A stretch of 64,000 bases of DNA from a virus, in the IMG/VR virus record IMGVR_UViG_3300031994_000034, one strand, 5' to 3'. The position numbers and the translations under genes were made by a program. How positions within the stretch are numbered: position 1 is the first letter of the stretch; every line of letters starts with the position of its first letter. The notes below the pieces were generated by a model that saw nothing but the letters and a program-made list of their open reading frames with translations, was not told where the DNA came from and ran no database searches. Below are positions 1 to 64,000 of the stretch, piece after piece.

Positions 1-1143
1 CGTAACATATCGGTTGCCGATGAGTTTGTCAGCCCACTCTACATTCTGAGTCCTTGTCAGCTGCTCTTGCAACTGATGAACGGTAGCGAGGTTGTCTTTG
101 TATGTCTGCAAGTTGGCGGCTGCTGTCTTCGGATCGTCAATAAGTCGTTGCCAGTATTGTTCCTGCGATTTCAATGCAGTTTGTGTAAGAGCCACGCCCT
201 GTTGCAGTTGCTGCATCATCAGTTGGTCGGCTTCGGCACGCTGCTGTGCTGCCTTTCGCAATGCCTCTGCTTCACGCTGCGCTGCCCGTTCCGTTTCCAC
301 GCCATACTGTTTCAGGTGCTCTTCTGCGGCTACGATGTTCTTTGCCAGTTGCTGTGCGGCGGGGTCGGCGGTCTTGTAGGTCTGAATGAGTTCCTTGCCA
401 GCCTCGATAGCCTGGCGGATTTCGGCTTCGCTGTATTGTCCCAAGTCATTGCTGCTCAGTAGGGACGTGGCTGCTTGTTGTTCCTGTTTCCGTATGCTTG
501 CCACATGCGCCTCAATGGTCTGCAACTGCGCATTGTACTTGTTCCATTCTTCCGTGCCTTTTGGAATGAGCGTAAGCATGTCGCGCAATCCCTTTTGCTC
601 CTGGTCAAGAACGGACTGCGAGATAGTGCCTCCCTGCTGGATGGTCTCGATAACCTTAGCTGTGTCGTGGTCGAGTCGGTTCAGTTGCTTTTGCGACTCC
701 AGGATGACAGTGTTCAGTTCGCGCTGCCTCTGCAAATCCTCCTCGTTTATGGTGCCGTTTTCCAACTTCTCTCTGATGGGGCGCAGTCGGCTCTGTGCGC
801 CGTTGATGGCTCCTTTCAGTTCGGCTCGGCTGCTGGCTTCTATGATGCCTTCTTGGATATTTTTCACCACCGACTCCAAGGCCGTTGCACCCTTGATAAG
901 TTCACGGACACCTTGGTCGAAGCTCTTGGCCTCTTTCCGTGCAGCCCGCAGTCTGTCGGCTACGTTAAACTCCACACCGTTGGCGTCCTTCATGGTTTTG
1001 ATGCCATTGGTAAAAGCCTTTTCAAGTTCGTCCACCTCCTTGTGCGCATCCTTGGCACTCTGGCGCATGGCGTCGAGGGCTGGGTTCACGCCCTTGGTGT
1101 CGGCGCGGAACTGGATGGTTGCTAAAGTTATCTTGTTGCTCAT
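1..1143 (-). CDS. Coiled-coil virion/tail protein, N-terminal 381 codons (tape-measure-like); continues beyond left edge
   Basis: My reverse-complement translation from ATG 1143-1141 (MSNKITLATIQFRADTKGVNPALDAM...) is stop-free to position 1. Q/E/K/A/L-rich coiled-coil composition. Track ORFs 67..462, 92..379, 386..1219 and 475..1125 are its antisense shadows. Confidence 0.55.
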   Translation of the reverse strand, partial: MSNKITLATIQFRADTKGVNPALDAMRQSAKDAHKEVDELEKAFTNGIKTMKDANGVEFNVADRLRAARKEAKSFDQGVRELIKGATALESVVKNIQEGIIEASSRAELKGAINGAQSRLRPIREKLENGTINEEDLQRQRELNTVILESQKQLNRLDHDTAKVIETIQQGGTISQSVLDQEQKGLRDMLTLIPKGTEEWNKYNAQLQTIEAHVASIRKQEQQAATSLLSSNDLGQYSEAEIRQAIEAGKELIQTYKTADPAAQQLAKNIVAAEEHLKQYGVETERAAQREAEALRKAAQQRAEADQLMMQQLQQGVALTQTALKSQEQYWQRLIDDPKTAAANLQTYKDNLATVHQLQEQLTRTQNVEWADKLIGNRYVT

Positions 1144-1158
1144 TGTCGTGTTTGTGCG

Positions 1159-1707
1159 TTATATCGTTATTTCCTTGTTGCCAGAACGAAGTCCCATGAT
1201 TTCGTTCATCTTCTGGTAGTTGTCGCGGTTGCTGCCAGCGGCATACATCAGGTAGCCCATACCCATGAATGAGAAGTGATCCACCAGCAGTCGCTCGAAG
1301 CGCCGAGCCTGCTTTCGCATTTCAGCCGTTGAGTGTGGTTTTGCCTTGCGCCGACGGGTCGGCACGGGGATGGGTCCCCAGGCACGTCCAGCGATGGCGG
1401 GCACAGGACCGTTGTAAGGCTCGCCCTTACCCACGGCGAGTTCAACGAACTGGCCGTATTTCAGGTAGGTCTCTTGGAACACCTCTGCATCGCCGCCGCT
1501 GTCGCTCCATGCCTTCCATCCGATAGAGCGGATGAGTTTGCCGCTGTTGATGGCATTGAGTCGCTTGATGTTCTGCTTGGAGTCCTTCTTGCCGTGCATG
1601 ATGAAGCGGCGAATGTACTTCATCACCTGCTCGTCGCGCCAGTCAAAGCGAGTGGCGATGACGTTATCCATATACGGGTCTTTCTCCCGCCATCGGTCGT
1701 TAGCCAT
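1159..1707 (-). CDS. Hypothetical protein (182 aa) immediately upstream of the coiled-coil gene; position of a tail assembly chaperone
   Basis: Complete ORF, 15-nt gap to the downstream gene on the same strand. No recognisable motif. Confidence 0.6.
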   Translation of the reverse strand: MANDRWREKDPYMDNVIATRFDWRDEQVMKYIRRFIMHGKKDSKQNIKRLNAINSGKLIRSIGWKAWSDSGGDAEVFQETYLKYGQFVELAVGKGEPYNGPVPAIAGRAWGPIPVPTRRRKAKPHSTAEMRKQARRFERLLVDHFSFMGMGYLMYAAGSNRDNYQKMNEIMGLRSGNKEITI

Positions 1708-1738
1708 GTCCTACGTTTTTGTTTTCTGAGTATTCTGA

Positions 1739-2251
1739 TTACTCTGATGACTCTGAGGGCTCCTGCGGCTGCGCATCCATCAGCCTGACCGTCACCTCGG
1801 CGAGGCAATGCTGCCAGCGGCGTTTCAGTTCGCCCCCTTCGCGGTCCACCACGTCGATGCGCTTGTAGAGTTCTGTTTCAAGGAGTTGCACAGATCCAGG
1901 ACCGTAGAGCGGCAGACGTGGCTTTCGGAGTTCCAGTTCGCAGTTGTAGATGAAGCGCGTGGCCTGCCGCGCCGCCTTGGCGTGTGCCTCGCGGATGCGG
2001 TCAGCGAGTTGGCGATAGTAATCGGCGGTCTGAGCAGTCGGATTATTCTGATTACTCGGAGTATTCCGATTACTCTGACCGCCCCGGGTCATCAGTTCCA
2101 GCACCGCCTGTGCTGCAAGTTCGGCATCGTCAGGCTCGGGTGTGAATGGTGCTTCGGGGACACCCTCGATGCGGAGGGGCTGGGGTGCGGCATCGGCTTT
2201 CGGGTCGTTGCCGCGTGGTTTGCGGTGGAAGATTTTCTTGAAGATTGTCAT
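1739..2251 (-). CDS. Hypothetical protein (170 aa), first gene of the leftward operon
   Basis: Complete ORF downstream of promoter P1. Contains an in-frame nonamer-word insert (GQSNRNTPSNQNNPT, nt 2040-2078). Confidence 0.6.
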   Translation of the reverse strand: MTIFKKIFHRKPRGNDPKADAAPQPLRIEGVPEAPFTPEPDDAELAAQAVLELMTRGGQSNRNTPSNQNNPTAQTADYYRQLADRIREAHAKAARQATRFIYNCELELRKPRLPLYGPGSVQLLETELYKRIDVVDREGGELKRRWQHCLAEVTVRLMDAQPQEPSESSE

Positions 2252-2288
2252 AGTCGTCTGATTGTTCGGATTACTCTGATTTTTATTT

Positions 2289-2325
2289 GCAAGATACTTT
2301 GCTCATCCGCTGAAATCAAGGGCAA
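2289..2325 (-). promoter_or_regulatory. Promoter P1 of the TTGCCCTTGA-N19-TATCTTGC family (leftward)
   Basis: The minus strand reads TTGCCCTTGA (2325-2316), a 19-nt spacer, then TATCTTGC (2296-2289), about 40 nt upstream of ATG 2251. Confidence 0.55.
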
Positions 2326-2362
2326 GGGCGAGGGTGGAAACTGAGTGTTTGTGGATGTGTAG

Positions 2363-2399
2363 TTGCCCTTGATTTGCGGCGATTGAAATCCTATCTTGC
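2363..2399 (+). promoter_or_regulatory. Promoter P2 of the TTGCCCTTGA-N19-TATCTTGC family (rightward)
   Basis: TTGCCCTTGA 2363-2372, 19-nt spacer, TATCTTGC 2392-2399, 16 nt upstream of ATG 2415. Confidence 0.55.
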
Positions 2400-2414
2400 A
2401 GAAAAAACAAAAAC

Positions 2415-5400
2415 ATGCGCACCTCGTCAGTACATTATATTGCCCCATCATCCATCGCCATCACACCGAATGCCAACGGCTCGGCCAACGACCTGGCCGT
2501 ATATATCGCCAGAGGCGCCACCATCAAAGTCTATAGCAAGGGAATAGCTGAGCTTGCCACAGAGAACGGCGCTTATCGGGAGTGGACGCTGACGGGCCGC
2601 AACCGTCGGTTGGCGGACAGTGCCGTGCGCTATACCATCTATGCCCGACTGCCCAAGGACAGCACGGCGGGCGGCTATCTCGTCTTTGCCCCGCAGACGC
2701 TGCGCGACGGCGTGTGGGTGGACAAATACAGCAGCGTGACACAATCGGGCTACAGCGTGCTCTACACGGACAACGGTTTCGACGTGCAACTCATCGACGC
2801 CGACTACTGGTACATCCGCCTGGGCGATGTTTACCTGCCGAAGAACGACCAACGCACGGTGACGCTGGACACGGGCATACTGGGCACCGATCAGTACAAC
2901 GAGGAGTGGAACCTGGACCCCGACACACTGCCCATACGTGTAGTGGTGTCGAACGCAAAGGGGGCAGACGTGCCCTACGTGCGCTGGGGGGAGAGCATCG
3001 ACATCGCGGTAAACCTGATACAGGGCTGGGAAACGGACATCAACAGCCGCGTGCATCACTGGACTATAGAGCGAGACACAGGCAATGCGGCAGCCGACGC
3101 GCTGTGGGGGGTTAAGACGCTGTCACAGCGCACCGTGACGCTGACGCACCGCCGCCCATCGACGGAGAGCAGTGCGCAGGACGATTTCGGCGGTGCCGTG
3201 TCGGCCACGTTCACGCTGAAGGCATGGAGCGTGGTGGTGAATGCAGAAAGTGGCAACTCGCCCTATGAGGAGATAGCTTCGGGCTTCATTACCATCCTGG
3301 CCGAGACGGCAGAACGCTATGACTTGGTACTGTCTGCCGACGCCGTGACCTACAACCCGTCCACGGAAACGTATGCGCCTGCAGGGGGCATCGACATTCA
3401 GGTGCGGGCCACGGCGGAGGACGGCGCGGTGCGGATGCTGACGGCTGCGGAAATAGACAACGCCGGACTTGAACTGTACTACGAGGCTGCAGACGGAAGC
3501 GACGACGACCCGCAGCTGCTGACATTCTCCGGCGAAGAGGGAGAGCCAGGTACGGCTACGCTACCCACCAACGCTTTTGCCGACGGCAAGGGGAAGGTGC
3601 TACGGCTGTATAACCTGGCATCCGAGGAGGTGGCGCAGGGACTGGTGAACTATAGACGACAGAGCATCGACGGAGCGGCGGTGGAGCGCGTATATATCCG
3701 CAGCAAGAACGAGGTGGCCCCCGTGCTGTATGCGCCCGCCTCGCGCGCCGACAGCCAGGGCCGACGCTATACGGAAGACGGATACCTGCCCGCCGTACAC
3801 AGGGATGCGCACGCCGACATCGAGTCGAACGCCGACGGCGGTGTAGGCTCCTACGCCGAGACAACGGCCAGTCCAAAGGGCGCTGACGACACGTACCGCT
3901 ACGAATGGATGGCCGAGCGCACCAAGGCCACACCGCTGGCCGACGGCACGCGCACATGGAACCCGTACCCCGACGGGGCGGCCATGAAACTCTTCAGCAA
4001 GAAGGCCGAGGATGCCGCCCACCTGGTGCTGGACTCCTATCTGTCGCAGGTGGTGCTGACCTATGACGGTGCCGTGGCGAAGGCTTTCGACACGAACTAC
4101 GCACGATTCTACGTAGGAAATACGCTGACCACACCGACATCGTGGGGAATCAGCATTAGTCCCACACCGCCCCAGGAGTGGAACATAATGACCACGGACA
4201 GCGGCGGCGTGCGCGCGATGGAGTTTCGCGACGAGAATGTCATATCCGCCACGGGCCGATATGTGGCCACGGTAACGGCGGTGTATCGGGGCGTGACCTA
4301 TTCGGCTCGGTGGGAAATCAATGTGGAGCGCGAGAGCGTGACGTACAGCATCGAAGCCGAACCGCAAAACTTCATCTACAACGAGACGCGCCAGACGTGG
4401 GAACAGGGCTCGCTGCTGCTGCGCCTGTTGCGACGGGGAACGTATTCGGGCGACACCTATCTGACAGCCGTGCCCAGTGGCATGAACTTCGACGTGCAGT
4501 TCGACGTAGATAAAGCGTCGGAGGAAGGGAAACTGACACATGCAACAGGTAGTACCTACTGGAACTTACAGGCAATGGGTTACGAGGCAGGAATGTCGCA
4601 CATCGCCATCCTTGCCGCCACATCGCCGTACAGAGCTATAGCCACGCTGTCCATACAGACCATCGCGCGGAACGAGGCGACGATACGCCCACGGACGTGG
4701 ACAACGGGGGAGAGTAAATACCTGAGCGGCGCGGAGGGCGAGATGTACAAGGACGTCTTGGCCTACGACAACGGGCAGGGGACACTGACGTGGTACCAGT
4801 GCATACACACTACGCCCACCGGCTTCGCCCCCACCACGGGACAGACGCCTGCCGACTATCCCACGTATTTCGTACAGGCCGACGGACAGTTCGAGTTTGT
4901 GGCCACCAACCTGATGCTGGCCCAGCTGGCATATATCAAGAATCTGGGCGTGAACTATCTGCGCATGGGTGCGGCAAACGGTCCCGGGCTGATACAGATG
5001 CTCGACGCACAGGGCCATGTGCAGTTTGAAGTGACCCAGGGGAACGTCACTGCCAACATCGGTACCTTCAACAATATACACATTGCGGGACAGAGCACGT
5101 TCGGAGGACTACTAAAGAAGTCTAAATGTGTCATTACTCGTGACAACCTGGACGAATATTGTAATACAGAAAGCGCCGTAAATCCCATCTTGTCCTTGGA
5201 AAAGACAGGTACGTGGATAGAAGTACAAAACGCATCCGATAACATCTTATACCTGTGCGTACCATCTATCAATGGGACGGGCCCCATTTACTCGACAGGC
5301 TCGACAGACTCGGCAGCCAGAGATAGCGTCCGCGCACTGGTGGGGAATACTATTATACTATATTATAGTGAAGAGCGGAGTCTGGGAGACTTAAAAGTTT

Positions 5401-5549
5401 ATGGGCATTTCAAACAATCAGGAAGTGTCTATAGCGAAGCCTCATTACAGCCCGGTAATTGGTTTCAAGCAACATGCAGGCTGGGAGCAACTTCTAACCG
5501 AAAAGAAGAGGTCTATTGGGAGATAGATGGCTATTGTACGCTGTCTTGA
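2415..5549 (+). CDS. Large virion protein (1044 aa); tail fibre / receptor-binding candidate (function uncertain)
   Basis: Longest ORF in the window, with its own late-type promoter. The C-terminal ~150 aa have visibly lower GC. All overlapping track ORFs are shorter shadows. Confidence 0.5.
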   Translation: MRTSSVHYIAPSSIAITPNANGSANDLAVYIARGATIKVYSKGIAELATENGAYREWTLTGRNRRLADSAVRYTIYARLPKDSTAGGYLVFAPQTLRDGVWVDKYSSVTQSGYSVLYTDNGFDVQLIDADYWYIRLGDVYLPKNDQRTVTLDTGILGTDQYNEEWNLDPDTLPIRVVVSNAKGADVPYVRWGESIDIAVNLIQGWETDINSRVHHWTIERDTGNAAADALWGVKTLSQRTVTLTHRRPSTESSAQDDFGGAVSATFTLKAWSVVVNAESGNSPYEEIASGFITILAETAERYDLVLSADAVTYNPSTETYAPAGGIDIQVRATAEDGAVRMLTAAEIDNAGLELYYEAADGSDDDPQLLTFSGEEGEPGTATLPTNAFADGKGKVLRLYNLASEEVAQGLVNYRRQSIDGAAVERVYIRSKNEVAPVLYAPASRADSQGRRYTEDGYLPAVHRDAHADIESNADGGVGSYAETTASPKGADDTYRYEWMAERTKATPLADGTRTWNPYPDGAAMKLFSKKAEDAAHLVLDSYLSQVVLTYDGAVAKAFDTNYARFYVGNTLTTPTSWGISISPTPPQEWNIMTTDSGGVRAMEFRDENVISATGRYVATVTAVYRGVTYSARWEINVERESVTYSIEAEPQNFIYNETRQTWEQGSLLLRLLRRGTYSGDTYLTAVPSGMNFDVQFDVDKASEEGKLTHATGSTYWNLQAMGYEAGMSHIAILAATSPYRAIATLSIQTIARNEATIRPRTWTTGESKYLSGAEGEMYKDVLAYDNGQGTLTWYQCIHTTPTGFAPTTGQTPADYPTYFVQADGQFEFVATNLMLAQLAYIKNLGVNYLRMGAANGPGLIQMLDAQGHVQFEVTQGNVTANIGTFNNIHIAGQSTFGGLLKKSKCVITRDNLDEYCNTESAVNPILSLEKTGTWIEVQNASDNILYLCVPSINGTGPIYSTGSTDSAARDSVRALVGNTIILYYSEERSLGDLKVYGHFKQSGSVYSEASLQPGNWFQATCRLGATSNRKEEVYWEIDGYCTLS

Positions 5550-5732
5550 TTTGTAATTTGTGCAAGGCCGTTACCCAAGTGCGGAACCAAAGACACTCAG
5601 TCTTTGCTTTCGCTGCCCTCCTTTGTGCTTAGCGTCATCCGCTGCGGTTGCTCGCCCTACTCGCGACCTTGCACATGTCGAGCACTGCACCCAAACGCGA
5701 GATTGGAGATACTCAATCTCCAAGTCTCACGT

Positions 5733-5769
5733 TTGCCCTTGACCCTGCGGCTCTCATGGGCTATCTTGC
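5733..5769 (+). promoter_or_regulatory. Promoter P3 of the TTGCCCTTGA-N19-TATCTTGC family
   Basis: TTGCCCTTGA 5733-5742, 19-nt spacer, TATCTTGC 5762-5769, upstream of ATG 5824. Confidence 0.55.
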
Positions 5770-5823
5770 AGACAACACTCGGAGTAATCCGAGTGTTCAG
5801 AGTATTCCGAATAATCTAATCAG

Positions 5824-7647
5824 ATGACTATGTTGAAGAATAAGAATCGCGGCGGCATACCCGTACATCACCCAAGGGACATGAAGGAGTTCCGCGAACT
5901 CAATCAGTCGCTCAACCAAAGGCGGTACATCGCCATCGACGCGCTGAGACCGGGACTGCTACACAGCATTACGCTGGGCGACCGCGACACGTCGGAGACA
6001 CAGGCGCAGGACATGGCAACGTGCATGGGCGCCAGGGGCACCATCAGCAACGGCCCCCTGGCAAAGGTGGCATGGTCGTTCGACAGCAGCGAGAAGACAC
6101 CCACTACCATCAGCAAAGACGGCAAACCGCTGGGACGCGGATACATCAAGTGGGGCGCTGGAGACAACCTGCCCTCACAGATTTACGCGCTCTCGAAGGC
6201 ACTTCCATACACGGCGGCTCCGCTCCGCTATCTCTCCGACCTCGCCACGGGGCTGGGCGTGCGGATGATGTACCAGTTTGAGGACGACACGATGTGTCTC
6301 TACGAACATGCCGGCTACCGCATCCTGCAACGCATTGAGGCGCTGAAGAAGGACGAGCCACAGGACACCTACGGCGGCTACTTCGCCCAGGATCCCGACT
6401 CGCAGCGCATCGTGCCCATCGGCGAACTGGACAAGGAGAAACGTCCCGATCCGCTGCTGCGTGGCATAGGCATCGACTACTGGCGGGATGCCTACCGCGA
6501 ATGGCAGCGCACATGGGAGGGCGAGGACACCACCTACGCAGATGGCACACCGCGACACATTCCCGGACTGCGCGAGTTCCTGGAGAATAACGACCTCGAC
6601 CTGAACTTTCTGCAGTGCATGAAAGAAGATCAAATGTTCGACCTCTACTTCCCCACCGTGGGCTTCGAGCGTGGCCGGCGCGGACAGTGGGACCCCCGCA
6701 TCGTGCGCATCGGTTTCCTCAGCATCGTGCATGGTGGCATCCGCTACGAGGTGATGAACGAGTACCGTCACATTCAGAACATCTACTTCGGCGAGAAGTT
6801 CCGTGGCAACACCTTGACGGAGGGGCACACCGTGAGCGGAAAGGACGAGGACGTGGTGATGTACCCCGTAGCTGAAGCCACTCGCCGACTGGAGGAATGG
6901 CGCTACCAGGTGGAGTCGAACCAGCGCACACGCATCAAGGACCGCCCCGTATGGGTGACATGCCCCATCTACTACGGCACGCAGAATTATTACCAGCAGC
7001 CAGACTGGTGGAGCATCATCCTCTCCAAAGCTTACGACTTCTCATCGACCATCCTTTTTGACAAGGCCAAGCAGCGTGAAAACTCAACTTCGTGGGGAAA
7101 AATCATCTATATCTCGCTCGACTACCTCAATATGATTTTTGCCGACGAAGGCATTGAGGGCGACAAGGAAAAGCAGCGGAAGTTCATCGACGAACTGGAC
7201 CAGAACGTAGAGCAGTTCCTGCAGCGCAGGGAGAACAACGGTAAAATGATGCGCCAGTTCATGTGGCTGGGTCAGGACGAGAAGGAACACCACAACATCG
7301 AGATCGTGGATGTGGCTCAGACGAAGAGCGACACGACCAAGGCGGGCAAAGAGGAGCTGGAACTCTCCACCTCGCCCATCTTCCTCGCCTTCGGCGTTGA
7401 TCCTCGCGATATCGGTGTGCCGATGGTCAGTGCCTCCAACGGCGGCACGGCACTCCGCGAGATACGCCTGATGAAGCAGCAACTGCTCAACGTGCGCCAA
7501 CGTGCCTACCTGCGCTTCCTCCGCGATGTCTGCACGTTCAACCGCTACGACCGCCATTGCCGCCCCGTGGTGATGCAGCAGACGTTCACGACGCTGGATG
7601 CCTCGAAGACGGGGACGAAGGAGACCGTGGCCGGAGAGGGAGCATGA
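5824..7647 (+). CDS. Portal protein candidate (607 aa)
   Basis: Portal-like size and a late-type promoter. The segment YIKWGAGDNLPSQIYALSKALPYTAAPL resembles the WG-DN-P N-terminal motif I recall from some portals (weak, from memory). Confidence 0.4.
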   Translation: MTMLKNKNRGGIPVHHPRDMKEFRELNQSLNQRRYIAIDALRPGLLHSITLGDRDTSETQAQDMATCMGARGTISNGPLAKVAWSFDSSEKTPTTISKDGKPLGRGYIKWGAGDNLPSQIYALSKALPYTAAPLRYLSDLATGLGVRMMYQFEDDTMCLYEHAGYRILQRIEALKKDEPQDTYGGYFAQDPDSQRIVPIGELDKEKRPDPLLRGIGIDYWRDAYREWQRTWEGEDTTYADGTPRHIPGLREFLENNDLDLNFLQCMKEDQMFDLYFPTVGFERGRRGQWDPRIVRIGFLSIVHGGIRYEVMNEYRHIQNIYFGEKFRGNTLTEGHTVSGKDEDVVMYPVAEATRRLEEWRYQVESNQRTRIKDRPVWVTCPIYYGTQNYYQQPDWWSIILSKAYDFSSTILFDKAKQRENSTSWGKIIYISLDYLNMIFADEGIEGDKEKQRKFIDELDQNVEQFLQRRENNGKMMRQFMWLGQDEKEHHNIEIVDVAQTKSDTTKAGKEELELSTSPIFLAFGVDPRDIGVPMVSASNGGTALREIRLMKQQLLNVRQRAYLRFLRDVCTFNRYDRHCRPVVMQQTFTTLDASKTGTKETVAGEGA

Positions 7648-7704
7648 TGAAAGTTAAGAGTTAAGAGATGAAAGGAAACATAATGCAATAAGTTTTTTTG
7701 ATTG

Positions 7705-7740
7705 GATGCGGGCCGCTGTGAAGCGTTCCGCATTTTTTTG
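7705..7740 (+). terminator. Rho-independent terminator after the portal candidate
   Basis: ATGCGG-[gccgctgtgaagcgtt]-CCGCAT followed by T7. Confidence 0.6.
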
Positions 7741-7802
7741 TTTCCGTGCTTTTGTGAGACATTAACATAAAATTTGCACGTCTTACATAAAAATATGCAC
7801 TA

Positions 7803-7838
7803 CTTTACATGGATTATCACAAATTATATTTATCTTTG
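7803..7838 (+). promoter_or_regulatory. Bacteroidetes-type promoter (-7 box TATCTTTG)
   Basis: TATCTTTG at 7831-7838, in an AT-rich intergenic region ahead of the rightward accessory block. Confidence 0.45.
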
Positions 7839-7848
7839 CACCGTCAAA

Positions 7849-7970
7849 CCTCTGTGAGGACAGAATCACCCCACACAAATCATATCAATTCGACCGCAAA
7901 AGCGTCGGGCTACTAAAGGACCCCGAAAGTCGTCACAGAGGACTTGACAGCGCTTCGTGCGGTCGAATTG
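7849..7970 (+). promoter_or_regulatory. Structured 5' leader with two interleaved long-range pairings
   Basis: CCTCTGTGA 7849-7857 pairs with TCACAGAGG 7933-7941. CAATTCGACCGCA 7886-7898 pairs with TGCGGTCGAATTG 7958-7970. Confidence 0.35.
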
Positions 7971-7988
7971 TTTTATATATATAGGTGT

Positions 7989-8312
7989 ATGGCTCTGAAC
8001 GAAAGAATGCTGCCGTTGGGCAAGACGAAGACGGTACGCACGGGCGACTGGCTCTACACGCTGGAGGTGGTGGGCTGGAACGACCGGTCGAAGTGCAACA
8101 TGTGGGCAGAGAAGTCCAAGCGGTACTCACCAGCACAACACATCAATACCTATCAACTCGTGGAATCCATGAAGGAAAACGAAGAAATGGAACACGCGAG
8201 GATGATGGCAAAACGAATAGAAGAAAAATTTGGAAATAATGCAGCAAGTGATATGACAAATGGATTAAATTATGAAAGAACTTACAACAGAAGAAAAAGC
8301 CAAACGCTTTGA
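7989..8312 (+). CDS. Hypothetical protein (107 aa)
   Basis: ATG 7989 lies downstream of the leader. The longer track ORF 7944..8312 would begin inside the leader stem. Confidence 0.5.
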   Translation: MALNERMLPLGKTKTVRTGDWLYTLEVVGWNDRSKCNMWAEKSKRYSPAQHINTYQLVESMKENEEMEHARMMAKRIEEKFGNNAASDMTNGLNYERTYNRRKSQTL

Positions 8313-9294
8313 TGAAGCATTAGCAATGGCAAGAGAAGATAATATTATTATTCCTCGTTGGTTTCTTGAAAACGTAGAAAACACACTACGGATTCAAAAC
8401 AATATCAACCTTGATAAAAAGGCTGGGGAAACCTGTCAAGACCGAAATATTAGGGAATCCCTTAATGGGGTAAGAAAACTCTTAAATGGAGAAGAATTAA
8501 CAGGTATGGAACGGCTTGAAAAGCAAGGTGAGCAGAAGTCTAAAGACAAATATACATTCAATTCAATACCTCGCTTGCTTGAAATGATTAAGCCAACAGG
8601 TAGAGCAAAAGCATATTGCCAAAAGTTGATTGATTCCTTACTGCAAGAAGGATATGCCACGGATGCTAAGATAGTTAGTGATTGCCTAAAACAAATGAAC
8701 GGTGAGAAAGTTGCCATGGCAGTTATGGATGAGCAGAAGCCTGTGGAATGGAATAGGGAAGATGAACAGAGCTTAAATGCTTGCCTCGGTTATATATCAG
8801 ACGAATTTCTTAGAAGGTGGCTAATGGATGTCATTCATGTTAAATATGATAAGCCTGCCGATAAGGATGAACCAAAGTATGTTCCAAAGTTCCATGAGGG
8901 CGATTGGGTTATTGGCGGATTAACAAAGAATGAGCCACGGCAAATTGCAGAGGTTACAGAAGAAGGGTATAAAACAACTTATGGTGGATGGATTGGCTCT
9001 TCTTTTGAAAAAGATCTGCACCTGTGGACCATCCAAGATGCAAAGGATGGTGATGTGATTTGTTCTGGACAAATAATACTTTTATTTAAAAAGCGGGAAG
9101 ATAGTGATTGGAATTTTGTTATTGCTTATGCCGGAATTGATGTGTCAGGTAAATTACAAATTACCAATGGACATTGGCTTATAGCTAATGATAGTCATCC
9201 AGCCACCAAAGAGCAGCGTGACATTCTGTTCAAAAAGATGGATGAAGCGGGCTATGAGTGGGATTCCAGAAGCAAAGAATTAAGGTGTACTTAG
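8272..9294 (+). CDS. Hypothetical protein (340 aa), AT-rich; paralog of 17507..18793
   Basis: Shares LEKQGEQ, KFHEGDW, WTIQDAKDGDV and PATKEQRxxLFxKMxEAGYEWD blocks with 17507..18793. Confidence 0.7.
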   Translation: MKELTTEEKAKRFDEALAMAREDNIIIPRWFLENVENTLRIQNNINLDKKAGETCQDRNIRESLNGVRKLLNGEELTGMERLEKQGEQKSKDKYTFNSIPRLLEMIKPTGRAKAYCQKLIDSLLQEGYATDAKIVSDCLKQMNGEKVAMAVMDEQKPVEWNREDEQSLNACLGYISDEFLRRWLMDVIHVKYDKPADKDEPKYVPKFHEGDWVIGGLTKNEPRQIAEVTEEGYKTTYGGWIGSSFEKDLHLWTIQDAKDGDVICSGQIILLFKKREDSDWNFVIAYAGIDVSGKLQITNGHWLIANDSHPATKEQRDILFKKMDEAGYEWDSRSKELRCT

Positions 9295-9327
9295 TGAGTT
9301 ACATGAACAACTTAAAAAACTTTGATT

Positions 9328-9564
9328 ATGGAAGGAATTACAGATAGGTTGTACTTCGACCAACATTCTGCGGCATACAACCTCATCAAAAAGAATGATG
9401 ACGATATTGAGTATGTTCGCAAGGATGCTTTTATTAAAAAGGCTTGTAAATGGCTTAAAAGCAACATAACTAATAATCCAAATGCAAATTCTGTCTTGGC
9501 TCGAAATGGTTGTGTTACTTTAGGAATGCTGATAGAAGATTTCAAAAAATATATGGAGGAATAA
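9328..9564 (+). CDS. Hypothetical protein (78 aa)
   Basis: ATG at 9328; the track start 9322 is a TTG. Confidence 0.5.
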   Translation: MEGITDRLYFDQHSAAYNLIKKNDDDIEYVRKDAFIKKACKWLKSNITNNPNANSVLARNGCVTLGMLIEDFKKYMEE

Positions 9565-9566
9565 CT

Positions 9567-10346
9567 ATGGGAATTATCAATTTCTTCAAGACGCTGAAAA
9601 GGAAGTGCGAGGAAAAACGGCTGGCAGAGGCACAGGCTGAGCGAGAACGGTATCAGGAGCGGAAGCGAATGATAGTTGAATATCTCAATGAATACCGCCG
9701 CAGGAAGTACGATCGAGAAACGGAAAGGTATTTCAATGAGCAGAAAGAAGCGGAGAAGGAAAACTCTGTCTGCCCGCTGTGCCGTTCCAAGAATGTCGTC
9801 CATCATATCGTGCGCACAAAGGGTGAATTACACGGCGATGGTTCATCGCATTCCGGTAGCAGCAGTTTTCTGTTCAGCCACAGCGCATACAGTAATTCAA
9901 ACTGGAAGATTGACGGAGCACTTGACACGCTACCCGTAAACAAATGCAACGACTGCGGACATGAGTGGAATATCAAGAAAGCGGAACTGGCGGAGACGAA
10001 TGACTGGTATTGCCGCAACTATGCGCAATGGTTCTATGATGACATCAAGGGTTATCTGAAAATCGACTTCGACCCATACGACAAGACCGAGCAATACAAT
10101 TCGCTGGAGGAAAAACAGAAAGCCTTCTCCGAGAAAGTATCTAAATGGTTCTACATAGAACCGCTCCGCAATGCGCCCAGATACATGCTCGACTATATGG
10201 TGTTCTGTGGCCATGATAAATACGATAACTATTCTGACATCTTCGGCTTCAAACCAGACGACGATGAGTATTCATACGTCATGCCAGACCGCCTCTTTGG
10301 GATTGCGAAAAGGCTTATCAAATGGGAAGGAGAAGATAATAATTAA
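9567..10346 (+). CDS. Hypothetical protein with two Cys pairs (zinc-ribbon-like)
   Basis: GGAGGAATAACT precedes ATG 9567. CPLCRS...CNDCGH. Confidence 0.6.
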   Translation: MGIINFFKTLKRKCEEKRLAEAQAERERYQERKRMIVEYLNEYRRRKYDRETERYFNEQKEAEKENSVCPLCRSKNVVHHIVRTKGELHGDGSSHSGSSSFLFSHSAYSNSNWKIDGALDTLPVNKCNDCGHEWNIKKAELAETNDWYCRNYAQWFYDDIKGYLKIDFDPYDKTEQYNSLEEKQKAFSEKVSKWFYIEPLRNAPRYMLDYMVFCGHDKYDNYSDIFGFKPDDDEYSYVMPDRLFGIAKRLIKWEGEDNN

Positions 10347-10353
10347 AGGAGGA

Positions 10354-10566
10354 ATGACTATGACAAGTATCCGCAAACTGAAAAAGCGAATCAGGCGTGA
10401 GAATTGGGTTAGTGACGACTATATCCTGAACGGAGAACAAATACGCCGTTGGATTCATGGCGAAACGAGGCTTAACTGTTGTGTGCAACTGCGCTCCTAC
10501 CATCTGCACCGTATCGCCATCAGGAGGGCAAAGAAAGGAGTACGGCAGTCATTCAAACGTAGATAA
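10354..10566 (+). CDS. Small basic hypothetical protein (70 aa)
   Basis: AAAGGAGGA precedes ATGACTATG at 10354. Confidence 0.5.
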   Translation: MTMTSIRKLKKRIRRENWVSDDYILNGEQIRRWIHGETRLNCCVQLRSYHLHRIAIRRAKKGVRQSFKRR

Positions 10567-10585
10567 TAAAAAGGGAGGGAAGCGC

Positions 10586-10792
10586 ATGACAAAGAATGAA
10601 GAAACTATCCTGAACAACCTCGTCAAGACGTTGCAGGAGTACGAAAAAGAATGCTTCAGACAGATAGCATTTATGAACGAGCATAAGTTTGAAATGGAGC
10701 GCGAAGCCATCCGATACAAGCAACAGGCATTCAATCGCAGTTGGCTGGAGGTGGCGAATGCCATTGACGAAATCAAAAAGTTGGAGGAATAA
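10586..10792 (+). CDS. Small hypothetical protein (68 aa)
   Basis: AGGGAGGGAAGCGC precedes ATG 10586. Confidence 0.55.
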   Translation: MTKNEETILNNLVKTLQEYEKECFRQIAFMNEHKFEMEREAIRYKQQAFNRSWLEVANAIDEIKKLEE

Positions 10793-10796
10793 AATT

Positions 10797-11300
10797 ATGA
10801 AAGAAGAGAAAGAAGTGATTCCAATCTTTGTCCCGTTGGACGAGATAGAACAATTTCCCTCCCCGATGGAAATGCCTGACGATGCAGGGCGGCTGGCACT
10901 GAAAGCAAAAGGAAGTGTGCTGCGCGGCTTCCGATGCAAGGACATCACCTCGACATGTCTGTGGAGTAGAAACGGCGCATGGAAAGGATTCTCGAGGAGT
11001 TTGCTATGCCGCTACGATGGCAGTATGCCGCACTTCAACTTCATGCTTCGCACGATGAATAACTGGGAGGATGGGCATAACTATATCGTATTGCTTCCGC
11101 GAGAGGATGGTTCATACGTGGTGTTCGGCAACAGTTTTAGAGATATTACGCTCGACGACAGTAATACGGAACGCCAGACCTTCACTCTTGAATGTCCGTA
11201 TCATTTGGTGCCGTTCCCCTACTACGACGGCACTGTGGAATTGACCGACTGCACATGCCCCGAACTTATGGAGCATCTGTACGGAGCGAAACTGAAATGA
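10797..11300 (+). CDS. Hypothetical protein (167 aa)
   Basis: TGGAGGAATAAAATT precedes ATG 10797. Confidence 0.6.
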   Translation: MKEEKEVIPIFVPLDEIEQFPSPMEMPDDAGRLALKAKGSVLRGFRCKDITSTCLWSRNGAWKGFSRSLLCRYDGSMPHFNFMLRTMNNWEDGHNYIVLLPREDGSYVVFGNSFRDITLDDSNTERQTFTLECPYHLVPFPYYDGTVELTDCTCPELMEHLYGAKLK

Positions 11301-11315
11301 TAAGGAGGAATAACC

Positions 11316-11768
11316 ATGAGTTATATTGCAAGACAACCTAACGGACTGCTGTGCCGGTTCTCAACTATGGTGGATGCCGTGACGCATATCAATATGAGCG
11401 AAGAGGACTACATCGAAATGTGTGCTGAAAGAGCGAGAGAAGAAGCGAAACGTGATTTGGAGGACAAACGTTTTGTCAAGTCTTTCGATTACGTCTTGGA
11501 AGACACTCGCTTCGACTTCATGACCTACGAAGAGTGGCAGGGCTGTCTAAAGGAAATGGGCTACGACGGACCAGAGATGCCGTTCAAGCCTGGCGGCAAG
11601 GTAAGGTTGGTAAACCAATCGGACGCAGACATGGATGGGCGCAAGGCAGTTGTCGAAAGGGCCTACCGCAACAATCGGACGGACAAAATAGACGTGGAAA
11701 TAAGATTCGACGACGAGCAGGATGCTACTTACATGTATAATGACTACGATTTAAAAAAGGAGGAATGA
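11316..11768 (+). CDS. Hypothetical protein (150 aa)
   Basis: AAGGAGGAATAACC precedes ATG 11316. Confidence 0.65.
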   Translation: MSYIARQPNGLLCRFSTMVDAVTHINMSEEDYIEMCAERAREEAKRDLEDKRFVKSFDYVLEDTRFDFMTYEEWQGCLKEMGYDGPEMPFKPGGKVRLVNQSDADMDGRKAVVERAYRNNRTDKIDVEIRFDDEQDATYMYNDYDLKKEE

Positions 11769-11998
11769 CTATGGATTACTCAGAACTAAGAGCAAAAGCA
11801 GCGGCACTTCGTGAAGAGGGAAGAAGTGATGATGAGATTGCAGAGATGCTTCACGACGATATAGCCCAAGCAGCTCAGCACGCAACGCAACATCCGGAAG
11901 ATATGGTAGAGCCAGTGCGGGAATTGGTGAATAATGGCGGTGATGTTATGGTTAAGATGTTGTTCCACATTCTTGGTACACCGCTTTTTAACAGGTAA
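11765..11998 (+). CDS. Hypothetical protein (77 aa)
   Basis: AAGGAGGA precedes ATGACTATG. 4-nt overlap with the upstream gene. Confidence 0.55.
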   Translation: MTMDYSELRAKAAALREEGRSDDEIAEMLHDDIAQAAQHATQHPEDMVEPVRELVNNGGDVMVKMLFHILGTPLFNR

Positions 11999-12004
11999 CA
12001 ACAA

Positions 12005-12193
12005 ATGACTATGCTGAAACCGCAAGACATAAGGATTGGCGACTACCTGCTGGCTGCCGATAAGGTAATAGACGGCGGGCGGTGCAGGGTTGACAACATC
12101 ATATTGAACTGGTTAATAAAAAGGAGTAATGATTATGGAACAACTGAAGATTTACGCTGCAACGCTGGAGGAATCGGCACAGCAGCAGATTGA
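12005..12193 (+). CDS. Possible small ORF (62 aa)
   Basis: Has the ATGACTATG start seen elsewhere in this module, but it overlaps the rtcB start by about 60 nt. Confidence 0.3.
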   Translation: MTMLKPQDIRIGDYLLAADKVIDGGRCRVDNIILNWLIKRSNDYGTTEDLRCNAGGIGTAAD

Positions 12194-13361
12194 TGACATG
12201 AGCAGGAGCGAGGCTTACAAGGACTGCACCATCCGCATCATGCCGGACTGCCATGCCGGGGCGGGCTGTACCATCGGCACGGTGATTGCCATCGGCGACC
12301 GCATCGTGCCAAACACCGTGGGCGTGGACATCGGCTGCGGTATGTTGGTGGTGCGGCTCGGCAAGGCCGATATTGACCTGCATCGGCTCGACAAGGTGGT
12401 GAATGAGAAGATACCCTCCGGCTTTAATATCCACGAGAAGCCTGTGCGAGAGATGGCGTTTCTCGACCGCTTCCATTGCCGCGAAGCCATCGACACCGAC
12501 ATGGCAAAGCGCAGCATCGGCTCGCTCGGAGGTGGCAACCACTTCATCGAGGTGGATGAGGGAAGTGACGGTGAGAAGTACCTGGTCATCCACTCCGGCA
12601 GTCGTAACCTCGGCAAGCGCGTCTGCGAATACTGGCAGCGCAGGGCTGAGGATTACTGCAAGCGGCTTGGCTACGACGAGCAGGAAATCATTGCACGGCT
12701 GAAAGTGGAAGGACGTCAGCAGGAAATCGCCGCTGCCATCAAGGAGGCTAAGAACAGTGCGCCGAAAGTCGGCAAGGACTTGGCTTTCATCGAGGGCGAG
12801 GATGCCGAAAAGTATCTCTACGACATGCAGCTGTGCCAGTTGTACGCCGACGAGAATCGTCGCGCTATGGCCCGAATTATCTGCGACGAAATGGGGTGGA
12901 TGCTTACGAGCATGAATAACTTTACCACCATCCATAACTACATCGACATCCGCCACCGCATCCTGCGCAAGGGTGCCGTGAGAGCTCTCAACGGTGAGCA
13001 ACTGATTATCCCCATGAACATGCGCGACGGCTCGCTGCTCTGCGAGGGAAAGGGAAACATCGACTGGCTCTACTCGGCTCCGCACGGTGCAGGTCGGTTG
13101 ATGTCGCGCAAGCAAGCCATCAGCAGTCTCTCGATGGATGAGTTTCGCCACGAGATGCAGAACGTATATAGCACGTCGGTATGTCCCGAAACCATCGACG
13201 AAAGTCCGATGGTCTATAAGCCCATGCAGGAAATTGTCAGCCAGATAGCCGACACAGTGAAAATCATCGACATCATCAAGCCCATCTACAACTTTAAGGC
13301 AAAGATACCAGAGAAACCCGACTGGAAAGCAAATAGGCATAAACTGAAGAAGGAGGAATGA
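12129..13361 (+). CDS. rtcB: RNA ligase RtcB
   Basis: MPDCHAGAGCTIGTV, GVDIGCGM, GGGNHFIE, HSGSRNLG and SAPHGAGR motifs; 410 aa. The start could be ATG 12135. Confidence 0.9.
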   Translation: MIMEQLKIYAATLEESAQQQIDDMSRSEAYKDCTIRIMPDCHAGAGCTIGTVIAIGDRIVPNTVGVDIGCGMLVVRLGKADIDLHRLDKVVNEKIPSGFNIHEKPVREMAFLDRFHCREAIDTDMAKRSIGSLGGGNHFIEVDEGSDGEKYLVIHSGSRNLGKRVCEYWQRRAEDYCKRLGYDEQEIIARLKVEGRQQEIAAAIKEAKNSAPKVGKDLAFIEGEDAEKYLYDMQLCQLYADENRRAMARIICDEMGWMLTSMNNFTTIHNYIDIRHRILRKGAVRALNGEQLIIPMNMRDGSLLCEGKGNIDWLYSAPHGAGRLMSRKQAISSLSMDEFRHEMQNVYSTSVCPETIDESPMVYKPMQEIVSQIADTVKIIDIIKPIYNFKAKIPEKPDWKANRHKLKKEE

Positions 13362-13364
13362 ACT

Positions 13365-13853
13365 ATGAAACAGACAAATGACATTCTCGCCCAGGAACCG
13401 CAGGTGGAGCCTGTGCAGGAGCAGAACCTTGGAGACGTGAAAGGATATATTGCCTATCTGAACCTTGATTGGCTCAATACGTTTTTCGACCAAGAGGGTT
13501 GGCTGGGCGATGTGCAACGACAGGAGGAGTTTATCGCCTCGCTGCAGGACGGACTGGCCGACGTGTTGCTGCACCATAAGAAAAACATGATGCTCACCTA
13601 CTCGTGGTATGACAACGAGAACCAGTTGTGCCGCGCCATCGAGGTAATGCCCGTGTCGGCTGCCGCAGCGGGGTTGCAGATTGTCACGCCCGACGTGAGC
13701 GGCTATGCGGAACTGAAGAATCTCATTGAGGAGCAGCGACGTGTCATTGGCGAGCAACGATGCGCCATCGAGAAACTGCAAAAAGAAGTGGGCCGGCTTG
13801 ACAGTCGTCGGAGAAGTGCCATACTCGACACCTGCAATCCGGCAGATTGTTGA
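13365..13853 (+). CDS. Hypothetical protein (162 aa)
   Basis: GAAGGAGGAATGAACT precedes ATG 13365. Confidence 0.65.
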   Translation: MKQTNDILAQEPQVEPVQEQNLGDVKGYIAYLNLDWLNTFFDQEGWLGDVQRQEEFIASLQDGLADVLLHHKKNMMLTYSWYDNENQLCRAIEVMPVSAAAAGLQIVTPDVSGYAELKNLIEEQRRVIGEQRCAIEKLQKEVGRLDSRRRSAILDTCNPADC

Positions 13854-13877
13854 TGAAACATAAGAAATGAAGGAGGA

Positions 13878-14159
13878 ATGACGATGACAGAATCATTAAA
13901 GAAGGTGATGCTCGATTGTTATGAGGCACGGCTACTTAACCAAGCAAACGGTATGAAGGACTCCCCGCTTTTACACATGTGTCTTACCTCGTTCCGTCAC
14001 GGCATTGAGAACACGTTGGACGAGGTTGAACCAAAACTGCAAAAACTGAAGCGGCTGGCAGACGCGATGTACATGGCGGCACAGGACCTGACTACTGACG
14101 CTTCGCATCTGCGCAAGGCGATGGATGAATATCATCAATTTATCATTAACGAATTATAA
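13878..14159 (+). CDS. Hypothetical protein (93 aa)
   Basis: GAAGGAGGA precedes ATGACGATG. Confidence 0.6.
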   Translation: MTMTESLKKVMLDCYEARLLNQANGMKDSPLLHMCLTSFRHGIENTLDEVEPKLQKLKRLADAMYMAAQDLTTDASHLRKAMDEYHQFIINEL

Positions 14160-14162
14160 CGT

Positions 14163-14606
14163 ATGGAAAAGGACAAGCGATTAGTGAGTTATCCGGTGGA
14201 AGAAGCAGAGTTCCGCCCGGTTATCAGCATCGGCGGCAGGGAGTATGTCGTCATGCCTTACGAGAAGATTGTGGTCTTACCGCAAGAGGTGGTGGATGCA
14301 GTCGCCCAGCATCCTGAGCGCGACTATGGGGCGTTTTACATCAACAGCCTTGCCGAAAGCCTGCTGGCCGACATCGTGGAGTATCTGAGGGATGCCATCG
14401 CGGTGACAGCCGTGGATGAGGGCAAACATGAAGACCGCCACGAGTACCGCCTGATGCTGCCCGTGCTCATGCCGACAGACACCCATGAACGGTGGTGCAG
14501 AGGATGGACGCCAGAGCGCGAAGAAGAGTTCAGAAACGCGCTCATAGAACGTCGCAGAACAGGCAAACCGCACATCTTCAAGATGGTGGTAGAAAAGGAG
14601 AAATAG
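14163..14606 (+). CDS. Hypothetical protein (147 aa)
   Basis: Complete ORF, 3-nt gap to the upstream gene. Confidence 0.6.
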   Translation: MEKDKRLVSYPVEEAEFRPVISIGGREYVVMPYEKIVVLPQEVVDAVAQHPERDYGAFYINSLAESLLADIVEYLRDAIAVTAVDEGKHEDRHEYRLMLPVLMPTDTHERWCRGWTPEREEEFRNALIERRRTGKPHIFKMVVEKEK

Positions 14607-14707
14607 TCTATGCGGCAAAAAGAGAAACCCGACTGGGAAGCAAATAGGCATAAACTGAACAAGGAGGTGATGCCAATTGAGTATGTTAAACCATAAAATA
14701 CAACCCT

Positions 14708-14965
14708 ATGTTTGCAAAAGTACAAATTTATTGCGATCGGGAAAAATGCTGCTTCGACGATATAAGGAACAGCGAGAGGCCGGAAATCCTCATCAATACT
14801 GAACAGATAACTTCGCTTGAACCAACAACTGATTGGGGATTCTGTGAAGGACATGAGGATTATCCTTATAGAGTTCTGAACATGACAGGTGGCAAAAGTT
14901 ATCTATGCGTGGCGGAAAGTGCTAATGAATTAGAGAGGGCAATACTAAAGCAAAAGGAGAAATAA
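14708..14965 (+). CDS. Hypothetical protein (85 aa)
   Basis: Complete ORF; AT-richer than its neighbours. Confidence 0.5.
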   Translation: MFAKVQIYCDREKCCFDDIRNSERPEILINTEQITSLEPTTDWGFCEGHEDYPYRVLNMTGGKSYLCVAESANELERAILKQKEK

Positions 14966-14969
14966 CCCT

Positions 14970-15779
14970 ATGATACAGGACCTGACACGCACGGACTTGG
15001 TGCGCCTGATTCGCGGATGCGAACCGGGCATGGAACACGTCGGCATGTTGCAGCAGCATGGGCTGGGCGAATATGTCGGCGGCATGAACGACCGCTGGGA
15101 GTGGGCGGGTGAGGAGTGCGACCACTGGAATGATGCCAGTGAGGAAGAGCTGTGGCAACTCTACCTCACCATTACCAACGATAACCGCGACGAATATGCA
15201 CCGTCGCAGGTGTATGTCGTGACCGACGGCTATGAGGATGCAGTGGTGTATGCCGTCTTCACCGACGAAGCGACTGCCGAGCGGTACAAGGATGCAGTAG
15301 GCAGGGACGGATGGGTGATAGAACCCTACGACCTCAATCCGCATTTCGAGGAACGCGAAAAGGTGTGGAAGGCCGAACTGCAAGTGACAACACTGGAGAT
15401 GTCTTTGGAACCCGACCAGAAATCTGGTCACGAAAACCTCCTTGTTGGCTACATACGTCGGTATGGCGACTGCCTCTGCACATGGCTACGCGCCACGGGC
15501 CGCTACGACGCTTCGGCAAAGGCCAACGAAGTGTTCCTCTCCGTCGCACGCGGCAGGGAGCAGGGCAAGTTCCGCTACCTCAACCAGGAGATATACCTGC
15601 CCATCCGGCAGTACCCCGACATCAAGAAATACCCGTTCTACGACGTGGCAAGCGGAAAAATAGTCATGGGCGACCTTGGGGCTGTGCTTATCCCGCAGAG
15701 TGAAGCCCTCCTGTCCGACGGCACACCCAACCCCGACCTCTTCATCCTGCTCGACCGACACTTTGTGGAATACAAATAA
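14970..15779 (+). CDS. Hypothetical protein (269 aa)
   Basis: AAGGAGAAATAACCCT precedes ATG 14970. Confidence 0.65.
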   Translation: MIQDLTRTDLVRLIRGCEPGMEHVGMLQQHGLGEYVGGMNDRWEWAGEECDHWNDASEEELWQLYLTITNDNRDEYAPSQVYVVTDGYEDAVVYAVFTDEATAERYKDAVGRDGWVIEPYDLNPHFEEREKVWKAELQVTTLEMSLEPDQKSGHENLLVGYIRRYGDCLCTWLRATGRYDASAKANEVFLSVARGREQGKFRYLNQEIYLPIRQYPDIKKYPFYDVASGKIVMGDLGAVLIPQSEALLSDGTPNPDLFILLDRHFVEYK

Positions 15780-15837
15780 AACCACAGATTACACGGATTG
15801 AAAGATTTCTTGGCAATGCCCACTAAAACAAAGAAAT

Positions 15838-16623
15838 ATGGGACTGATAACAAAGAATGAGGCGGCAAGAATCCTCGGGCGTTCTGAGCGGGCCATCGAC
15901 GAATGGATAGCCCAAGGCGTACTGAAGACGCACTTGGTGAAGCAGACGAGATACATCGACGGCGACACGGTGGATGCGCTGAAGGACACGGAGGCCGACA
16001 TCACTCATGCGATGCAGGAGCGACAGAAGACGCTCGACGCAATAAAGGAGGAGACGTCGGCTCTCCGCCAGAGAGAGAACTTCAACAAATGGTCTGTCCG
16101 TGAGGCCGTCATGGCATTCGTTGCTGCGCTGGACGTGCTTAACGACGGGGAAAAGCAGGTGCTCGTCGGCGTAATGGAAGGATGTTCATACGAAAGCATA
16201 GGCGAGGATTTCTGCGTGACCCGCGAACGGGTGCGCCAGATATTCTACAAAGCCTTGCGGAGGGTGTCGGTCTCGATGGGGTCGTATCGCCGGATGCTGA
16301 ACGAGACGATAGAACTGCGCCGCCTGCGCGACGAGGTGAAGGAGAAGGACAGGGAGCTGCGACAGCTCCGTAAGATGCTGAACGTGCAGGAGCAGGATCG
16401 CGAAAAGTGTAAGTTAATGAGCACGGAACTTGTCGATATGGACCTGAGTGTGCGGACGATAAACTGTCTGAAGTCGGCTGATATATGCACCGTTGGCGAA
16501 TTGGTGCAATGTAAAAAGCTGGAGCTGCTGAAAATTCGCAACTTCGGAAAGAAGTCACTCAGTGAACTCGACGAACTCCTGGACCGGCTCGGCCTGGAAT
16601 GGGGCGCGAGAGCGGTGAACTGA
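15838..16623 (+). CDS. Transcription factor: HTH + sigma-70 region-4-like HTH + RpoA alpha-CTD-like domain
   Basis: [21 protein letters not shown]; [39 protein letters not shown]; [46 protein letters not shown]. Confidence 0.6.
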
Positions 16624-16662
16624 ACGAATTGATTTTTGTGGGACAATAAAAAGGAACAGCTC

Positions 16663-17316
16663 ATGCAACTGCAACTCGACACGATATATAACATGGACTG
16701 CTTGGAGGGGATGAAGATGATTCCCGACGGGAGCGTGGATGCGGTGATATGCGATTTGCCGTATGGGGTGCTGCATAAGAACAACCCGAATGCACAGTGG
16801 GACAGGATGATTCCCTTTGAGCCGCTGTGGGAGCAGTACAAGCGTGTCATCAAGGACAACGGGGCTATCTGTCTTTTCGGTCAGGGAATGTTCACGGCGC
16901 AACTGATGATGAGCCAGCCTAAGATGTGGCGGTACAATCTCATTTGGGACAAATGCCGTGCCACGGGTTTCCTCAATGCCAACCGTATGCCGTTGCGATG
17001 CCATGAGGACATTGCCGTGTTCTACAAGTCGTTGCCGACGTACAATCCGCAAATGACCATCGGAGAGCCGAGCCATCCGCAAGGGAACGGGGAACACAAG
17101 CAGACAAACAACTGCTATGGAAAGTACAAAAGCGGACGCACCTACGACTACGACAAGCAAATCCGAAAGGTGGAGCCAACACGACCAGGCGAGAAGTTTC
17201 CCATGAGTATCATTCGCATCAAGAAGGAGCATGAGACTACCGTGCTTCATCCCACACAAAAACCCGTAGAACTTATCCGCTACCTAATCCGTACCTACAC
17301 CGATTCGGGGGGGTAA
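16663..17316 (+). CDS. DNA N6A/N4C methyltransferase (beta-class), N-terminal part; truncated at the G7 tract
   Basis: DAVICDLPYGV (DPPY-like motif IV) and HPTQKPVELIRYLI. TAA 17314-17316 follows directly after G7. Confidence 0.8.
   Translation: MQLQLDTIYNMDCLEGMKMIPDGSVDAVICDLPYGVLHKNNPNAQWDRMIPFEPLWEQYKRVIKDNGAICLFGQGMFTAQLMMSQPKMWRYNLIWDKCRATGFLNANRMPLRCHEDIAVFYKSLPTYNPQMTIGEPSHPQGNGEHKQTNNCYGKYKSGRTYDYDKQIRKVEPTRPGEKFPMSIIRIKKEHETTVLHPTQKPVELIRYLIRTYTDSGG
17307..17313. repeat. G7 homopolymer interrupting the methyltransferase
   Basis: cgattcGGGGGGGtaattctc; counted from the sequence lines. Confidence 0.9.
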
Positions 17317-17465
17317 TTCTCGACAACTGCATAGGCAGTGGCACAACAGCCATCGCGTGTCTGAAGGAGCACCGGCACTTCATCGGCTTTGAACTAAACA
17401 AGGAATACTACGACAAAGCCGTGCAGCGTATCGAACGGGAACTGCAGCAGTTGACGCTCTTCTGA
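17313..17465 (+). CDS. C-terminal fragment of the same methyltransferase in the +1 frame
   Basis: Reads VILDNCIGSGTTAIACLKEHRHFIGFELNKEYYDKAVQRIE... (SAM-binding motif I). Stop at 17463-17465. Confidence 0.75.
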   Translation, partial: VILDNCIGSGTTAIACLKEHRHFIGFELNKEYYDKAVQRIERELQQLTLF

Positions 17466-17506
17466 GCAACGGATTATAAGGAATACGAATTATCACGAAT
17501 AGAACT

Positions 17507-18793
17507 ATGGACTACGAAAAGAAATATAAGGAAGCACTTGAGAGAGCAAAAAGAATAAATGACGGTGATGGTGTTGAGTGTCCACCTGGTTGGACAACTT
17601 GTGAAGTTATTTTCCCTGAACTCAAAGCGATTGAGGATGCAAATATCAGAGGTGCAATAATCGATTATCTAAAAGATAACAATCTTACAGAGTGGGCTGC
17701 CTGGCTTGAAAAGCAAGGTGAACAAAATCCTATGAATAAGAATAAACATAAATTTCATGAAGGTGATTGGATTGTTTTTAATAATCACCACAACAGTATA
17801 TATCAAGTTGAAAAAATCGAGAATTATGAATATACTCTTAGACATTTCTTAGGCGGTTCAATGCATTTGTCATTTAGTCATGAAGATATGATTAGGACGT
17901 GGACTATCCAAGATGCAAAGGATGGTGATGTGCTTGCAGAAGACTCTTGCATATTCATAATTAAGAAATTAAATCATGATAATAGTGATAGTGCTGAAAT
18001 ATATTGCTGTTTGTTTGATGATGGTGATTTTGAAGCAAATTCTTCATTATTATTTGATGATACAAGCACTTATCCGGCCACCAAAGAGCAGCGTAACTTA
18101 TTGTTCCAAAAGATGTATGAGGCAGGTTACGAATGGGATGCTGAAAAGAAAGAGGTGAAGAAGATTGGCAATGAAGAAGTTAATGGTGATGATTACGGCA
18201 TTGATGGCCTTTGGCATGCAAAGACCATCCTTGAAAAGACTCTTGGAAATGTTGATGGCTACCAGTCTGATGATGGCATCTTAGACCATAAGGCTGCTAT
18301 CACCGCTGTTAAGAAACTATATGAGAAAAAGCCTACGCTTGAAGATGCCGCAAAGGCATTCTTGCAAGCACTATCAGACACACCGTATAACAACACACCT
18401 ATTGTAGAAGCACAAATTATAACAAAACAATTACTGACATTCTTGTCTGACCCAAAGGCTTATGACCCGGATGCCATCAACGAACATAAATCTGCAGAGT
18501 GGAGTGAAGAGGATGAACAACTTATAGATGAAGTAGCAGTATGTCTAAGAAAATATGAAGAGATAGTTCAAGGAGGCTACTCTAAATTTTATGTTCAAAG
18601 TTTAGCAGATAGAATTGAATCATTAAGACCAGGTAATACTTGTAAAGCAACTGGGTGGAGTGAAGAGGATTCCTATATGTTGGAACAAGCAATTAAATGC
18701 GTAAATAACTCTGGAAAACTTGATGTATCAACAGAAGAAATAGAAGATTGGCTTAAATCACTCAAACAAAGGCATGCAGTGGAAGCCGAGTGA
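17507..18793 (+). CDS. Hypothetical protein (428 aa), AT-rich; paralog of 8272..9294
   Basis: Shared sequence blocks as listed for 8272..9294. Confidence 0.7.
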   Translation: MDYEKKYKEALERAKRINDGDGVECPPGWTTCEVIFPELKAIEDANIRGAIIDYLKDNNLTEWAAWLEKQGEQNPMNKNKHKFHEGDWIVFNNHHNSIYQVEKIENYEYTLRHFLGGSMHLSFSHEDMIRTWTIQDAKDGDVLAEDSCIFIIKKLNHDNSDSAEIYCCLFDDGDFEANSSLLFDDTSTYPATKEQRNLLFQKMYEAGYEWDAEKKEVKKIGNEEVNGDDYGIDGLWHAKTILEKTLGNVDGYQSDDGILDHKAAITAVKKLYEKKPTLEDAAKAFLQALSDTPYNNTPIVEAQIITKQLLTFLSDPKAYDPDAINEHKSAEWSEEDEQLIDEVAVCLRKYEEIVQGGYSKFYVQSLADRIESLRPGNTCKATGWSEEDSYMLEQAIKCVNNSGKLDVSTEEIEDWLKSLKQRHAVEAE

Positions 18794-18825
18794 AGAGCAA
18801 CTTAGAGCATTAAAGGGAAAGAACT

Positions 18826-19713
18826 ATGACACCAGACATTATCATCAACGGCAAGGCCCTCTACACCACGAAGGGTGCGGCACGGGAGTACGGACGCATA
18901 GGCTGCAACTTCTACACGGGTTGCCCGCATGAATGCACCTATTGTTACCTGAAGCGTGGTGCGCCGTCGAAGCAGCTGGGCGGGAATGAGGTTCGCCTGA
19001 AGGCGTGCTTCGAGAACGAGTTCCATGCCGTCAAGATACTGCAACAGGAAATGGACAGGTGGATAGAACCCTGTCGCAAGTACGGCATTTTCCTCTCATT
19101 TACTACAGACCCAATGATAGATGAAACGCAAGGGCTGACTTGTGCTGCCATCTTTGCTGCAATCCTGCGGGACATCCCCGTGTGGGTGCTGACAAAGAGT
19201 TCTACCTTTACCTACAACACACTTGTCATGGCATACCTCGAAGGCATAGACCCCGACAAGCGGCCAAGCATCCACTTCGGCTTCACGCTCACAGGACACG
19301 ACGAGATGGAGCCCCGTGCGAGCACCAACGACAACCGCATCATGGCAATGCGGCGGATGGACCTTATGGGCTTTTCCACCTTCGCCAGTATCGAGCCTGT
19401 CATTACGTGGGAGGCTGCCGAGAGGATGGTACGCGGATCTGTCCTGTGGTGCGACCACTACAAACTCGGTCTGCGCAGCGGCGTGAAGAAGGACTACTAC
19501 GACATCACTGAGAGTGGTGCCGCCATCCAGCGCATCGTGCGGACGGTGGAAAGCTTCGGCAAGACCATCTATCTGAAGGAGAGCACCCGCCGACTGCTCA
19601 GGCAATACTTCCAGCCAGGTGCCTACGAAGCCTTCCTCTCGCACACCGTGGATATGGAAGGGAAGCGGATTGAATTGTGTAAACACGAATTACTCACGAA
19701 TTATCATAAATAA
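18826..19713 (+). CDS. Radical SAM protein (SplB / DNA-photolyase-like family candidate)
   Basis: FYTGCPHECTYCY (CxxxCxxC) near the N-terminus. Confidence 0.6.
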   Translation: MTPDIIINGKALYTTKGAAREYGRIGCNFYTGCPHECTYCYLKRGAPSKQLGGNEVRLKACFENEFHAVKILQQEMDRWIEPCRKYGIFLSFTTDPMIDETQGLTCAAIFAAILRDIPVWVLTKSSTFTYNTLVMAYLEGIDPDKRPSIHFGFTLTGHDEMEPRASTNDNRIMAMRRMDLMGFSTFASIEPVITWEAAERMVRGSVLWCDHYKLGLRSGVKKDYYDITESGAAIQRIVRTVESFGKTIYLKESTRRLLRQYFQPGAYEAFLSHTVDMEGKRIELCKHELLTNYHK

Positions 19714-19716
19714 ATT

Positions 19717-19989
19717 ATGAAACTGAAGACAGCAAGCAAGATACAAAAAGCCTTATGGCTGACTATCTGGTTTCTGATGCTCCCATTCTCTATCGTTGGC
19801 ATCCTCATAGACAGTCTGACAAAACCATTCAAATGGGTGCTTGAAGAATTGGATTTCCTTCGTTTCCGTATCGGAAACAGACTTCTTCGCATGAGTGACG
19901 AGGTGAAAGACGGAACAATCAAGAACGAGTATTTCATCCGCAACTCTACAGCAATAGAAGCATACATCAGTCTGAAAAAGAAACAATAA
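19717..19989 (+). CDS. Small membrane protein (90 aa)
   Basis: One hydrophobic span, ALWLTIWFLMLPFSIVGILI. Confidence 0.55.
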   Translation: MKLKTASKIQKALWLTIWFLMLPFSIVGILIDSLTKPFKWVLEELDFLRFRIGNRLLRMSDEVKDGTIKNEYFIRNSTAIEAYISLKKKQ

Positions 19990-20013
19990 TCAAAACAGAA
20001 ATAACTTTGACCT

Positions 20014-20457
20014 ATGGCAGAAATCATTAACATCCCCGACCTCGGCGAGGCAAGGCTTCCGCTGGAGGAGTACGACAAGATGCGTGACCGCATCCGGGAA
20101 CTGGAGGAAGAAAACAAGCAACTGACAGATACGCTCGACCATGTTTGCGACGAGAACAAGGTGCGGGTGCGTCGGCAAATCATCAGGCAGACGGAACTGA
20201 CCTTCAACCCTCGTGCCTGCGGTATGCAGGAAATCATCGAGGACAAGATGGTGAACATGCAAGACATCACCGACGAACTGGACGAGAAACTCCGTGCCAC
20301 CGAAATGGAATGGAAGGGGAAGTGCGAGGCATTGGAAAGAGAGAACAAGAGTATCAGTAAGGCACTCGAACAATGCCAACGCATGAAGATTAAACTGGAG
20401 CAAGAGGTGGATCGTCTGAAGTATCGCGGATGGTGGAGCAGGTTGTGGAACAAGTAA
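20014..20457 (+). CDS. Coiled-coil hypothetical protein (147 aa)
   Basis: Complete ORF, charged heptad-like sequence. Confidence 0.6.
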   Translation: MAEIINIPDLGEARLPLEEYDKMRDRIRELEEENKQLTDTLDHVCDENKVRVRRQIIRQTELTFNPRACGMQEIIEDKMVNMQDITDELDEKLRATEMEWKGKCEALERENKSISKALEQCQRMKIKLEQEVDRLKYRGWWSRLWNK

Positions 20458-20471
20458 AACCTACAAGCATT

Positions 20472-21107
20472 ATGAAGAAGATTTCATTCAAAGACCGCTA
20501 CGGACTGACGGAGGCGGTGCTGGAGAAGAGGAAGACGATGATACGGAGGGCGGAGCGTATAGACTTCTATCCAGGCAGTCGGGAAGAGCAAATAGAGAAG
20601 TTCTGCAAGCACGGTGCGGACGCAAAGGGGAGACAAGTGTGGTTGGGTTTTGATAACAAGGGAAATTGGATTGCCCAATTTATCTCTCACTATGCGATTG
20701 GCGAAGAGGTGGCGGTGGCGCAGTCGTATAAGTCTATCGTTGAGCAAGACCCTGACAATGATTATGGCAACTACTACGTCAAGCAGTTCCGTTACGCTCC
20801 CGGCTGGACGAACAAGATGTTTGTTCGTGCGGACCTCATGCCCCATCGCATCCGCATCACCGACATTCGTGTGGAACGGCTGCAGGACATCAGCGACGAG
20901 GACTGCCTGAAAGAGGGCGTGTATTTCTATAACTGTGGCATTGATTCAGGCTTCAAGGTGCATGGCATTCGCGGGACATTCTACAGCGCGAAAAGAGCAT
21001 TCTCCTCCCTCATCGACAAGGTAAACGGAGAGGGCACATGGGAGCGCAACCCGTGGGTGCCCGCCTACACCTTCGAGCTTGTGCGTAACAAATCTTTTCC
21101 AATTTAG
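20472..21107 (+). CDS. Hypothetical protein; possible ASCH/PUA-like domain
   Basis: ATG 20472. ISFKDRYGLTEAVLEKRKTMIRR resembles the start of an ASCH domain (weak). Confidence 0.4.
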   Translation: MKKISFKDRYGLTEAVLEKRKTMIRRAERIDFYPGSREEQIEKFCKHGADAKGRQVWLGFDNKGNWIAQFISHYAIGEEVAVAQSYKSIVEQDPDNDYGNYYVKQFRYAPGWTNKMFVRADLMPHRIRITDIRVERLQDISDEDCLKEGVYFYNCGIDSGFKVHGIRGTFYSAKRAFSSLIDKVNGEGTWERNPWVPAYTFELVRNKSFPI

Positions 21108-21178
21108 CAAGAATTAGCAAGAAATATCAAAGTTTCGGGCTTTGCCCGCTTTTGCAAAACGAAGTGACTAAAAGAACC

Positions 21179-21673
21179 ATGGCAAATTATCCAAAAGTAA
21201 CGAAAGAGCTTTGCATGAGGTGTATATATGGCTACCCATGCGAAATGTGGGACGAGAGAGAAGTACCCGCAAAAGGAGAAGAATGCTCAAACTTCTGCGC
21301 CAAGTGTGAAACAGAACAAGAGCGTGACCAGCGTATAATGAATGGAGGCGCAACAACGGCTGACGCTCTATCGTGGTTCAAGTCGCAGGCGAAAGTAGTA
21401 GCGACGCCAATATCTGTTGCTACGATGCTATGCCGTAAGATTATCGAGATATTAGAGCAGGCCGACAAGCGCATCTGGCATACACTTAGCGAGAAGGCTG
21501 ACCTCTCTAAATCCATTATTATGTACGATCCAGCAGGTGACTTTATGAGTCCGCCTGTACGCTGCCCTTTCTCGTTTGATGATTTCTTTGTCAGCGCAAT
21601 GAACAAGAAATATGGTGCTAATTATCAGATGTGGGCATATATGGATGACATCAAACCAAAATTGGAGGACTGA
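21179..21673 (+). CDS. Hypothetical protein (164 aa)
   Basis: accATGGCAAAT start. The track start 21152 is a TTG. Confidence 0.55.
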   Translation: MANYPKVTKELCMRCIYGYPCEMWDEREVPAKGEECSNFCAKCETEQERDQRIMNGGATTADALSWFKSQAKVVATPISVATMLCRKIIEILEQADKRIWHTLSEKADLSKSIIMYDPAGDFMSPPVRCPFSFDDFFVSAMNKKYGANYQMWAYMDDIKPKLED

Positions 21674-21676
21674 CGT

Positions 21677-22075
21677 ATGACAGACCAAGAGCGCAACGCG
21701 CACATCAAGGAATCATCGGGCAACTATATGAGAGGTCGTGCAATGGCACTCTCATTCAAGCCTCTCACGTTACAAGACGTAAGGGATGCCTACGAGTGTG
21801 GAGCCGAAGAAATGGAAAGGCTCATAGACAATTCAATGTGGTGGAAGTCGGCTGACGGCAACGAGCTTCCCGACATCGACCGCGAGGTGATTGCACTGAC
21901 CACCGAAGGCAAGGTGGTGTTTGCCCATCGCCCTGCGGAATCATGGAAAGGCAAGAACCTCGACACGGGCGAGGTCACGACCCACTACCCCAAACGCTAC
22001 GACGCTGGCGGCTGGAACCAACCCGACGTGAAATGGTGGCTCGATATTCAGTTGCCGAAAATTGACAGATGGTAA
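21677..22075 (+). CDS. Hypothetical protein (132 aa)
   Basis: Complete ORF, 3-nt gap. Confidence 0.6.
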   Translation: MTDQERNAHIKESSGNYMRGRAMALSFKPLTLQDVRDAYECGAEEMERLIDNSMWWKSADGNELPDIDREVIALTTEGKVVFAHRPAESWKGKNLDTGEVTTHYPKRYDAGGWNQPDVKWWLDIQLPKIDRW

Positions 22076-22093
22076 TTAAAACGGATTGAACCT

Positions 22094-22885
22094 ATGCTCA
22101 TAAAACTGACAAGCAAATGCACGATGATGTGCCCTCACTGCATGGAGGACGCACAGCCCGAAGGCCTGATGATGACGCTCGACACGTTTAAGCAGGCCGT
22201 GAAGTTCGGCATATACATTGGCAACAGGCACTTAGTCTTGTCGGGCGGCGAACCGACGGAGAACGCACACATCACGGAAATGTGCGAATGGCTCGACATA
22301 GCTACGGGCTGCTACTTCACCATCGTGTCAAACGGCATGTGGCTGAAGGACGAGACGAAGCGGCAGCGTGTGGACTGGATTACCCGGCTGCACCACTACC
22401 TCGGTATGCAGGTCTATACGAACCGCCAGTGGTACCGTGACTACGACTATGTGGTAAGCCACCGCCACGAATACGAGCAGTATCGCAAGGTCATCGTGGA
22501 CATCGCCGACACCATCTTCATGCTGGATATCGGACGGGCGCGAACCAACCCCGAAGCACAGCGCGAGGTGGAGCGCAACCCGCACTTCATGTCGTGCCTG
22601 AACACCACGCTGTCTGCCATCCAGATAGCCGAGCCGCAGATGTTCGGCATCACGATGATGCTACACAACCAGTTCTGCAAGCCGTCGGTCGATTGCGAGG
22701 GCAACGTCCACATGTCCGAGAGCCGCCTCTGCCCGTCGGTGGGCAACGTGAACACCGACAACTTCGCCGACATCTGGCAGCGTATGCGGGCCTTCCGTCC
22801 GTGCGGCCACTGCAGGCAATACAAGAAATTCATGGAAAGCAAACGCCCCGACATCGCCGCCGCCAGGAGGGTGATGGGAGTGTAG
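22094..22885 (+). CDS. Radical SAM protein
   Basis: LTSKCTMMCPHCM (CxxxCxxC), SGGEPT, and a C-terminal Cys cluster CPSVGNV...CGHC. Confidence 0.7.
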   Translation: MLIKLTSKCTMMCPHCMEDAQPEGLMMTLDTFKQAVKFGIYIGNRHLVLSGGEPTENAHITEMCEWLDIATGCYFTIVSNGMWLKDETKRQRVDWITRLHHYLGMQVYTNRQWYRDYDYVVSHRHEYEQYRKVIVDIADTIFMLDIGRARTNPEAQREVERNPHFMSCLNTTLSAIQIAEPQMFGITMMLHNQFCKPSVDCEGNVHMSESRLCPSVGNVNTDNFADIWQRMRAFRPCGHCRQYKKFMESKRPDIAAARRVMGV

Positions 22886-22905
22886 ATAATGAACGAATAG
22901 AACCT

Positions 22906-23235
22906 ATGAAAAAATCAAATTCAGTCAAGTGGGGCATGGACATCGCCCAGGCTTACAACGAAATGATGAAGGCTGACGAACCGACCTTCTGCTGCTTCAA
23001 TAGCGTGTATCTCTACGGCGGTTGCAAGACACCGCCGCATGAGTACGCCGACAAGCAGAGGATGCGCACCATCCTCGCAGGAATGGCATTGCCCAAGTGC
23101 ATTGAGACCGTCAACCAGGTGCTACTCGCCGGCGGCAAGGTGGAAACCAAGACCACCGCAGAGGCAGCCGCACAAATGGCGGTGACATTCACCGACGCGC
23201 TGCTGAGGGAACTGAACAAGGAAACCACGGATTAA
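22906..23235 (+). CDS. Hypothetical protein (109 aa)
   Basis: ATG 22906 (MKKSNSVKWG). The upstream part of track ORF 22594..23235 overlaps the previous gene. Confidence 0.55.
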   Translation: MKKSNSVKWGMDIAQAYNEMMKADEPTFCCFNSVYLYGGCKTPPHEYADKQRMRTILAGMALPKCIETVNQVLLAGGKVETKTTAEAAAQMAVTFTDALLRELNKETTD

Positions 23236-23242
23236 ACGGATT

Positions 23243-23437
23243 ATGCCAATAGCAGAAGAAGCCAAAGAATGCTGGTATCACAGTTGCGCCGCACATTATT
23301 GTTTGGTCGAATCGTGGACTCAGCCATGCACATACCCCGATTGCAGAGTCAAAGACTTCGCAACGGGAGAACCTTATTACAAACATCATAAAAAACAGAA
23401 GCATGATGAATACAAAGTTGATGGACAAGTGCTTTAG
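23243..23437 (+). CDS. Small Cys-rich hypothetical protein (64 aa)
   Basis: Complete ORF after the cacggattaaacggatt word repeat. Confidence 0.45.
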   Translation: MPIAEEAKECWYHSCAAHYCLVESWTQPCTYPDCRVKDFATGEPYYKHHKKQKHDEYKVDGQVL

Positions 23438-23786
23438 GGCACGGATGGATGAACTGCAAAACAGGTTCCCGCTGAAGGAGTTTCTGGATGTGTTCGTCCA
23501 GGAGTTTGCGAGGATGGGTATAGTCTATATCCATCCGAAGGCAGTTGGCGTTGGCAACATCTATGCCGACCGTGACTACGGTCTGATATTTGCCCAGCAA
23601 GAGCACATCAAGACTGCACTGCGCTTGCTGCGTAGATGGGGTTTTGACGTGGAGGAACGGCACGATCGCAAGGATTACGAGAAGTGGGCATACGCCGTGA
23701 TGTTGCCAGAGGAATACCTGCGCAACAAGCAAAGCAGTGATAGACTCGGAGAACGACGCACGGCACTCCGTTCTTTGGAATGTTGA
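23403..23786 (+). CDS. Hypothetical protein (127 aa)
   Basis: Complete ORF; start uncertain. Confidence 0.5.
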   Translation: MMNTKLMDKCFRARMDELQNRFPLKEFLDVFVQEFARMGIVYIHPKAVGVGNIYADRDYGLIFAQQEHIKTALRLLRRWGFDVEERHDRKDYEKWAYAVMLPEEYLRNKQSSDRLGERRTALRSLEC

Positions 23787-23867
23787 CAGCAGTTTTGGGA
23801 TAGAGTAAAAACTGGAGAACGTTAATTTGCCTTCGGTTATATAACCACGGATTAAACGGATTAAATT

Positions 23868-24098
23868 ATGGCACAAGAAAACAGCCCTACACCCGGCGAG
23901 TGCGTCACCATCACAAAAGCACGATACCAGGAACTATTGGACTATGAGCGCATCGCTCTCTGGGCGCTTAACTCTATTGTCGTGACATCCCTGCCCGACA
24001 TGGAAATGAAAGCAGAGAAAATGAAAGAATTGTCTGACGATGCCAAATGCAAGGCGATACAAGCCGCCTTCCAGGAGGCACTAAAAGGAATGGAATAA
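23868..24098 (+). CDS. Hypothetical protein (76 aa)
   Basis: Complete ORF after the cacggattaaacggatt word repeat. Confidence 0.5.
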   Translation: MAQENSPTPGECVTITKARYQELLDYERIALWALNSIVVTSLPDMEMKAEKMKELSDDAKCKAIQAAFQEALKGME

Positions 24099-24102
24099 AA
24101 CT

Positions 24103-24534
24103 ATGACACCCATCAGATTCAGAGGCAAGGATGCCAAGACTGGCGAATGGCTCTACGGCTACTATGTGGAGCAACACTTGCCTGAGTATGATACTGACCA
24201 GCCTGACCACATAACGGGCTATACGAATCTGCCTATGTTGTTCAATGACGAACCTGGGCAGCGCGACGGCTGCTATTGGCACGAGGTGGTATATAACACC
24301 GTCGGCCAGTTCTCCACCCTGCGCGACAAGAACGGAAAGGAAATTTATGCCGGCGACATCCTTAGAGCGGGCGATGAAAAGACCTTGCTCGAAGTGCGCT
24401 TTGTGCGTGGCGTGTTTGCCTTCCTATGGAATGGCGACCTCGACGACGAGTTCCCCTGCAACGCTCCTACGCAGGAGTGGGCAGAGATTGTCGGCAACAT
24501 CCATGACAATCCAAAAATAATTAAACGTAAATAA
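24103..24534 (+). CDS. YopX-family protein
   Basis: VGQFSTLRDKNGKEIYAGDIL ... EIVGNIHDNP. Confidence 0.75.
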   Translation: MTPIRFRGKDAKTGEWLYGYYVEQHLPEYDTDQPDHITGYTNLPMLFNDEPGQRDGCYWHEVVYNTVGQFSTLRDKNGKEIYAGDILRAGDEKTLLEVRFVRGVFAFLWNGDLDDEFPCNAPTQEWAEIVGNIHDNPKIIKRK

Positions 24535-24552
24535 ACTTTTGAATAGAAGCCT

Positions 24553-25359
24553 ATGACCGACTACATTCCCTACAACCAATGGGTGCATCAGCACGACGAG
24601 AAAATCAAGGCCGAGTATGCCGAGCGGCGCACGGCGGACCTGGCGGGCGAGGTGGAACGCAACTACTACACCGTGAGCCGCAAAGCCAAGCAACTTGGCG
24701 TACGGAAGTCAGAGGCGTTCATGCGCTCGTCGTGGTCAAGGGGCGGCAAAAAACCGCTCGGGATAAAGGGTGAGGGACGGAAGCGATTCCGCGCTGCTAC
24801 CGATGCCTACATGAAGGAACACTTTGTCAACACTGCCAACGAGACGCTGGCGCAACTATTCGGCGTGAATGTGAAGACGGTACGCCGCTGGGCCCGACGG
24901 CTGGGCTTGCAGAAGACGGAGGCGTTCATGCAGCGCAGCAGGGCAAAGAGAGGCCTCTGCCGTTTCTACACACCCGAACAGGAGGAGTGGCGTCGGCAGC
25001 GCATTGCCGAAGTCTATCCCGACGGCACGGAGGAGGAACTACAAGCATTGGCGGCTGAGATGGGGGTTGGCTTATATTACATCGGGCGGATAGCATGGAA
25101 TCACGGTATTCACCGTTCAAAGGCGCGAATAAAAGAAAGCATGAGAAAATTGCAGGAGTCAAGAAAGATATTCACGCCGGAACTGGTGGCCGAGATAGCC
25201 GCCTACTACCCCGACCACTCCAACGCCGAATGTGCCGCCCACTTCGGTGTCAAACTCAACTCGCTCAAACTTGTGGCCTCCAAAAACAAATGGAGGAAGA
25301 GCAAGGAATACCTGCACTGCGCACGGCAACAGGCTCGCAAAGGGAATGAAGATAAATAA
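24553..25359 (+). CDS. DNA-binding protein candidate with four tandem HTH-like repeats
   Basis: Repeats of the type LAQLFGVNVKTVRRWARRLGLQKTEAFM, four copies. Confidence 0.45.
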   Translation: MTDYIPYNQWVHQHDEKIKAEYAERRTADLAGEVERNYYTVSRKAKQLGVRKSEAFMRSSWSRGGKKPLGIKGEGRKRFRAATDAYMKEHFVNTANETLAQLFGVNVKTVRRWARRLGLQKTEAFMQRSRAKRGLCRFYTPEQEEWRRQRIAEVYPDGTEEELQALAAEMGVGLYYIGRIAWNHGIHRSKARIKESMRKLQESRKIFTPELVAEIAAYYPDHSNAECAAHFGVKLNSLKLVASKNKWRKSKEYLHCARQQARKGNEDK

Positions 25360-25419
25360 TCTGTGGAATCTGTGTAATCGGCTTTGCTGCTTGGCTCGTC
25401 CAAGAAATCTGTGTGAGAA

Positions 25420-26415
25420 ATGACTATCGGACTTGTTGACATTGACGGACACGCCAAGAAGAAGAAATGGGGCGCGACGGTTTATCCGAACCTTGCGCTG
25501 TGCAAGATTGCGCGGTGGCACAAGCAGCAGGGCGACGAGGTGGAGTGGGCTGTGCCGTTCCTGCACTACGACGTGGTGTATATGGCGAAGGTGTTCAACT
25601 TCTCGCCCGACGACCTGACCTACTACGATGCCGACCGCATCGTGCGGGGTGGCACGGGCTACGACATCCACAGCCAACTGCCCGACGAAATAGACCGGCT
25701 GCAGCCTGACTACTCCATCTATCCGCTCATCCCGAAGGACACCGCCTACGGGTTCCTCACCCGTGGCTGCCCGAACCGTTGCCCGTGGTGCGTCGTGCCT
25801 CGCAAGGAGGGCAAGATTCGTCCCTATATGGACTGCGACGAGATTGCCATCGAGGGACGCACGAAGCTGGTGCTGATGGATAACAACATCCTTGCGGCGG
25901 GAGACTATGCCATTGAGCAGCTGGAGAAAATCATCCATCGTGGCTACCGTGTGGACTTCAACCAGGCCCTCGATGCCCGACTGGTCGATGACCGCTTTGC
26001 CCGTCTGCTGGCACAGGTCAAGTGGATAGACCGGCGCATCCGTTTCGGTTGTGACACGCACGGACAGATTGCCGAGTGCGAACGTGCCATCAGCCTAATC
26101 AACAGCTACGGCTACCGTGGCGAATACTTCCTCTACACGATGATTGGCGGCAAGTCCGACTTCCGCGAATCGTTCGAGCGTGTCAACTACTGGTGGCAGC
26201 GCAATCAGGAACTACGACGAAACCACAAACCAAACATCTACGCATACGCACAGCCTTATCGTGACCCCGACAATCCGCATAGTCCCATCCCTCAATGGCA
26301 AAAAGACATGGCAGGTTGGGTCAACAAAAGGGCCCACTTCGTTGCCCACAGCTTCGAGGACTTCGAGCCCCGCAAAGGTTTCCGCTGTGAGTGGTACGTG
26401 AAGAATCTGATGTGA
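25420..26415 (+). CDS. Radical SAM protein
   Basis: FLTRGCPNRCPWCVVP (CxxxCxxC) about 115 aa from the N-terminus. Confidence 0.6.
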   Translation: MTIGLVDIDGHAKKKKWGATVYPNLALCKIARWHKQQGDEVEWAVPFLHYDVVYMAKVFNFSPDDLTYYDADRIVRGGTGYDIHSQLPDEIDRLQPDYSIYPLIPKDTAYGFLTRGCPNRCPWCVVPRKEGKIRPYMDCDEIAIEGRTKLVLMDNNILAAGDYAIEQLEKIIHRGYRVDFNQALDARLVDDRFARLLAQVKWIDRRIRFGCDTHGQIAECERAISLINSYGYRGEYFLYTMIGGKSDFRESFERVNYWWQRNQELRRNHKPNIYAYAQPYRDPDNPHSPIPQWQKDMAGWVNKRAHFVAHSFEDFEPRKGFRCEWYVKNLM

Positions 26416-26492
26416 AGAAATCCACATTTTCTTAACACGTCCGACGGGATATGTTAAGAAAGTGCGGATTCTTTAACACGTGCGGAAGGTAA

Positions 26493-26945
26493 CTACTCCC
26501 CTCCCTCTGGGGGAGGGGCTGGAGGGGAGGCTACTGGTGCCCGGTAGAACACCTTGCGGGTGTTGTCATACATGAGGTCTTTCCGCGTGCGGATGGGAGG
26601 ATCCTTGGGGTTATGCGTGAAGCTGCGGCGGGTGGGGTCGAAGGTATGGGTGAGGATTTCCTGGCGCATGTTCTTCGTGGGTGCGAACTTCAGGCGTTGT
26701 GTGGACGCGATGGTGCGGTCCTCGTTCCGTCCGCCGTAGGTGTAGTGGTAAGTGCGCTCGGGTATATCCACCACGGCAAAGGTGCCGAAACTCTCGATGG
26801 GCACACACCTGGCACCCTCGCTGAGCTGGTAGCGCAACTCGTCGAACACGGCGGGCAGCACCTGCTCCACCGTGGCCCTGGCGATGCCGCTCCGTTTCAC
26901 CACCTGACTGATGAAATGCTGTTTGTAGTCTTTGGGTCTAACCAT
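26493..26945 (-). CDS. HU/IHF-like DNA-binding protein
   Basis: ISQVVKRSGIARATVEQVLPAVFDELRYQL...IESFGTFAV. Confidence 0.6.
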   Translation of the reverse strand: MVRPKDYKQHFISQVVKRSGIARATVEQVLPAVFDELRYQLSEGARCVPIESFGTFAVVDIPERTYHYTYGGRNEDRTIASTQRLKFAPTKNMRQEILTHTFDPTRRSFTHNPKDPPIRTRKDLMYDNTRKVFYRAPVASPPAPPPEGGE

Positions 26946-27119
26946 AGTTCTTATCCTTAATTTGATTTTTCCGAAAATTTAAGCCCCGATTTTGTAGGTT
27001 TTCTGCTTAAATGGAACTTTAGCGGAGAAATAAGACTGCTTGAGCAGGCTTAACTGCGCAGGGCGCAGACAGCACCGTGACTATCCGCGCCCCGATATGG
27101 GCTGTGTTTGCACAGCCAA

Positions 27120-27566
27120 TTAGAGTTCAACCACCATCCAGTCGTTAGCCAACATATCTTGCTGTGACGCGTTCCATCCGCTTTGAATGGTGTTCTGCGC
27201 GGTCTTCAGACAGATGCAGCCGCCGGCATAAATCTCTCCTCCATTGTTGTCGGCAATCGCTTTCAGCGCAGGGTCGTGACACCATTCGCTCTTAACCATC
27301 GCTTCAGGTTTTAGCCAAAGCCACATGCCCTTACCGTTCCAGCCCTCTCGTGCCACCTTGAAGCCACGCTTCAGCATGGCAATGGCCTGTCCGAAGGTGC
27401 CTGTCTCTCCCGCTGGCAGAAGATCTGCTTCCGTCGCTCCAAAGACATAGCATGTTTCCATGTCGCCGCGTGTGAACGTCGTGCCGTCCCATTCTGGATT
27501 GTTTACTCTTTTTGCTTCCTCTACTGCGCTGATGTACTTCTCAGCCATTTCGTCTTGATTTACCAT
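27120..27566 (-). CDS. DUF2829-like phage protein
   Basis: AMLKRGFKVAREGWNGKGMWL ... GWNASQQDMLANDWMVVE (family recalled by name from memory). Confidence 0.55.
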   Translation of the reverse strand: MVNQDEMAEKYISAVEEAKRVNNPEWDGTTFTRGDMETCYVFGATEADLLPAGETGTFGQAIAMLKRGFKVAREGWNGKGMWLWLKPEAMVKSEWCHDPALKAIADNNGGEIYAGGCICLKTAQNTIQSGWNASQQDMLANDWMVVEL

Positions 27567-27615
27567 AATTGTAATTGTTTAATTGGTGTATTTTTATATT
27601 CATGTAATTCGTGGT

Positions 27616-29565
27616 TCACCTCGGTATTCCCGCCAAGTTTCCGAACCTTCCTCTCAGTCGTCCACCGATGTTGTGCTTGCCTTCGGCACATTCCCTGATG
27701 CCAATGAGCAGGTCATCGAAGGCGTCGGTGATGGTGGTGCGCTGGCGTTTGTCACCGCCTATGCCTTCTTCCGAGGTCAGTTTCTCCGTACCTTTGTACT
27801 TGCGGAACGTGCCTGGCACAACGGCGGTGTTTTCGAGTGCTGCCCGCAGATAGACACAACGCCCTGCTTCGCGGTTGATGAAGACGCTGGGCGATGCCTG
27901 ACCTGAGAAGCAGTCGTTGACGTACTGGTACTTGCGTTCGTGCCGCCACGATGTGAACTCTGCCCGCGTCACCTTGAAGCCGTAACCGGTCAGTTCGTCG
28001 GTCACTACGATATCGAAGCGCGACTGTTCCGATTCCTCCAGTGCGTAGGCTTTGTTGGCTCCCTGCTTGATGCTGCTGGCGACGTAGAAAATCACTTCCT
28101 TGCAACCACGACGCAGGAAGGGACGGTAATACTGTGCAAAGAGTTTCGACAGGCCACGCAGACGCACGCCGTCCTGCACGAAGAACTCCTTCATTACCAG
28201 CAGTGACGGTTTGCCTTGGAAGATGCGCCTCTGTCCGACTACGAAGCAGTTGATGTCCGAATTGGCATCCAGTGCTAAGCACAGGGGTTCTTTGTAGTCG
28301 AGGTCGAGGTCCAGACTGCAATCTTCGCCGTCGTGCTGTAACTGGTCCCATTCGAGCGATTCCGTCTCGAAGTCTGTAGGCCACCGCTGTCCGTCGAGCG
28401 CACGTCCTTTGACGCGGGTGCTGTACTTGTCGAATACGAGGTCGGTGATTTCTTCGCTGACGTAGGTGTTCAGTTCGGAGAAGTTGCAGTAGAAGCCGTC
28501 CTTGGCCGAACCGCGAGGCTGATTGAGGATTTGCAGACGGAAGAGCAGGTCGGGCAGTTCGCGTTGCATCTGACGAATCCATGCCTCCCCTCCCAACAAG
28601 GCTGCGTTCTCGATGCTGGAGAAACGCCAGAAGGTTTCGGACTGTGTGCGCAGGGCGTAGAGTTTGCGCAGGTAGTCCTCGCTCTGTGCCAGCCGTGCCG
28701 CGAAGTTGGTGTGGTGCTCCTTGTCGTAGAGTTCGGCATACCGCACCTCAGCCATCATTTCCTCTATCTTTCGGTTGACATCGGTGGTCTCATACTCCGC
28801 CTCCTTTTCCCAGAGGCATTCACGGGCGTTCAGTCCTGCATCGCTCACCCAGAGTTGCGAGAGCCATTTGTTGTTCATCTTCGGGTCGGTGCCGTAGCCC
28901 CATCGTTTCTGCTCGGTCTTGCGATACGCCTTGGGCAGGAAGTCGCCACGCAGGGTAGGCAGCACTTCCTCCTTCACGCGCTGCCACGGCATATACTTCG
29001 TCTCGTCGCCCATAATGGCCGCAAGGTTCAGGCCATTGGCAGATCCCTTGACTGCGAGTGAAATCATCTGCCAGACAAAGCCGTTGGCAAACGATACGCA
29101 ATTCTCCCACACCCTCGGCTTTGCCAGCGGCGTAGGCCATCTGAGACGGGCAGGCGGACGGCCAAGGAAGTAATGCACGCCCTCTACGAAACCCAGCAGA
29201 TTCATCACCTTCAGCACGTTGGGCATCGTGCGCGTGTAATTCTGCTTGGCACTGGCTCCGCAGAAACCGCCCATCATGCGGGCCAGTCCGATGGTCACGT
29301 CGGCCATGTTGAATGCCAGGAACGCCGACTTGCCCGTACCGCGTCCTGCCAATACCTTGGTGGAGCGTGAGCCGAAGTTGCGGACTTTCTTCTGCCACGG
29401 AGCCATATACACCGTGTTGCGCTTGTCGCCCTGGTAGTCGATGTATTCGCCATCCTCGCCGCAGTCCTCGTTGGCATGTCCGGGCTTGTAGTCCTCCACG
29501 TTGGGGAGCATCCGCGACTCAAACAGATCGCTGCTGTTGTTGGGGTTACTGCCTATTCTTGACAT
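27616..29565 (-). CDS. terL: Terminase large subunit
   Basis: 649 aa. P-loop VLAGRGTGKSAFLAF about 75 aa from the N-terminus. Confidence 0.75.
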   Translation of the reverse strand: MSRIGSNPNNSSDLFESRMLPNVEDYKPGHANEDCGEDGEYIDYQGDKRNTVYMAPWQKKVRNFGSRSTKVLAGRGTGKSAFLAFNMADVTIGLARMMGGFCGASAKQNYTRTMPNVLKVMNLLGFVEGVHYFLGRPPARLRWPTPLAKPRVWENCVSFANGFVWQMISLAVKGSANGLNLAAIMGDETKYMPWQRVKEEVLPTLRGDFLPKAYRKTEQKRWGYGTDPKMNNKWLSQLWVSDAGLNARECLWEKEAEYETTDVNRKIEEMMAEVRYAELYDKEHHTNFAARLAQSEDYLRKLYALRTQSETFWRFSSIENAALLGGEAWIRQMQRELPDLLFRLQILNQPRGSAKDGFYCNFSELNTYVSEEITDLVFDKYSTRVKGRALDGQRWPTDFETESLEWDQLQHDGEDCSLDLDLDYKEPLCLALDANSDINCFVVGQRRIFQGKPSLLVMKEFFVQDGVRLRGLSKLFAQYYRPFLRRGCKEVIFYVASSIKQGANKAYALEESEQSRFDIVVTDELTGYGFKVTRAEFTSWRHERKYQYVNDCFSGQASPSVFINREAGRCVYLRAALENTAVVPGTFRKYKGTEKLTSEEGIGGDKRQRTTITDAFDDLLIGIRECAEGKHNIGGRLRGRFGNLAGIPR

Positions 29566-29574
29566 AGTTTCTGA

Positions 29575-30270
29575 TTACTCTGAATACTCCGATTGCTCCG
29601 ACTGGCAACTCCCCTCGCCTTCGGAAGAGGGGTCGGGAGAGAGGCTTTTTCCCCTTGCCACCATCACCTCCACCAGTTTTTCGATGCGCAACTCCTTCTC
29701 GTCCACATAGCCGCCGTACTTCGACATGATGCGCTTCATCTCCGGGTCGTCCACATCCTGTTTCGTGTCGTCGGCGTCCTTCGCGCTCGTCGTCACCACC
29801 GGCGGCAGGAATGCCATCTTGCTCATGTCTATGCGCTCTTCCTCCGGCTTATCCAGTTGTGCCACCTCCATCAGGCGTTTCGAGCCTTTGTCCAGTGCGT
29901 TCACATTGTCGGTCTCCATACCTATCTTCATCATCTTGTCGGCTGCGGCGCGTACCTTCGCCTCGTCCATGCGGCGGCTGGGCGGAGCGATATGCTCCAC
30001 CACGAAGTCGAACAGAAACTTATCTTTCTGCGCCATGCGCCACTCGGAGTAAATATCTGCCCCCTTGCCCTTCACCAGTTGCTTGAACATGGCGAAGGGG
30101 TCCAGTGTAATCGGGTTCTTCACCCATTGCCAATAGACGTGCTGCACCCGTGCGAGGCGTTCCTTGTGCTCGCGCCGCAGGTCGAGGTCGGAAATGGGCA
30201 CTCCCTGCTCGAAGTGCATCAGTGCGCCCATCATCAGCTTCTGCGATATGGTTGTTGATTCTTCTTCCAT
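29575..30270 (-). CDS. Hypothetical protein upstream of terL (small terminase by position only)
   Basis: Complete ORF, 9-nt gap to terL. The C-terminal SEQSEYSE is encoded by a nonamer-word array. Confidence 0.35.
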   Translation of the reverse strand: MEEESTTISQKLMMGALMHFEQGVPISDLDLRREHKERLARVQHVYWQWVKNPITLDPFAMFKQLVKGKGADIYSEWRMAQKDKFLFDFVVEHIAPPSRRMDEAKVRAAADKMMKIGMETDNVNALDKGSKRLMEVAQLDKPEEERIDMSKMAFLPPVVTTSAKDADDTKQDVDDPEMKRIMSKYGGYVDEKELRIEKLVEVMVARGKSLSPDPSSEGEGSCQSEQSEYSE

Positions 30271-30314
30271 AGTGCTAATTCATCATTGTCACCACACGTG
30301 GCAACTTTTAATTT

Positions 30315-30653
30315 TTAACTTTTCACCTCGTCCGCTTCTTGCCACCCCGTGTCGGGTACAAACCCGTCCTTCTCCTGGAGGTACATCACCCGTTGTGCGC
30401 CGAGCCAGTGCCAGCGGAAACCGTACTCCAGCAGCAGTCGTTCCGCCATCGGCCACGGGTCGCCCCAGTCGATTGTGGCCCGCAGTCCCATCGCGTCGCG
30501 CAGTTGTCCGGCATCCATCACCTCCACGCCGATGGCGAAGCCCGGCATGGGCATCCACCGCTCAATGAAACCCATCACCGCCGCCTTCGCGTTGTTCTCC
30601 ACCGCGTCGATGTCTGTCACCTTCTTCGGTTTCTCTTCGTCTTGTTCTGCCAT
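30315..30653 (-). CDS. Hypothetical protein (112 aa)
   Basis: ATG at 30653 (MAEQDEEK). The longer track ORF begins inside a word-repeat array. Confidence 0.5.
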   Translation of the reverse strand: MAEQDEEKPKKVTDIDAVENNAKAAVMGFIERWMPMPGFAIGVEVMDAGQLRDAMGLRATIDWGDPWPMAERLLLEYGFRWHWLGAQRVMYLQEKDGFVPDTGWQEADEVKS

Positions 30654-30710
30654 AGTTCCGATTGTTCTGATTATTCTGAATACTCGGAGTGCTCTGAGCA
30701 ATCTGATGAC

Positions 30711-31343
30711 TCACACCTCCCTGTACTCCTTCGTCGCATCGAAGCTCGGGCACGCCTTGTTGGCGAAGTCACGATGTCCGTGTATCTCTGCTCCAGGATA
30801 CATCCGTCTGAGGTCCAGCAGCAGCGAGAGCAACGCTGTCTTCTGCAGGTCGGTGCGCGTGTCCTTCGGTGTCTTGCCGTCGGTGGCCACGCCGCCCACA
30901 TACACCACGCCGATGCTGTTAGCGTTGTGCCCCGTGCAGTGCGCTCCGCTGATGTCCACGTCGCGCCCCTCGTGTACCGTGCCGTCGCGATACACCACAT
31001 AGTGATAGCCAATGTCGCTCCAGCCTTGCTGCTTGTGCCACTGGCGGATGTCCGCCACCGTATAATCGCGATACTCCGGCGTGGCCGTGCAATGCACGAT
31101 AATCTCCGTGATGCGTCGCTTCGACCGTTTCAGTCCCAACGCCACCTTTGCCATGCCCGGCAAGAGTTTCGCCAACGTAGCAGGACCCGCGATGCCATCG
31201 TCCTTCAGTCCGTGCTCACGCTGAAACTGCTTCACGGCCTCCGTCGTCAGCGGCCCCCAGATACCGTCGGGGTAAAGATTCAGCGCCCGCTGTATCTGCT
31301 TCACCACTTCTCCCCTACTCCCTTGCTTGTAAAGTGTTGCCAT
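30711..31343 (-). CDS. Endolysin: N-acetylmuramoyl-L-alanine amidase with N-terminal peptidoglycan-binding domain
   Basis: GSRGEVVKQIQRALNLYPDGIWGPLT...; IVHCTATP...GYHYVV...HCTGHNANSIGVVYVGG...HRDFANKACPSF. Confidence 0.85.
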   Translation of the reverse strand: MATLYKQGSRGEVVKQIQRALNLYPDGIWGPLTTEAVKQFQREHGLKDDGIAGPATLAKLLPGMAKVALGLKRSKRRITEIIVHCTATPEYRDYTVADIRQWHKQQGWSDIGYHYVVYRDGTVHEGRDVDISGAHCTGHNANSIGVVYVGGVATDGKTPKDTRTDLQKTALLSLLLDLRRMYPGAEIHGHRDFANKACPSFDATKEYREV

Positions 31344-31379
31344 ATCTTCTAAGTGAAAAATGAAAAAATCTAAGTTACC

Positions 31380-32015
31380 TCACATACCCCTCGCAGATAT
31401 CCACGATGTGTTCACAAAGTGGGGGGGGTAAGATGAGCGTAGTGTCCTGTCCTTGATGGCCTGCAGCCCTTGCTTCGTTCCCCTCGGTGCCCGCTCGTGG
31501 CAGGGGTCGCCGTTCTTGCAAGGCGGTCGGAACTGCGGGTCGGGGTGGTTCGTCCAGATGTCCGTTGCCTTGCGGTAGGTGAAACCGTACTGGCAGTAGG
31601 TTATCAGGTGGCGCGGCAAACCCCGCATGTAGTCCATCTTCCTCAGTCCGCCCATCGGGTTCTCGATGAACCAGAGGCGTGGCGCGAGCTCGCGGATGAG
31701 TTGCAGCGTGTGCTTGTTCACCTCGTCGGCTCGCCGTGCCTTCTCCGTCTTGGGCAGCAGCGTACCCGTCACAGGGTCTTTCGTCCGATGGAAGCCGATG
31801 GCGGCCACCGAGAACGTGGTGCAGTCGCATCCGGCCCAGATTACGTCGGGCTGTCCGAACCGCTCACGGATCATGTCGGCAGTCAGTTTCATGATGTCGC
31901 AGTGCAGCGACGACGGAAACCGCTCGTCCCAATCCACCGTGAAACACTCATGCCCCCGCTTTCGGAAAGCATCGCTCAGGCACTCCGTGCCGCTGAATAG
32001 TTCCAGTACCTTCAT
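31380..32015 (-). CDS. DNA (cytosine-5) methyltransferase candidate; C-terminus affected by a C8 tract
   Basis: KVLELFSGTE, GCDCTTFS, WFIENP, YCQYGFTYRKATDIW. ATG at 32015. Confidence 0.65.
   Translation of the reverse strand: MKVLELFSGTECLSDAFRKRGHECFTVDWDERFPSSLHCDIMKLTADMIRERFGQPDVIWAGCDCTTFSVAAIGFHRTKDPVTGTLLPKTEKARRADEVNKHTLQLIRELAPRLWFIENPMGGLRKMDYMRGLPRHLITYCQYGFTYRKATDIWTNHPDPQFRPPCKNGDPCHERAPRGTKQGLQAIKDRTLRSSYPPHFVNTSWISARGM
31421..31428. repeat. G8 (C8 on the coding strand) homopolymer near the 3' end of the C5-MTase gene
   Basis: aaagtGGGGGGGGtaagatg. Confidence 0.9.
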
Positions 32016-32063
32016 AGTTCGTCTTGTCTGTCTTCTATGCTGCAAGATTCTTGCAGCCATCAG

Positions 32064-32654
32064 TTAAACCAATGCACCTCCGGCGCACCCTGCCATCCCT
32101 TCTCCCACACGAACCAGGCGTAGGCTGTGGCCGAACCGCCGGTGTTCTCGAAGTCGCCGTTCATGGCGCATTTCAGCCGTGCATGACTGACCCACACCCT
32201 TCGGGGGGGGGTAATTCTCAAACAGCCGTGCGCGACGCTTCCCTTCGAGGAACGTCAGTTTGAGGAACATCGCCACTTTCCTCCCCTCTGGGATGATTGC
32301 CAGCGCCTTTTCCACAAACTCCTGTGCGAAGGCATAGGGCGGGTTTGTCACGATATCGCCCTCCCAATGGGTGTTGTCGGGAGAGAGGAAGTCGGCTACC
32401 TCTCCAAAGCCTCGGTCGGCAAGGTCGCGACTTACCACCTCGTAGCCAGCCTCCATGAGTTGCTTGGAGATATGGCCCTCTCCGCACGACGGTTCGAGTA
32501 TCGGTCCACGGAACTGTTCTATCTTGCAGAGCCAGTCCGTTGCTGCCGGTTCCGTGGCGTAGTAGTCCTTGTCTGCCCGCTCGTGATCGCAGTGGTTACT
32601 CGCCCCAATGGTTTTGAAGGTCGATGCGCTGCCGCCTTTCCAGTCTCGTGCCAT
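32064..32654 (-). CDS. DNA N6-adenine methyltransferase, frameshifted at a C9 tract
   Basis: ILEPSCGEGHI (motif I) and IVTNPPYAF (motif IV). After the tract the listed frame looks non-native, while the -1 frame reads ...SATAYAWFVWEKGWQGAPEVHWFN* (stop 32060-32062). Confidence 0.8.
   Translation of the reverse strand: MARDWKGGSASTFKTIGASNHCDHERADKDYYATEPAATDWLCKIEQFRGPILEPSCGEGHISKQLMEAGYEVVSRDLADRGFGEVADFLSPDNTHWEGDIVTNPPYAFAQEFVEKALAIIPEGRKVAMFLKLTFLEGKRRARLFENYPPPKGVGQSCTAEMRHERRLREHRRFGHSLRLVRVGEGMAGCAGGALV
32203..32211. repeat. G9 (C9 on the coding strand) homopolymer inside the N6-MTase gene
   Basis: cccttcGGGGGGGGGtaattctc. It shares the G-run + TAATTCTC flank with 17307-17321. Confidence 0.9.
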
Positions 32655-32666
32655 AGGCTTTTAAAG

Positions 32667-32870
32667 TCACATTTTAATCAATTCCTGCACATGTCTCGGT
32701 ATCGGTTTCTCTCTGCCTATGTCGATAGTCACTCGGTTGCTCCACTTCTCGCAGTGCATCCGTGCGTTCACCTTCATGTCAGGCACCAGTCCGCAAATGT
32801 TCACCCCTCTGCCGTCGGCATAGAGTTTTAAAATCCTCCGTGTGCAATTCATACAATTCCTTGGTGTCAT
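32667..32870 (-). CDS. Small Cys-containing hypothetical protein (67 aa)
   Basis: ATG 32870 (MTPRNCMNCTRR). The longer track ORF starts inside a nonamer array. Confidence 0.45.
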   Translation of the reverse strand: MTPRNCMNCTRRILKLYADGRGVNICGLVPDMKVNARMHCEKWSNRVTIDIGREKPIPRHVQELIKM

Positions 32871-32905
32871 AGTCCTTTCTCTGATTATTCCGAGTATTCG
32901 ATTAC

Positions 32906-33421
32906 TCACTCTTCAATGTACAAATCCTCATTCACGCACAGGTTCAGCGGCTCTTCTCTGGTGAACTGGACCATCACCCCGTACCATCCATCCTCTTTCG
33001 GGTCGGTCGATACGAAGTCAATCATCGCATTGTCCAGGTCAATCCGCGCAAAGTCGCCGTCGATATTCTCCTCCAGCTCCTTCTTGTGCTTATCGAGCAA
33101 CCAGGCGAGGAACTGCTGGCAGTGATACCACGCCTCTTCCCGCGCCTCTGCCGCTGCCTCCCCGTCCGCCATCGCCCTGGCACGGACGAAGAAATACACC
33201 GGGTACGTCCGCTCGGGTCGCGTAATCGTACCGCCACCCTCCACCACGCTCTCCATCATCACCATAGGCGAGAACTTCGGCATAATGCCCTTTGCCATCT
33301 CCACCAACCCGCCCTGCGAGTCCGTCAGGTAAAACCGCTTATTGCCGTTCTCCGGGTTGTCCAGCATCGGCTTATACGTCTTGCACCATTGGCGCACAAT
33401 ACTGTGAAATGTCATAATCAA
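32906..33421 (-). CDS. Hypothetical protein (171 aa)
   Basis: Complete ORF. Confidence 0.6.
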   Translation of the reverse strand: MIMTFHSIVRQWCKTYKPMLDNPENGNKRFYLTDSQGGLVEMAKGIMPKFSPMVMMESVVEGGGTITRPERTYPVYFFVRARAMADGEAAAEAREEAWYHCQQFLAWLLDKHKKELEENIDGDFARIDLDNAMIDFVSTDPKEDGWYGVMVQFTREEPLNLCVNEDLYIEE

Positions 33422-33463
33422 TTATGAATTGTGAATTATGAACTATGAATTATGAATTGTGAA

Positions 33464-34678
33464 TTATGAATTGATTTCCACTCCGAAGTGTGCCGCTGCT
33501 ACCACCACCTTCTCATCCTTCAGCGCAGCTTCCAGCGGTTCCAGCGTCAGGTACTCCTTCCAGTTCACCTTCCATTGCTCAATGCGTTTCTCCCTGGCCT
33601 TCCCCTCTTTTCCTCGCCGCAAGTCGATGAGCCACTTCCGCAGCTCCCGGCGTCTCGCCTTTTGCTCCGAGGTCAGTTCAGTTGGATTACTCTGACTACT
33701 CTGATTACTCTGAGTATTCCGATCACTCTGGCCACCCTCCACGACATAAGCGTTGCCGAGAGCATCGACGCCCACGCGCCCGTCGCGGACCAGCTTCTCC
33801 CACTCCGCATCCAGTTCCAGGTAAATCCCCTTCAGCGTCGCGTCAATCCTCGTCGCCTTCCGCGCCCACGCAGCCCGTGCATCCGGCTTCGCGTTCACGT
33901 CCTCCATCAGCAGGCGCATCTTCTCCCGCGCCTCGTCCAACTCCCTCAGCAGTCCTCTGACAGCCCCTGCCCGCTCCTGCGTCCCCTTCGGCAGCAAGTA
34001 TGCGTACTGGTCAATGTGCTTTGGACGGGCAGGAATAAGCGTGCCCTGCGGTTTCCCAGTAGGGAGGGGAGCAGATACCGCTGCTGGTAGTGTGCCCTGC
34101 GATTCTGTCGCAGGGTTCCCTTGCGTCTTTCCTTGCGCCTGCAGTGCGCCCGTCGGTTTTCCCGTAGGGAGGGGAGTATTCGCCTTTGCCTGCAGTGCGC
34201 CCGTCGGTTCTTGCTTAGGCAAGCGTCCCTTTGGGCCGAGTACCGTCGCAGCCCTCTCGGTTTTCTGATTACTCTGATTATTCCGAGTATTCGGCCCGAC
34301 CTTCCCCGCTGCGCCAGCACCATTGTGAATTGTGAATTGTAAATTGTGAATTGCCGAAAGCTCTTCCGTGAGCTTTCGGACCGCTCTCCATGCACTCTTT
34401 ACCCACAACCGGCTCGGCAGCCACGTCTCCGTCACTGCCATCAATGCCGTCATCAGCACCGCCCCCTCGTGCGCCGCCTCGCAGTCCTCTTTCTCCCACC
34501 TTCCGCTCATCGTCATCAGATTCTGCGCCCGAGCCATCGGCCTATCCGTCAGCGCAAGCAGCCGCTCCCCAGCCGTGCGCAACCACTCCCCCACCCTCTT
34601 GCGGTACGCCTTGCGCTCCTGCGCCGTCATATCCCCGTAGGGTTTCAGGTATTCACCCGTCGTTATCTTCTTAATCAT
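33464..34678 (-). CDS. Hypothetical protein (404 aa) with low-complexity centre and word-repeat inserts
   Basis: Complete ORF. Internal PLPTGKP(T/Q)G(A/T)L repeats. Nonamer and heptamer arrays are read in frame. Confidence 0.6.
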   Translation of the reverse strand: MIKKITTGEYLKPYGDMTAQERKAYRKRVGEWLRTAGERLLALTDRPMARAQNLMTMSGRWEKEDCEAAHEGAVLMTALMAVTETWLPSRLWVKSAWRAVRKLTEELSAIHNLQFTIHNGAGAAGKVGPNTRNNQSNQKTERAATVLGPKGRLPKQEPTGALQAKANTPLPTGKPTGALQAQGKTQGNPATESQGTLPAAVSAPLPTGKPQGTLIPARPKHIDQYAYLLPKGTQERAGAVRGLLRELDEAREKMRLLMEDVNAKPDARAAWARKATRIDATLKGIYLELDAEWEKLVRDGRVGVDALGNAYVVEGGQSDRNTQSNQSSQSNPTELTSEQKARRRELRKWLIDLRRGKEGKAREKRIEQWKVNWKEYLTLEPLEAALKDEKVVVAAAHFGVEINS

Positions 34679-34747
34679 AAAGCCTTCAGTGTTTAGATGT
34701 TCCCTTGTTCCGTATGCTGCGATACTATCGCAGCCCTGCGAAATCCC

Positions 34748-35071
34748 TCACGCTCGGCAATCGGTATTTTCACTTTTCACTTGCGCAGCGTCCCGGTACA
34801 TCTTCGCCAATTCGTCCGGCAGCAGGTCTCTCTTTAGCATCTCCTTGGCCTGTCCTCCCAGCACGCTGTTGAGCAACTGCCACAGCAGCAGATGGTCTTC
34901 GTCGGTCATACGCTCCGGGGCCTGCGGTTTGTCGTTGATTTTGCACGTCAGGCTCATTTTGTTGCTCTTCCCGAAATACGTCATGCTGAACTGCAGTCTT
35001 ACCCGCTCCAGCTTCTTTTGAAATTTCTCCCTGTCAATCTGTTTCATAATCGTAAATTTTATTTTTTTCAT
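34748..35071 (-). CDS. Hypothetical protein (107 aa)
   Basis: ATG 35071 (MKKIKFTIMKQ), 5 nt after the stop of the upstream gene. Confidence 0.5.
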   Translation of the reverse strand: MKKIKFTIMKQIDREKFQKKLERVRLQFSMTYFGKSNKMSLTCKINDKPQAPERMTDEDHLLLWQLLNSVLGGQAKEMLKRDLLPDELAKMYRDAAQVKSENTDCRA

Positions 35072-35076
35072 TTTAC

Positions 35077-35478
35077 TCAGAAGCTCTTTGCTTCCTGTGT
35101 CACCTTCTCCAACTCCCTCTTCTTCTCCATGATTGGCCCAAGGTCCACACGCGGCGCACCCTGGCACCACGCCCGGAAGTTCGGACAACCGCCCGACGAC
35201 CCGAACACCTCCATGTAATCACAGGTGTAGTCGTACCACCGCATCAGTTCCTCCTCCGGCAGGTCGTCCGTCAGGTCCTCAATCATCGTCTGCATCCCGA
35301 AGGCATAGTCCCCGAACATACACGTGTCGCAGAACTCATCCACGAAATACGTGTCCCGGTCATCATACCTCGGCAGCTCATGCTTCTCCGCGAACAGATT
35401 CACAATCTCCACCGCCGCTGCCCGCAGGCCCTTAATTGCCTTCAGCGCCAATTCATGTTTCTTTTCCTTCTCAGTCAT
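35077..35478 (-). CDS. Hypothetical protein (133 aa)
   Basis: Complete ORF. Confidence 0.6.
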   Translation of the reverse strand: MTEKEKKHELALKAIKGLRAAAVEIVNLFAEKHELPRYDDRDTYFVDEFCDTCMFGDYAFGMQTMIEDLTDDLPEEELMRWYDYTCDYMEVFGSSGGCPNFRAWCQGAPRVDLGPIMEKKRELEKVTQEAKSF

Positions 35479-35494
35479 AGCCCTTTCAATTATT

Positions 35495-35920
35495 CTATTC
35501 AGAGAATTTGTTGGGATTTGCCTGCATATCCCAAAGCAACTCCACCAGCGGCGTCGGCTTGTAGTTCCACTTGCCGTCTTCGTACAGTTGCACGTCAGTC
35601 ATCTTGTCGGCGTCCTTGTTGAGAATAACATGGCCAAGCATCTTTTTACTCTCCTCCCGGATGATGCGCGCCACATCCTGCTTGCTGATGTAGCAGTATT
35701 CGCGAGCTTCGCATCCGCGCATCAGGCCCACAAGATTCTCAACCATGTGCTTGCCAGGAAGTGTCTGGTCGGGCGTTGGTGTCCACTCCCAGAGCAGACG
35801 GAAAAGGGTCAGTACCTCCTCATCGGTGGCGTCATTCTGTGTTGGCTTGGCAATCTGCCTTTGCAGTTGCTGCATGTGGCGCACCAGTCGCACCAAAGCC
35901 TTTGTTTCTTCTTTTCTCAT
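35495..35920 (-). CDS. Hypothetical protein (141 aa from ATG 35920; alternative GTG start at 36028)
   Basis: The region between 35921 and 36024 is a TTCACTT word array, as at other gene junctions. Confidence 0.5.
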   Translation of the reverse strand: MRKEETKALVRLVRHMQQLQRQIAKPTQNDATDEEVLTLFRLLWEWTPTPDQTLPGKHMVENLVGLMRGCEAREYCYISKQDVARIIREESKKMLGHVILNKDADKMTDVQLYEDGKWNYKPTPLVELLWDMQANPNKFSE

Positions 35921-36024
35921 ACTTTTCACTTTTAACTTTTCACTTTTCGCTCGGCTATGCCGCTTGGCTCGTCCAAATAATCGCTTCAGCGCTTGCGTAG
36001 AAAATCGGAGCAAGAACTCTCCAC

Positions 36025-36387
36025 TCACCTTTCGTCCCCGCTCCCGTCAATCACTCCCCTCTTCTTCCTGTCTGCCAACTTCGCCAGGTTCTCCTCCGCC
36101 ACATCCTCCAGCGACCAGCCCATCACGCGGCACAGTCCACTGAGCTGCCACAGCACATCACCCGCCTCGCGCCGCAGCTCCGCGATTTCCTCGTCCGTCA
36201 TCACATGACGGCTCTCCGTCAGCAGGCTGTTACGGTCAATCGACGCCTCCTCGTGTCTGATACTCTTCGCCACCTTTCCCGCAAACTCGCCCACCTCGCC
36301 CACGAGGTTCAGCATCATGTAAGAGAAGTTCCGGCACGACGGCATACACGTTCCCATCGCCCGCTGTTGATACTCGTTCAGTTCCAT
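36025..36387 (-). CDS. MazG-like nucleotide pyrophosphohydrolase
   Basis: LVGEVGEFAGKV ... EAGDVLWQLSGL ... NLAKLADRKKRGVIDGSGDER. ATG 36387 lies just downstream of promoter P4. Confidence 0.75.
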   Translation of the reverse strand: MELNEYQQRAMGTCMPSCRNFSYMMLNLVGEVGEFAGKVAKSIRHEEASIDRNSLLTESRHVMTDEEIAELRREAGDVLWQLSGLCRVMGWSLEDVAEENLAKLADRKKRGVIDGSGDER

Positions 36388-36403
36388 ATTTTTGTTTTTT
36401 CGT

Positions 36404-36440
36404 GTAATATACATATACCGTATTTCAAGGTCAAGGGCAA
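36404..36440 (-). promoter_or_regulatory. Promoter P4 of the TTGCCCTTGA-N19 family (leftward; -7 box TATATTAC)
   Basis: The minus strand reads TTGCCCTTGA (36440-36431), a 19-nt spacer, then TATATTAC (36411-36404). Confidence 0.5.
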
Positions 36441-36798
36441 ACAAACCGAGAGGAAAGAACCACGGCAAAGTTTAGTGACAACTAAACAACAATGCAGCCC
36501 GCGAACAACTATGATGCTCGCATGACATACCCCTCATTTTATGTTTTACAACATATTTTGCTTAAATATTCATTTAATTATTTGCTCAAATGATTAAATA
36601 AGCATACCTTTGCACCAGCTACAACATTCTGACAGCCGAGAGCATATACGGACGTGTCCGGCAACCGCATGGCGGCGGCCCCAAGTTTACTTGACGTGGG
36701 CGCAGCACGGCGGGGCATCAGGCAGAGCCTGTTATGCCGAGGCCAAAGAAATGTCGAACTGAGCGAAACGATGTTCAACATTTTATACGTATATTATT

Positions 36799-37635
36799 AT
36801 GGCAAAAAAACAACGAACACACCAGCTACGTCACATCGTAGCCGTGTCAAACAACAAAGGCGGAGCCGGCAAGACCAGCACCGTCCTGAACCTCGCATCG
36901 GCCATCAGCCGGCGCATCGAAGGTTACAGAGTCCTCGTCATCGACTGTGACCCGCAGCGCAACCTCTCCTACTTCCTCGGTTGGGACGACCGACGCGAAC
37001 TGGATGGCTCCCCCACCCTCTACACCGCCCTGTGCAACGAACAGCAGGGGCTTCCAGTCTATCGTGCCGACAACGGCCTGTACTACACTCCGGCCTCCGT
37101 CAACCTGAACGGTATCGACGCCATTCTTTCCCTGCGTCCCAATCCCAGCAAAGCACTGAAGGAAATCCTTTCAAGACCCATCGACAACCGTACCGATGGT
37201 ACTGTGCTCAGCGATTCTGTCGCTGAGAGTTTCGACTTCATCTTCATCGACACCCAGCCCGCCATGTCGCGCATGACCTATAACGCCCTCTACGCTGCAG
37301 ACGGCTACATCATCCCCACAGAACTGGAAGAGGCCAGCGTCAAGGGTATGGCCAACATCGCCGTAGCCGCAGGTAAGGTGGGAGCCGACACGGGCAACCT
37401 CACCATCCACGGTATCCTTATTACCAAACTCGACGCCAAGCTGCGCTCCGCCAAACTCTATGAGCCGCAAATCCGCCAGTCGTTCCGCGAAACCTTCCAG
37501 ACGGCCATCCGCCGCTCCAAGGACATCATCGAGAGTCAAGCCCTCCGCGAGGACGTGTTCACCACCTACTCCGGCGGTCGTGCTGCAGAAGACTATACCG
37601 CCCTCGCCACCGAGTATCTGAGAAAGTTCGCTTAA
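36799..37635 (+). CDS. parA: ParA/Soj-type partition ATPase
   Basis: Deviant Walker A VSNNKGGAGKTSTVLNLA, VIDCDPQ; 278 aa. Confidence 0.85.
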   Translation: MAKKQRTHQLRHIVAVSNNKGGAGKTSTVLNLASAISRRIEGYRVLVIDCDPQRNLSYFLGWDDRRELDGSPTLYTALCNEQQGLPVYRADNGLYYTPASVNLNGIDAILSLRPNPSKALKEILSRPIDNRTDGTVLSDSVAESFDFIFIDTQPAMSRMTYNALYAADGYIIPTELEEASVKGMANIAVAAGKVGADTGNLTIHGILITKLDAKLRSAKLYEPQIRQSFRETFQTAIRRSKDIIESQALREDVFTTYSGGRAAEDYTALATEYLRKFA

Positions 37636-38019
37636 ATAATCATTCAAGCATTTACTTATTTAATCACACACTTATTTAATTATTTATGTATTCACTTAGA
37701 TGCTCGTTCACTTATTTGCTCAACTACTCAAACAAGCAGATGTCTGTTTAATCATATAAGCAAAACCATATTTAATTAGTTAAGCAAAATAGCATATAAT
37801 CATATAAGCAGATAAGCAGATAAAGAAATACTCGTAAGGCAGATATGCAAATAAGTAGGTAAGTATATGAGCGGACAATCATATAAGCAGATAAGTATAT
37901 GAGTGGTTAATTACATAAGCAAACAAGTATCTAAGCAAAAAAGAAGATGGCCAAGTTATTAAAAAGAGTACGCGCAAAGAAATCATTTAAGTATCTAATC
38001 ATTTAATCAGATAAGTATT
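37636..38019. repeat. AT-rich repeat field between parA and its partner gene (centromere candidate)
   Basis: Multiple copies of AATCATATAAGCA, ACTTATTTAAT, ATAAGCAGATAAG and ATAAGTATATGAG. Related TTGCTTAAAT / TTAAATAAGCA words at 36560-36605. Confidence 0.5.
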
Positions 38020-38541
38020 ATGGTAAAGAAAGACAAATTCAAGCAGATGCAGCAGGGTGGGGGAGTGACAGGCTCCTTCGTCGAGTCCCTGGTGCAGGCC
38101 GCCACCACCACAGCGGCCATTCAGCAAAAGGCCGAACAAGAAGCCGCCGCACAGCAGGGGGCCGGGCATCAGATAACCACGAACAATCCGTCAGGCGAAT
38201 CCGATGCCTCCCCGTCTGAGGTCCCCGTCGAGGGGCGGACCACCCTTACCGTCACGCCCGTGGCCGCCCGACAGCCCGGCGGCGAATGGCAATCCATAGA
38301 GCAGCCCAAATTCATGCGCCTGCCTAATCCGCAAATCCCACTCAACGAGTACAATCTGGTTAGCCACTATTGCTCCAGCCTCCCCAATATGACCCGCCAG
38401 GACTTCGTGGAACTTGCCATCGTCGAAAAACTCCACGCCCTCGGGCGACTCTCCGACGAGGAGTTCACCGCTCGACAAACGGAAATACGCAACCGCCCAC
38501 CACGCGGCCAACGGAAAGGAACTAAGCAAACAAGCAGGTAA
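38020..38541 (+). CDS. Partition adaptor candidate (ParG/RHH-like C-terminus)
   Basis: Position after parA. The C-terminus FMRLPNP...QDFVELAIVEKLHALGRLSDEEF looks strand-helix-helix. Confidence 0.4.
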   Translation: MVKKDKFKQMQQGGGVTGSFVESLVQAATTTAAIQQKAEQEAAAQQGAGHQITTNNPSGESDASPSEVPVEGRTTLTVTPVAARQPGGEWQSIEQPKFMRLPNPQIPLNEYNLVSHYCSSLPNMTRQDFVELAIVEKLHALGRLSDEEFTARQTEIRNRPPRGQRKGTKQTSR

Positions 38542-38580
38542 GCATTTAAGTATCTAATTAAAAACCAGCCTCACAAAATC

Positions 38581-39051
38581 ATGCAACAATTCAGCCACGA
38601 CTACACCAAGGTCAGCGAGGCTATGGAAAGCCTCTATTCTGCCACGCGGCTCATCGCCAACGAATGTTACGATGCAGCCCTTGAACGTATTAACGAAGCC
38701 CGCACCATCCTCAGCGAGTACCTCGCCCAGGACAACATGATTCCCGACAACGACGTTGCCGACGGTTGGGTACGCCACAGCGAAGCCCAGGCCGAACTCG
38801 AGGATCTGCGCAGCAGGGTAGGGGACACCCATCGCAGTGCGCCCGACGGTTCGCGGCCCTCAGTAGAAATGGACAGAAAAGAACAAATCATCAAAGAACA
38901 GATTGACGAAGCATGCGTCATGCTTGATATTCTAACAGAATCGATTAAGAAAAAAGCCACCATAGAACCGAACGAAAAAGCCAGCATTAGAGAACTATAT
39001 TACAAGTGCTGGGGTTATATGACACTGGTTGATTCGTCCGATAAATATTAA
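38581..39051 (+). CDS. Hypothetical protein (156 aa)
   Basis: Complete ORF. Confidence 0.6.
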   Translation: MQQFSHDYTKVSEAMESLYSATRLIANECYDAALERINEARTILSEYLAQDNMIPDNDVADGWVRHSEAQAELEDLRSRVGDTHRSAPDGSRPSVEMDRKEQIIKEQIDEACVMLDILTESIKKKATIEPNEKASIRELYYKCWGYMTLVDSSDKY

Positions 39052-39057
39052 ATCGCT

Positions 39058-39228
39058 ATGACACGCACACTATTTCAAGCGCAAGACATTGCATGCACGA
39101 CCGACTGCGCACGATATCGGGAGGGCAATTGCCCGTTTTTTTGGTCAGACAAGGTAAACTGCCCGCGTATTCGTTTCTACATGCACGGGTACGACGTAAG
39201 CGACAGTGACGAGGACTTAACAGATTAG
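39058..39228 (+). CDS. Small Cys-rich protein (56 aa), below the track threshold
   Basis: My translation: MTRTLFQAQDIACTTDCARYREGNCPFFWSDKVNCPRIRFYMHGYDVSDSDEDLTD*. Paralog of the next ORF. Confidence 0.45.
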   Translation: MTRTLFQAQDIACTTDCARYREGNCPFFWSDKVNCPRIRFYMHGYDVSDSDEDLTD

Positions 39229-39233
39229 ACGAC

Positions 39234-39368
39234 ATGGACAAGGACTTAATAGAAGCCGTGCAGCGGGCGTGTACGACAGACTGCCTCCAGTACCGCCACA
39301 ATACGTGCCCGTATCGTTGGACTGCAAAAATGAAGTGTCCGAACGTAAAGCGGTACCTTGACAAATGA
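39234..39368 (+). CDS. Small Cys-rich protein (44 aa), paralog of 39058..39228
   Basis: MDKDLIEAVQRACTTDCLQYRHNTCPYRWTAKMKCPNVKRYLDK*. Shares ACTTDCxxYR..CP....CP..(R/K)(F/Y). Confidence 0.45.
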   Translation: MDKDLIEAVQRACTTDCLQYRHNTCPYRWTAKMKCPNVKRYLDK

Positions 39369-39429
39369 TAACCAACTGCGACTCAAAGAAATCATCGACA
39401 AATTCAGTAACCATTAAAACCAAAGAATT

Positions 39430-40389
39430 ATGAAACTGAACATCATCCAACTCGCAAAAGTAGCAAAATGCACCGCCCTGTTATTGTTGGCAGGTGCCGT
39501 ATGGTCCTGCAGCAGCAAGGACGAGGTGGAGGAAATGCTCTCCACAGAGACTACACCCGTCACCTTCCAGGTGGACGCACAGACGACCCCCATCTTCTTC
39601 GACTTCACCGAAGGCTGGCGCTACATCGGCTCCGACACGGTGAAAAGCGCCAGTTACAAGGCATCTGCCATAACACTCGATCTCCGTCAAGGCAAGCACA
39701 ATATTGTTGCCGTGAAAGGCATCGAAACAAGCAACGACGTTCAAAAAACGGGTGTCCACTTTGACCCGAGCAATCGCACATTCTATCTGCAATCCGAGTA
39801 CGATGCACACGGGCTCGAAGCTGAGACTGCAATGCTTGGTGTTCCCTCCGCCGATGTCTGTTATTGGCGCCGTCAGCTCGAAGTGTCGCCATATCTTCTG
39901 CCCGAACAGAAGCCGGAGTACACGCCTGTCACAGCTAAGCTTTACATCGGTCCTCAATCAGTAGTGCCTGCCGAAATACAAAAGGATATGCGTGTCGTCG
40001 GTACTTACATAAAGACAGAAGTCAAAGAAGTGCCCGTCGTCGAGCAAGTGGGCCTGGATAACAATAGCTATAAACTGCGCAAAACTCCGCATGAGATTTA
40101 CGCTGTATTGAGCGGAACGGAGAGCAGCGGCTTATCGTACTCTACCAATTGTCCGTACATCACACTTTGTCCGGAAGGAGGATTGCATGACATCAGCCTC
40201 ACGATCCGCGTGTCGGCAGAGGTAACGATGAGCGACGGCTTTTTCCAACACCCTTACCGTCGGGACTACACGGTGCGTCTTCCAAAATTCTCGCTGCAGC
40301 GCGGTTATGTAACACGCTTGAGGGGCGCAACACTCTACTCTGAAAAACCAGAAGACTGGACCGTAGAGATGGCGCCTTACGAACAGTGA
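39430..40389 (+). CDS. Surface lipoprotein candidate (319 aa)
   Basis: Signal peptide ...ALLLLAGAVWSC followed by SSKDEVEE (lipobox Cys plus a K/D/E-rich stretch). Confidence 0.65.
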   Translation: MKLNIIQLAKVAKCTALLLLAGAVWSCSSKDEVEEMLSTETTPVTFQVDAQTTPIFFDFTEGWRYIGSDTVKSASYKASAITLDLRQGKHNIVAVKGIETSNDVQKTGVHFDPSNRTFYLQSEYDAHGLEAETAMLGVPSADVCYWRRQLEVSPYLLPEQKPEYTPVTAKLYIGPQSVVPAEIQKDMRVVGTYIKTEVKEVPVVEQVGLDNNSYKLRKTPHEIYAVLSGTESSGLSYSTNCPYITLCPEGGLHDISLTIRVSAEVTMSDGFFQHPYRRDYTVRLPKFSLQRGYVTRLRGATLYSEKPEDWTVEMAPYEQ

Positions 40390-40412
40390 AATACTCACCC
40401 TTTAACTCCACG

Positions 40413-40450
40413 CCGCCAGCCAGCCACCGCGCCGACTGGCGGTTTCTTTT
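40413..40450 (+). terminator. Rho-independent terminator
   Basis: CCGCCAG...CTGGCGG followed by TTTCTTTT. Confidence 0.55.
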
Positions 40451-40487
40451 GCCCATCATTCCGCTCATATCCTCGAAATGGCTCGCC

Positions 40488-41186
40488 TCCCGTTAGGACA
40501 AACCTCCATTCGCGTCTGCGAAACGCGCGTGCGTAACGCATCTACAATGAACTCCCGTTAGGACAAACCTTTCTTCTCCCAAGCGTAACGCGCTTAATAT
40601 CAGCCATTCATTGCAAGGTTTGTCCTAACGGGAACCCGCCGTCACACCTCTCCAGTCCGACCTTCCAATATCATCCCGCCCCGGTTCACTCAAAAAACTC
40701 CCATCAGAACAAACCTCTCCAGGTAGAAACTTATAACGTCTTAAAAATCAATAATTAAAATGAAAAAGAAAGAAAACTCCTCGATTCGAGATAAGTATTT
40801 TTTTGTATATTTAAGAATACGATATAGTATATAGACGCGGCGCAGTGGTTGTAAATCAGCTACTTGCGTCAAAAAAAGTTTGTCCTGCCTGGAACTTTTA
40901 TCCGCAAAAGTTTGTCCTGATGGGAACCGAGTTTTGCCCTGCCTGGAATCGTGCTTTGTCTCAGTGGGAGCACAGGTTTGTCCTATCTGGAGGTTTTATT
41001 CATGAGGTTTGTCCTGATGGGAGCCGGCTTTTGTCCTGTCGGGAGGTTTTGTCCCAACGGGAGCACCACCATGCGGTTTGTCCTTTTAGGAAAAGACTTT
41101 TTGTCTTTTCCGGAAATGTAGGTTTATCTTCTTCGGAAACGCACGTTTATCCTTTTCTGAAACCGAAGTTTGTCCTTTTCGGAAGC
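40488..41186. repeat. Iteron array with central AT-rich stretch (plasmid-type origin candidate)
   Basis: About 17 copies of (A/G)GTTTGTCC-N4-GG(G/A)A. Four at 40488-40716 (mixed orientation), an AT-rich stretch at 40735-40850, and 13 direct copies at 40877-41186 with ~20-26 bp spacing. Confidence 0.7.
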
Positions 41187-41330
41187 GGCAAAACATAACT
41201 CTTTGACCAACAAATCAAACGAATTTGAATAAAAAAGTGCTTAAAAATATAATTTTCTCCCTTTTCGTTTGGAGGTTTATTTATTTATTTATACCTTTGC
41301 CCGCAGCTACAACTCATTTTTATACTCATC

Positions 41331-42845
41331 ATGGGAAGAAAAAAGAAAGAGAAGAGTATCACCGTAGGTATCTCCGACCTCATCTACCAGCCGCACAAGA
41401 TGTCGCGTCTGCCGGCGCTCGACAGTCGCGTGGCCTCGCGCACCATCCTTGCCATCCTGCAACGTCTGCAGGGACTCTTCGCCCTGGCCCGTGCTCAGGA
41501 ACGCGACCCGCAGCTTTATCTGAAGTTCGAGACCGACCAGTTCGAGGTGAAGAAGTCGGCCACCAGCAGCTTCGAGCGTGGCGACGTGTTGTTTAACCTC
41601 TCCCTCTCCGACATCGCCGAGCCCAACCACTACCCGGAGGTCCGTGCCGCTCTGAAGGGACTGGAGCACGTCAAGGTACTCGTGCCTGTCAAGGAGGAAC
41701 CGGGCAAATACCGCACCTCCTCGCTCATGGACATCAAGGGAGAATACGATGCCGACGGCAATCTCATCGGTACCAACTTCTCCGTTATCGTACCCCGCAT
41801 CACCGCCGAGAACATCCTCGACATCAACCTCCTTGGTGGGTTTAGCAGATTCTTACTTTTCACCGCTTCACAGTTCCGCAGCGACTACGGCTACACGCTC
41901 TACATCCGCCTCTCCGACGAATGGCGCCGCTATGGCGACGTCTTCGAGATAGGCTACGAGGATCTGCGTCAGAACATGGGCTTCGTCCTGGAGAAAGAGG
42001 AATACAAGGACAAGGACGGAAAGGTTAAGGAGCGCATCATCGACCACACCAAGAAGCACGCCTCCTGGTCGCTCTTCTGCCGCTACGTCCTCAACCAGGC
42101 ACAGGAGGAACTGCAGATGATGGCCGATCGCCAGCCGCCCGTCACCGACTTCACCTTCTCCTACGAAGGCCTGCTCAACGGTCAGCCTTTGCCTAAGTAC
42201 AAGCGGCCCGACGCCATCCGCTTCACCATCCACCCCACCGCCGTAGGTCGCAAGTTGGCTGCCGATACGGCCTTCTCTGCCCAGAGCATTCAGGCTCGTC
42301 GCATGATGACTGACATCTTCGGTCTCACTGAAGGCCAGGCTCGCACCTTTATGCGCCGCGTCACCCCCGACAATGTGGGCGACCTCCTGCGTGTGATGCA
42401 GCAACTCCAGTCTGACCTCGATGCCGGACGCCGCAAGGCCAACAACCGCACCGCCGTTGCAGTCGATGAGATAAAGAAGTTCCTCAATAAGCAAAAAGAG
42501 GATGCCATCATAGAAGCCGAGGAGGTACCGACTACTCAGTGTAATCCGACTATTCCTCCGGCTACTCAGAGTGTAGAATCCGAGACCGTCGCCTCTCCCG
42601 ACTCCCGCTGGCAGCAGTTCATCGACCAGGTGCTCGCCGACTGCCCCACCGACAACGATCGCGCCATGCTCGGCCCTTTCCTCCGCGAAAGAATCTGTCA
42701 GGCCGTCTTTGCCGACGACACCCTCGCCCTCACCGTCGGCACCCAAGCCTCCTACGACTGGTTCCGTGACTCCTACGGCTCCTTCTTTGCCAAGGAAAGA
42801 GAAAAGCACCTGCCCGGCATTGAGATAAAATTTTTCCTCGACTAA
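41331..42845 (+). CDS. Replication initiator candidate (504 aa)
   Basis: Directly downstream of the iterons, with its own TACCTTTG promoter (41292-41299). SDYGYTLYIRLSDEW is reminiscent of RepB/Rep_3-type initiators (weak). Confidence 0.5.
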   Translation: MGRKKKEKSITVGISDLIYQPHKMSRLPALDSRVASRTILAILQRLQGLFALARAQERDPQLYLKFETDQFEVKKSATSSFERGDVLFNLSLSDIAEPNHYPEVRAALKGLEHVKVLVPVKEEPGKYRTSSLMDIKGEYDADGNLIGTNFSVIVPRITAENILDINLLGGFSRFLLFTASQFRSDYGYTLYIRLSDEWRRYGDVFEIGYEDLRQNMGFVLEKEEYKDKDGKVKERIIDHTKKHASWSLFCRYVLNQAQEELQMMADRQPPVTDFTFSYEGLLNGQPLPKYKRPDAIRFTIHPTAVGRKLAADTAFSAQSIQARRMMTDIFGLTEGQARTFMRRVTPDNVGDLLRVMQQLQSDLDAGRRKANNRTAVAVDEIKKFLNKQKEDAIIEAEEVPTTQCNPTIPPATQSVESETVASPDSRWQQFIDQVLADCPTDNDRAMLGPFLRERICQAVFADDTLALTVGTQASYDWFRDSYGSFFAKEREKHLPGIEIKFFLD

Positions 42846-42952
42846 GCCTGCGTCTTACCCCTGCGCCTTGCGGTTTCCCCGCCCCTGCGCCTTGCGGTTT
42901 CCCCGCAAGGAAACAAGCAAGAGAGGGCCGCAACCACCTGGCACGCTGCCAA

Positions 42953-42984
42953 TAAAAAAGGCGGCCACACCGACCGCCTTTTTA
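42953..42984. terminator. Bidirectional terminator between convergent genes
   Basis: AAAAAA-GGCGG-[ccacaccga]-CCGCC-TTTTT. Confidence 0.6.
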
Positions 42985-43195
42985 AGTTGTAGCTTTGCAT
43001 AAGAAGGTAAGAGATTGCACAAAGGTACGAATAAGCGAGCATAGTACAAAATAAAAAGGCAATTTTCTTTCGGAATATTGAGCGAAAGTACCTTCGACGA
43101 TAGTCAAATCGCACGAAAAAACGCAAAATCAAATACGAATTAACAGATTTTAACCAAACGAAAACACGCCCTCTCGGCTTTCTGATTACTCTGCC

Positions 43196-43807
43196 TCACT
43201 CTCCACTCTTAACTCTCTTCTCCCTCCTCTGCCATTCCCTCCTGATGGCATCCACATGGTAGCTTGGTGTCTTCGTTTCCTCGCAGAACGCCTCCACCAT
43301 CTCCTTGGCCGGGTACCTGCGTCCGCCCTGTTCCTCCGCATATTTCTGGTCGAAGTCCGCCACTGCTGTCCAGAACGTCTTGCGCACGATGCCCTGCAGC
43401 TTCGTCGCCTGCTGTCTGCCGAAGCTCACGTCCCACGTCCACGGCCTTACTACGCCGAGCCGCGTCAGGCACATCTTCGGGCACTCGATGGGTACGAACA
43501 GCGCCAGCTCATCGCGTGTCACGCCGTACAGCTCCGCTGTGGCCTCGGCATCCAGTGTCATCCCGGCCTCGATGCAGTTCCGGCGTGTCACGCTCATGCT
43601 GCCCTTCACCTTCACCGGCTCCATCGTGTCCTCCGCAGCCTGCATCCTGAAGGTTGCCTTGGCTCCCGGCAGGTGCTGCAGGCTCACCACCCGCCGCCCG
43701 TGCGCCGTCACCTCGCCGCCCAGCTCCCGCTCCAGCCAGCCCTGCATATAGTCCGTCACCCTCAGCCACGCCATCGCCGGCTGTCCTCCCTTGCTGTTGT
43801 TAGCCAT
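43196..43807 (-). CDS. Hypothetical protein (203 aa)
   Basis: ATG 43807 (MANNSKGGQPAMAW). Confidence 0.55.
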   Translation of the reverse strand: MANNSKGGQPAMAWLRVTDYMQGWLERELGGEVTAHGRRVVSLQHLPGAKATFRMQAAEDTMEPVKVKGSMSVTRRNCIEAGMTLDAEATAELYGVTRDELALFVPIECPKMCLTRLGVVRPWTWDVSFGRQQATKLQGIVRKTFWTAVADFDQKYAEEQGGRRYPAKEMVEAFCEETKTPSYHVDAIRREWQRREKRVKSGE

Positions 43808-43872
43808 CGTTCTGTCTTTGGTTTCTTCGGCACAAAGATACAACTTTTTTCTGAGCTTCAATCACCCATCGA

Positions 43873-44051
43873 AAATTATTAGAAAACGCCCCAAATTATT
43901 AGGATTGCCCCATTTCTAATAATTTGTCTAATAAAATATCAATCAACGACTTACGCCAATTTTTGCCATTTTCAATTATTAGAAAAGAATATTTTGTAAT
44001 AGATTGGCACACAAAAAGATACATCACGTTTTGAGGCAAATTATTAGAAAA
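43873..44051. promoter_or_regulatory. Operator-like repeats AAATTATTAGAAAA (5 copies, one inverted)
   Basis: Copies at 43873, 43893, 43912 (inverted), 43973 and 44038, directly upstream of the leftward gene 43807. Confidence 0.5.
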
Positions 44052-44598
44052 TGCCCAAATTTTAGGTAAACTATAAAAAACATAAAAAACTGCAGACACA
44101 ATCTTATTACTTCACAATCCTCATCACGTCGCGCAAGAGCTCCCCGTACTCCTCAATTAGTAAAAAGACATTTTCAAATAAAAGGAAAATGTTGATATAT
44201 AAATAGTTATATATATAGTATAAATAATTCTTTAATATTTTTACTATACTTTATAAATCAAAAAAACCTCGAATAATTAAAATTCTACAATATAAATAAC
44301 ACAAAATCAGCGATTTGTGCCGTATTTGCCGACTTAATATCTCCCGAATATCCTGATATTTTTGCGGCGCTTTTTGGGCCGCTGCGTGTAATAAGTGTTT
44401 AATCTCTTGCGCGTTATGCTGAAAACCCGTACCTTTGCATCGCAAACACAAACTGAATAAACCAGAGGTATCCGACCAAAGAACCACCGACCGTGAGGTA
44501 CGTTTCATGTTGTAATTCATAAAAGACGACGGATTTCACCACTTCATCCGTCAGCCGTCGCGCCGATGTTGTAGCTTTCTTTGGCGCGGCGGCTTTCT

Positions 44599-44788
44599 CA
44601 ATTCATAGTTCATAGTTCATAGTTCATAGTTCACTTTTCTCAATTCATAGTTCATAGTTCATAGTTCATAGTTCACTTTTCTCAATTCATAGTCCATAGT
44701 TCATAATTCATAGTCCATAATTCATAGTCCATAGTTCATTTCAGTTCACTTTTCTCAATTCATAGTTCATAGTTCATAGTCCATAGTT
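44599..44788. repeat. Array (~190 bp) of 7-bp TTCATAG/TCCATAG words interrupted by TTCACTTTTCTCAA
   Basis: Read directly from the sequence. Confidence 0.85.
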
Positions 44789-44969
44789 CCGCTCGCTCGG
44801 TTTTCTGATTACTCTGATTACTCCGAGTATTTCGAGTATTCGGCCCGACCTTCCCCTGTGCGCCAGCCCCATTTTTCACTTTTCACTCTTCACTTTTCAC
44901 TTTTCCATTCCTCCCTTGACTCCGCAGCTCATTATACCGATATTACCACCAAAACAAACCCATACCACT

Positions 44970-45590
44970 ATGTACGAAGAATACCAACTCCATTCAGACC
45001 CGGCATCGCCCTTCTATCACCAGTGGCCACAGGCTCCTGCGCCGTCCGACGGTCCCGACTCGGACCGAATCGGCTGCATCGCCAGCATCATCTCGTGGAC
45101 CATCGCCTTTGTCATCTTGTTCATCCTCTGCGCACTCTCCTCCTGCCGCTCCACGCGCACCGTCGTCGTCGAAGCGCGCGACAGCACCTCGACCCACGTC
45201 CATACCAACACCGTCTTCGTGCCCGACACCATCCTCGTGCCCCTGCCGCCCGAGCGCGTCGTAGTCGTGGCCCCCGACACGGTGTCCGACCTCCGCACCT
45301 CCGTGGCCGAGAGCCATGCCGCCATACGCGGTGGGCTCCTCCACCACGAGCTGCGCAACCTCGACGCGCCCCTGCCCGTGCCGGTGCAGACTAAGGTCAT
45401 CACGCGCGACAGTATCGTCTATCTCGAGCGTGAGGTGCCAGTGCCATACGCCGTCGAAGTCGAAGTGCCGGCGCCCCTCACCTGGTGGCAGCACCTCCGC
45501 CTCTGGCTCGGCAACATCCTCCTCATCGCCCTCGCCCTCGCCGCCGGCTACGGAGCCTTCCGCCTTTGGCGCAAGTTCCACCATCTCTGA
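44970..45590 (+). CDS. Membrane protein with N- and C-terminal hydrophobic spans (206 aa)
   Basis: actATGTACGAA start. IASIISWTIAFVILFILCAL and LWLGNILLIALALAAGYGAF. Confidence 0.55.
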   Translation: MYEEYQLHSDPASPFYHQWPQAPAPSDGPDSDRIGCIASIISWTIAFVILFILCALSSCRSTRTVVVEARDSTSTHVHTNTVFVPDTILVPLPPERVVVVAPDTVSDLRTSVAESHAAIRGGLLHHELRNLDAPLPVPVQTKVITRDSIVYLEREVPVPYAVEVEVPAPLTWWQHLRLWLGNILLIALALAAGYGAFRLWRKFHHL

Positions 45591-45690
45591 GTACTCGGAA
45601 TACTCGGAGGACTCAGAAAACTCAGAGTACTCGGAAAACTCTGAATACTCGGATTACTCGGAATACTCTGAGTACTCCGATTACTCCGAA
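45587..45690. repeat. Eleven tandem 9-bp TACTCGGAA-type words
   Basis: ctgagTACTCGGAATACTCGGAGGACTCAGAAAACTCAGAGTACTCGGAA... Confidence 0.85.
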
Positions 45691-45737
45691 AACAAAAAAG
45701 GCAGCCCGTCAGGACTGCCTTTTTTCTCCACTCTCAC

Positions 45738-46034
45738 CTACACCCTCAGCACGAAGTCGTCCGCCCTGAGGATGCAGCAGTCGCGCAGCCGCCGTGTCTG
45801 GCCGCTGGCCGTGAACTGCACCAGCCGCGAGGGGAACGCCCCCGGCCCATCGACATCCACCGCCACCGTCACGCATTCCTCACCCAGGATGCAGTCGCCG
45901 TTCGATGCTGCCACATACCACACCTTCCACGGTACCCGTTCATCTACCATCGCCCACTTGCCGTTCACCTTTTGCCGCGCCTGCCTGGTGCGCTCCGCCA
46001 CCATTCTCAACTCAGATAATGCTAACTGTTTCAT
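45738..46034 (-). CDS. Hypothetical protein (98 aa)
   Basis: ATG 46034 (MKQLALSEL). Confidence 0.5.
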   Translation of the reverse strand: MKQLALSELRMVAERTRQARQKVNGKWAMVDERVPWKVWYVAASNGDCILGEECVTVAVDVDGPGAFPSRLVQFTASGQTRRLRDCCILRADDFVLRV

Positions 46035-46091
46035 GTTTCTATTTTTTTCTTCTCGCACAGATACCACAGATACCACAGATTTTTTATGGAA

Positions 46092-46577
46092 TCAGCCCAG
46101 CCCTTCGCCGCTGCCGCCCTGCGTGTCGCCGCCCGAGCTGGAGCCGCCCTGAGTCGTGCCGCTATCGGTATCGTCCTGGTTGTCGTCATCGTCAGGGTCG
46201 TCTTCGTCCGTGATGAGCTTCACACTCATCGCCTGGACTATCTCGCGCATCTTCACCGAGGCGCGGAACACCAGTTTCTTCCGCCTGATCTTCACGTCCG
46301 CCGCATCGTCCGCCGCCACCGTCGAGATGCTGGGCGACAGCGTACCGATACCCAGGTCCACCGACCGTCCGTCCTTAATCGCGTCCTCCACGGCCAGCAC
46401 CATGTAGCGCAGCACAATCTCTGCAGTCGCCTGCTGTAGTCCCGTCTCGTGACTGATTTCCTTAGCCAGCCGCTCCAGTGAGAACGGGTCCGCCAACCGG
46501 CGCCGGCCCACGAACTTCACTTCCTTCTCCTTGCCGAAGCCTATCTTCGCCTCGGACTTGACATAGTGCAATGCCAT
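46092..46577 (-). CDS. Bacteroidetes HU-like DNA-binding protein with acidic/Gly-rich tail
   Basis: LAKEISHETGLQQATAEIVLRYMVLAVEDAIKDGRSVDLGIGTLSPSI. Confidence 0.5.
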   Translation of the reverse strand: MALHYVKSEAKIGFGKEKEVKFVGRRRLADPFSLERLAKEISHETGLQQATAEIVLRYMVLAVEDAIKDGRSVDLGIGTLSPSISTVAADDAADVKIRRKKLVFRASVKMREIVQAMSVKLITDEDDPDDDDNQDDTDSGTTQGGSSSGGDTQGGSGEGLG

Positions 46578-46972
46578 AATTTTTCCGTTTTTTAATTATT
46601 AAAATTAGTTAAACCTATGTGACAAATCGGGCCTCGATGCCCAAAATACCGTTTCGCGCCCCTCAGAAGATGTTCATGTTGCTCGCGCAACACTCGAATG
46701 TTACCCCCGGTAATACTCGAATATTGTGCCGACAATACTCACATCTTCCAGCGAGACCATCCAAAAGATACACTTTCAACCGCCGCCCAGCAAGGGCGAA
46801 CTGAAGAGGGACAACTGAGTGTTGTCAATACGGGGTGATAATTTCACACAGATACCACAGATTACACAGATTTTTATGCTTTTCAACATAAAATAGAAAA
46901 TAGTTGGAGAAAGATTTGCACAGATAAAAAATGTATTATATCTTTGCAACCGAAAACAAGCTACAGCGGATT

Positions 46973-47488
46973 ATGGAAAGAAGAGAGATTAAACTACCTG
47001 TCACAAAATTGAAGGGTTATCTGAATGAGGTGGGCATCCCCGTCAAGGTGCTGGCAGAGATGGCCGACATCAATCCCGTGCATCTGTATAAGTGCTTGGC
47101 CGGGGAGGTGGACGAGCGTAATGGTTCTGTGCGTACTCTGAGCGACGAGAATGTGACACGTCTGCAGGAGGCTTTGCACCAATTTTCGCTCCGGCTAAAG
47201 TACATCTTTATATTTTATAATACCGACAAGGAGGTGCGCAAGCGGAATGGACGCTGCTACTGTCCCGACTGTGTGGAGCAGATTAAGACGCAGTTGGCTC
47301 CGTCGCTGAGCATTCTGCCGTTCATGCACTATGCGTTGGGGTGGAATCGTAGTAAGGTGCGCAATGTGATGGACTTCAAGAACAGCATCGCCTATGGCAA
47401 TATCAGTCGGGACGACGTGGACCGCATCAACGTGACGCTTGCCGAAGTCGCTACCCGGCTTGACATATTAACCCTGATAAAAGACTGA
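46973..47488 (+). CDS. Hypothetical protein (171 aa)
   Basis: ATG 46973 lies downstream of the -7 box TATCTTTG (46939-46946), which sits inside the longer track ORF. Confidence 0.55.
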   Translation: MERREIKLPVTKLKGYLNEVGIPVKVLAEMADINPVHLYKCLAGEVDERNGSVRTLSDENVTRLQEALHQFSLRLKYIFIFYNTDKEVRKRNGRCYCPDCVEQIKTQLAPSLSILPFMHYALGWNRSKVRNVMDFKNSIAYGNISRDDVDRINVTLAEVATRLDILTLIKD

Positions 47489-47520
47489 CTTCCTCTCTTT
47501 ATATATATAATAAGGTATAG

Positions 47521-47570
47521 GGCTTCGTTGCATACTTTTTATTGCAACGGAGCCTTTGTTTTATTTTTGG
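47521..47570 (+). terminator. Rho-independent terminator
   Basis: GGCTTCGTTGCA-[tactttttat]-TGCAACGGAGCC followed by TTTGTTTTATTTTT. Confidence 0.65.
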
Positions 47571-47639
47571 GGTTGCTATTATGTAAACACCATTCAACGC
47601 CTTTTCGGTTCCAGCCAAACCACTCTATACATGAAGCGC

Positions 47640-47990
47640 ACCCCGCGCCTCGCTCGGGGCCTCGGGTGGGTGCCGACCCCTTTTAGGGGTCGCATATATG
47701 CCGACCGACCGACCACCGACCAAGCAGCGCCCCACTCCCCATAGGGAGTGACCACCCACCGATGCCGACCCCCCTCCCTAATGCGCCCACCTAACGCAAG
47801 GCTAAGACAGCCCCAGAGGGGCAGTCTTAAAAGTCCGATTTGGTGGGTCGGTTGTCGGACTGGGCAGCAGGGTCGGCCATCCCCTCCATGAGGGGATGAT
47901 GCCTTATGGGGTCGGCAAGGTAGGACGGATTCGGGGCAACCCCATAGGGGTTGAGGTTAGGCTGGGGGTCGAAAGCTGCCGATGGCGTGG
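47640..47990 (+). ncRNA. Candidate structured RNA (nested GCCGACC / GGTCGGC arms with CCCC-loop-GGGG hairpins)
   Basis: TGCCGACCCC 47671-47680 is perfectly complementary to GGGGTCGGCA 47908-47917. Two further nested arm pairs. No credible ORF. Confidence 0.35.
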
Positions 47991-48145
47991 ACGCGCGCGA
48001 GGCCCCAACACTTTTTTAACATTCCGAAGAATGTTAAAACAAGTGTTAAAAAATATTTCCTCATGACGCGCGCCTCGGAGTCGTAACTTTGCAGCGGCAA
48101 TCGGCCAAAGACGGCCGACCCACTAACGATAAAATTTTCAATTTT

Positions 48146-48847
48146 ATGGCAACTCAAAATTCCAGCCGTGCCCTTAAGGGCAACACCGAGAGCAAGAACG
48201 CTGCAAAGCAAGTGAACAACCAGCCCGCAACCCGTAGGGTTGTCGAGACCCGAGCCATGTGGGATGTGATTTTCAATCACAGCGTCTCGCTGGTGGTGGC
48301 CTATGCACGTGGCCAGAAGCCGACCGACCCTCGCAAAGGCTTTGCCTTTGAAGCTATTGCGACCCAGCCCCACAGTCGAGCCTATGCACAAAACCTCCTC
48401 AGAGGTTTTGTGACAGGCAAGGCCGGCAAAGTCCTGAAGGACTTTGATGACCTATCCAAGGCCGAAAGCCGTGAGAAGATTGCTGTAGCAATCTTGCTCG
48501 ACTGCAAGTTGGCCAAGGAGGGCACCGAAGGTGCCAAGCGCATCTTGGGCAAGGCCACGCCCCAGCGTGAGAAGGCATTCGCCGAGGCAGTTCTTACAGA
48601 ACTGAGCAAACCTACCGAGCAGCCTACTACCCCCAAGGGGGGTAGGGCGAAGAAGTCCGACGACAAGGCTACTGCCCCTAAGGGCAGTAAGGCCAAGGGC
48701 GAGAGCAAGCCTAAGGCTACCACCCCTAAGGGTGGTAAGGCCAAGAGCGAGAGCAAGCCTAAGGCTACCACCCCTAAGGGTGGTAAGGCCAAGAGCGAGA
48801 AGGCAACTGCCCCTAAAGGGGCAAAGGCTAACGGCAAGGCCAAGTAA
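48146..48847 (+). CDS. Protein with histone-H1-like Lys/Pro/Ala repeat tail (233 aa)
   Basis: ttttATGGCAACT start after the TAACTTTG promoter (48084-48091). C-terminal repeats of KPKATTPKGGKAKSES. Confidence 0.65.
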   Translation: MATQNSSRALKGNTESKNAAKQVNNQPATRRVVETRAMWDVIFNHSVSLVVAYARGQKPTDPRKGFAFEAIATQPHSRAYAQNLLRGFVTGKAGKVLKDFDDLSKAESREKIAVAILLDCKLAKEGTEGAKRILGKATPQREKAFAEAVLTELSKPTEQPTTPKGGRAKKSDDKATAPKGSKAKGESKPKATTPKGGKAKSESKPKATTPKGGKAKSEKATAPKGAKANGKAK

Positions 48848-48883
48848 GTAAGCCTACGGCTTAACGGCCTACCCAGTACAGCC

Positions 48884-48912
48884 CTCACCCCTTAGGGGTG
48901 GGGGTTTTTTGT
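48884..48912 (+). terminator. Rho-independent terminator
   Basis: CACCCC-TTAG-GGGTG followed by GGGTTTTTT. Confidence 0.6.
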
Positions 48913-48927
48913 TGCCGTCCCGATACG

Positions 48928-49774
48928 TGGGCGGCCACACACGGCCTGGGCGCATAATGCACGCCCACGAATCGCGATCGCGCCCCCGTTCCTTGGGGGT
49001 AGGGTCTGGGGAGGGGGTCGCTGGGTGGACGCCCATAACGGCTTCGGAACGTGGACGGCCACGGCGCGACGGCATGGGCGTCCACCCGTCGCGACATCGT
49101 GGGCGTCCACATCGTCGCTGGTGGGCTTCCATTGTCGGGCTGGGCTTTGGCCGTCCACCTAAACGCGGAGTGGTCGCCCACATGAGGGGAGTGGCAGCCC
49201 CTAAACGCGAAACGACGTGGACGGCCATAACGCATGAACGTGGACTTCCACCTGACGGGAAAATGGACGGCCAGAGGTGCCTAATGGCCGCCCAACGTGG
49301 ACGGGTGTGGACGTCCATTGTGGAGGGTGGTGGTCGCTTATTGGCCGTCCATTGTGGACGGAAGTGGACGCAGGATGTGGGCAGGGGTGGGCGACCATCG
49401 TGGCCTTATCTGGCCGTCCACATTGGACGCGGGTGGTCGCCCATCGTGGACGAAGCTGGACGCTTATTGGCCGCCCATCGTGGGCGGAGGTGGGCGCAGG
49501 GTGTGGGCTTATTGGCCGCCCATCGTGGGCGGAGGTGGGCGCAGGGTGTGGGCTTATCTGGCCGTCCACATTGGATGCGGGTGGTCGCCCATTATGGACG
49601 CGGGTGGTCGCCCATTATGGACGGGAGTTGGACGGCCACCTATCCGCGTGTTGGACCCCCACCTAAAGGCGCAATGGACGGCCACGCGGGTGAAATGGCC
49701 GCCCACCTATTTGCGTTGGCCGCCCACCTGAAGCGCGCATGGACGCAGATGGACGCGCCTTAATTGGGCGCCCA
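48928..49774. repeat. Array of about 25 TGGNCGNCCA sites (~22-24 bp spacing), G-rich on the + strand
   Basis: Manual count of exact matches, for example 49052 TGGACGGCCA, 49075 TGGGCGTCCA, 49307 TGGACGTCCA, 49765 TGGGCGCCCA. Includes a perfect 45-bp tandem duplication at 49462-49551. Confidence 0.85.
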
Positions 49775-49975
49775 CACACGGTGGGCAAGCCTGCTAATCG
49801 CGCGAGTCCACGCGCAGGAAAAAATGAACTTTTTTTAACATCGTAGATGATTAAAAAAAGTCAATTTTGCGGACCGACCCCAAATTTGGAAAACCGATGT
49901 TCCGTGTCGTATATTTGCACTCGGTAACTCGCCACTGACGGCGAAGCCACAAACTCTCAAAATTCAAATCGCTTT

Positions 49976-50989
49976 ATGGCAACACGTAACGACAAGCGCA
50001 ATGGCGCAAACAACGCAACTCACGAGAACATGAACGCTGCAACGCAGCAAGTTGAGAACCGCAAGAACGGCAAGGCTCCTGCTGCCCCTACGCCCCAGGA
50101 TGGCACCCCCGTACCCGCAAAGCTCGAAGAGCTCGAAGCACGTCTGACCGAGAAGACCACCGCCCTTAACGAAGTTAAGAAGCAGTCGCAGAAGCTGTCC
50201 GAGAAACTCGCTAAAGCGAGAGAGGACGCTGACAACCAGCGTTACTGCGTAGCAGTAAGTCGTCAGAACTTGGGCACGGCTACGGAAGACGACCTCGCCA
50301 TCATCGCCAGCCGTAAGGCTGAGAACAACACGGCCGAGGGTTTGGCAAAGTTCTTTGCCAAGGAGTTCAAGGATAGCGACGAAGTCGCTAAGGCTCGTGA
50401 GGATGTCCGTGCCGAGGAGGGCTCTCTCGCTTCGGCTATAGCCGAAACCACTCGCCAGTGGAACAACGGCTACGCCGTTCTCTACGGCTCTATCGGCATG
50501 AACAAGCAGAGCTTGAAGTCCATCCCAACCCTGCTGAAATCGGCGGGTTTTAACCCCTTCCTCCAAGTTGCCACTGCCGACGGCCTAAAGGCCGCTACGG
50601 TCACTCGGACAGCCGTCCGCAAGAACGGCAAAGCCGTCAAGAAGGACGGCAAGAGGGTGTATAGATACACCCTCAGAGAGCGGACCAAGTGGTCGGCCTA
50701 TGGTCTCTTCGAGACTATAGAGCGCAACTTCCGGATGGCCGATGTGTACACCGAGGACGAACTGAAAGTTCGTATCGAACTCCTCAACACCCAAGTCAGT
50801 GCCCTAAAGGCACTGAAGAAGGCCAAGGAGGATGCCAAGTCGGACGTCCCCGAGGTAGCGGCTAAAGCCGCCGAGAGCGAGAAGGCTCTGGCCGATGCTG
50901 CTGAAGCAGCAGGTAAGGCCGTCAAGGAGAACACCAACGCCACCACCCAGCACACCACCAAAGGTGGTAAGGCCGAGAAGGTCGCTTAA
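49976..50989 (+). CDS. Hypothetical protein (337 aa), charged/coiled-coil rich
   Basis: ctttATGGCAACA start after the TATATTTG promoter (49910-49917). Confidence 0.65.
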   Translation: MATRNDKRNGANNATHENMNAATQQVENRKNGKAPAAPTPQDGTPVPAKLEELEARLTEKTTALNEVKKQSQKLSEKLAKAREDADNQRYCVAVSRQNLGTATEDDLAIIASRKAENNTAEGLAKFFAKEFKDSDEVAKAREDVRAEEGSLASAIAETTRQWNNGYAVLYGSIGMNKQSLKSIPTLLKSAGFNPFLQVATADGLKAATVTRTAVRKNGKAVKKDGKRVYRYTLRERTKWSAYGLFETIERNFRMADVYTEDELKVRIELLNTQVSALKALKKAKEDAKSDVPEVAAKAAESEKALADAAEAAGKAVKENTNATTQHTTKGGKAEKVA

Positions 50990-52040
50990 CGGCCTATAGG
51001 CCGCAGGGCTTACCGCAGTCGGTGCGGCTAACCCCAAGGGGTTAGGGTCGGTCCGAATCCGACTTGCCCACAATCCTGCACCCATAACGAGGCGTCTGCC
51101 TCGTTCAGCAGGCCGACGAGTTCCATCGGTTTCCCTTCGGGAAAGAGTGAAACCGAGCCTCCTGCCCCTAAAGGGGAGCCTCTTTAAGAGGTCGAGCCAA
51201 GTGCCCAGGCTGCTCCGACCTAAGGTCGGGTGGTGGATGGCTAAGACCATTGAACCCTATCAGGGTTCACAGTAGCGAAGCTGCTGCCTTGCTCTTTGAA
51301 ATGTTGAACGGCTTGTATCCCTGCGTTCCTTATTGGGCGAGCTTTGTCTGGTAGGGAGTTCCGCCAAGAGTCTATCAAGGTTGGCGGTATTGGGTGAAGT
51401 GTAAACAGGACGATGTGTCTATACGGCACGATACGACGGACGGCCATGCGCGGTAGTGGTGGCATAGGACGAGCCAGTAATGGCTCGGAGTAAAGACCCT
51501 ATCGGCATAAAGCAGCCGGACTAAAATGAGCGTATTGTGGACTGGAGATGCTACTGGACTGCACTTGCGAACTGTCGCAGGGTGGGGTGTCATCGGGAAC
51601 GGTGGCATGAGCGCCATACAAGTACGGACGGTGGGAGAGACCACAGAGTGACTGAGACGCTATACGGCTGGGTAGCGGGTGAACACGAGAGCGGTATGGG
51701 CAGTAGGAGACCTCGGCTATAAGACAGCGGTATGCCAACCTATTGGCGGTAATGAGTAGGCGGCGGGCAGTATTGCAACCCCGCGCTATCAAGTAGGAGC
51801 AATCGGCAATTTTGGACGTTACCAAGAATTGACGGAGGAGGAGTGCGAAATGGCGGAAGTCCGCCTGTCTGCACATAGCCGCACAAGTCTGTGAGGCACG
51901 CGAATCTCAACGCTGGGCACGGGTGTCCGGCGCGACTTGGCTATTGGCAACAAGACAGCGGACGGAATGGGCTATTATGGGCGTGCTATGCATCTGCGTA
52001 GTTTCGCTTGGGGTTCGAGTCCCCACACCCCACAAACGGA
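50990..52040 (+). ncRNA. Candidate large structured RNA (~1 kb) ending in a T-arm-like hairpin
   Basis: No credible ORF. A dense series of short perfect hairpins. TGGGG-TTCGAGT-CCCCA at 52009-52025. CACCCCAC 52026-52033 is complementary to GTGGGGTG 51582-51589. Confidence 0.4.
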
Positions 52041-52137
52041 ATTTTGAGTCTGCTATGGGCGGTCGTCGTGACGACGTTTGGCTATCTGCACGCCCATATT
52101 GTGCGAACATTATTATCCACACTATAAAGTTAAAACG

Positions 52138-52335
52138 ATGGCAAGAGAAACCACTATCGGGAAAGTACACGAAGGAGACTTTGTGCGCTTTCGTGACACC
52201 GACACGGCTCCCGTGTGGGTGCGCCAACACTACGACCGCAGCAGCCGGACCTATTCGCTCTGCAAGTACGACGATGCTAACCACGAGCGTTTCTGCAAGG
52301 GGACGCAAAAATGTTACGTCGATTTCGACTTCTGA
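52138..52335 (+). CDS. Hypothetical protein (65 aa)
   Basis: acgATGGCAAGA start context. Confidence 0.55.
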   Translation: MARETTIGKVHEGDFVRFRDTDTAPVWVRQHYDRSSRTYSLCKYDDANHERFCKGTQKCYVDFDF

Positions 52336-52338
52336 CCT

Positions 52339-52500
52339 ATGGCTATTGTACTTGAACTGCGCCCGAAGTATCAGGAACTGCGGGCGAAGGAAACCTACAC
52401 TCGCGAGGAAGTCTTGGACATCCTCTGCGAGTTTGCGAAATCTGTCTATCCCGACATCGCACCTGAACGCATTCGGGAAATCGTTATCAACAACTTCTAA
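52339..52500 (+). CDS. Small hypothetical protein (53 aa), below the track threshold
   Basis: My translation: MAIVLELRPKYQELRAKETYTREEVLDILCEFAKSVYPDIAPERIREIVINNF*. ctATGGCT start, 3-nt gap. Confidence 0.5.
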   Translation: MAIVLELRPKYQELRAKETYTREEVLDILCEFAKSVYPDIAPERIREIVINNF

Positions 52501-52514
52501 ATTTTAGAGAACCT

Positions 52515-52697
52515 ATGAAAAATTTAAAGCTTGCGGGCACTATCTGTGCCTGCATCGGGCTGGCACTATGTACCGGCTCGTCGATTATGAGCGGCATCCT
52601 TGCCGTCTCATTCCTCGGCGTGGCCGTCGTGTGCCTGAATGCAGGTGCACGTAGTGCACATGCCTCCGAACGCAACGCGCTGCAGCAGGCAGCGTAA
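52515..52697 (+). CDS. Small membrane protein (60 aa)
   Basis: Two hydrophobic spans. Confidence 0.5.
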   Translation: MKNLKLAGTICACIGLALCTGSSIMSGILAVSFLGVAVVCLNAGARSAHASERNALQQAA

Positions 52698-52709
52698 ACT
52701 CTATCATGT

Positions 52710-52768
52710 CACACAGATTACACAGATCACACGGATTTCTTTCTGTGTTATCTGTGCTATCTGTGTGA
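52710..52768 (+). repeat. Inverted nonamer-word hairpin (CACAGATNA x3 / loop / TNATCTGTG x3)
   Basis: cacacagattacacagatcacacggatttctttctgtgttatctgtgctatctgtgtg. Confidence 0.75.
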
Positions 52769-52806
52769 ACTTATCCCAAAAACTCAATCATTCAAAATTC
52801 AAAATT

Positions 52807-53007
52807 ATGGCAACCAAGAAAACTATGGCAAGCACCGCCAAGAAGCGTGCAACTATCATCGCTATGGCCGCTATCGCAGGGGCAAGTGTATCACAGACAA
52901 CTGCAGCCGCACGTCAGGCCCTGGCCGACATGCGCAATCAGGGTGACCTCGGGCACGTCTATTCCGTGCAATACACATGGGATCCCTTCGACGGGATGCT
53001 GGCGTAA
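52807..53007 (+). CDS. Hypothetical protein (66 aa)
   Basis: aaaattATGGCAACC start. Confidence 0.55.
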   Translation: MATKKTMASTAKKRATIIAMAAIAGASVSQTTAAARQALADMRNQGDLGHVYSVQYTWDPFDGMLA

Positions 53008-53013
53008 TTTATC

Positions 53014-53072
53014 TCACACGGATTCCACGGATGACACGGATTTCTTTCTGTGCTATCTGTGTTATCTGTGTG
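53014..53072 (+). repeat. Inverted nonamer-word hairpin with G-U wobbles
   Basis: cacacggattccacggatgacacgga / tttcttt / ctgtgctatctgtgttatctgtgtg. Confidence 0.75.
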
Positions 53073-53093
53073 AACTAAAACTCAAAAAAAACT

Positions 53094-53279
53094 ATGGCAA
53101 AGAAACTATCATGGGACGAAGCACTGCAAAGGTTGCTTCGTGGCGAAAGTGTGAACGCCGCCCGCATCAGTGAGGGTGGCGTCTGCTATCTGCGCCACCA
53201 GGCATGGGCGCACGGCTATCGCCTGGAGGACAGTGGCATCTTTGAGTACAGAACCTATTCATTCACTAAAGCGGCATGA
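53094..53279 (+). CDS. Hypothetical protein (61 aa)
   Basis: aactATGGCAAAG start context. Confidence 0.55.
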   Translation: MAKKLSWDEALQRLLRGESVNAARISEGGVCYLRHQAWAHGYRLEDSGIFEYRTYSFTKAA

Positions 53280-53282
53280 ACT

Positions 53283-53564
53283 ATGGCAACAATATCAAAG
53301 GAGCTGAAGGGCTATATCCAACGGGAAGTGGAAGCCCTGTGGCACGCTCGCTGCGACAGTGCAGCGGGCACGGGATGGGGACGCTCGTATGGCGTACCAC
53401 GCGAGAAATTCGCACTGCACAAGGCCGGCATCCGCGTCAAGGAAAACAGCGTGGAGCAGGACGGGCGGAAGTTGGCTATCATACACCGCCGCTATGCCCA
53501 GCGCAAAGTGAACCTATACTATCGTGAACTGAAACCTACTATCGAATGGCTGGAGGCCGCATAA
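53283..53564 (+). CDS. Hypothetical protein (93 aa)
   Basis: aactATGGCAACA start context. Confidence 0.6.
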   Translation: MATISKELKGYIQREVEALWHARCDSAAGTGWGRSYGVPREKFALHKAGIRVKENSVEQDGRKLAIIHRRYAQRKVNLYYRELKPTIEWLEAA

Positions 53565-53568
53565 GACT

Positions 53569-54033
53569 ATGGCAAACAAGTTATCTTTCCGGCGGGGCGC
53601 GAAGGTGCGCTACGTCAAGACTCACTACGACTATTGGTGTAACCCTATTGGCACTACCGAAGAGGTCGTGACGATTGTGGATAGCCCGCGTGACCCCGAG
53701 ACGGGGCACTATTGCCGCCACTACGACTGGCACGCTTATGTGAAGGTGCGCAATGCGAAGGGCGAAGTGTATGAGGCAGGGTGCGACAATTTGGAAGTGT
53801 ACAACACTATCTGGGACCTGACGCACGATGAACTCATGCAGCTGCGTGGGCAGGTGGTGCTCGGCTCATGCTATCTGAGCGACTACAACAATAAATTTGG
53901 TATCGACCCCAACCAAGTCTATACCTTCTGCGAGGGTTACGGCGAGGAAATCGGCTGGGACGACGAACAGGACACGCCCGAAGCCTTTGCCGACTATTGC
54001 GAGGGTGTTGAGAAGTGGGAAGAAGCCGCATAA
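53569..54033 (+). CDS. Hypothetical protein (154 aa)
   Basis: gactATGGCAAAC start context. Confidence 0.65.
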   Translation: MANKLSFRRGAKVRYVKTHYDYWCNPIGTTEEVVTIVDSPRDPETGHYCRHYDWHAYVKVRNAKGEVYEAGCDNLEVYNTIWDLTHDELMQLRGQVVLGSCYLSDYNNKFGIDPNQVYTFCEGYGEEIGWDDEQDTPEAFADYCEGVEKWEEAA

Positions 54034-54107
54034 CACACGGATTCTTTTTCTGTGCTATCTGTGCTATCTGTGCGACAAAAACATCAACCTATCAAAATTC
54101 AAAAGTT

Positions 54108-54485
54108 ATGAAGCAAGTACGAGTTAGCGTGTATCGTGCCGCTGATGGGCGCGACTGCACGAATGGTGGCGTGACATCGCGCCACGACGCTATGACCCTC
54201 TTCTATGACTGCCGGAGGGAGGCAGCATTGCAGTACTGTAAGTACAACGGCATCGACCCCGACGGGTGCCTGGTGCTTGTGAAGCGCACGCTGTGGGGCG
54301 AGCAGCACAACTATGCCGCCCCGCTGGTGCATCAGAGCGGCAAGTGCGGCCCTATGTTCGGAGGAAACTTTGTCTTTACCTCGGACAGCCGCATGGCCGA
54401 GGCGATGGGCACAACGTGCTCATGTCCGGTGGAGGTGCATGACCGCTACGAGACCACCGAGGAGTACGCCACATATAGCAACTGA
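54108..54485 (+). CDS. Hypothetical protein (125 aa)
   Basis: ATG 54108 after the word array and the tcaaaattcaaaag element. Confidence 0.6.
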   Translation: MKQVRVSVYRAADGRDCTNGGVTSRHDAMTLFYDCRREAALQYCKYNGIDPDGCLVLVKRTLWGEQHNYAAPLVHQSGKCGPMFGGNFVFTSDSRMAEAMGTTCSCPVEVHDRYETTEEYATYSN

Positions 54486-54514
54486 CCACGATTTTATCAA
54501 AAACAGATACGACT

Positions 54515-54805
54515 ATGGAAACTATCATAAACAAGAAATGGAATCGCACCGACGTGTTCGAGCCAGTGACGGAGGTGCCTTTCGGCTATTTCGTCTGGAA
54601 TATAGGGCGGAAGAATTTCCCCTATGAGCGTTGCATACCGCTGGCAAAAGACGGACATAACGAATACGAGTGGCAGCGCAATATCGACCCGACCTCACTC
54701 AAGTATATTGAGGTGGCTACCGAGGAGCTGGCCCTGCGCATATTGAAAGAGGCGTCTATGCGAGGATGCGACCGAGAGAAGTTTTACAGAATGATTAACG
54801 CCTAA
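54515..54805 (+). CDS. Hypothetical protein (96 aa)
   Basis: acgactATGGAA start context. Confidence 0.6.
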   Translation: METIINKKWNRTDVFEPVTEVPFGYFVWNIGRKNFPYERCIPLAKDGHNEYEWQRNIDPTSLKYIEVATEELALRILKEASMRGCDREKFYRMINA

Positions 54806-54819
54806 ACGACAATACGACT

Positions 54820-55770
54820 ATGGCAAACCCAAGAGTGTATGTTGGTACTTATGGCAAGTACAACCGTGGCTCGCTGGCCGGTGGTTGGCTGAGTCTGAAA
54901 GAATGCAAGGACTATCAGGACTTCCTGCGGAAATGTGGCAGACTGCATCGCGGGGAGCACGACCCTGAGTTTATGATACAGGACTGCGAGGACTTCCCAG
55001 ACGGGCTGAATTGCGGCGAGTGGCTATCGGAGCAGGATTTCAAGGATGTTATCGCCGCCTGCGAGGAGGAAGAGCGGCAGGAGTCTGTAGCCGACCGGTT
55101 GCGGGTCGCCCTGCGTGAACGTCTGAAGGCCGACGGCAAGGCTGTCCCTGCTGATGACGAGCAGACGCTGCTGGAGGAATACATGAAGGAGTACGAGAAG
55201 GTGTGGCCCGACGACAAGTCGATGCTGGACTATTGCCGCAAGGAGTTCTCGGGTGCCGTGCGCCTGCAGAACGGCGGCATCCTCTATTTCGAGAAGCCGA
55301 GCATCAAGACGGAGTTTTGCTTCGGCTATTCCACCTGCGGACAGGGCGCAGAGTATGACGAGGCGAACAATGCGGCGCGGTCGGCGAGGACGGAGGGCTA
55401 CTTCCTGCACGCCAACCTGGACGAGATGGACGAGCGCATCCGTGCGCTGGAACTGAACTGTTGCTATCCCGAAGGGGAGTGGAATGGCACCTACGACAAC
55501 CTAACGTGGTACATTCAGCGGAAGAGCTATTGCAGCCAAAAGGAGGAACTGAACTTGTTCGAGTTCCGCGCCTGGCGCGAATACGACGTGGAGAACGAGC
55601 CGTGGCGATACACGCCGGGCAGTTACGAGAAGATGTCGGACGCCGACCGCATGACTATCCTCGGCGGCATGAAGCGTGAGCGAGAGAAGTTCGAGAAGCG
55701 GCTGCGTGCCTATCTGAAACGCTACGGCACCACGAAGCTACGCACATGGACCTACTGGCTGGACGAATAG
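54820..55770 (+). CDS. ArdA-like antirestriction protein candidate (316 aa)
   Basis: N-terminus VYVGTYGKYNRGSLAGGWLSL...EFMIQDCEDFP, compared from memory with Tn916 ArdA VYIANLGKYNEGELVGAW. Confidence 0.5.
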   Translation: MANPRVYVGTYGKYNRGSLAGGWLSLKECKDYQDFLRKCGRLHRGEHDPEFMIQDCEDFPDGLNCGEWLSEQDFKDVIAACEEEERQESVADRLRVALRERLKADGKAVPADDEQTLLEEYMKEYEKVWPDDKSMLDYCRKEFSGAVRLQNGGILYFEKPSIKTEFCFGYSTCGQGAEYDEANNAARSARTEGYFLHANLDEMDERIRALELNCCYPEGEWNGTYDNLTWYIQRKSYCSQKEELNLFEFRAWREYDVENEPWRYTPGSYEKMSDADRMTILGGMKREREKFEKRLRAYLKRYGTTKLRTWTYWLDE

Positions 55771-55883
55771 GGTAGTGGATGCTGTGCTATCGGCATGACG
55801 GGCTTTTTCAATTCACAATTCATAATTCACAATTCATAATACACAATTCATAATTCATAATTCATAATTAAAACTCAATCACT

Positions 55884-56933
55884 ATGGCAAGAACAACCGA
55901 TTATCTCACCTTCATGGTGGATGTGACCCCATACGAGCATGAGGGGAACAACTATAATGCACTGAACATCATCGTGGCCTATCGCAAGGGGCAGGGTTTC
56001 GTTATCTGCTGGCAACCCGTGCGGAAGACGGACATGGGTTATATCACTGGTCCTATGCCGAGCCGCGACCCACTCGTGGGCGGCAAGGGATTCGTGGCAA
56101 AGGAGGCATCGCGCAACAACGCGAAGATACTGGAGATGATGAAGGCGGCCCTATTGCTTGGAGCTGAGGGCATCAAGTTCTTCTTCGACCAGCGCAACTA
56201 CGACCGCCTGAAGGAGTTTATGTGCGACGTATGCAACTACGGCTATACGGCTGACGTCGAGAAGCAACTGCAAGAGACTATCAACAACAACTCAACCGAT
56301 AACAACTCAAAATCATCTACAACTATGGCAAAGAAGAACATGGCCCAGAATGAGAGTGCTAACGTGCAGAACGCACAAGTGAACAACCAGGCAGACGAGC
56401 AGCCCAAACAGGTGACGCAGAAGAAGAAAGCTATTGCCGAGCAGCAGCCTGCCAAATTCTCTGTTGTCCCCTATACCAACAAGCAGGGCGAGACGGGTTA
56501 CTTTCTCTTCGGCTTTGCCTCACAGGAGGAAGCAAAGGGCCTGGCCGACCGCATGGCCAAGAGCGTCCGCGAAGGCTTCCGCTATGAGGACCATACCCGC
56601 TATGACGTGGTAGGCTTCCCGCCCCGCTATGCTCAGATGGCACAGCAGATGTGCGATGCACTGAATGCTGGCGATGCAGCTGCCGTGGCGAAGATTGCAG
56701 CCAGCACCTTCGATGTCTATGCCGCTGCCGTGGCCGACGGCAAGGCTGAGAGCGACCGCAAGCGTGCCGAGCGCAAGGAGGCCGAGGCAAAGGCAAAGGC
56801 TAAGGAGGTAGCCAAGGTGAAGAAGTCCGCAGGTCTCTATTCCAAGGAGGACGTAGCCGCTATGATGCAGACACTATTGAATGGTGGCGACGTTCCGGAG
56901 GACATCAAGGCGTTGCTGGCCAAGGTGGCGTGA
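55884..56933 (+). CDS. Hypothetical protein (349 aa)
   Basis: cactATGGCAAGA start after the TTCATAA heptamer array. Confidence 0.65.
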   Translation: MARTTDYLTFMVDVTPYEHEGNNYNALNIIVAYRKGQGFVICWQPVRKTDMGYITGPMPSRDPLVGGKGFVAKEASRNNAKILEMMKAALLLGAEGIKFFFDQRNYDRLKEFMCDVCNYGYTADVEKQLQETINNNSTDNNSKSSTTMAKKNMAQNESANVQNAQVNNQADEQPKQVTQKKKAIAEQQPAKFSVVPYTNKQGETGYFLFGFASQEEAKGLADRMAKSVREGFRYEDHTRYDVVGFPPRYAQMAQQMCDALNAGDAAAVAKIAASTFDVYAAAVADGKAESDRKRAERKEAEAKAKAKEVAKVKKSAGLYSKEDVAAMMQTLLNGGDVPEDIKALLAKVA

Positions 56934-57061
56934 GTGACTTTTTCAATGCACAGTTCATAATGCATAATTCATAATTAAATCAGTCTCGCAGAAATCGCGG
57001 ATATACGCAGAAACATTTCCTCTATTTCCGCTATTTCTGCGGGACATAAACGAAACGAACT

Positions 57062-57226
57062 ATGGCAAGCATGTATGTGACTATACGCATCGACTATGAT
57101 GCACCCATCGAGACGGACATGGAGACTATCGCAGGGATGGTGTGCGAACGGGCTAACGCTCACAATCACACCATCGAGGATGGCGTGACGATCGAGAATG
57201 TGGAACTATGTGGGATTAACGAATAA
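57062..57226 (+). CDS. Small ORF (54 aa) immediately upstream of the RT, below the track threshold
   Basis: My translation: MASMYVTIRIDYDAPIETDMETIAGMVCERANAHNHTIEDGVTIENVELCGINE*. aactATGGCAAGC start context. Confidence 0.5.
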   Translation: MASMYVTIRIDYDAPIETDMETIAGMVCERANAHNHTIEDGVTIENVELCGINE

Positions 57227-57237
57227 AGCAAGAAACT

Positions 57238-58830
57238 ATGGACAAGATATTATCAATGTTTTTCGAGGCAGGGCGGTGGGAATACGCCATTGCCAAGGGT
57301 GTGGGTAAGGACGTTCCGAAGAACGTGTTGTACCAACTATGCAAGCCAGAAGTGCGGATGCAGATGTACGAGGCTATCCGCACGGGACAGTACGAGATTG
57401 CACCGCCACATACGGCACTTATCCCGAAGGATACGCCAGGCGAGTTCCGCACGGTGTATGTGAACGAGGCAGCTGACCGTGTGCTGCTATCCATTGCCAA
57501 CGACCTGCTGTTTGAGTTGATGCCAGACAGGGTGCATCCGCGTTGCAAGTCGTACTTGAAAGGTGTTGGTTGTGGGAGGATAGTGCAGGAAGTCAGTACG
57601 GCCATCCTTGCGGCAAAACCGCAAGGTACAGAGAAATTGGGCTGGAAGAGCGACCTGAGTAAGTATTTCGACTCGGTACCTATCCGATTCATAGATGCTG
57701 CCTTCGACATGGTAGAGGAACGGCACGGACATTCGGCCCTGATCGATGTACTGCGAAAGTATTACCATGCCGACCTCTATTTCACTCCCGATGGGGTGCT
57801 GGAAAGCAAGTACCAAAGTCTGAAGCAGGGTTGCTCGGTGGCATCGTGGCTGGCCGACGTCTTACTCTATCACATCGACGAGCGACTGACTAAGTTGAAC
57901 GGCTATTACGTCCGCTATTCGGACGATATGCTCTTTATCGGGCCGGATGCAGAGCAGGCTATGCAGGTCCTCACGGAGGAACTGGCAGCTATGGAAATGC
58001 GGCTCAACCCTAAGAAGGTGGAGTGGCTGGACGAGCGGCACTGGTTTAAGTTCCTGGGCTTCTCTATCCGTGGCAAGGACATCAGTCTGAGCAGTACGAG
58101 AATCAAGACGTTTCAGAGGGAGATTGAGAACAGGACAGTGAAAAGTGGAAAATCTAAGTTCACAATCACTTCGGCTCTCAACTCCGTGAACCGCTATCTG
58201 TATCGTGGCGACGGACAGGGGCATTCGTGGGCAACGCAAGTGCTGCCTATCGTGAACGTAAGACAGGACATCGCCACGCTGAACCTGTTCGTGATGGACT
58301 GTCTGCGGGCTGCCTGTACGGGCAAGACGAAAGTGGGCGGTCTGGGCTATGACAAGCAGGGTAGGGACGGCTGCATCGTCCGTGGCAGGGGCAGGAATGT
58401 GAGTGCCAACCGCAGGAAGACGGGCGACGACATCGGCGGCTATCTGTCGCTGAGCTGTATGCAGAACGCGATGCGGACGAGCAAGGCGGCGTATGACTCG
58501 CTGGTGCGCTCACTCAACTTCTCGCAGAAAACGCAGAAAGCGCAGAAATCTGATGCTACGAGCATCGAGGAACTGGAGGCGGCGTATGCGGTGTATAAGC
58601 ACTCCATTCCGAGCGAAAGGACGATGGGGCGTGTGCCTCGCTTCTATGCGCTGCCCGAAAGCGAGTTGAGCAATGACGATATGCTCTATGGCGTTCCCCG
58701 TGAACAGGCGGAGCGCGAATTGGAGAAGGTGCTGGCAGGGTTCACGATGCCTGAAGGGGCAGGGTGGTTCTGGCAGAGCGAGAACGACAAGGACTTGGTG
58801 GTGCTGCGCTCATGGTGCAGTGCCGCATAG
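57238..58830 (+). CDS. Reverse transcriptase (530 aa), stand-alone, with ~200-aa C-terminal extension
   Basis: IPKDTPGEFRTVYV, ADRVLLSIAN, GWKSDLSKYFDSVP, SLKQGCSVASWLADVLL, YYVRYSDDMLFIG, RLNPKKVEW, WFKFLGFSI. Confidence 0.9.
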   Translation: MDKILSMFFEAGRWEYAIAKGVGKDVPKNVLYQLCKPEVRMQMYEAIRTGQYEIAPPHTALIPKDTPGEFRTVYVNEAADRVLLSIANDLLFELMPDRVHPRCKSYLKGVGCGRIVQEVSTAILAAKPQGTEKLGWKSDLSKYFDSVPIRFIDAAFDMVEERHGHSALIDVLRKYYHADLYFTPDGVLESKYQSLKQGCSVASWLADVLLYHIDERLTKLNGYYVRYSDDMLFIGPDAEQAMQVLTEELAAMEMRLNPKKVEWLDERHWFKFLGFSIRGKDISLSSTRIKTFQREIENRTVKSGKSKFTITSALNSVNRYLYRGDGQGHSWATQVLPIVNVRQDIATLNLFVMDCLRAACTGKTKVGGLGYDKQGRDGCIVRGRGRNVSANRRKTGDDIGGYLSLSCMQNAMRTSKAAYDSLVRSLNFSQKTQKAQKSDATSIEELEAAYAVYKHSIPSERTMGRVPRFYALPESELSNDDMLYGVPREQAERELEKVLAGFTMPEGAGWFWQSENDKDLVVLRSWCSAA

Positions 58831-59227
58831 ACTATTCGCCACCGCACAGTGGCTATCCCTGCGTAGGGCGGCGCATCTTTAAGGTGCCGGCGTTTCAAAC
58901 ACGGGTTTCACTGGAGCCCATCTGGCAGATTTCCCAGATTGGCTCGGTTCAGCCCGTGCCACGCCGGCACTTATCATCGACGGAATAAAGACGATGTGCC
59001 AGGCCGCAAGGCGCAGGGAAGAGGGTAGCGCATACTGCCTATACAGACTATCAGAACGGCACAATTCAGCAATTCGAGCTATTAAGTCTTCTTTCACGTC
59101 GAACCCTTCGGGTCCGCAGGTACGGCGCTTCGCCGCTTCCGCTGGCTTCGCAGCCAGTACCTGCGGAACCGGGCGGGTCGCGTTCAGAAGACCAAAGCTC
59201 GAATCTTCATCGACACCATAAAGCGCT
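58831..59227 (+). ncRNA. Candidate structured RNA NC1 downstream of the RT
   Basis: No ORF. An 87-nt three-tier hairpin at 58884-58970. The 10-bp stem CCGCAGGTAC/GTACCTGCGG encloses two hairpins. Shares sequence blocks with 60381-61086. Confidence 0.45.
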
Positions 59228-59291
59228 ATGCCGCGCCGTGAGGATGGACTGAAAAACAAAATTATCAACCATTTCAAAACTTAAAATCATT

Positions 59292-60380
59292 ATGAAGACT
59301 ATCAACAACGACGTGAACAACAACATGAGTAACAACAACGAGACAAAGGTGATGTGTCCTGTATGCGGCACGGAGTTCGCCATCGGCGAGCACGAACACA
59401 GAGTGAAGAACGCTGTCAGCATCGGCAAGGACAGTGGGCTGGGTGAGGTCTATCTGCCTGTGAGCAAGCGAGGCGACGCGCTGAAGGCTGCGGGCGTAGA
59501 TACGACGAAGTATTTCTCCATCAACCTGCCTACGGGTGGCAGTCAACTGATGAAGATGACGGACGGGGGTGTGCCTGTGGCAGTGACGGACGACGACCCT
59601 ATCATGGCGGCTATCCGCACACAGGGCACGGTACCTAACCGCTCGCTGTTCCGCCGCTGGGTGATGAGTCAGGTGTTCCACGGCTTGCAGTGTTCGGGCG
59701 GTTTCACGCAGTGGCTGAAGTGGCACGGCTATAAGTATCAGTGGGAGATGCTGGTGGAGGAACTGCGTGTGCAGGCCAAGCTCTACGGCAAGGACATGGA
59801 GAACTATGACGCCCGCAACCGTTGGTTTAACCGTGAACTGGCTGTGACGATGGCGAAGGACTATGTGGAGCAGCTGCGCAAGGATGCACACAAACGTCCG
59901 ACGCACAAGTGCAAGGGTGTGCCCTACATCCGCTTCTCGAACGAGAACTATTTCGTGAGCGACATCGAGAAGAAATTGATTACTCCCGTACATACACGTA
60001 TCGTCGCCATCGAGAGGGCAAAGAATCCTCAGCAACTCTACGATGCCGTGCGTAACTTCTGGTGGAAAATGCCAAGCGGCAGTCAGTATTACGACCAGTG
60101 CGCCGCATGGAAGGATGCCTATAAGGGCATGGGTGCCTATGCCACGATGCAGAACCTGCTGCGCTTCCACGGCTGCGGTTTTCCCAACGGCAACCAGTTC
60201 TATCATGCCCGTCTGTCCAACCTGCAAATGCTGGAGAATGCTGCTAAGGCATACGCCAATGGTGAGGGCTGGCGTCTGTTCGGTCTGATGAAGCAGATGC
60301 TGGAGATGAACGGCATCGACATCAAGGCAAAGATGCAGGAGTGGGCGCAGGCAAAGAAGGCTAAGAACCTGCGCCGATAA
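59292..60380 (+). CDS. Hypothetical protein with N-terminal zinc-ribbon-like CPVCG (362 aa)
   Basis: Complete ORF. The long antisense track ORF 59274..60431 is a shadow. Confidence 0.7.
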   Translation: MKTINNDVNNNMSNNNETKVMCPVCGTEFAIGEHEHRVKNAVSIGKDSGLGEVYLPVSKRGDALKAAGVDTTKYFSINLPTGGSQLMKMTDGGVPVAVTDDDPIMAAIRTQGTVPNRSLFRRWVMSQVFHGLQCSGGFTQWLKWHGYKYQWEMLVEELRVQAKLYGKDMENYDARNRWFNRELAVTMAKDYVEQLRKDAHKRPTHKCKGVPYIRFSNENYFVSDIEKKLITPVHTRIVAIERAKNPQQLYDAVRNFWWKMPSGSQYYDQCAAWKDAYKGMGAYATMQNLLRFHGCGFPNGNQFYHARLSNLQMLENAAKAYANGEGWRLFGLMKQMLEMNGIDIKAKMQEWAQAKKAKNLRR

Positions 60381-61086
60381 GCCATACACGAAAAGGCCGT
60401 GCGACCTATCCGCTGTGAGACGTGCAGACATTTTAGTCGATCAGGATTTCAACCTGTACGTTCATCTCGTGAGGTCCGACATCCATATTGGAATGCGGAC
60501 CTCCACGAGATGACCTTACAGGCCATCCTGATTGTCTCATCGACACGATACAGACACGCACCATGCACGGAGCACAGCGACTATACACCCCAGCACAGGG
60601 GACGGGCACTGCAAGACAGACGCAATTTAGTGAACAGTAGATAAGGGAAGGCGGCCTGCATCCGTCGTATCCCTATTGTTATACGACGGCTGGAACCGCC
60701 TTCGTATCTCACTGTTGACATCGAACGAGTAAAGACGATGTGCCGAGTCTGTGAGCAGTGACCTATCAGGGAGCGCACCCTATCATGCCGCAAGACATCC
60801 ACGCTTTTCAAAGCGCCGGTTCACAGTTTGCCTGGGTTCCACTGGGATATTCCCAGTTCCCCAGGTAAGTTGCACCGGCACTTATCGAACCTATACAGCC
60901 ATGCGCCGAGGATGGTGAGCGACAACGGGAACGGCTGCGCATACAGCCTATGAGGTTTGCAGAGCGGAACTTTCAAACGACATCAGACTTAGATAAGCTC
61001 GCCTCAGTTAGGGCGGCCAGCCTACCCGCTGGCGGCCTTAACGAGGAGAGCTCCCTCTGATGCCCATATCAACCGAATAAAGCACT
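60381..61086 (+). ncRNA. Candidate structured RNA NC2 (related to NC1)
   Basis: No credible ORF over ~700 nt. The hairpin at 60813-60881 covaries with 58884-58970. Repeated ATCGA-N5-TAAAG-N4-ATG(TG)CC motif. Confidence 0.45.
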
Positions 61087-61151
61087 ATGCCAGTCCGCGA
61101 GGCAGACGAAAAAAGAAGGTACAACTTAAAACAAAAATACGCAATAAAATT

Positions 61152-61496
61152 ATGAAAATTAAATCATCTATCGGAAAGAATGTGAACGAGGCGGTGAAAA
61201 ACTGCCGTGAGGTATTGGCAAACGAAACCGTGAACCTGCTGAAGCAGATGCGTGTAGAGCCAGGGCAGGAGGTGCTGTTCAAGAGGGCGCTGTTCCTCTA
61301 TCAGCACAAGGGAATGACCACTGAGACCATTGTCTGCGACCGCATCGCCTACTTCGGACGTGAGGGCAGCGAACCCTATTACATCGTCAGCATGGGCAAG
61401 GACGAGTACGTATCGCCAAAGAGCAATCTTTTTCTCTCGACAGACAGTCTGCAGGGTATCTACGAAGAGGTACGCCGCGTGGTGAGGGAAGAATAA
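61152..61496 (+). CDS. Hypothetical protein (114 aa)
   Basis: Complete ORF. Confidence 0.6.
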   Translation: MKIKSSIGKNVNEAVKNCREVLANETVNLLKQMRVEPGQEVLFKRALFLYQHKGMTTETIVCDRIAYFGREGSEPYYIVSMGKDEYVSPKSNLFLSTDSLQGIYEEVRRVVREE

Positions 61497-61553
61497 TCTG
61501 TGGTATCTGTGCTATCTGTGTGAGAATGTCGCACGGAAATCACAGAAATCACG
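61496..61553 (+). repeat. Nonamer-word array (ATCTGTGNT x3 then CACGGAAAT/CACAGAAAT)
   Basis: Read directly from the sequence. Confidence 0.7.
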
Positions 61554-61587
61554 AAAAAAGAAGGAACAATTAAAAACAAAACGAACT

Positions 61588-62073
61588 ATGATGGAAGATT
61601 TATTCACACGGAAACAGATGGAGAACGCGGTGATGCTGGCCGCTGACCTCTATCAGGGAATGTATTACAGCCCTGCAACCGACGGCGGTGCGCTGGAAGT
61701 GGCAGGTGCTATCATTGACGAAGCCGTGAAGATGGAGGCGTGGATGACGGAGAAATATGGTAAGGACGACGACCAGTATCTCGACCACCTGGATGAGTAC
61801 GAGACTCTATTGAAAAAGAAGTATGGCCTGCAGAAGAACGAGGTGACGGTTATCTTCGGGGAGAATGCGGCACAGGCCTATATGAACGACGGCGTGGACG
61901 GGCTGTGCGAGTTTATCGACGAAGGTCAGCTGGTGCGAATGACGTTCGACACGTTGGCCGAGCGGAGGGCGTATATCAGTGGCATAGACGATGCCGACGG
62001 CTGGTTGGGCAGCGCTGTGCTGGAAGACAGTGATGCCGAGAGCGAGAGAGTGAAGGCTTTATTGGACAATTAA
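61588..62073 (+). CDS. Hypothetical protein (161 aa)
   Basis: acgaactATGATGG start context. Confidence 0.65.
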   Translation: MMEDLFTRKQMENAVMLAADLYQGMYYSPATDGGALEVAGAIIDEAVKMEAWMTEKYGKDDDQYLDHLDEYETLLKKKYGLQKNEVTVIFGENAAQAYMNDGVDGLCEFIDEGQLVRMTFDTLAERRAYISGIDDADGWLGSAVLEDSDAESERVKALLDN

Positions 62074-62087
62074 AACAAGAAACGACT

Positions 62088-62447
62088 ATGACTGTATTGG
62101 AACAAAGATTCATGGAGCGGGTGCCAAACCTGCTGGGCGACATCGCAGAGTCGCCGGAAACTATCGCCAAGGCCAAGCAGCCGAAACAGAAAGTATGGGT
62201 GTTAACCTATGTCGGGCTGAGTGACAGCGACTATGAAGCCAACGGCTATAGTGAGTGCCATGTGTGCGGCACGTTGGAAGCAGCCAAGGAGAAAATGCGT
62301 CAGCTGCGCGACGCGGAGATTGAGAACTGCAAGGTCGAAGGGCGCGACTATGAGATTCTGGAAGACGAGACAACGGAACTGCGCATGTCGTGGTGCTGCC
62401 ACGGCGAGCAGGTGCGACTGGAAATCCACGAAGAGGAAGTGAAATAA
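62088..62447 (+). CDS. Hypothetical protein (119 aa)
   Basis: acgactATGACT start context. Confidence 0.65.
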   Translation: MTVLEQRFMERVPNLLGDIAESPETIAKAKQPKQKVWVLTYVGLSDSDYEANGYSECHVCGTLEAAKEKMRQLRDAEIENCKVEGRDYEILEDETTELRMSWCCHGEQVRLEIHEEEVK

Positions 62448-62508
62448 TCTGTGCTATCTGTGCTATCTGTGTGAGAAAATAACCACGGATGGCACGGATG
62501 TCACGGAA
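62447..62508 (+). repeat. Inverted nonamer-word hairpin (24 paired positions, 5 of them G-U)
   Basis: atctgtgctatctgtgctatctgtg / tgagaaaataac / cacggatggcacggatgtcacgga. Confidence 0.75.
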
Positions 62509-62616
62509 AAAGAAGTATCTTTGACCTGCGGTCGAAGGTACTCACGCTCGGAAAAGCTCAAATAAATTTGGCTTTCCGCTCACTTAATCGTACCTTTGCA
62601 AAAACAACTAACGAAT

Positions 62617-62781
62617 ATGAGAGTGATTGTAACTATTAAGGCAGGCAACAAGGCTGCCGAGAGCTTCTGTCAGGAGTTAGAAATGACCTTGCAGGAGTGC
62701 GAAAAATTGAAAGACATCGCCCGTAAGGTTAACCAGCGGGCAGGAGAAGAGTGCATAACCGCATACGTGCATCAGATTTGA
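62617..62781 (+). CDS. Small hypothetical protein (54 aa)
   Basis: ATG 62617 lies downstream of the -7 box TACCTTTG (62591-62598), which sits inside the longer track ORF. Confidence 0.45.
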   Translation: MRVIVTIKAGNKAAESFCQELEMTLQECEKLKDIARKVNQRAGEECITAYVHQI

Positions 62782-62786
62782 GAATT

Positions 62787-62972
62787 ATGAGTAAGACTAT
62801 TAAATTTGAGATTGCACGCGATCATAGTATCGCTACTGCGTGCCCATACGGAATGAGGAACCCAAGAGTGAAGCACTGGCTGATTTTGGTTGGTTCGCTT
62901 CCATGTGGTAACTGCCAATACTTCGGGCATGATAACTATCCCGAGCATTCTATCGAATGTAATCATCCCTAA
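62787..62972 (+). CDS. Small Cys-rich hypothetical protein (61 aa)
   Basis: ATG 62787 (MSKTIKFEIARD). Confidence 0.5.
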   Translation: MSKTIKFEIARDHSIATACPYGMRNPRVKHWLILVGSLPCGNCQYFGHDNYPEHSIECNHP

Positions 62973-62984
62973 TAACATTATGTT

Positions 62985-63344
62985 ATGGACGAAACATTGA
63001 AATACTTTAAGATATCGGGCGGCGATATATCGGTCAATGTGGTGGTGGCCTGCAAGCCCGACGAGGTGGAGCTGCTGCACGAGAAGTATGCCGGCTATAC
63101 GCTGGAGGAGACGGAATGCCCCGAGGGTGCTCAGATAGTCTGCGCCTCGCCGCACATCAATCCCGATCCATTCGTGATGCACAACCCGGCGGCGTACCTC
63201 GACGATGTGTATGCCAACGTGAAGAGCGCGAAATATGACGGTCCGAACTGCGGGCGCTGCCAGAACCGCTTCCGCTATTCGGAGTTCTGCACCTGCCACT
63301 ACAGGCAGGCTAAACCATGCTACCGCTTCAAGCTGGAGCGGTAA
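62985..63344 (+). CDS. Hypothetical Cys-rich protein (119 aa)
   Basis: Complete ORF. Confidence 0.6.
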   Translation: MDETLKYFKISGGDISVNVVVACKPDEVELLHEKYAGYTLEETECPEGAQIVCASPHINPDPFVMHNPAAYLDDVYANVKSAKYDGPNCGRCQNRFRYSEFCTCHYRQAKPCYRFKLER

Positions 63345-63436
63345 ACCTTACAGTCCTGCACGGCCACCGAGCCTACCACTTGACTGGATGCGGGGCGCAA
63401 TCATGTTGTACATAACTTTTGAATTTTGAGTGACGG

Positions 63437-63469
63437 GCTGCTGCGCTGTGAAGCGCGGCAGTCTTTTTT
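63437..63469 (+). terminator. Rho-independent terminator
   Basis: CTGCTGCGC-TGTGAA-GCGCGGCAG followed by TCTTTTTT. Shares the GCTGTGAAGCG core with the terminator at 7705-7740. Confidence 0.55.
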
Positions 63470-63543
63470 AAGAAGACTATCAACCATCGGAATACTCAGA
63501 ATGCTCCGAGCAATCAGAGTAATCCGAATAACCATAACAGCCT

Positions 63544-63930
63544 ATGACAACGAAAGAACTTATCCCGGCACCGATTGACAACAAGAACCTGATGGAAGAC
63601 GCCTTCGAGGATGACGTGTTCCAAGACTTCTATGCAGCACCAGACCACCGCAAGCGCAATATGCGCCACCTCATTGGGATGCACCGCGAGTGGGGCGGCG
63701 AGTTCGGCTGTGCTATCGTAGATGCCAAGTGGCACCATGCCGACAATATCGTCTGCATCAATGTACTGGCCGCGCCCCCTGCGGAGGACTTCGACATGGT
63801 GCGCAAGGAGGTGTATGCCGCCGCCGCAGACACCTTCAAGAGCTGGCAGTGCGAGGATAACCCCGGACTGGTGGTGAAAACGGAGGTACGCGATGCGACG
63901 CTGATTGTGACATTCTATTTCGAGGTGTGA
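63544..63930 (+). CDS. Hypothetical protein (128 aa)
   Basis: Complete ORF after a nonamer array. Confidence 0.6.
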   Translation: MTTKELIPAPIDNKNLMEDAFEDDVFQDFYAAPDHRKRNMRHLIGMHREWGGEFGCAIVDAKWHHADNIVCINVLAAPPAEDFDMVRKEVYAAAADTFKSWQCEDNPGLVVKTEVRDATLIVTFYFEV

Positions 63931-64000
63931 TGACAACGAGAGCTATCAACGCAGCACTGCTCGCCGGAAAGGTGGTGGTGCTCAGGGACGACCCGCTGCT
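63930..64000 (+). CDS. Start of a further ORF (MTTRAINAALLAGKVVVLRDDPL...), truncated by the window end
   Basis: The ATG overlaps the previous stop (gtgtgATGaca). Confidence 0.35.
   Translation, partial: MTTRAINAALLAGKVVVLRDDPL

What the first reader, a model, noticed from the sequence alone, without database searches (positions are those of the whole stretch)
57062..61155. Stand-alone reverse transcriptase followed by two related ORF-free structured segments: candidate RT-ncRNA system
CDS 57238..58830 has the full prokaryotic RT motif series (IPKDTPGEFRTVY, DRVLL, SDLSKYFDSV, LKQGCSVASWLADV, YVRYSDDMLF, LNPKKVEW..FKFLGF). It also has a ~200-aa C-terminal extension in which I see no nuclease motif. 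The known RT classes I can test by eye do not fit. It is not inside an intron, because a 54-aa ORF ends 11 nt upstream. There is no Avd-like gene and no A-mismatched TR/VR pair in the window. It is longer than typical retron RTs. Most genes in this module are a few to ~120 nt apart. Yet the RT is followed by 461 nt (58831-59291) and, after one 362-aa zinc-ribbon-containing ORF, by 771 nt (60381-61151) without credible ORFs. The two segments share architecture and sequence blocks (see the next findings). An RT with a dedicated ncRNA is the logic of retrons and of several defence-associated RT systems. I do not recognise this particular layout: the ncRNAs lie downstream, are duplicated, flank a conserved ORF, and sit on a phage-plasmid-like element among early/anti-restriction genes.
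Basis: partly seen in the sequence, partly recalled or inferred. Interest (0 to 1): 0.85.

Follow-up and report, generated by a model that had tools for sequence, protein, structure and literature searches.

The report
Phage UG27 reverse transcriptase RNA array
This is a gut-phage reverse transcriptase system of an already catalogued type (UG27), and its two "ORF-free segments" are one tandem array of six structured RNA modules split by a gene; what the system does is unknown in everything I could read.

Summary
It matches the PADLOC profile RT_UG27 (E=1.5e-208). Its C-terminal extension is the partner module RTas346, fused here. The ORF between the two segments is RTas337. Mestre et al. 2022 (PMC9226505) already described UG27, both partners, its location in gut phages and a predicted ncRNA next to the RT.

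The two segments are one array of six ~145-205-nt RNA modules on the RT strand: two before gene 337 and four after it. Each module is a rod: helix P1, a 3x3 purine loop, helix P2, an asymmetric internal loop carrying UUYA and a fixed 28-29-nt motif (AUCRA..UAMAG..AUGYGCC), then a ~90-nt hairpin. Mini-hairpins separate the modules.

Covariation over 150 modules from 31 sources is strong: 89.6% of cells paired against 30-44% in slid controls. All 166 hits are on the RT strand and none lies in a coding region. The cultured Bacteroides phage BS-TP1 carries eight units.

The closest characterised relatives are DRT9 and DRT10, which carry out ncRNA-templated, protein-primed DNA synthesis. That mechanism is inferred here, not shown. 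A September 2026 preprint discusses UG27 ncRNA at length, but I could not open it. Verdict: a new member of a known kind, of moderate interest.

The parts
57238..58515 (+). UG27 reverse transcriptase core (aa 1-426 of the 530-aa ORF); catalytic YSDD at 57916-57927
   Evidence: PADLOC RT_UG27 E=1.5e-208, aa 1-426 against profile positions 2-420 of 420. Pfam RVT_1 E=9.6e-17. Nearest solved folds are group II intron RTs and DRT9.
58516..58830 (+). RTas346 module fused to the RT C-terminus (aa 427-530); invariant Y450-x-x-Y453-x-H-S-x-P-S-x-R at 58585-58620
   Evidence: PADLOC RTas346 E=3.1e-22 on aa 427-528. In split-layout loci this module is a separate 150-174-aa protein. The YxxYxHSxPSxR block is invariant in 17 of 17 fused and stand-alone sequences.
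58838..58853 (+). Leader mini-hairpin (GCCAC / CGCACA loop / GUGGC) before unit 1
   Evidence: Read from the sequence. It belongs to the same class as the linker mini-hairpins with an MRCRYA hexaloop.
58857..59018 (+). RNA module u1
   Evidence: Covariance model hits: R1 98.1 bits, E=1.2e-18; R2 81.8 bits.
59023..59040 (+). Linker mini-hairpin (loop CGCAUA)
59045..59250 (+). RNA module u2 (long 140-nt P3 hairpin)
   Evidence: R2 43.5 bits, E=3.7e-07. P1 CUAUC/GAUGG, loops AGA/GAG, P2 ACGGC/GCCGU.
59292..60380 (+). RTas337 protein (362 aa), function unknown
   Evidence: PADLOC RTas337 E=2.2e-112. 1259 homologues found. No Pfam or PHROG family. No match by PDB sequence, PDB fold or viral fold search.
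60410..60580 (+). RNA module u3
   Evidence: R1 67.5 bits; R2 41.3 bits.
60588..60601 (+). Linker mini-hairpin (loop AGCACA)
60605..60762 (+). RNA module u4
   Evidence: R1 78.7 bits; R2 68.8 bits.
60768..60781 (+). Linker mini-hairpin (loop AGCGCA)
60784..60926 (+). RNA module u5 (most degenerate closing helices)
   Evidence: R1 25.2 bits, E=9.6e-4; R2 49.1 bits, E=2.3e-08.
60933..60948 (+). Linker mini-hairpin (loop CGCAUA)
60953..61109 (+). RNA module u6, followed by an A-rich unstructured leader to the ATG at 61152
   Evidence: R1 88.2 bits; R2 75.0 bits.

Best explanation
This is a phage-encoded UG27 system (Class 2 UG/Abi reverse transcriptase). It has three parts: an RT fused to the 346 module, the 337 protein, and a tandem array of six structured RNA modules made from the same strand as the genes, probably as one transcript. 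Each module is a rod. Two covarying helices (P1 and P2) flank a purine-rich 3x3 loop. An asymmetric internal loop carries an invariant UUYA on one side and a fixed 28-29-nt motif (AUCRA-N5-UAMAG-N3-YAUGYGCC) on the other. A very stable ~90-nt hairpin of hypervariable sequence caps the rod. My inference is that each module is an RT-binding ncRNA that acts as scaffold and probably as template. The conserved loop lies directly 3' of the stable hairpin, which is where DRT10 keeps its template loop. DNA synthesis would be protein-primed, as in DRT9, DRT10 and AbiK, and the invariant tyrosine pair of the 346 module is the candidate primer. The product would serve the phage (counter-defence or host takeover), not host immunity. 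Shown here: the identity of the three proteins, the modular RNA architecture, its conservation and its strand. Inferred: RT-RNA binding, templating, protein priming and biological role.
For: Identity: RT_UG27 E=1.5e-208, RTas346 E=3.1e-22 and RTas337 E=2.2e-112, the same trio described in PMC9226505. RNA: fold z = -8.5 and -13.1. Six model hits in 64 kb, all inside the two gaps and all on the + strand. 166 of 166 hits in 31 sources are on the RT strand and none lies in a CDS. RNAalifold on a plain MAFFT alignment finds P1 with 5 of 6 pairs compensated. Over 150 units, 89.6% of cells are paired against 30-44% in slid controls, 786 cells changed on both sides, and the covariation score is 0.98 against <=0.16. 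The nine highest mutual-information column pairs are all P1 or P2 pairs. P3 is an unbranched hairpin in 150 of 150 units, median z -8.15. Loop length is 28-29 nt in 133 of 150 units. Strand: G.U 100 against A.C 26 in P1/P2, and 56 against 18 in a strand-neutral test on P3. Mechanistic analogy: the next-best PADLOC profiles after UG27 are UG26, UG17 (=DRT10) and Drt9. Among defence RTs, DRT9-ncRNA complexes are the nearest solved folds (E~1e-9). DRT9 uses its ncRNA as scaffold and template and primes from C-terminal tyrosines (PMC12483538). [quoted passage not shown] YxxYxHSxPSxR is invariant in 346. Phage role: ArdA lies upstream, relatives are viral contigs and the cultured phage BS-TP1, and Mestre et al. 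found no defence-island enrichment.
Against: There is no expression, cDNA or binding data. The DRT10 A-B-A' template-reset repeat is not enriched in the loop. The only U-rich conserved element is UUYA, with no DRT9-like U tract. Whole-unit folding energy does not favour the + strand (-65.9 against -67.3 kcal/mol). Unit number varies from 2 to 10, so there is no fixed stoichiometry. The RT model is only moderate (pLDDT 70.7). The 337 protein has no inferable function. The covariation alignments were fitted to the model. The independent support is.
Confidence: 0.6

Rival explanations
1. Scaffold-only RNA. The modules assemble or regulate an RT oligomer, and DNA synthesis is template-independent, as in AbiK, Abi-P2 and DRT4.
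For: Other UG/Abi RTs make untemplated DNA from a protein primer (background quoted in PMC12483538; DRT4 in PMC12783706). No A-B-A' repeat or homopolymer template was found in the loop. DRT9's ncRNA also has a scaffold role.
Against: According to the abstract of PMC13174585, Class 2 DRTs make ncRNA-templated products, and UG27 is Class 2. A 28-29-nt loop of fixed length and sequence next to a stable hairpin resembles a template or active-site element.
Confidence: 0.15
2. Retron-like msDNA. P1 plays the role of the a1/a2 closing helix, a conserved G of the purine loop primes from its 2'-OH, and the long P3 hairpin is copied into multicopy hairpin ssDNA, one species per module.
For: The topology is similar: a hypervariable but complementary closing helix next to conserved purines, and a long hairpin conserved in structure but not in sequence, as with retron msd. 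This parallel is from my own knowledge of retrons.
Against: The RT is not in the retron clade: the best retron profile scores E=1.8e-8 against 1.5e-208 for UG27. The retron RT is a distant fold match (rank 49). Characterised relatives prime from protein, not RNA. Copying P3 would require unwinding a hairpin of median 90 nt and fold z about -8.
Confidence: 0.12
3. The array works independently of the RT, for example as phage regulatory or decoy RNAs, or as cis elements controlling expression of 337 and downstream genes.
For: No direct RT-RNA link is shown. Some units lie upstream of the RT (L006, L014, L020).
Against: The motif and the units occur only in gaps flanking UG27 genes. There were no other hits in the 64-kb window or in about 400 kb of flanks, and all hits are co-oriented with the RT. 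The array stays with the gene trio through rearrangement between the fused and split layouts.
Confidence: 0.08
4. DNA-level repeats (replication origin, iterons or packaging signals), or RNA from the opposite strand.
For: Whole-unit MFE is marginally better on the - strand. Tandem hairpin repeats can mark origins.
Against: G.U exceeds A.C by 100 to 26 in P1/P2 and by 56 to 18 in the strand-neutral P3 test (32 to 4 in the window's clade). Orientation relative to the RT is fixed in 166 of 166 hits. The conserved elements are asymmetric and single-stranded.
Confidence: 0.03
5. Decayed coding sequence or unrecognised recoded ORFs.
For: Gut phages often reassign stop codons (mentioned in PMC9226505).
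Against: No frame opens under any single stop reassignment. Compensatory base-pair changes, and a hairpin arm of hypervariable sequence, are incompatible with coding constraint.
Confidence: 0.01

Closest known systems
UG27 systems (Class 2 UG/Abi RTs; Mestre et al. 2022, NAR, PMC9226505)
   Same: Same RT group, same two partner families (clusters 346 and 337), same habitat (viruses of gut Bacteroidota; relatives here are named Prevotella or Prevotellaceae MAGs, and there is a Bacteroides phage), and a structured ncRNA in the gap next to the RT.
   Different: Here 346 is fused to the RT, and most of the RNA (four of six modules) lies downstream of 337, not between the RT and the next gene. The paper describes 'a putative conserved ncRNA with three long stem-loops'. 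It does not, in the text I could read, describe a 2-10-unit tandem array of rod modules with mini-hairpin linkers. Its Supplementary Figure S6 was not available.
[quoted passage not shown]
   Same: Class 2 UG/Abi RT, and the third-best PADLOC profile for this RT (E=2e-22). [quoted passage not shown]
   Different: No A-B-A' repeat enrichment in the UG27 loop. The UG27 loop is highly conserved, whereas DRT10 template loops are poorly conserved. There is no SLATT effector, the RNA is multi-copy, and the system is phage-encoded rather than a host defence.
DRT9 (UG28): poly-dA synthesis by an RT-ncRNA hexamer (PMC12483538; PDB 9NLV, 9IOA, 9VMA)
   Same: The closest solved defence-RT fold (E~1e-9). 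Its ncRNA is both scaffold and template, and conserved tyrosines in a C-terminal element prime synthesis. UG27's 346 module has an invariant YxxY.
   Different: The DRT9 ncRNA is single-copy, lies upstream of the RT and carries a universally conserved poly-U tract. UG27 modules lie downstream, in tandem, with no U4 tract. DRT9 has no 337 or 346 partners.
Retron msr-msd ncRNA
   Same: A closing helix of variable but complementary sequence, conserved purines beside it, and a long hairpin conserved only in structure.
   Different: Different RT clade. Retron ncRNA is single-copy and upstream of the RT. 2'-OH priming is unproven here.
DRT2 (UG2) ncRNA-templated rolling-circle cDNA
   Same: Class 2 UG/Abi RT with a dedicated structured ncRNA template.
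   Different: Weak sequence and fold similarity (E=6e-3; rank 26). DRT2 has one ncRNA upstream of the RT. Nothing in the UG27 modules suggests a concatemeric ORF, because P3 is hypervariable.

Membership tests
UG27 system (Mestre et al. 2022) | RT matches the UG27 profile over its full length | tested here: met
   PADLOC RT_UG27 E=1.5e-208, aa 1-426 against profile positions 2-420 of 420. The next best is UG26 at 1.1e-31.
UG27 system (Mestre et al. 2022) | Associated cluster 346 protein | tested here: met
   RTas346 E=3.1e-22 on aa 427-528, fused to the RT. Homologous to the stand-alone 346 proteins of split loci.
UG27 system (Mestre et al. 2022) | Associated cluster 337 protein | tested here: met
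   RTas337 E=2.2e-112, aa 18-352 against profile positions 1-315 of 316.
UG27 system (Mestre et al. 2022) | Encoded in viral genomes of gut Bacteroidota/Firmicutes, not in defence islands | tested here: met
   15 RT loci and 396 relatives of 337 in IMG/VR contigs of 50-145 kb. Cultured Bacteroides phage BS-TP1. 0 plasmid matches. ArdA lies upstream. The window itself shows no structural phage genes among the ORFs I scanned.
UG27 system (Mestre et al. 2022) | Structured ncRNA in the intergenic region adjacent to the RT | tested here: met
   Units u1 and u2 at 58857-59250. Covariation. I could not compare them with the published covariance model because Supplementary Figure S6 is not held.
DRT10 (UG17)-type templating | A-B-A' direct repeat in the template loop | tested here: not met
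   Direct repeats of 3, 4 or 5 nt occur in 98%, 51% and 11% of loops, against 98%, 54% and 14% in shuffles.
DRT10 (UG17)-type templating | [quoted passage not shown] | tested here: met
   The conserved 28-29-nt loop starts one base after the closing pair of P3 (covarying columns 31-201). P3 median z is -8.15. This shows geometry only. Templating was not tested.
DRT10 (UG17)-type templating | SLATT effector partner | tested here: not met
   The partners are 346 and 337. There are no Pfam or PADLOC SLATT hits.
DRT9 (UG28) | Conserved poly-U template tract in a single ncRNA upstream of the RT | tested here: not met
   The only conserved U-rich element is UUYA. The RNA is downstream of the RT and multi-copy.
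DRT9 / Abi-type protein priming | Conserved tyrosine(s) that covalently prime DNA synthesis | not testable with these tools
   The candidates are the invariant Y450 and Y453 in the 346 module. Testing needs biochemistry.
Retron | RT of the retron clade with msr-msd upstream and 2'-5' branched msDNA | tested here: not met
   The best retron RT profile scores E=1.8e-8 against 1.5e-208 for UG27. The RNA is downstream of the RT. Branching is not testable here.
Group II intron | RT embedded in intron RNA domains | tested here: not met
   No Rfam intron family at E<=1 in 56000-62000. An ORF ends 11 nt upstream of the RT. The fold similarity to group II RTs is limited to the RT core.
Diversity-generating retroelement | Avd gene and TR/VR repeat pair | tested here: inconclusive
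   No long direct repeat pair appears in 58800-61200 beyond the module motifs, and the RT classifies as UG27. I did not run a window-wide TR/VR search.

The most novel reading that the evidence does not exclude
The UG27 RNA is a 'poly-ncRNA': a single phage transcript carrying 2-10 self-contained rod modules, each separated by a hexaloop mini-hairpin that may serve as a processing or protein-binding site. Each module would load one RT protomer and present a fixed 28-29-nt loop as template. DNA synthesis would be primed from the invariant YxxY of the 346 module, giving protein-linked DNA that the phage uses against host immunity. That would be the first anti-defence use of a DRT-like enzyme and the first multi-module RT ncRNA array.
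Probability: 0.2. Interest if true: 0.8.

Novelty: new member of a known kind. Interest (0 to 1): 0.45.

Why it matters
UG27 is among the most abundant reverse transcriptase groups in human-gut phages: 1447 dereplicated genomes in PMC9226505, and here 4490 RT and 1259 337-protein homologues in public data. Yet its function is unknown in the literature I could read. All characterised relatives (DRT2, DRT9, DRT10) are host defences, so a phage-borne version sitting beside an anti-restriction gene suggests the same chemistry used for the opposite purpose. This work provides a precise module model (coordinates, helices, invariant loop, linker hairpins), candidate priming residues, and a cultured phage-host pair (BS-TP1 / Bacteroides salyersiae BG8) carrying eight units. 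Together these make the question directly testable. The finding is not a new class of system.

Tried and rejected
1. An unconstrained search for the helices closing each motif could not separate real sites from random positions, because the search space was too large. I replaced it with a constrained test.
2. Rfam at E<=1 gave only two chance miRNA-like hits.
3. Stop-codon recoding does not reveal hidden ORFs.
4. The sigma-70 promoter and terminator scan was uninformative. It found no + strand terminator, and Bacteroidota promoters are not covered.
5. Pairing between UUYA and UAMAG has no covariation support. A short CAU/AUG 'P4' helix and a P2 extension were inconsistent between units on manual inspection of A3, so I left them out.
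6. The DRT10 A-B-A' signature is not enriched.
7. The idea that six modules match an RT hexamer fails, because unit number ranges from 2 to 10.
8. The + versus - strand MFE comparison did not favour the + strand. I replaced it with G.U against A.C counts.
9. The 337 protein has no Pfam, PHROG, PDB-sequence, PDB-fold or viral-fold match.
10. The RT matches only generic RT cores among PDB sequences.
11. The nine largest ORFs of the window have no Pfam or PHROG family, so I could not type the element from them.
12. The preprint 10.64898/2026.09.22.753630 could not be opened. Only term counts are available: UG27 x74, 'UG27 ncRNA' x11, 'UG27 system' x20, cDNA x24, tandem x3.
13. The Mestre supplement is not held.
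14. RtcB linkage to the system is not established. RtcB lies within 5 kb in 5 of the 95 metagenomic loci, and also near the system in BS-TP1.

Full report
OBSERVATION. It is followed by 461 nt, then a 362-aa ORF (59292..60380), then 771 nt. Neither gap holds a credible ORF, even if one stop codon is reassigned. Both gaps fold far better than dinucleotide shuffles, with z = -8.5 and -13.1. They share ordered sequence blocks.

IDENTITY. The claim that the RT fits no known class is wrong. Against PADLOC, the RT is a full-length match to RT_UG27 (E=1.5e-208; the next best is UG26 at 1e-31). Its C-terminal ~100 aa match RTas346 (E=3e-22), and the 362-aa ORF matches RTas337 (E=2e-112). Mestre et al. 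2022 (PMC9226505) defined UG27 as a Class 2 UG/Abi RT. They linked it to clusters 346 and 337 and found the trio in 1447 dereplicated viral genomes of gut Bacteroidetes and Firmicutes. They saw no enrichment in defence islands. They predicted a conserved ncRNA 'with three long stem-loops' in the gap next to the RT and asked for experimental validation. The window's locus therefore belongs to a published group.

CONTEXT. Fifteen loci related through the RT and 80 related through the 337 protein (out of 396 confirmed relatives) came from IMG/VR contigs of 50-145 kb. Public protein data hold 4490 RT and 1259 337-protein homologues, and the few that carry names come from Prevotella or Prevotellaceae MAGs. 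The 337 protein matches 2 of 50,697 GenBank phage records and 0 of 72,556 plasmids, so 'phage-plasmid' is not supported. ArdA lies upstream at 54820..55770. The nine largest ORFs of the window have no Pfam or PHROG family.

TWO LAYOUTS. In the window's clade the RT and 346 are fused, and non-coding gaps lie on both sides of gene 337. In the more common clade, the RT (about 420 aa) is followed by a gap of 1.0-1.5 kb, then a separate 346 gene, then 337 directly.

THE RNA IS A TANDEM ARRAY OF MODULES. A motif, ATC[GA]A[CA]N2-5TA[AC]AG, occurs six times in the two gaps, always on the + strand. Shuffles give 0.71 hits per 64 kb on both strands. Across the loci a slightly relaxed form occurs 239 times on the RT strand and 12 times on the other. 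It falls only in gaps flanking the three genes.

Each copy lies just 3' of a long hairpin. A constrained search for closing helices found at least 10 of 11 pairs in 17 of 152 distinct contexts. Reversed-strand decoys gave 1 of 152 and random positions gave 0 of 152. All 17 P1 helices had different sequences.

RNAalifold on a plain MAFFT alignment of 16 units recovered P1 by itself, with compensatory changes in 5 of 6 pairs. A covariance model built from those 16 units found exactly six units in the 64-kb window, all in the two gaps and all on the + strand. It found 67 units in 30 loci. A second model built from those 67 found 166 hits in 31 sources. All were on the RT strand and none was inside a coding region.

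On 150 aligned units, 89.6% of P1/P2 cells form standard pairs, against 30-44% when the 3' partners are slid by 1-3 columns. There are 786 cells changed on both sides, and the covariation score is 0.98 against <=0.16. These alignments are fitted to the model, which inflates the numbers somewhat. Searches are independent of that fitting.

An unbiased mutual-information scan ranks P1 and P2 pairs in its top nine places. It adds one more pair, columns 31-201 (G-C switching to A-U, 89% paired), which closes the long hairpin.

MODULE ANATOMY. The order is: P1 (7 bp, hypervariable, covarying); a 3x3 purine loop (RRG opposite RAG); P2 (about 5 bp); an asymmetric internal loop; and P3. The 5' side of the internal loop reads N4-UUYA. 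The 3' side is 28-29 nt in 133 of 150 units and reads NC-AUCRA-N5-UAMAG-N3-YAUGYGCC-RN. P3 is an unbranched hairpin in 150 of 150 units, with median length 90 nt, range 70-140 nt and median z -8.15. Its sequence is not conserved.

Between units, 78 of 96 linkers form one mini-hairpin, and 58 of those have a hexaloop of consensus MRCRYA.

In the window the units are u1 58857-59018, u2 59045-59250, u3 60410-60580, u4 60605-60762, u5 60784-60926 and u6 60953-61109. Each gap ends in an A-rich, unstructured stretch of ~40 nt before the next ATG. No + strand terminator-like site was found across 56800-61700. Both points fit one polycistronic transcript, but that is an inference.

UNIT NUMBERS. Fused-layout loci carry 6-10 units: 0-5 between 346 and 337, 4-7 after 337, and 1-2 upstream of the RT in three loci. 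In split-layout loci 2-6 units were detected at E<0.01, essentially all between the RT and 346, with at most one weak unit after 337. Spacing is 160-200 nt. So the 'second segment' is characteristic of the window's clade. The array has been repositioned relative to the genes and not duplicated. The number is not fixed, which rules out a simple match between six modules and an RT hexamer.

STRAND AND MOLECULE. G.U pairs outnumber A.C by 100 to 26 in P1/P2. In a strand-neutral test, I folded P3 with Watson-Crick pairs only and classified the 1x1 mismatches inside helices. G.U outnumbered A.C by 56 to 18 (p=1e-5), and by 32 to 4 in the window's clade. This favours RNA from the RT strand over DNA-level repeats or antisense RNA. 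Whole-unit folding energy, however, does not favour the + strand.

PROTEINS. The AlphaFold2 model of RT-346 (pLDDT 70.7) is closest to group II intron RTs. Among defence RTs it is closest to DRT9-ncRNA complexes (E~1e-9), ahead of DRT2, DGR and retron RTs.

The 346 module carries a Y-x-x-Y-x-H-S-x-P-S-x-R block that is invariant in the fused form and in 16 stand-alone homologues, even though overall identity is low.

The 337 protein (pLDDT 71.5 overall, 80-97 over residues 130-350) has no match in the PDB or in BFVD, in PDB sequences, or in Pfam or PHROGs. Only its CPxCG pair is invariant, so a zinc ribbon is unproven.

MECHANISM (INFERRED). The characterised relatives are DRT9 (UG28) and DRT10 (UG17). 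In DRT9 the ncRNA is both scaffold and template inside an RT-ncRNA hexamer, and C-terminal tyrosines prime poly-dA synthesis (PMC12483538). [quoted passage not shown]

The UG27 module has the same geometry: a conserved loop directly 3' of a very stable hairpin. It lacks the A-B-A' enrichment and has no U tract. I therefore favour ncRNA-scaffolded, probably loop-templated, protein-primed DNA synthesis, with the 346 tyrosines as candidate primers and a benefit to the phage.

My confidence is about 0.97 for the UG27 identity, about 0.9 for the modular RNA, and about 0.35 for the templating and priming details. The rivals are scaffold-only RNA, retron-like copying of P3, an array that works independently of the RT, DNA-level repeats and decayed coding sequence. 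Each is weighed in its own section.

NOVELTY. The system, its partner proteins, its phage habitat and the existence of an adjacent ncRNA are published. Three things may be additional: the explicit module model, with the tandem array, the mini-hairpin linkers and the placement after 337 in the fused clade; the invariant YxxY; and the eight-unit array in the cultured phage BS-TP1, whose RT is annotated 'tail protein'.

I cannot claim priority for these. A preprint dated 24 September 2026 (10.64898/2026.09.22.753630) mentions UG27 74 times, 'UG27 ncRNA' 11 times and cDNA 24 times, and I could not open it.

VERDICT. This is a new member of a known kind, in a layout variant. Interest is moderate, at 0.45.

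Noticed in passing
window 12129-13361 (+); L035, L042-L044, L047; L096 12624-12692: An RtcB-type RNA ligase ORF (PHROG 1075, E=1.7e-130). RtcB also lies 2-3.5 kb downstream of gene 337 in five loci and in the cultured phage BS-TP1. An RNA ligase near a tandem array of helix-closed RNA modules is suggestive (processing or circularisation?). Linkage is not established, because only +-5 kb is held for most loci.
   Followed up: partly
L096 (PQ571274.1, Bacteroides phage BS-TP1) 5872-10425: The UG27 RT of this cultured phage (gp79) is annotated 'tail protein'. The 1350-nt stretch after it has no annotation and is tiled by eight RNA units. gp80 contains the 346 module and gp82 is 337. The host is Bacteroides salyersiae BG8, so a tractable experimental system exists.
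   Followed up: yes
window 56978-57048 (+): An imperfect ~70-nt hairpin in the gap upstream of the 54-aa ORF that precedes the RT. It gave a chance-level Rfam miRNA hit (E=0.54). It could be a regulatory or terminator element at the start of the RT operon. The 54-aa ORF itself has no homologue in the 15 RT-related loci.
   Followed up: no
window 59274-60431 (-): A 385-aa ORF antisense to the 337 gene. This is almost certainly a shadow ORF caused by codon bias of the sense gene.
   Followed up: no
L018 5073-5110; L020 6460-6490 and 6833-6870: Some inter-unit linkers are expanded by short tandem heptamer repeats (ACAUUGA-like) or by an extra hairpin. L002 10517-10550 has a C-rich tract followed by a GGAGAGGGGAG complement.
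   Followed up: no
window 1-54000: The nine largest ORFs (up to 1044 aa) have no Pfam or PHROG family. The element is almost entirely uncharacterised, and no tRNA genes were found.
   Followed up: partly
window 10878-10989 (+): A weak hit to the first RNA model (15.5 bits, E=0.09). The broader model did not recover it at E<0.01, so it is probably chance.
   Followed up: partly
L006 5637-5825; L014 5668-5826; L020 1823-2006 and 2645-2832: RNA units also occur upstream of the RT in three fused-layout loci. The array can therefore flank the operon on both sides. The window has none upstream.
   Followed up: partly
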